Source: a virus
Direction: 5' to 3' (one strand)
Virus record (IMG/VR): IMGVR_UViG_3300038540_000025
Span: 1 to 5,768 of that record
Length of the DNA: 5,768 nucleotides
Below are positions 1-5,768 of the stretch, piece after piece. Position numbers and translations under genes: made by a program. How positions within the stretch are numbered: the stretch's first letter is position 1; each line of letters starts with the position of its first letter. A model generated the notes under the pieces. That model ran no database searches. It worked only from the letters and a program-made list of their open reading frames with translations, and was not told the origin of the DNA.

Positions 1-107
1 ATTTATACTATCCAATTTCGCATTACCTGTATTTACAGCTAACAATTTTAAATTTTGTTTCGCAATATCAGTATCTACCCCTGCAGTCTTATCTGCATTT
101 ACATTTT
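1..107. repeat. Terminal direct repeat, copy 1 (identical to 5662..5768); overlap of a circular assembly
   Basis: Read base by base: atttatactatccaatttcgcattacctgtatttacagctaacaattttaaattttgtttcgcaatatcagtatctacccctgcagtcttatctgcatttacatttt occurs at both window ends. Confidence 0.95.
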
Positions 108-534
108 TCGACCTTGCTTCTGCCTCTTTAGCTTTAGTATCTGCTTCCAAATTCTTCATAGTTAACATTCTTTCTGCTAATTGCATACCTAACTCCATGC
201 CTTTACTCTTAGATACTCCTGTATATTGAGGGCTTGGCATACTTGCACTACCTGTAGCAACTTGTGTCGTACCACCGGCTCCACCTTTTCCATACATTAA
301 ACCGGCATTAACACCGGCTTTTTTCATTTGTTTTACCTGTGCATCATAATTCGTTTTATCCCACAATTCTAACTGTTTCTTCATGTTAAACTCAGTAATT
401 CTATTACTTGCATCTACTTGAATATCACTCATTTGTTTAGCTTGTTGTGTATATCCTGATGTACTTCCACCAAATATACCCCCCAATACTTGACCCGCAC
501 CTCCTATCAGTGCACTTGTTACCATTGGATTCAT
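1..534 (-). CDS. DNA pilot / minor capsid protein (VP2- or H-like), N-terminal 178 codons. The ORF continues across the circular junction into 5661..5176, giving 339 aa in total.
   Basis: ATG at 534..532. I translated every triplet of 1..534 on the minus strand and found no stop. The frame is continuous with the 5176..5706 ORF (position 45 = 5706). The N-terminus is MNPMVTSALIGGAGQVLGGIFGGSTSGYTQQAKQM...NRITEFNMKKQLELWDKTNYDAQVKQMKKAGVNAGLMYGKGGAGG. A Gly-rich N-terminus followed by an F-N...W...Y..QV..MK.AG.N block is what I recall for gokusho-type VP2 proteins. Confidence 0.8.
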   Translation of the reverse strand, partial: MNPMVTSALIGGAGQVLGGIFGGSTSGYTQQAKQMSDIQVDASNRITEFNMKKQLELWDKTNYDAQVKQMKKAGVNAGLMYGKGGAGGTTQVATGSASMPSPQYTGVSKSKGMELGMQLAERMLTMKNLEADTKAKEAEARSKNVNADKTAGVDTDIAKQNLKLLAVNTGNAKLDSIN

Positions 535-575
535 AATATTATAATTTATTGTTAATTGTTTTTCTCCCTTTTTCT

Positions 576-594
576 TAAAAAGGGATTCTACCCT
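576..594. other. Hairpin in the VP2-upstream intergenic region (stem cccttttt/aaaaaggg, loop ctt). GGG 592..594 can alternatively pair with CCC 601..603.
   Basis: 8-bp inverted repeat 576..583 / 587..594, read directly. It lies 42 to 60 nt upstream of the VP2 ATG on the coding strand. Function unknown. Confidence 0.3.
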
Positions 595-670
595 CTTGAT
601 AATATAGTATATACGCGTACCATAGTTTTAAAAAAATATTATTCTTAATAGTCGCGTATTCTAATTAATT

Positions 671-688
671 AGGCTCCCGAAGGAGCCT
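671..688 (-). terminator. GC-rich stem-loop immediately 3' of the capsid-module genes; on the coding strand it reads aggctcc-UUCG-ggagcct
   Basis: 7-bp perfect stem (671..677 / 682..688) with a 4-nt loop. On the minus strand this is a C(UUCG)G tetraloop. It starts 13 nt after the TAG stop (703..701) of the 99-aa ORF. It is GC-rich in an otherwise AT-rich spacer. There is no clean U-tract after it, so it could instead be an ssDNA structural signal. Confidence 0.45.
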
Positions 689-700
689 ATTAATAACCAT

Positions 701-1000
701 CTAATCTACTGCAGTATCAACTGCTTCGTCATTATCATCTTTTACTACAGTCATCTTAGCACTCAATTGTTTTGATGCTTCAACTTTCGATCTAGCTTCT
801 ACAGCTATATCAAATCTATCTTCTCTGATATTAGTACCTGAAGGTACTACACCATTATCTTCACTATATGTTAAAGTTATTCTATCGTTTAAACTATCGC
901 CATTATTTAATTTTCTAGCAATAGCAAGTTCCAATGGTTCTGCTACATATGACTGTTTAGCAACCATACCACCACCTCTTACAAAAATGTTTCTTTTCAT
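701..1000 (-). CDS. Hypothetical 99-aa protein directly downstream of the capsid gene (possible scaffolding or other morphogenesis protein)
   Basis: ATG 1000..998 lies 4 nt after the VP1 stop (1007..1005). It is on the same strand as all other genes, ends 13 nt before the hairpin, and has an acidic C-terminal tail, DDNDEAVDTAVD. I recognise no family from the sequence. Confidence 0.6.
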   Translation of the reverse strand: MKRNIFVRGGGMVAKQSYVAEPLELAIARKLNNGDSLNDRITLTYSEDNGVVPSGTNIREDRFDIAVEARSKVEASKQLSAKMTVVKDDNDEAVDTAVD

Positions 1001-1004
1001 GTTA

Positions 1005-3062
1005 TTATAAATTAGGCATTTGTTTACTACTCATTTTACGTCTTGCAAATATATCTACCTTAATCTGCGTCCAAAAGTTCTGCGCATCTAACGAAGTATC
1101 AGCAAATATGTAATTAAATTTACTTGGGTCTATGTATGTAGTTAAGTCTTTTATAAAAAAGTGCTTATCTTCATCTGTTCTCCAATCATATCGTCTGTTC
1201 AATGTCATAAACATCTGGTTATCTTGTACTGCAAAATTTCCGTAACATTTATTAACATCCGTCATGTAATGTAACCAACTTGGCTGTTTTCCTGCAGACC
1301 GAAAAATAGGTCTGCTTGTTGTTTCATCACCTCCTGTTGTATCTATTTGAGTTTCCCAAAAAGCCATTCTATCTGTACTCAACTCTTGAAATGCTATTGC
1401 ATCCAGATCAGGTTTATGAAACTCATCAAAATTCTCCAAATTTGTATCCCACTCATTACCTTGACTATAATCTATTCTAGGAGTAATACTGATTATACCC
1501 ATAATATAACTAGGTTCATCAACACTAACAGATACATAACCGCCTTTCTTTTTATTAGCCATAATACCGCGACCTCCAATTGTACCCAATGGTTGATCAC
1601 TTCCTGTATTATTACTAATAACTTCCTGAAAAACTAATTCCTTTGATAAGCCACCTATATACATCGGACTACTAACACCACCGTCTCTTTTTTCATCATA
1701 AATAGCTTGTACCCAATCATCAAATCTACCACCTGTCACTGCTATTCTATTAAGCATCTCCCATAACTTTTTGTTCAATGCTAATTCATTTAATGATAGT
1801 TTGTTATCTACAATATTCACATCTGTTATAGTATTTATACCATTATCTCCGTCAATCCATTCTGCATTCATCCAATTATTATACATATCTGATTGATAAG
1901 TCTTTAAACCCAAACCTTCCTGCGTACTCGCAATACTAAATCTCCAATGATTTGTCATTTGATTACTACCTTCAAAAATATCCTTATAAGGACTTTGTAG
2001 AAAATCATTTATTACAACTGTCTCACCTAAACCTGTATTGTTTAATACAAAATCCTTCATGTCATCAATATTTTTCAGTGGGAACCTTTTAATTGTAGGA
2101 TACTGACCGATACTACTTGAACCATCATTGAACTCAACATTGTAAAACAATTCGTTTCCCAATCTTATATTCGTTGGAAATTGATATGGAGTAATTCTTT
2201 CACAAAATAACTCTTTCGAGTCTTCATCATAATATACTCCTTCAAATATTTCACTAATATATTTTCTACCCAAAAATTCTGTATTATCATTATTATATAC
2301 ATTTAATAATAATTTTCTATAATCAAAATTAGTCGTAGTATTAAACCGTACTTCTAACCTATTAATACTACCATAAGATGTTGAATTAGGCCCTGCATCA
2401 TTCATATAAATAGGATATATATCTCCGTCTGTTTGTCTTAATTGTCCTTCAACAATTGTAACAGCCCAAAAGCTTGGGTTATGTATTAATGCACCTTCTT
2501 CTTCTTGTACATTTGCATAATATTGTTTATAAATATCCCAATACATCAATAAAGGTACCGCATTAAAATATCTAGAAACTTTCATATCTTCATAATCTTC
2601 ATTAGGGACTCTTGGAGTACCAATACCTCTAATTCCTAAATAACTCAATATACTACTGGTATTAACTTGCTGATTCTCCAACGGTTTGGTAAAGTCCAAA
2701 TAATTACCTCTTACCAGCATTTGTGGTAGTTTCACTTGTGCCATATCCATACCAATATTCATTTTATTCTGAACAAGTACTTTGTTATATAGTCTTATAG
2801 GAATACTAAACACATCTAATTGTACCTTATAACTTCCAAATAAAGCACTTACAGTTGGGTGCGTCATTACATCTACATCAAGATTAATCTTGAGACTATC
2901 ACCAGGCAACGCCAATTTATTCATAAAAGGTACTAAAGTGCCAGCACTCATTGTAGACCTCCATGTACTTCCGATATCGTGGTTTGAGTAACCAACATAA
3001 TGTACAATGTTTTCAAGCTTACCGCCTGATCCTAATCTATTACCTCCTAATTGTGTTTTCAT
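1005..3062 (-). CDS. Major capsid protein (Microviridae VP1/F family), 685 aa
   Basis: Conserved-looking blocks include STMSAGTLVPFMNKLALPGDSLKINLDVDV, FSIPIRLYN, YWDIYKQYYAN, LVFQEVISN...LGTIGGRG, EPSYIMGIISITPRIDYSQG and PDLDAIAFQEL. These match my recollection of the microvirus F/VP1 jelly-roll protein. It is the largest ORF in the genome, as expected for this family. Confidence 0.92.
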   Translation of the reverse strand: MKTQLGGNRLGSGGKLENIVHYVGYSNHDIGSTWRSTMSAGTLVPFMNKLALPGDSLKINLDVDVMTHPTVSALFGSYKVQLDVFSIPIRLYNKVLVQNKMNIGMDMAQVKLPQMLVRGNYLDFTKPLENQQVNTSSILSYLGIRGIGTPRVPNEDYEDMKVSRYFNAVPLLMYWDIYKQYYANVQEEEGALIHNPSFWAVTIVEGQLRQTDGDIYPIYMNDAGPNSTSYGSINRLEVRFNTTTNFDYRKLLLNVYNNDNTEFLGRKYISEIFEGVYYDEDSKELFCERITPYQFPTNIRLGNELFYNVEFNDGSSSIGQYPTIKRFPLKNIDDMKDFVLNNTGLGETVVINDFLQSPYKDIFEGSNQMTNHWRFSIASTQEGLGLKTYQSDMYNNWMNAEWIDGDNGINTITDVNIVDNKLSLNELALNKKLWEMLNRIAVTGGRFDDWVQAIYDEKRDGGVSSPMYIGGLSKELVFQEVISNNTGSDQPLGTIGGRGIMANKKKGGYVSVSVDEPSYIMGIISITPRIDYSQGNEWDTNLENFDEFHKPDLDAIAFQELSTDRMAFWETQIDTTGGDETTSRPIFRSAGKQPSWLHYMTDVNKCYGNFAVQDNQMFMTLNRRYDWRTDEDKHFFIKDLTTYIDPSKFNYIFADTSLDAQNFWTQIKVDIFARRKMSSKQMPNL

Positions 3063-3304
3063 TTCTTTAAATTTAAATTGTTAAAAGCTTCAAATAATTG
3101 CATAACTCTACCCGCATCTAATAAATTCGCATTCAAATTTACCTTATTTTCATCCTGATCTTGATACAGTATTGTATTACCTACTGCAAGCATCCAATTA
3201 TCATTATTATTCTCCTTAATTATCGAATACGGAGTCCCTTTTATTGACTTGATAATTATATCATCACTTTCTACTACTATTTCTGTTGAGTTTAGTGTAT
3301 TCAT
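3059..3304 (-). CDS. Hypothetical 81-aa protein between the lysis-like genes and the capsid gene
   Basis: Its ATG 3304..3302 overlaps the stop of the upstream gene (TAATG). Its TGA 3061..3059 overlaps the VP1 ATG (ATGA). The protein is Asn/Asp-rich with no transmembrane segment and no family I can name. Confidence 0.55.
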   Translation of the reverse strand: MNTLNSTEIVVESDDIIIKSIKGTPYSIIKENNNDNWMLAVGNTILYQDQDENKVNLNANLLDAGRVMQLFEAFNNLNLKK

Positions 3305-3702
3305 TACTTTATTGTTAAAATTATTTTTTCTGATTTACTTTTTACTTCGAGTATATTCATTAACTTTTCGAAAGCTAGTTTACTATTAAGTACAAACCTG
3401 TTATCTTGACTCCTATTTGTACCTACTAATATACACCCTTCAGTATCCATTGCAGAGTTACCCGTATGTATCCTTATCCCTTTAAAGTTAGGGACATTTA
3501 ATACCAAAGGCAAAAGCCTTTTAAACTTTCTACTATACGAAATAATTATCTCGTAACTACCTTTAGGGATTGCAGTCATACCTTTGACTTTTACATCCCT
3601 TTCTACATCTTCTAGAGTGTAACCAAAAAAGCGTCCGTCAACAAACAGACGCCCAATTGTACATTCCTCCGATATCCATTCTCTTTGGATTACTAACAAC
3701 AT
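3304..3702 (-). CDS. Putative peptidoglycan-acting enzyme (endolysin candidate), 132 aa, DUF5675-like with a YkuD-like His/Cys motif
   Basis: I prefer the ATG at 3702..3700 over the GTG at 3771 used by the ORF track, because the upstream 59-aa ORF stops at 3706..3704, 1 nt before this ATG. Motifs are TIGRLFVDG..FGYTLED, AIPKGSYEI and GIRIHTGNSAMDTEGCILVG (His codon 3468..3466, Cys codon 3435..3433). From memory these resemble the DUF5675 family and the H...[ST]xGC[IV] signature of L,D-transpeptidase-fold proteins. Confidence 0.7.
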   Translation of the reverse strand: MLLVIQREWISEECTIGRLFVDGRFFGYTLEDVERDVKVKGMTAIPKGSYEIIISYSRKFKRLLPLVLNVPNFKGIRIHTGNSAMDTEGCILVGTNRSQDNRFVLNSKLAFEKLMNILEVKSKSEKIILTIK

Positions 3703-3703
3703 A

Positions 3704-3883
3704 CTATTCTTTTTTCTTTCTAAGTAATCCGAATAGTGTAGCCAATCCAATAAGGATTTGCACAACAACACTTACTACATTGTTAACATCATCGGGAGAA
3801 ATATCACCCGCACTTTGTACCGCAGTACTAGCACCAATGCCTAACGCACCAATACTTACTTTTACAATACTGTCTTTCAGCAT
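3704..3883 (-). CDS. Small 59-aa membrane protein, holin-like (not in the supplied ORF track)
   Basis: Hand translation of the minus strand from ATG 3883..3881 to TAG 3706..3704 gives MLKDSIVKVSIGALGIGASTAVQSAGDISPDDVNNVVSVVVQILIGLATLFGLLRKKKE. There is a weakly hydrophobic Gly/Ala-rich segment, then an acidic turn (DISPDD), then a strongly hydrophobic 19-residue segment (VVSVVVQILIGLATLFGLL), then a basic tail (RKKKE). It is the first gene after the long intergenic region and is abutted to the enzyme gene. Confidence 0.5.
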   Translation of the reverse strand: MLKDSIVKVSIGALGIGASTAVQSAGDISPDDVNNVVSVVVQILIGLATLFGLLRKKKE

Positions 3884-4117
3884 AATAAACTAATTTAAGT
3901 TAATAAAATAAATTTGTCTCATTAAGACGTACAAATATTATAATAAATATTTATACCATTCTGTTAACAAAATGTTAAATTATATTCACTCACCAATATC
4001 TAATCTCTATGTAAAAATCTTATTTACCTCCTTCAATTCTAGCTAGCCGTGCGGCAATGAGCACACGCAAACAACAAATTCCGCTTTATACTAGTTCTTC
4101 AAGCCCTCTATTCATCA

Positions 4118-4125
4118 CAAATTTA
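4118..4125 (-). promoter_or_regulatory. Candidate Bacteroidota-type -7 promoter box (TAAATTTG on the coding strand)
   Basis: Plus-strand caaattta at 4118..4125 is TAnnTTTG on the minus strand, the Bacteroides -7 consensus. I found no well-spaced TTTG -33 element. It lies about 235 nt upstream of the first ATG of the lysis/capsid gene block. A chance match is quite possible in AT-rich DNA. Confidence 0.15.
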
Positions 4126-4186
4126 CGTATATTCAATAAATAAATAATATTAATACCTATATATCATAACACATATAAATACAACA

Positions 4187-4206
4187 AAGGGGCTAAAAAG
4201 CCCCTT
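4187..4206 (-). terminator. GC-rich stem-loop overlapping the Rep stop codon (aaggggct-aaaa-agcccctt)
   Basis: 8-bp perfect stem 4187..4194 / 4199..4206 with a 4-nt loop. The Rep TAA is at 4207..4205. On the coding strand the hairpin is followed by the T-rich run tgttgtatttatatgt, which fits an intrinsic terminator closing the VP2-VP4 block. Confidence 0.5.
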
Positions 4207-5176
4207 ATTTCAAACGTTGTTTTCTTATTATATTCCTTTTCTGATTTTCATACATTCTCTTATTCCAATTAATTTCGTTATTTCCATATCCTAACTTCAT
4301 ATTCATATATTGAGCACTTTTTAATAACTTATAATAATGTTCATCATCAACTGCCTTTATATTCATAACCCATCGTTCATCTTTATCCAATTTATCTAAC
4401 CATAACCTTTCTCTTTCATTCTCATTATATAACATATTCCGATAATATATTGGATTTGCTATTTTTCTACCATTATCTAACCTATATGTATCTTCAGTAT
4501 TTTTACCTTTATATTTATGGTCATTATATTTATCATCCTTTTCGTAATATTTACCTATACCTTTACTACATAATATTTTAGGATTATAATACTCGTGTTC
4601 TTTATCTAACTTATTTACATACTTAACCATATAGTTCACGGTTTTATTATTCACATAACCATTATGTTCATCACCATTCCAAACTATACCATAACCCCAT
4701 CTATCAGTTATATATTTAGGTTCTTTATCTGTAAACAATATACCATGTAAATGTATATGTTCAAATTTACCATGACCCAATTCTGTAACAAACCAATGCC
4801 TTACACTCTTTTTTTCAAATTTTCTCCAACGTTCCAAAAAACGTCTCATTGCTATAGTTACCATTTCATTGTCTCTGTCATATCCACTCAAATCACCTTC
4901 TATTGCTTTATCTAATTCCTTTATACTTTCTGTTGAAAAAGTTAAAGTTATAAATTTTCCATTCTTATTTACCTTTATTTCTTCCAATAATCTTATCTTC
5001 CATTCATTTGCTTTCTGCTTCTTACACTGCATACATCTACCACATCCTATTGGTACATATTTAACTCTTTCATCAGGCTTACCAAATTCATCTAATGGTA
5101 ATGGGGGGATAACCCCCCCATTCTTCTTATTTGCCCTGTATTTAGGGTTTTCCATTAATCTAGGGAATAAACACAT
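4205..5176 (-). CDS. Rolling-circle replication initiation protein (Microviridae VP4/A-like, HUH superfamily), 323 aa
   Basis: Motif I is FITLTF (4954..4937). The HUH motif is EHIHLHGILF, with H-I-H-L-H checked at 4759..4745. The two-tyrosine motif III is YMVKY, checked at 4633..4619. There is also an N-terminal Cys cluster, CGRCMQC. Its start overlaps the VP2 stop as TAATG (5178..5174). Confidence 0.9.
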   Translation of the reverse strand: MCLFPRLMENPKYRANKKNGGVIPPLPLDEFGKPDERVKYVPIGCGRCMQCKKQKANEWKIRLLEEIKVNKNGKFITLTFSTESIKELDKAIEGDLSGYDRDNEMVTIAMRRFLERWRKFEKKSVRHWFVTELGHGKFEHIHLHGILFTDKEPKYITDRWGYGIVWNGDEHNGYVNNKTVNYMVKYVNKLDKEHEYYNPKILCSKGIGKYYEKDDKYNDHKYKGKNTEDTYRLDNGRKIANPIYYRNMLYNENERERLWLDKLDKDERWVMNIKAVDDEHYYKLLKSAQYMNMKLGYGNNEINWNKRMYENQKRNIIRKQRLK

Positions 5177-5768
5177 TAGTATGTACTACCTTTATAGTTC
5201 CCTAATTGGCCAATCTTTACTTTAGGTTTGAATAATTTGGCACCTTCTAACAATAACTTACGTTCTTGAATATCTAAACCGTGTTCTTTTAACAATACAT
5301 CAATATCATACATAGCACCCTCACGATTCCATTTTTCATCCTTATTCTCGTTTTCCCAATCTATACCTCGTGTTTGTGAAGTTACATTTACTATTTTAGC
5401 CATTAACATATCTAATTCTGCAGGTGCTATCTGTATTTCCCACTCCAATAATTGATTATTCAATAAAGCTTTATATGCTTCCCTTTCTGCTATTTTAACG
5501 TTATAATCAATCGTTCTCTGTTTTAAATCTGCATCAAGTCCTTGCTCTTTAATACGTACATCTAACAAGTCCAATTCTTTATTAACTCTTTCAACATTAG
5601 CCATAAAAGTATTCTCTTTTAATTCGTAATCAATACTTTGGATAGAATTATTTATTTCTTTATTTATACTATCCAATTTCGCATTACCTGTATTTACAGC
5701 TAACAATTTTAAATTTTGTTTCGCAATATCAGTATCTACCCCTGCAGTCTTATCTGCATTTACATTTT
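5176..5768 (-). CDS. DNA pilot / minor capsid protein (VP2- or H-like), C-terminal part. Bases 5662..5768 duplicate 1..107, and the true start is the ATG at 534..532.
   Basis: The track ORF 5176..5706 begins at a TTG (5706..5704 = 45..43), which is an internal Leu codon of the longer wrap-around ORF. The frame stays open to the window end. The C-terminal half is Lys/Glu/Leu-rich with heptad-like spacing (coiled-coil-like), as expected for a pilot protein. Confidence 0.8.
   Translation of the reverse strand, partial: NVNADKTAGVDTDIAKQNLKLLAVNTGNAKLDSINKEINNSIQSIDYELKENTFMANVERVNKELDLLDVRIKEQGLDADLKQRTIDYNVKIAEREAYKALLNNQLLEWEIQIAPAELDMLMAKIVNVTSQTRGIDWENENKDEKWNREGAMYDIDVLLKEHGLDIQERKLLLEGAKLFKPKVKIGQLGNYKGSTY
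5662..5768. repeat. Terminal direct repeat, copy 2 (identical to 1..107)
   Basis: See copy 1. The match is exact over all 107 nt by direct reading. Confidence 0.95.

Follow-up and report, generated by a model that had tools for sequence, protein, structure and literature searches.

A candidate two-gene lysis cassette pairing a small membrane protein with a DUF5675 protein in a microvirus genome

Protein E of phiX174, an MraY inhibitor whose gene lies overprinted inside gene D, carries an N-terminal transmembrane domain (TMD) and works with no enzyme. Class II holins (pinholins), such as S68 of phage 21, are small proteins with two hydrophobic helices, the first of which is weak and Gly/Ala rich, and a basic cytoplasmic C-terminal tail, and they are encoded directly ahead of the endolysin. 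For most non-phiX microviruses, the published clues to lysis are acquired peptidases, with no defined membrane partner. Putative endolysins have been known in microviruses since 2012, and peptidase M15_3, M15, or "endolysin" genes have been reported in many lineages, including the Occultatumvirinae and Rhizobium microviruses (Roux et al. 2012; Kirchberger et al. 2022; PMC3394797, PMC9239249, PMC11499846, PMC9512667). Among the crAss-like phages, Bacteroides phage crAss001 encodes gp27 ("lysis regulatory protein"), gp28 ("lysis regulatory protein/holin"), and gp30 ("L,D-carboxypeptidase/transpeptidase"), a module that, in the sources searched, is itself only predicted. Finally, the Tlde1/Tae5 (DUF2778) type VI secretion effectors and YkuD (MEROPS C82) enzymes act on the peptidoglycan stem peptide, and Tlde1 is a His/Cys L,D-carboxypeptidase whose action in the periplasm leads to swelling and lysis. 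Here we describe a microvirus that carries a DUF5675 protein together with a small membrane protein, a pair that had not been described before in microviruses, though enzyme-carrying microviruses are known.

The window, the whole 5,768-nt stretch of DNA that was analyzed, ends in a 107-nt terminal direct repeat and thus represents a circular microvirus genome of 5,661 nt plus a 107-nt assembly repeat. Profile searches matched the major capsid protein VP1 (1005..3062, on the minus strand, as are all features given below) to Pfam Phage_F (33.4 bits) and phrog_514 (E 1.8e-35), and matched Rep to REP_ORF2-G2P and phrog_942; a 339-aa pilot-like gene crosses the circle junction. VP1 matched 518 microvirus records. 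A near-identity DNA search of GenBank phages with the whole window returned no match, and no close relatives of VP1 were found in JGI metagenome contigs or GTDB genomes. We conclude that the window is a member of the Microviridae, with a Phage_F capsid protein, a rolling-circle Rep, a pilot-like protein, and a circle within the size range of ~4.5 to 6.5 kb.

Upstream of the capsid gene, and in one coupled block with it, lie a gene for a 59-aa membrane protein, here called smTM (3704..3883; ATG 3883..3881, TAG 3706..3704), and a gene for a 132-aa stand-alone DUF5675 protein (3304..3702; ATG 3702..3700, TAA 3306..3304). The gap between the smTM stop and the DUF5675 start is 1 nt, the stop of the DUF5675 gene overlaps the start of an 81-aa open reading frame (3059..3304) by TAATG, and that frame overlaps VP1 by ATGA. 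The open reading frames, stops, overlaps, and enzyme motif claimed in the original prediction were all found in the ORF list and the sequence. The 81-aa gene belongs to a cluster, p98, that occurs in 76 of 83 related genomes, both with and without the enzyme gene, and its product has no transmembrane segment and no family match in Pfam or PHROGs. We conclude that the 81-aa gene is a core gene of the clade and, judged by its distribution, lies outside the lysis function. No spanin-like gene was seen in the window.

The intergenic region between Rep and the cassette (3884..4206) contains a terminator-like GC hairpin after Rep (4206..4187), with three terminator-like sites observed against 0.3 expected. 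It also contains a sigma-70-like promoter match (3967..3940), a class of match that occurs at chance level, and a small conserved hairpin, GTCTTAATGAGAC (3928..3916), whose version in the relative L011, GTCCTAATGGGAC, shows a compensatory change. The Bacteroidota promoter pattern TTTG-N17-23-TAnnTTTG had two matches, neither of them upstream of the cassette.

The original prediction had called for a profile search with the 132-aa protein and had spoken of an uncharacterized enzyme family. The search returned Pfam DUF5675 (PF18925; E 3e-35, 120.9 bits against a cutoff of 26.7), with residues 5 to 118 aligned to profile positions 2 to 112 of 114, as well as phrog_1501; in NCBIfam, neither the 132-aa nor the 59-aa protein had a match. 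Thus the family was not new: it is already a Pfam entry of more than 8,000 sequence clusters, crAss-like phages included, its members are annotated "L,D-carboxypeptidase/transpeptidase" in those phages, and a 2026 preprint proposes DUF5675 as a "C82-like" lysin with significant differences from C82, classifying LysPd160 from structure only. No experimental activity of any DUF5675 protein was found in the literature searched. The window protein is a bare domain with no signal peptide, and its AlphaFold2 model has a pLDDT of 95. An alternative GTG start at 3771, which would give a 155-aa form, was rejected: the extension overlaps smTM, is nonhydrophobic, and is missing in homologues, in which the domain begins at residue 2 to 5. 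The conserved motif H-x-G-N-x3-D-T-E-G-C-I-L-V-G (codons H79 to G94, 3421..3468; His79 at 3468..3466, Cys90 at 3435..3433) lies within IRIH79TGNSAMDTEGC90ILVG. Across 159 diverse family members, H79, G81, N82, T87, G89, and C90 are each conserved in 92 to 100% of sequences (H79 and C90 in 158, G89 in all 159).

At the level of the motif, DUF5675 resembles the Tlde1 and YkuD enzymes. All share H-x-G...(S/T)-x-G-C, and in alignments the catalytic His and Cys of B. subtilis YkuD, as well as those of a YkuD/Tlde1 domain in the protein P0190, fall on H79 and C90. Unlike in YkuD, where the spacing is longer, His and Cys are 11 residues apart in the window enzyme. Moreover, the Tlde1_dom match of the window protein scored below threshold (15.6 bits against a cutoff of 30.1), as did matches at the motif in 22 of 32 homologues. 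When DUF5675 profiles were compared by hhalign with B. subtilis YkuD and with the C-terminal Tlde1/YkuD domain of P0190, the probability was 2 to 13% and the catalytic motif alone aligned. Foldseek searches of the enzyme model found no relative in the PDB (best E 0.18, despite the pLDDT of 95) and only other DUF5675 proteins in BFVD, and PDB searches with the enzyme sequence and the family profile gave only chance matches to Abraxas. Because only the His/Cys motif matched, while profile and fold did not, DUF5675 was not filed as a member of the YkuD L,D-transpeptidases (MEROPS C82).

The relatives of the enzyme point to a cell wall function. The nearest, at 56 to 58% identity, come from contigs of tailed phages and from a prophage of Flavobacterium psychrophilum, the prophage protein being 57% identical to that of the window. 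P0007, the closest homologue at 57% identity, has a gene that overlaps a Pfam Phage_holin_4_1 gene at the latter's end, and a Thiohalocapsa phage homologue adjoins an Rz-like spanin. DUF5675 gp30 of crAss001 and its relatives are 37 to 39% identical to the window enzyme over the full length, and they too sit directly downstream of small predicted "lysis regulatory protein/holin" genes, in phages whose likely hosts, as for the window phage, are Bacteroidota; the crAss-like phages differ in being ~100-kb tailed double-stranded DNA phages with putative holins unrelated in sequence to smTM. Other family members are fused to PG_binding_1, Phage_lysozyme (GH24), SH3_3, or a genuine Tlde1/YkuD domain, or have transmembrane anchors. 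We conclude that lysis cassette neighbors and wall-linked domains among homologues make the 132-aa protein a candidate endolysin by context. In contrast to the 56 to 58% of the tailed-phage and prophage relatives, no microvirus DUF5675 copy exceeds 41% identity, and no close relatives of the enzyme were found in IMG/VR. Of the two origins originally offered, capture or evolution within the phage, the comparison supports horizontal acquisition of a putative cell wall-type enzyme gene and makes de novo evolution unlikely.

The product of the smTM gene, MLKDSIVKVSIGALGIGASTAVQSAGDISPDDVNNVVSVVVQILIGLATLFGLLRKKKE, was originally described as having a strongly hydrophobic segment and an RKKKE tail, and hydropathy analysis agrees. 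A strong predicted transmembrane helix, VVSVVVQILIGLATLFGLL (codons 36 to 54, 3722..3778), has a Kyte-Doolittle 19-residue mean of 2.52 and a Hessa scale sum of -0.5, and the basic tail follows directly (3707-3721). A second, weaker Gly/Ala-rich segment spans residues 4 to 24 (mean 1.24). The AlphaFold2 model has two helices, residues 2 to 25 and 30 to 58, and the transmembrane region is its most confident part (pLDDT 83 to 92). Comparison with P0122, an orthologue from a related microvirus that is 78% identical, gave a dN/dS of 0.108 (pS 0.63, pN 0.13), on par with that of Rep (0.09). Residues G12, G15, Q42, I43, I45, T49, and L53 are invariant, and conserved Gln42 and Thr49 lie inside the transmembrane segment. 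We conclude that the smTM gene is under purifying selection and that, as predicted from its sequence, it encodes a real conserved membrane protein rather than being a chance open reading frame.

In size and shape, smTM has what is expected of a holin: 59 aa, a TMD at residues 36 to 54, and a charged RKKKE tail. Like S68 of phage 21, it has two helical segments, a basic tail, and a gene placed before the enzyme gene; it differs from class II holins in having no sequence or profile similarity to them and a first helix that is not predicted to insert alone. Moreover, the window enzyme is soluble rather than SAR anchored, so large holes, not pinholes, would be needed. Searches of smTM against holin families in Pfam, PHROGs, and NCBIfam gave nothing better than an E value of 0.02, all six smTM homologues had no match in PHROGs, and the smTM model had no match in a BFVD fold search. 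Thus, of the label "holin-like," what stands is a membrane protein that in most lineages travels with an enzyme, and membership in a holin family does not. With phiX174 E, smTM has in common that it is a small membrane protein with a candidate role in microvirus lysis; it was not placed in the E-type single-gene class, as its reading frame is free-standing, its TMD is C terminal, and its gene abuts that of the enzyme.

The smTM family comprises six clusters found only in small single-stranded DNA phage contigs; four of five lineages have DUF5675 as well. The window, L011/L012, and L019 all carry the smTM gene immediately 5′ of the DUF5675 gene, and L100, an unrelated small rolling-circle phage, has the two genes too, nonadjacent and 1.7 kb apart. 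The C-terminal half of smTM is identical between Phage_F microviruses and the L100-type phage. Relative to the window, L011 has retained smTM at 78% identity but has an enzyme of a different DUF5675 lineage at about 32%, the module mosaicism typical of lysis cassettes. Of the 83 related genomes, 10 have DUF5675 in this slot, 8 have a LAS/M15-like peptidase there, and 65 have neither gene; the clade can thus do without the cassette. Members of a family of small hydrophobic peptides (...KVxxGFxAGTQV) come after DUF5675 in L025 and after a LAS peptidase in L089 and L029, and three small-peptide families were found in all. A naive scan for hydrophobic reading frames in other DUF5675 microviruses was dominated by off-frame T-rich frames and was used for nonoverlapping neighbors only.

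At least about 20 public microvirus records contain DUF5675 genes labeled "hypothetical protein," and with enzyme-based modules already in many microvirus lineages, the lysis strategy is less unusual for a single-stranded DNA phage than had been proposed. Like the M15_3 and "endolysin" genes of other microviruses, the window enzyme is an acquired small muralytic-type enzyme in an accessory slot; genes of this kind were gained independently in several lineages and sometimes lie beside an unknown small open reading frame. It differs in being a Cys/His DUF5675 protein rather than a zinc metallopeptidase and in being accompanied by a conserved, identifiable membrane partner family.

We somewhat favor the reading that smTM and the DUF5675 protein are a holin-like and endolysin two-component cassette, set in the accessory slot that separates Rep from the capsid block, with an enzyme that came from tailed phages of Bacteroidota. 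The 132-aa protein would be synthesized in the cytoplasm without a signal sequence and would be a cysteine/histidine peptidase directed at peptidoglycan stem peptides. The C-terminal helix of smTM would enter the inner membrane with its basic tail in the cytoplasm, probably pairing with the Gly/Ala-rich first helix in a helical hairpin, and its buildup would permeabilize the membrane and make the wall reachable by the enzyme. Translational coupling would give both genes the timing of the late and structural genes. A conserved membrane gene beside a predicted cell wall enzyme gene suggests that the host, presumably one of the Bacteroidota, is burst much as it is by large tailed phages. The enzyme gene may have displaced an older microvirus-type DUF5675 gene in situ while the smTM gene was kept. 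The compact holin/endolysin system first proposed is thus favored by an enzyme family from tailed-phage lysis cassettes and by a conserved membrane partner, and not by any match to a holin family. [quoted passage not shown]

An alternative that we consider unlikely, and yet take seriously, is that smTM is an autonomous lysis or membrane-toxic protein, broadly like phiX174 E or MS2 L, rather than a gate, with DUF5675 an optional booster that would hasten the breakdown of the wall after the envelope has been compromised. One lineage of the clade (L018, L102 to L104) has smTM homologues without a muralytic gene, likewise placed ahead of the capsid block, most relatives lyse having neither gene, and the two genes of L100 are apart. 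Co-occurrence in four of five lineages, with translational abutment in three, speaks for a partnership instead, and the architecture of smTM is unlike both that of E (N-terminal TMD, overprinted) and that of L (basic N terminus). Moreover, an enzyme that has no export signal needs a membrane lesion to reach its substrate.

It is improbable that the pair is not lytic at all, such that DUF5675 remodels the wall by transpeptidase or carboxypeptidase exchange, or is toxin-like during infection, and lysis comes from another, possibly overprinted gene, as in phiX174. Tlde1, the sole biochemical analogue by motif, is a carboxypeptidase/exchange enzyme and does not cut cross-links, and the crAss annotations read likewise; as a pure L,D-carboxypeptidase would leave cross-links uncut, rapid endolysin-type lysis is not guaranteed. 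Overprinted genes also escape computational exclusion (PMC9239249), but no hydrophobic overprinted reading frame was noticed on the coding strand of the window. Cells intoxicated by Tlde1 do swell and lyse, and the lysozyme and wall-binding fusions of DUF5675 and its holin and spanin neighbors favor a lytic role.

Least probable of all is that DUF5675 is a virion-associated entry hydrolase aiding DNA delivery and that smTM has an unrelated role, such as superinfection exclusion or the anchoring of replication or assembly: although the domain also occurs in baseplate or large-protein contexts (proteins of >1,200 aa in Ralstonia jumbo phages; gp261 beside a baseplate gene in Sphingomonas phage PAU), the single-stranded DNA Flavobacterium phage FLiP has a structural lytic transglycosylase, and the cassette is predicted to be coexpressed with capsid genes, the window protein is a bare domain with no capsid attachment module, the T=1 particle of microviruses is built from a small, defined set of proteins with a pilot protein for delivery, the nearest homologues lie in holin/spanin cassettes rather than tail modules, and the gene swaps with small LAS peptidases in the same slot.

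If smTM does found such a holin family, some microviruses would run a genuine minimal holin-endolysin lysis program, and DUF5675 would represent a class of Cys/His endolysin that is structurally new and has no relative of solved structure. The 580-bp cassette is a minimal, directly testable two-gene system, and it offers a handle on a very large family, to which the enzyme predicted to serve lysis in the abundant crAss-like gut phages also belongs. The exchange of one enzyme lineage for another next to a kept membrane gene, together with the presence of LAS peptidases at this site in other relatives, suggests that microviruses share the modular exchange of lysis genes known from tailed phages, and such exchange would qualify the view that microviruses are genetically isolated.

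The window is a complete circular microvirus genome with an exact 107-nt terminal direct repeat (positions 1 to 107 and 5662 to 5768), and because the repeat is the assembly overlap of a circular genome, the true genome length is 5,661 nt. The GC content is 31.6%, and every gene lies on the minus strand. Rep (5176..4205; REP_ORF2-G2P and phrog_942 matches) is followed by a 321-nt intergenic region, a 59-aa open reading frame (ORF) (3883..3704), a 132-aa ORF (3702..3304), an 81-aa ORF (3304..3059), the gene for the major capsid protein VP1 (3062..1005; Phage_F and phrog_514 matches), and a 99-aa ORF (1000..701). A 339-aa pilot-like VP2 gene starts near position 641 and runs over the junction, so that a plain ORF listing of the window misses it. 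The two-gene arrangement reported in the original prediction was confirmed, as its 1-nt spacer, TAATG overlap, and ATGA overlap were each found. GenBank phages held no record near-identical to the window, and the closest named microviruses, none with a known host, have at most 49% VP1 identity.

The 132-aa protein is an unambiguous member of Pfam family DUF5675 (E value of 3e-35), which comprises 8,044 clusters at 50% identity with E values of ≤1e-3, and it also matches phrog_1501, labeled "unknown function." The crAss001 homologue, gp30, is annotated "L,D-carboxypeptidase/transpeptidase" and comes after gp27 ("lysis regulatory protein") and gp28 ("lysis regulatory protein/holin"), an arrangement also found in cr85_1. 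P0007, the closest homologue that was examined (57% identity), comes from a tailed-phage fragment, where its gene overlaps the end of a Phage_holin_4_1 gene. A homologue from a Thiohalocapsa phage, annotated "peptidoglycan hydrolase," has an Rz-like spanin nearby, and another homologue with 57% identity (P0002) resides near the integrase end of a Flavobacterium psychrophilum prophage. Among the best 150 representatives, 89 are bare domains like the window protein; fusions to PG_binding_1, GH24 Phage_lysozyme, SH3_3, or a genuine YkuD/Tlde1 domain occur among the others, and some have a membrane anchor at the N or C terminus. Moreover, His79, Gly89, and Cys90 are kept in 158 to 159 of 159 diverse DUF5675 sequences. 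We conclude from gene neighborhood, domain architecture, and active-site-like conservation that the DUF5675 family is tied to the cell wall and to lysis and that the 132-aa protein is probably a wall-acting lysis enzyme.

That DUF5675 is a YkuD/C82 enzyme was only partly supported. Subthreshold Pfam Tlde1_dom matches lay over the motif in 22 of 32 homologues (best E value of 4e-4), and 2 of the 32 matched YkuD. In hhalign comparisons, His79 and Cys90 paired with the catalytic His and Cys of Bacillus subtilis YkuD, and likewise with the catalytic residues of a real Tlde1/YkuD domain, at a probability of 2 to 13% and with no alignment beyond the motif. Foldseek searches with the AlphaFold2 model (pLDDT of 95) found no relative in the PDB (best E value of 0.18) and only DUF5675 proteins in BFVD. 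Because the alignment was confined to the motif, the probability was low, and the PDB held no fold relative, DUF5675 was not filed as a YkuD member. A 2026 preprint takes a similar view: it calls DUF5675 "C82-like" and notes significant differences. No assay of the DUF5675 protein in that preprint was found. Tlde1, an L,D-carboxypeptidase of the His/Cys type, halts division from the periplasm and finally brings about lysis, and by analogy with that precedent, we infer that the 132-aa protein would use a Cys/His peptidase mechanism.

The 59-aa protein has one strong transmembrane segment at residues 36 to 54 (Kyte-Doolittle, 2.52; Hessa sum, −0.5), directly followed by an RKKKE tail, whereas residues 4 to 24 are Gly/Ala/Ser rich and weakly hydrophobic (Kyte-Doolittle, 1.24; Hessa, +7.4). 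AlphaFold2 predicted helices at residues 2 to 25 and 30 to 58 with G-D-I-S-P between them, with high confidence in the second helix only. By the positive-inside rule, the C terminus would be cytoplasmic, and the protein would therefore be either an N-out single span or a hairpin. It matched no holin or other family, and a database of 5.8 billion proteins contained five other relatives. Comparison with the orthologue in the close microvirus relative L011 (78% identity) gave a dN/dS of 0.108, with synonymous sites near saturation, the same level as that of Rep (0.092). We conclude that, as judged from its relatives and its pattern of substitution, the ORF is a real gene. G12, G15, Q42, I43, I45, T49, and L53 are invariant in the family, and the polar Gln and Thr in the membrane helix would suit an oligomerizing, pore-lining helix. 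That the protein is a holin-like partner of the enzyme is an evenly balanced proposition.

The pair recurs in related microviruses, with informative exceptions. L011/L012 (Logan; VP1 C terminus 89% and Rep 78% identical to those of the window) have the same order of small membrane gene, DUF5675 gene, and 81-aa gene, the first two overlapping by 8 nt. In L019 (VP1 48% identical), a 55-aa protein of the small membrane family overlaps the start of the DUF5675 gene. The L011 enzyme is 48% identical to that of L019 and about 32% identical to that of the window, which in turn has 57% identity to tailed-phage and Flavobacterium proteins and ≤41% identity to any microvirus copy. The simplest history suggested by these sequences is an ancestral two-gene cassette in which the enzyme of the window lineage was replaced in situ by a tailed-phage-type DUF5675.

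Further elements lie upstream of the pair and within it. A hairpin, GTCT-TAATG-AGAC (3916-3928, minus strand), lies ~35 nt before the start codon of the 59-aa ORF within a conserved block, and its L011 counterpart, GTCC-TAATG-GGAC (about 4003-4015), has compensatory changes on both sides of the 4-bp stem; it may have a regulatory or origin-related role. Terminator-like sites numbered 3 in the window versus 0.3 expected, and two GC-rich terminator-like hairpins with T-runs lie in the AT-rich genome, both on the minus strand, at 4187-4206, directly after the Rep stop (GC hairpins occur there in L011 too), and at 3629-3654. The latter has an 11-bp stem, falls in the opening 75 nt of the coding sequence for DUF5675, and might attenuate enzyme expression. 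After Rep and ahead of its small membrane gene, L011 has two extra ORFs (3453-3704 and 3786-3989; 83 and 67 aa) without family matches, and because the window lacks them, the region from Rep to the cassette is one in which genes are gained and lost.

A census took in 83 genomes, namely, those of the window and L011 plus 81 IMG/VR relatives whose VP1 identity was 42 to 51%. The core genes are Rep, a ~98-aa gene (81 aa in the window), VP1, a ~110-aa gene (99 aa in the window), and VP2. Between Rep and the ~98-aa gene lies a slot that is occupied by DUF5675 in 10/83 genomes, by a small LAS/M15-like peptidase (S-x-H-x-x-x-A-x-D ... H-x-H; Pfam HH_signal, 23.2 bits versus a cutoff of 22.1) in 8/83, and by neither enzyme in 65/83. 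The zinc peptidase (101 to 132 aa; L020, L027, L029, L032, L035, L049, L056, and L089) has the Hedgehog N-terminal signaling domain as its best Pfam match, and its gene often has a conserved ~46-aa coiled-coil-like ORF (cluster 6) before it and a short hydrophobic peptide after it. Small peptides of one family, ending in KVxxGFxAGTQV, come after the DUF5675 gene in L025 and after that of the LAS peptidase in L089 and L029. A conserved ~41-aa (~40- to 44-aa) peptide ORF with a D-L-N-x-D-G-K-I-G motif, an EF-hand-like C terminus, overlaps or follows the DUF5675 3′ end in six genomes (L073, L094, L075, L091, L066, and L097), whose enzyme is also extended at the C terminus by an amphipathic stretch of ~35 aa. 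We conclude that an enzyme plus a small hydrophobic peptide recurs in this slot as a modular theme and that the two enzyme families, which are unrelated, can replace each other there. Unrelated microviruses, for example, Dulem virus 260, MW202581, bajarodmic virus 676, D_HF5_131, and Apis mellifera microvirus 8, also have DUF5675 genes at other positions, all annotated "hypothetical protein," which points to several independent acquisitions. In Dulem virus 260 (PP511797), an ORF overlapping the DUF5675 stop (4039-4254) encodes an o-spanin-like 71-aa protein with a signal-peptide-like N terminus and an L-T-S-C lipobox-like site, and bajarodmic virus 676 has an unannotated hydrophobic ORF of 27 aa (4616-4699), with 11 nt between it and the DUF5675 gene downstream.

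Overall, the holin/endolysin interpretation was partly supported, by the wall and lysis context of the enzyme but not by any holin family match of the 59-aa protein, and we lean toward a combined model of a DUF5675 lysis enzyme with a 59-aa holin-like partner. In the main rival, the small protein would be a lysis factor in its own right. Beside the conserved pairs, L018 (IMG/VR 3300000234_000180; 903-1541) and L102 to L104 encode at the same position a 54-aa homologue without the enzyme, followed by 90- to 100-aa and 72- to 74-aa ORFs and then VP1, and neither DUF5675 nor the LAS peptidase was found anywhere in the 5,985-nt L018 contig; this lineage is relevant to the question of whether the small protein could work by itself. 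In L100 (Logan SRR18899876), a 5,389-nt rolling-circle element with Rep and HNH endonuclease genes, a 56-aa homologue with a C-terminal half identical to that of the window lies 1.7 kb from a DUF5675 gene. L100 encodes two ~230-aa proteins without PHROG or Pfam matches, no Phage_F capsid gene was found in it, and it may represent a kind of small ssDNA phage not yet described, with lysis genes in common with microviruses. The other rivals are a virion-associated enzyme with a role in entry and an enzyme that remodels the wall without lysis; the lysis-gene neighborhoods of the family speak against both.

The original prediction held that such a cassette would be an unusual strategy for an ssDNA phage, which the literature does not bear out. 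Putative endolysins are already established for microviruses: M15_3 peptidases gained by horizontal transfer, some of them beside unknown ORFs, have been described (Roux 2012), "lysis-associated accessory genes" such as peptidases and amidases occur in several microvirus families (Kirchberger 2022), cultured Occultatumvirinae have an M15 peptidase, and Rhizobium microviruses have "lys" genes. No literature description was found of DUF5675 as a microvirus gene or of a conserved membrane partner in microviruses. We conclude that, because putative microvirus endolysins are already known, the cassette is not a new lysis strategy for ssDNA phages.

Follow-up and report, generated by a model that had tools for sequence, protein, structure and literature searches.

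We find in a microvirus genome what is probably a two-gene lysis cassette, in which a 132-aa DUF5675 protein, a putative Cys/His peptidoglycan peptidase, would serve as the endolysin together with a holin-like protein of 59 aa. The two genes lie in the gap between the Rep and capsid genes and would have been taken from tailed phages. The window, meaning the whole stretch of DNA that was analyzed (5,768 nt), holds a microvirus genome that is complete, circular, and 5661 nt long, with a G+C content of 31.7%; its circularity follows from an exact direct repeat at both window ends (Table 1). Blastn matches of the capsid gene are Microviridae capsid genes, and the host is probably a member of Bacteroidota. 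The ORF that spans the circular junction gave no family match; by analogy with the records of relatives, which annotate a pilot protein/VP2 beside Rep, it may encode the DNA pilot protein (VP2), a suggestion from position alone. The 81-aa ORF that follows the enzyme slot, in which no TM segment is predicted, is, by its homologues, part of the microvirus backbone. Rfam and tRNA scans of the window were empty, promoter-like sites in it were no commoner than in shuffles, and no spanin-like or lipoprotein ORF was found in it.

Table 1. Features of the microvirus genome, in positions of the window
Feature	Position	Strand	Basis or detail
Major capsid protein, VP1/F-like, 685 aa	1005..3062	-	Phage_F 2.8e-8 (Pfam); phrog_514 1.8e-35
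ORF of 81 aa, downstream flank of the enzyme slot	3059..3304	-	homologous ORFs in L018 (81 aa) and MG883709 (98 aa, phmmer E=4e-5)
DUF5675 gene, 132 aa	3304..3702	-	ATG 3702, stop 3306-3304; PF18925 E=3e-35
H79-T-G-N-S-A-M-D-T-E-G-C90, putative catalytic His (3468-3466) and Cys (3435-3433)	3433..3468	-	
I45-P-K-G-S-Y50, second motif common to Tlde1-type domains (GPIPEGxY)	3553..3570	-	hhalign
Membrane-protein gene, 59 aa	3704..3883	-	stop 2 nt ahead of ATG 3702
Replication initiator, VP4-like, 323 aa	4205..5176	-	REP_ORF2-G2P 4.2e-10 (Pfam); phrog_942 5e-26
ORF of 339 aa, start 534, spans the circular junction	5176..5661 (C-terminal part) and 1..534 (N-terminal part)	-	ORF search, circularised genome
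Terminal redundancy	5662..5768	none	exact 107-nt direct repeat, identical to 1-107

The candidate enzyme reads MLLVIQREW...GIRIHTGNSAMDTEGCILVG...TIK (132 aa, from the reverse strand and the ORF list). The initial annotation had matched it to DUF5675 proteins, and rightly so: PF18925 scores 120.9 bits (cutoff 26.7), with residues 5-118 covering positions 2-112 of the 114 in the profile, and the patterns that the annotation named are all present (T15-I16-G17-x-L-F-x-D-G, T29-L30-E31-D32 and I45-P46-x-G48-x-Y50, besides the His/Cys motif). All signature residues of the family are found as well, namely R7, TLED, IPxGxY, S57, IHxGN, [ST]xGC, G94, and S107. PHROG family phrog_1501 also matches (4.5e-25), and neither NCBIfam nor PHROGs supplied a functional name. 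ATG 3702 is the correct start, as the homologues also start at this Met in the alignment. For that reason, and because its N-terminal extension overlaps the conserved upstream 59-aa ORF, a 155-aa ORF with a GTG start at 3771 was rejected as the true gene. In an AF2 model with a pLDDT of 95.8, the domain's first beta strand is built from the first residues of the protein. The protein is basic (pI 9.5) and has no hydrophobic segment (the maximum 19-residue Kyte-Doolittle mean is 0.79), and so has no signal peptide, as had been noted from the start; a SAR or signal-anchor segment was also sought, and none was found. We predict that it is a cytoplasmic protein and a candidate endolysin.

The His/Cys arrangement that had first drawn attention to the protein is as described: His79, its only histidine, stands 11 positions before Cys90, whose context T87-E88-G89-C90-I91 fits [ST]-x-G-C-[IV]. 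The motif is beyond chance, with a frequency in shuffles of the protein (n=300,000) of 1.7e-5 in its exact form and 3.9e-4 in a loose form. Across the family, His and Cys each occur in 146 of 147 cluster representatives, and they make up two of the seven invariant columns in a 28-sequence alignment (A3) that reaches down to 28% identity; Y50 is likewise invariant in the 28 sequences, and I45, P46, and G48 are nearly so. The stretch T87-E-G-C90-I91 is, like H79, invariant or close to it. Sequence conservation thus supports the His/Cys pair as the most conserved feature of DUF5675. The DUF5675 proteins known from tailed phages and prophages belong to the same family and have the same invariant His and Cys and the same single-domain size; among them are crAss-like phage proteins with the annotation “L,D-carboxypeptidase/transpeptidase [phiCrAss001].”

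Profile comparisons suggest that DUF5675 is related to the Tlde1/YkuD L,D-peptidase superfamily, with the Tlde1 branch as its nearest, and that this relationship is real but remote. In the 132-aa protein itself, the Pfam profile Tlde1_dom matches residues 74-101 with 15.6 bits (E=0.022), below its cutoff of 30.1, and Pfam YkuD has no match. Sub-threshold matches to Tlde1_dom recur in 10 of 28 diverse DUF5675 members (best E=0.0032), while every other secondary Pfam family in these members was matched once. When diverse members were used, hhalign against an alignment of Tlde1/YkuD domains gave P=85-91% (E about 1e-6 to 6e-6), in an alignment that is colinear over residues 18-118 and that places His79 and Cys90 on the Tlde1-type His and Cys (IHGG..GSAGC). 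A second run with the same pairing of His and Cys gave P=67% (E=5e-5), and a control with a reversed target gave P=0.2%. The motif from I45 to Y50 is the strongest local match in hhalign. The narrow alignment A1 produced a local match of 19 columns only (P=13%), so the signal for Tlde1 depends on including more diverse DUF5675 members. The Tlde1-like set that served as target matches crystallized Tlde1a (7UMA) with E=1.5e-10.

Structural comparison does not bear out the YkuD fold proposed by the initial annotation. The order of secondary structure is parallel in AF2 models of the DUF5675 protein and of a Tlde1-like control, and in both models the His closes one beta strand and the Cys opens the next. 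However, in Foldseek against the PDB, the pLDDT-95.8 model did not hit any structure of an Ldt or of Tlde1 (best E=0.05, TM about 0.2), whereas the control retrieved 53 matches at E<=0.001, among them Tlde1a and about 50 Ldt structures. A YkuD fold is therefore not established, and either the DUF5675 fold has strongly diverged or the likeness of the motifs is partly convergent. The matches from this search (RNase E, N-acetyltransferases, and N-myristoyltransferases, at a TM of about 0.2) are noise and give no pointer toward acetyltransferase folds. Searches of PDB sequences with the protein and with DUF5675 profiles returned nothing relevant (Abraxas 2 and HAD-like designs, E>0.01). This lack of YkuD or Tlde1 structures despite a working positive control, together with Tlde1_dom matches that all fall below the cutoff, the PDB sequence searches, and the “significant differences” from C82 noted in a 2026 preprint, would suit a His/Cys likeness that is convergent or uninformatively remote, in a Cys/His hydrolase of a distinct fold that acts on another envelope substrate, for example an amidase on lipoprotein-murein or another outer-membrane tether, or a protease. 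We regard this as improbable, given that three motifs and the secondary structure are colinear with Tlde1-type domains (67-91%, vs. 0.2% when reversed), that Tlde1_dom is the only secondary Pfam match to recur, and that SH3_3, lysozyme, and a genuine Tlde1/YkuD domain occur as fusion partners in the family, which points to peptidoglycan.

The comparison with characterized systems places the protein closer to Tlde1 than to the canonical enzymes. Tlde1/Tae5 proteins (DUF2778, PF10908; crystal structures 7UMA, 7UO3, and 7UO8) belong to the YkuD superfamily and are T6SS effectors with L,D-carboxypeptidase/exchange activity. Like the protein studied here, Tlde1 is a small single domain in which IPxGxY is followed by IH-x-G...[ST]-x-G-C-I, with a His-Cys spacing of 10 (H121/C131) compared with 11 here. 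It differs in having two additional short helices and a middle part that is longer by about 25 residues. Tlde1 cleaves mDAP3-D-Ala4 and causes swelling and lysis once it is sent to the periplasm, and this action on peptidoglycan from the periplasmic side resembles the role that we predict here. It is, however, delivered by the T6SS and paired with an immunity protein, whereas delivery here would be holin-like, and there is no immunity gene. With canonical YkuD enzymes (PF03734; MEROPS C82; e.g. YkuD of B. subtilis, 1Y7M, and LdtMt2 of M. tuberculosis), the protein has in common the Cys in [ST]-x-G-C-[IV] after the His of (I/L)-H-x-G. Canonical L,D-transpeptidases have a His-Cys spacing of 14-17 residues and an Arg/Asn after Cys-[IV]; the sequence here is C-I-L-V-G, with no Arg/Asn at that point, and the role expected for it is hydrolytic and lytic rather than biosynthetic. 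The likeness to L,D-transpeptidases first pointed out thus stands as a remote relation to Tlde1/YkuD, while the spacing of 11 is of the Tlde1 kind and not the canonical one.

The genomic surroundings of DUF5675 genes argue for a function in lysis. The family is very large (12,539 clusters at 50% identity; 778 homologues were found), and its members occur in phages of Bacteroides (the crAss-like phages), Vibrio, Campylobacter, Cellulophaga, Ralstonia, and others, the closest homologues being 57% identical and coming from a Flavobacterium psychrophilum prophage and from Emticicia. Foldseek against BFVD returned 13 matches at E<=0.001 (TM up to 0.94), most of them unnamed; those with names are listed as DUF5675 or as L,D-carboxypeptidase/transpeptidase of crAss-like phages, and the cr116_1 protein of the latter name shares the predicted fold with ours, as do other DUF5675 proteins (TM 0.83-0.94). 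Fusion partners within the family are SH3_3, Phage_lysozyme, Pesticin, and Tlde1/YkuD domains, and the fusions to SH3_3, lysozyme, and Tlde1/YkuD make peptidoglycan the likely substrate. In crAss-like phages (e.g. cr85_1), a “lysis regulatory protein/holin” is encoded immediately upstream of the homologue; in contig L013, a gene of the Phage_holin_4_1 family extends into the start of the DUF5675 gene; and in podovirus MW202697, a 68-aa TM ORF lies directly upstream. L015 and L016 have two small TM ORFs upstream and, downstream, an ORF with a lipobox and a C-terminal TM (u-spanin-like); spanin-like or lipoprotein ORFs follow the DUF5675 gene in L015 and in Dulem virus 260.

In the present genome, the DUF5675 gene takes the same position after a TM gene as in tailed phages. 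Unlike there, the carrier is a 5.7-kb ssDNA microvirus and not a dsDNA phage, and the partner is an unrelated TM protein of 59 aa. Hydropathy indicates a strong TM helix in this protein at residues 36-54, with a charged C-terminus (RKKKE) and a Gly/Ala-rich, weakly hydrophobic N-terminal segment; it matches no Pfam or PHROG family, the holin family included. Its sole homologue among 5.8 billion proteins (78% identity) is found in a related microvirus, likewise directly upstream of a DUF5675 gene, and a dN/dS of 0.11 between the two genes indicates purifying selection. A conserved membrane-protein gene directly upstream agrees with the suggestion, made when the sequence was first read, that an enzyme with no signal peptide would depend on a membrane-permeabilising partner. 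We infer that the 59-aa protein is this holin-like partner, from topology, adjacency, and selection, which is what a single homologue allows. INPHARED contains about 20 records of microvirus genomes with DUF5675, and several other microviruses that bear DUF5675 have no obvious adjacent TM gene. Among related microviruses with the membrane-protein gene, the DUF5675 alleles are only 34% identical, and in the related microvirus MG883709, the same gap between Rep and capsid genes holds an ORF for a non-orthologous LAS/M15-like peptidase.

Acquired peptidoglycan peptidases are not without precedent in this virus family. M15_3 peptidases have been described in microviruses (Roux et al. 2012), Kirchberger et al. 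(2022) described lysis-associated accessory genes in the interval from VP1 to VP4, and a peptidoglycan hydrolase, Gp7 of the microvirus Ebor, was reported in 2025, with traces of it in virions. The protein described here shares with other such enzymes a horizontal acquisition from tailed phages or bacteria, an insertion between VP4 and VP1, and a proposed role in host lysis, but is of the Cys/His DUF5675 class and neither a Zn LAS peptidase nor of the Ebor Gp7 type. The trace amounts of Gp7 in virions also bear on a role in entry, in which the enzyme would sit in or on the virion, or leave it together with the pilot protein, and make a local opening in the murein through which the genome is delivered; DUF5675 domains within very large phage proteins (868-1251 aa, e.g. 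in Ralstonia phage RP31), which may be structural, point in the same direction. We think this very unlikely for the microvirus protein, which is a stand-alone domain of 132 aa with no extension for binding to capsid or pilot protein, is paired with a membrane-protein gene, has its closest homologues next to holins in lysis cassettes, and occupies the VP4-VP1 interval, a described site of lysis-associated accessory genes in microviruses.

In the lysis cassette that we favor, the DUF5675 protein would be a soluble, signal-less Cys/His peptidoglycan peptidase, with Cys90 acting as nucleophile and His79 as general base, the two residues lying on a beta-loop-beta element that may be the counterpart of the catalytic one in Tlde1/YkuD-type L,D-peptidases. 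The enzyme would build up in the cytoplasm until the 59-aa membrane protein permeabilises the inner membrane in a holin-like manner; it could then reach the murein, where it would cleave an L,D bond in the stem peptides, and lysis would follow. A point against this model is that the nearest characterized enzyme, Tlde1, is a carboxypeptidase that leaves cross-links uncut, an activity that would by itself be insufficient for rapid, holin-triggered lysis. An alternative, to which we give a modest chance, is that the enzyme works like Tlde1 as an L,D-carboxypeptidase/exchange enzyme, trimming tetrapeptide stems to tripeptides or swapping D-Ala4, so that D,D-transpeptidases are starved of acceptors and growing cells weaken and lyse. 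This would be an enzymatic counterpart of the block in wall synthesis imposed by single-gene lysis proteins. Tlde1 is the closest characterized relative by profile comparison, with a His-Cys spacing near the 11 found here, and as an L,D-carboxypeptidase that leaves cross-links uncut, it still causes swelling and lysis from the periplasm; crAss-like phage records also name homologues L,D-carboxypeptidase/transpeptidase. However, permeabilisation by a holin halts growth, after which a mechanism that depends on synthesis becomes ineffective. Homologues also fill the endolysin slot of holin-endolysin(-spanin) cassettes, and the replacement of the enzyme by a LAS/M15-type peptidase in the same gap of MG883709 suggests direct degradation. 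Finally, the relationship to Tlde1 is too remote for bond specificity to be transferred from it.

A more specific proposal, which we hold only tentatively, is that DUF5675 is a structurally distinct, minimal offshoot of YkuD/Tlde1 and a true Cys/His L,D-endopeptidase endolysin, part of a two-component lysis system in microviruses with an exchangeable slot. Microviruses of the Bacteroidota type would then lyse in the style of tailed phages, with the 59-aa holin and an enzyme in place of single-gene lysis, and would keep the membrane-protein gene while swapping the enzyme, either for a 34%-identical DUF5675 protein or for a LAS/M15-like peptidase. To our knowledge, a Cys/His L,D-endopeptidase has not yet been demonstrated as a catalytic class for any phage lysin, and if the proposal is true, it would add a new catalytic class to the endolysin repertoire, possibly one with the sensitivity to carbapenems or copper that L,D-transpeptidases have.

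The prediction of a lytic enzyme is itself not new, as it is already contained in the annotation of crAss-like phages and in the 2026 preprint, which proposes that DUF5675 proteins are “C82-like” lysins. The expectation that a lytic role would be the first function given to the family is therefore overtaken, and its description as a family with no assigned function is correct for Pfam but not for the GenBank records of crAss-like phages, which give L,D-carboxypeptidase/transpeptidase, or for the preprint. We found in the literature no activity assay on any DUF5675 protein (LysPd160 from the preprint aside) and no paper that links Microviridae to DUF5675, and the DUF5675 genes in GenBank microvirus records are all named “hypothetical protein.” Our analysis brings no new concept; it contributes confirmation, the setting in a microvirus, and the partner gene. 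It adds to the evidence that many microvirus lineages outside the phiX174 group lyse their hosts by an acquired enzyme and a membrane protein, and not by a single gene. The 132-aa microvirus version also offers a compact and convenient test case for this family. Among its conserved positions, it has one exception, Gly27, at a site that is Cys in 93% of close relatives.

We show that the 132-aa protein is a DUF5675 member, as the initial annotation had proposed (PF18925, E=3e-35; score 120.9 bits, cutoff 26.7); it also matches phrog_1501, a group of unassigned function. Reverse-strand translation places the His and Cys codons exactly where that annotation had put them, within G-I-R-I-H79-T-G-N-S-A-M-D-T-E-G-C90-I-L-V-G, and the other patterns it listed (TIGxLFxDG...TLED and IPxGxY) are both found in the protein. 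His79 is the single His of the whole enzyme, and in 300,000 shuffles of its sequence the motif appeared at frequencies between 1.7e-5 for its exact form and 3.9e-4 for its loose form. The gene starts at the ATG at 3702, since every homologue has its first Met at this alignment position and a longer GTG-started reading, which we rejected, overlaps the conserved upstream gene. The enzyme has a pI of 9.5 and no TM segment and, again as first described, carries no signal peptide.

DUF5675 is a very large family, with 778 homologues in a word-indexed search and 12,539 clusters at 50% identity (E<=0.001). Of 147 close representatives, 146 have the His, 146 the Cys and 145 the same 11-residue spacing between the two. 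A diverse alignment of 28 sequences, reaching down to 28% identity and taking in seven other microviruses, a crAss-like phage and a podovirus, retains only seven invariant columns (Y50, S57, V70, H79, G81, G89 and C90). Gly27 of the enzyme replaces a Cys found in 93% of close members (F-x-C-x-T-L-E-D) and also absent from a few others (L009, L017, P0090); one may speculate that this second conserved Cys exerts redox or disulfide control over the catalytic one. Homologues occur in about 244 records of the phage collection, and wherever a listed record names a host, that host is Gram-negative (Bacteroides, Vibrio, Campylobacter/Helicobacter, Cellulophaga, Salinibacter, Sphingomonas, Ralstonia and Alishewanella).

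The initial annotation further proposed a YkuD-like enzyme, and here our results divide. The Pfam Tlde1_dom, named for a T6SS effector of the YkuD superfamily, matches the enzyme below threshold (E=0.022) over exactly residues 74-101; scanned singly, 10 of the 28 diverse members match it, all below threshold (best E=0.0032), while every other Pfam family is matched by just one. We compared DUF5675 by hhalign with 92 Tlde1/YkuD-type proteins, gathered with the Tlde1/YkuD domain of family member P0133 as query; as a profile, these 92 match crystallised Tlde1a (7UMA) at E=1.5e-10. The probability was 60% with close DUF5675 members only and 85-91% (E ~1e-6 to 6e-6) with diverse members added, against 0.2% for a reversed-target control; a second run, with the 28-sequence alignment (A3) against the Tlde1/YkuD-type alignment (A2), gave 67% (E=5e-5). 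The aligned sequences are colinear, with the first strands paired and the helix and last strand in the same order, and the register sets IPKGSY on GPIPEGxY and GIRIH-x-G...T-x-G-C-I on GFSIHGG...S-A-G-C-I. The AF2 models of the enzyme and of a Tlde1-like protein run parallel in secondary-structure order, and in both a predicted strand ends at the His, a 9-10-residue loop follows and the Cys opens the next strand. Tlde1 (H121/C131) is an L,D-carboxypeptidase/exchange enzyme that causes swelling and lysis on periplasmic expression. However, the very confident AF2 model of the enzyme (pLDDT 95.8, pTM 0.88), predicted to be mainly beta with one C-terminal helix, had no Foldseek match in the PDB at E<=0.001, and its best 50 matches included neither an Ldt nor Tlde1, whereas the Tlde1-like model used as a control (pLDDT 89.8) matched Tlde1a (E ~1e-7, TM 0.65), YkuD and 53 PDB structures in all at that threshold. 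HMM-to-sequence searches of the PDB with DUF5675 likewise found no relevant match. DUF5675 is thus probably related to the Tlde1 branch, though distantly and with a remodelled structure; the comparisons made here do not support the label "YkuD fold".

The window is a complete, circularly permuted microvirus genome (G+C 31.7%); its exact 107-nt terminal direct repeat makes it a circle of 5661 nt. All genes lie on the minus strand, in the order 339-aa ORF, Rep (323 aa), 59-aa membrane-protein ORF, DUF5675, 81-aa ORF, major capsid protein (685 aa) and 99-aa ORF (see table). In blastn the window matched Microviridae only, at 65-71% identity over capsid and Rep. Because the best DUF5675 matches (57% identity) lie in a Flavobacterium psychrophilum prophage, beside an integrase, and in Emticicia, sequence similarity suggests that the host belongs to the Bacteroidota and that this gene came from tailed phages.

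Features of the window and of the corresponding slot in related microviruses
Feature	Position	Strand	Remark
Terminal direct repeat	1-107 = 5662-5768		exact
339-aa ORF	start 534, spans circular junction	-	pilot protein (VP2) by position; missed in linear ORF scan
Terminator-like GC-rich hairpin + T-run	4206-4187	-	at Rep stop codon
Promoter-like site	3967-3940	-	ahead of 59-aa ORF
59-aa ORF	3883-3704	-	stop 2 nt ahead of enzyme ATG
DUF5675 gene, 132 aa	3702-3304	-	from ORF list and reverse-strand sequence
Terminator-like hairpin, 11 pairs	3654-3629	-	within DUF5675 coding region
Gly27 codon	3622-3624		
His79 codon	3468-3466	-	
Cys90 codon	3435-3433	-	
Swapped slot	3304-3708; L017:4225-4617; L018:279-671		nt similarity absent across enzyme gene
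81-aa ORF	3059-3304	-	between enzyme and capsid genes; function unassigned

A single strong TM helix spans residues 36-54 of the 59-aa protein, which also has a C-terminal RKKKE and a Gly/Ala-rich, weakly hydrophobic N-terminal segment. Its sole homologue (78% identity; dN/dS 0.11 between the genes) comes from a related microvirus, where a DUF5675 gene likewise follows directly. The contexts of DUF5675 homologues, this gene pairing and the peptidases of related microviruses make a two-gene cassette, in which the 59-aa protein would act as holin and the DUF5675 protein as endolysin, the best-supported model; we infer catalysis, bond specificity and holin function.

In crAss-like phage records, the homologue is labelled "L,D-carboxypeptidase/transpeptidase [phiCrAss001]" and is preceded by genes for a "lysis regulatory protein" and a "lysis regulatory protein/holin". 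Among tailed-phage contigs, the 5' end of the DUF5675 gene in L013 overlaps with a Phage_holin_4_1 gene, and in L015 and L016 two small TM ORFs precede it and a u-spanin-like 162-aa ORF with a lipobox and C-terminal TM helix follows (4054-4542 in L015). A 68-aa TM ORF abuts the gene in podovirus MW202697. Longer members bear SH3_3, Phage_lysozyme, Pesticin or Tlde1/YkuD domains: in P0133 a genuine Tlde1/YkuD domain follows DUF5675, and P0135 and P0136 combine DUF5675 with SH3_3 and Phage_lysozyme or Pesticin. P0150 and P0160 are further multi-domain members, P0129 and P0152 have long C-terminal extensions with hydrophobic, TM-like ends, and BFVD matches of the enzyme include phage proteins of 868-1251 aa (e.g., Ralstonia phage RP31). 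In the microvirus Dulem virus 260 (L005), a 71-aa lipoprotein-like ORF with a signal sequence and L-T-S-C lipobox lies directly 3' of DUF5675 (4039-4254); no lipoprotein or u-spanin-like ORF of the kind seen there and in L015 was found in the window.

In nucleotide sequence, the related microvirus contigs L017 and L018 are ~77% identical to the window as far as 3708, including a 59/60-aa TM ORF; similarity ends there, just ahead of the enzyme start codon, and returns in the 81-aa ORF. The DUF5675 alleles share just 34% amino acid identity over 68 residues. Judged from these alignments, the enzyme slot between two conserved flanks is refilled by a different DUF5675 allele in a cassette swap, which argues that selection acts on the function of the slot. 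MG883709.1 (L003), a near microvirus relative that lacks DUF5675, has in the same Rep-capsid gap a 107-aa LAS/M15-like ORF (1173-1496; HH_signal 5e-6 and DUF5715 0.0017 in Pfam; H-x-H motif near the C-terminus) labelled "hypothetical protein", and a 52-aa TM ORF at 1916-2074. The former looks like a non-orthologous replacement of the lytic enzyme, and fits published reports of M15_3 peptidases that are inserted between VP4 and VP1 and may be endolysins, of accessory genes associated with lysis in the VP1-VP4 interval, and of Gp7 of microvirus Ebor, an experimentally verified peptidoglycan hydrolase.

Peptidoglycan hydrolases in microviruses are known already, and the DUF5675 family, its prediction as an L,D-peptidase and its lysis-cassette placement are public through crAss-like phage annotations. 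In a 2026 preprint DUF5675 is put forward as a "C82-like" lysin domain, though with significant structural differences; we found no statement of an assay for the DUF5675 lysin in it. DUF5675 occurs in ~20 GenBank microvirus records, as "hypothetical protein" in all those inspected, and we found no paper linking it with microviruses. Its recurrence there, and here its pairing with a conserved membrane-protein gene, appear to be unreported, and the 132-aa protein would offer a handy minimal system for a first biochemical test of DUF5675.

The 81-aa ORF is kept in L018 (81 aa), MG883709 (98 aa, phmmer E=4e-5) and probably MT135417 (111 aa); the MG883709 copy weakly matches DUF2188 (E=0.0019). Promoter-like sites in the window are not above chance. 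Terminator-like sites exceed the shuffle level (3 observed vs 0.3 expected), and the hairpin at the Rep stop codon may serve as a terminator or be a feature of the single-stranded DNA.
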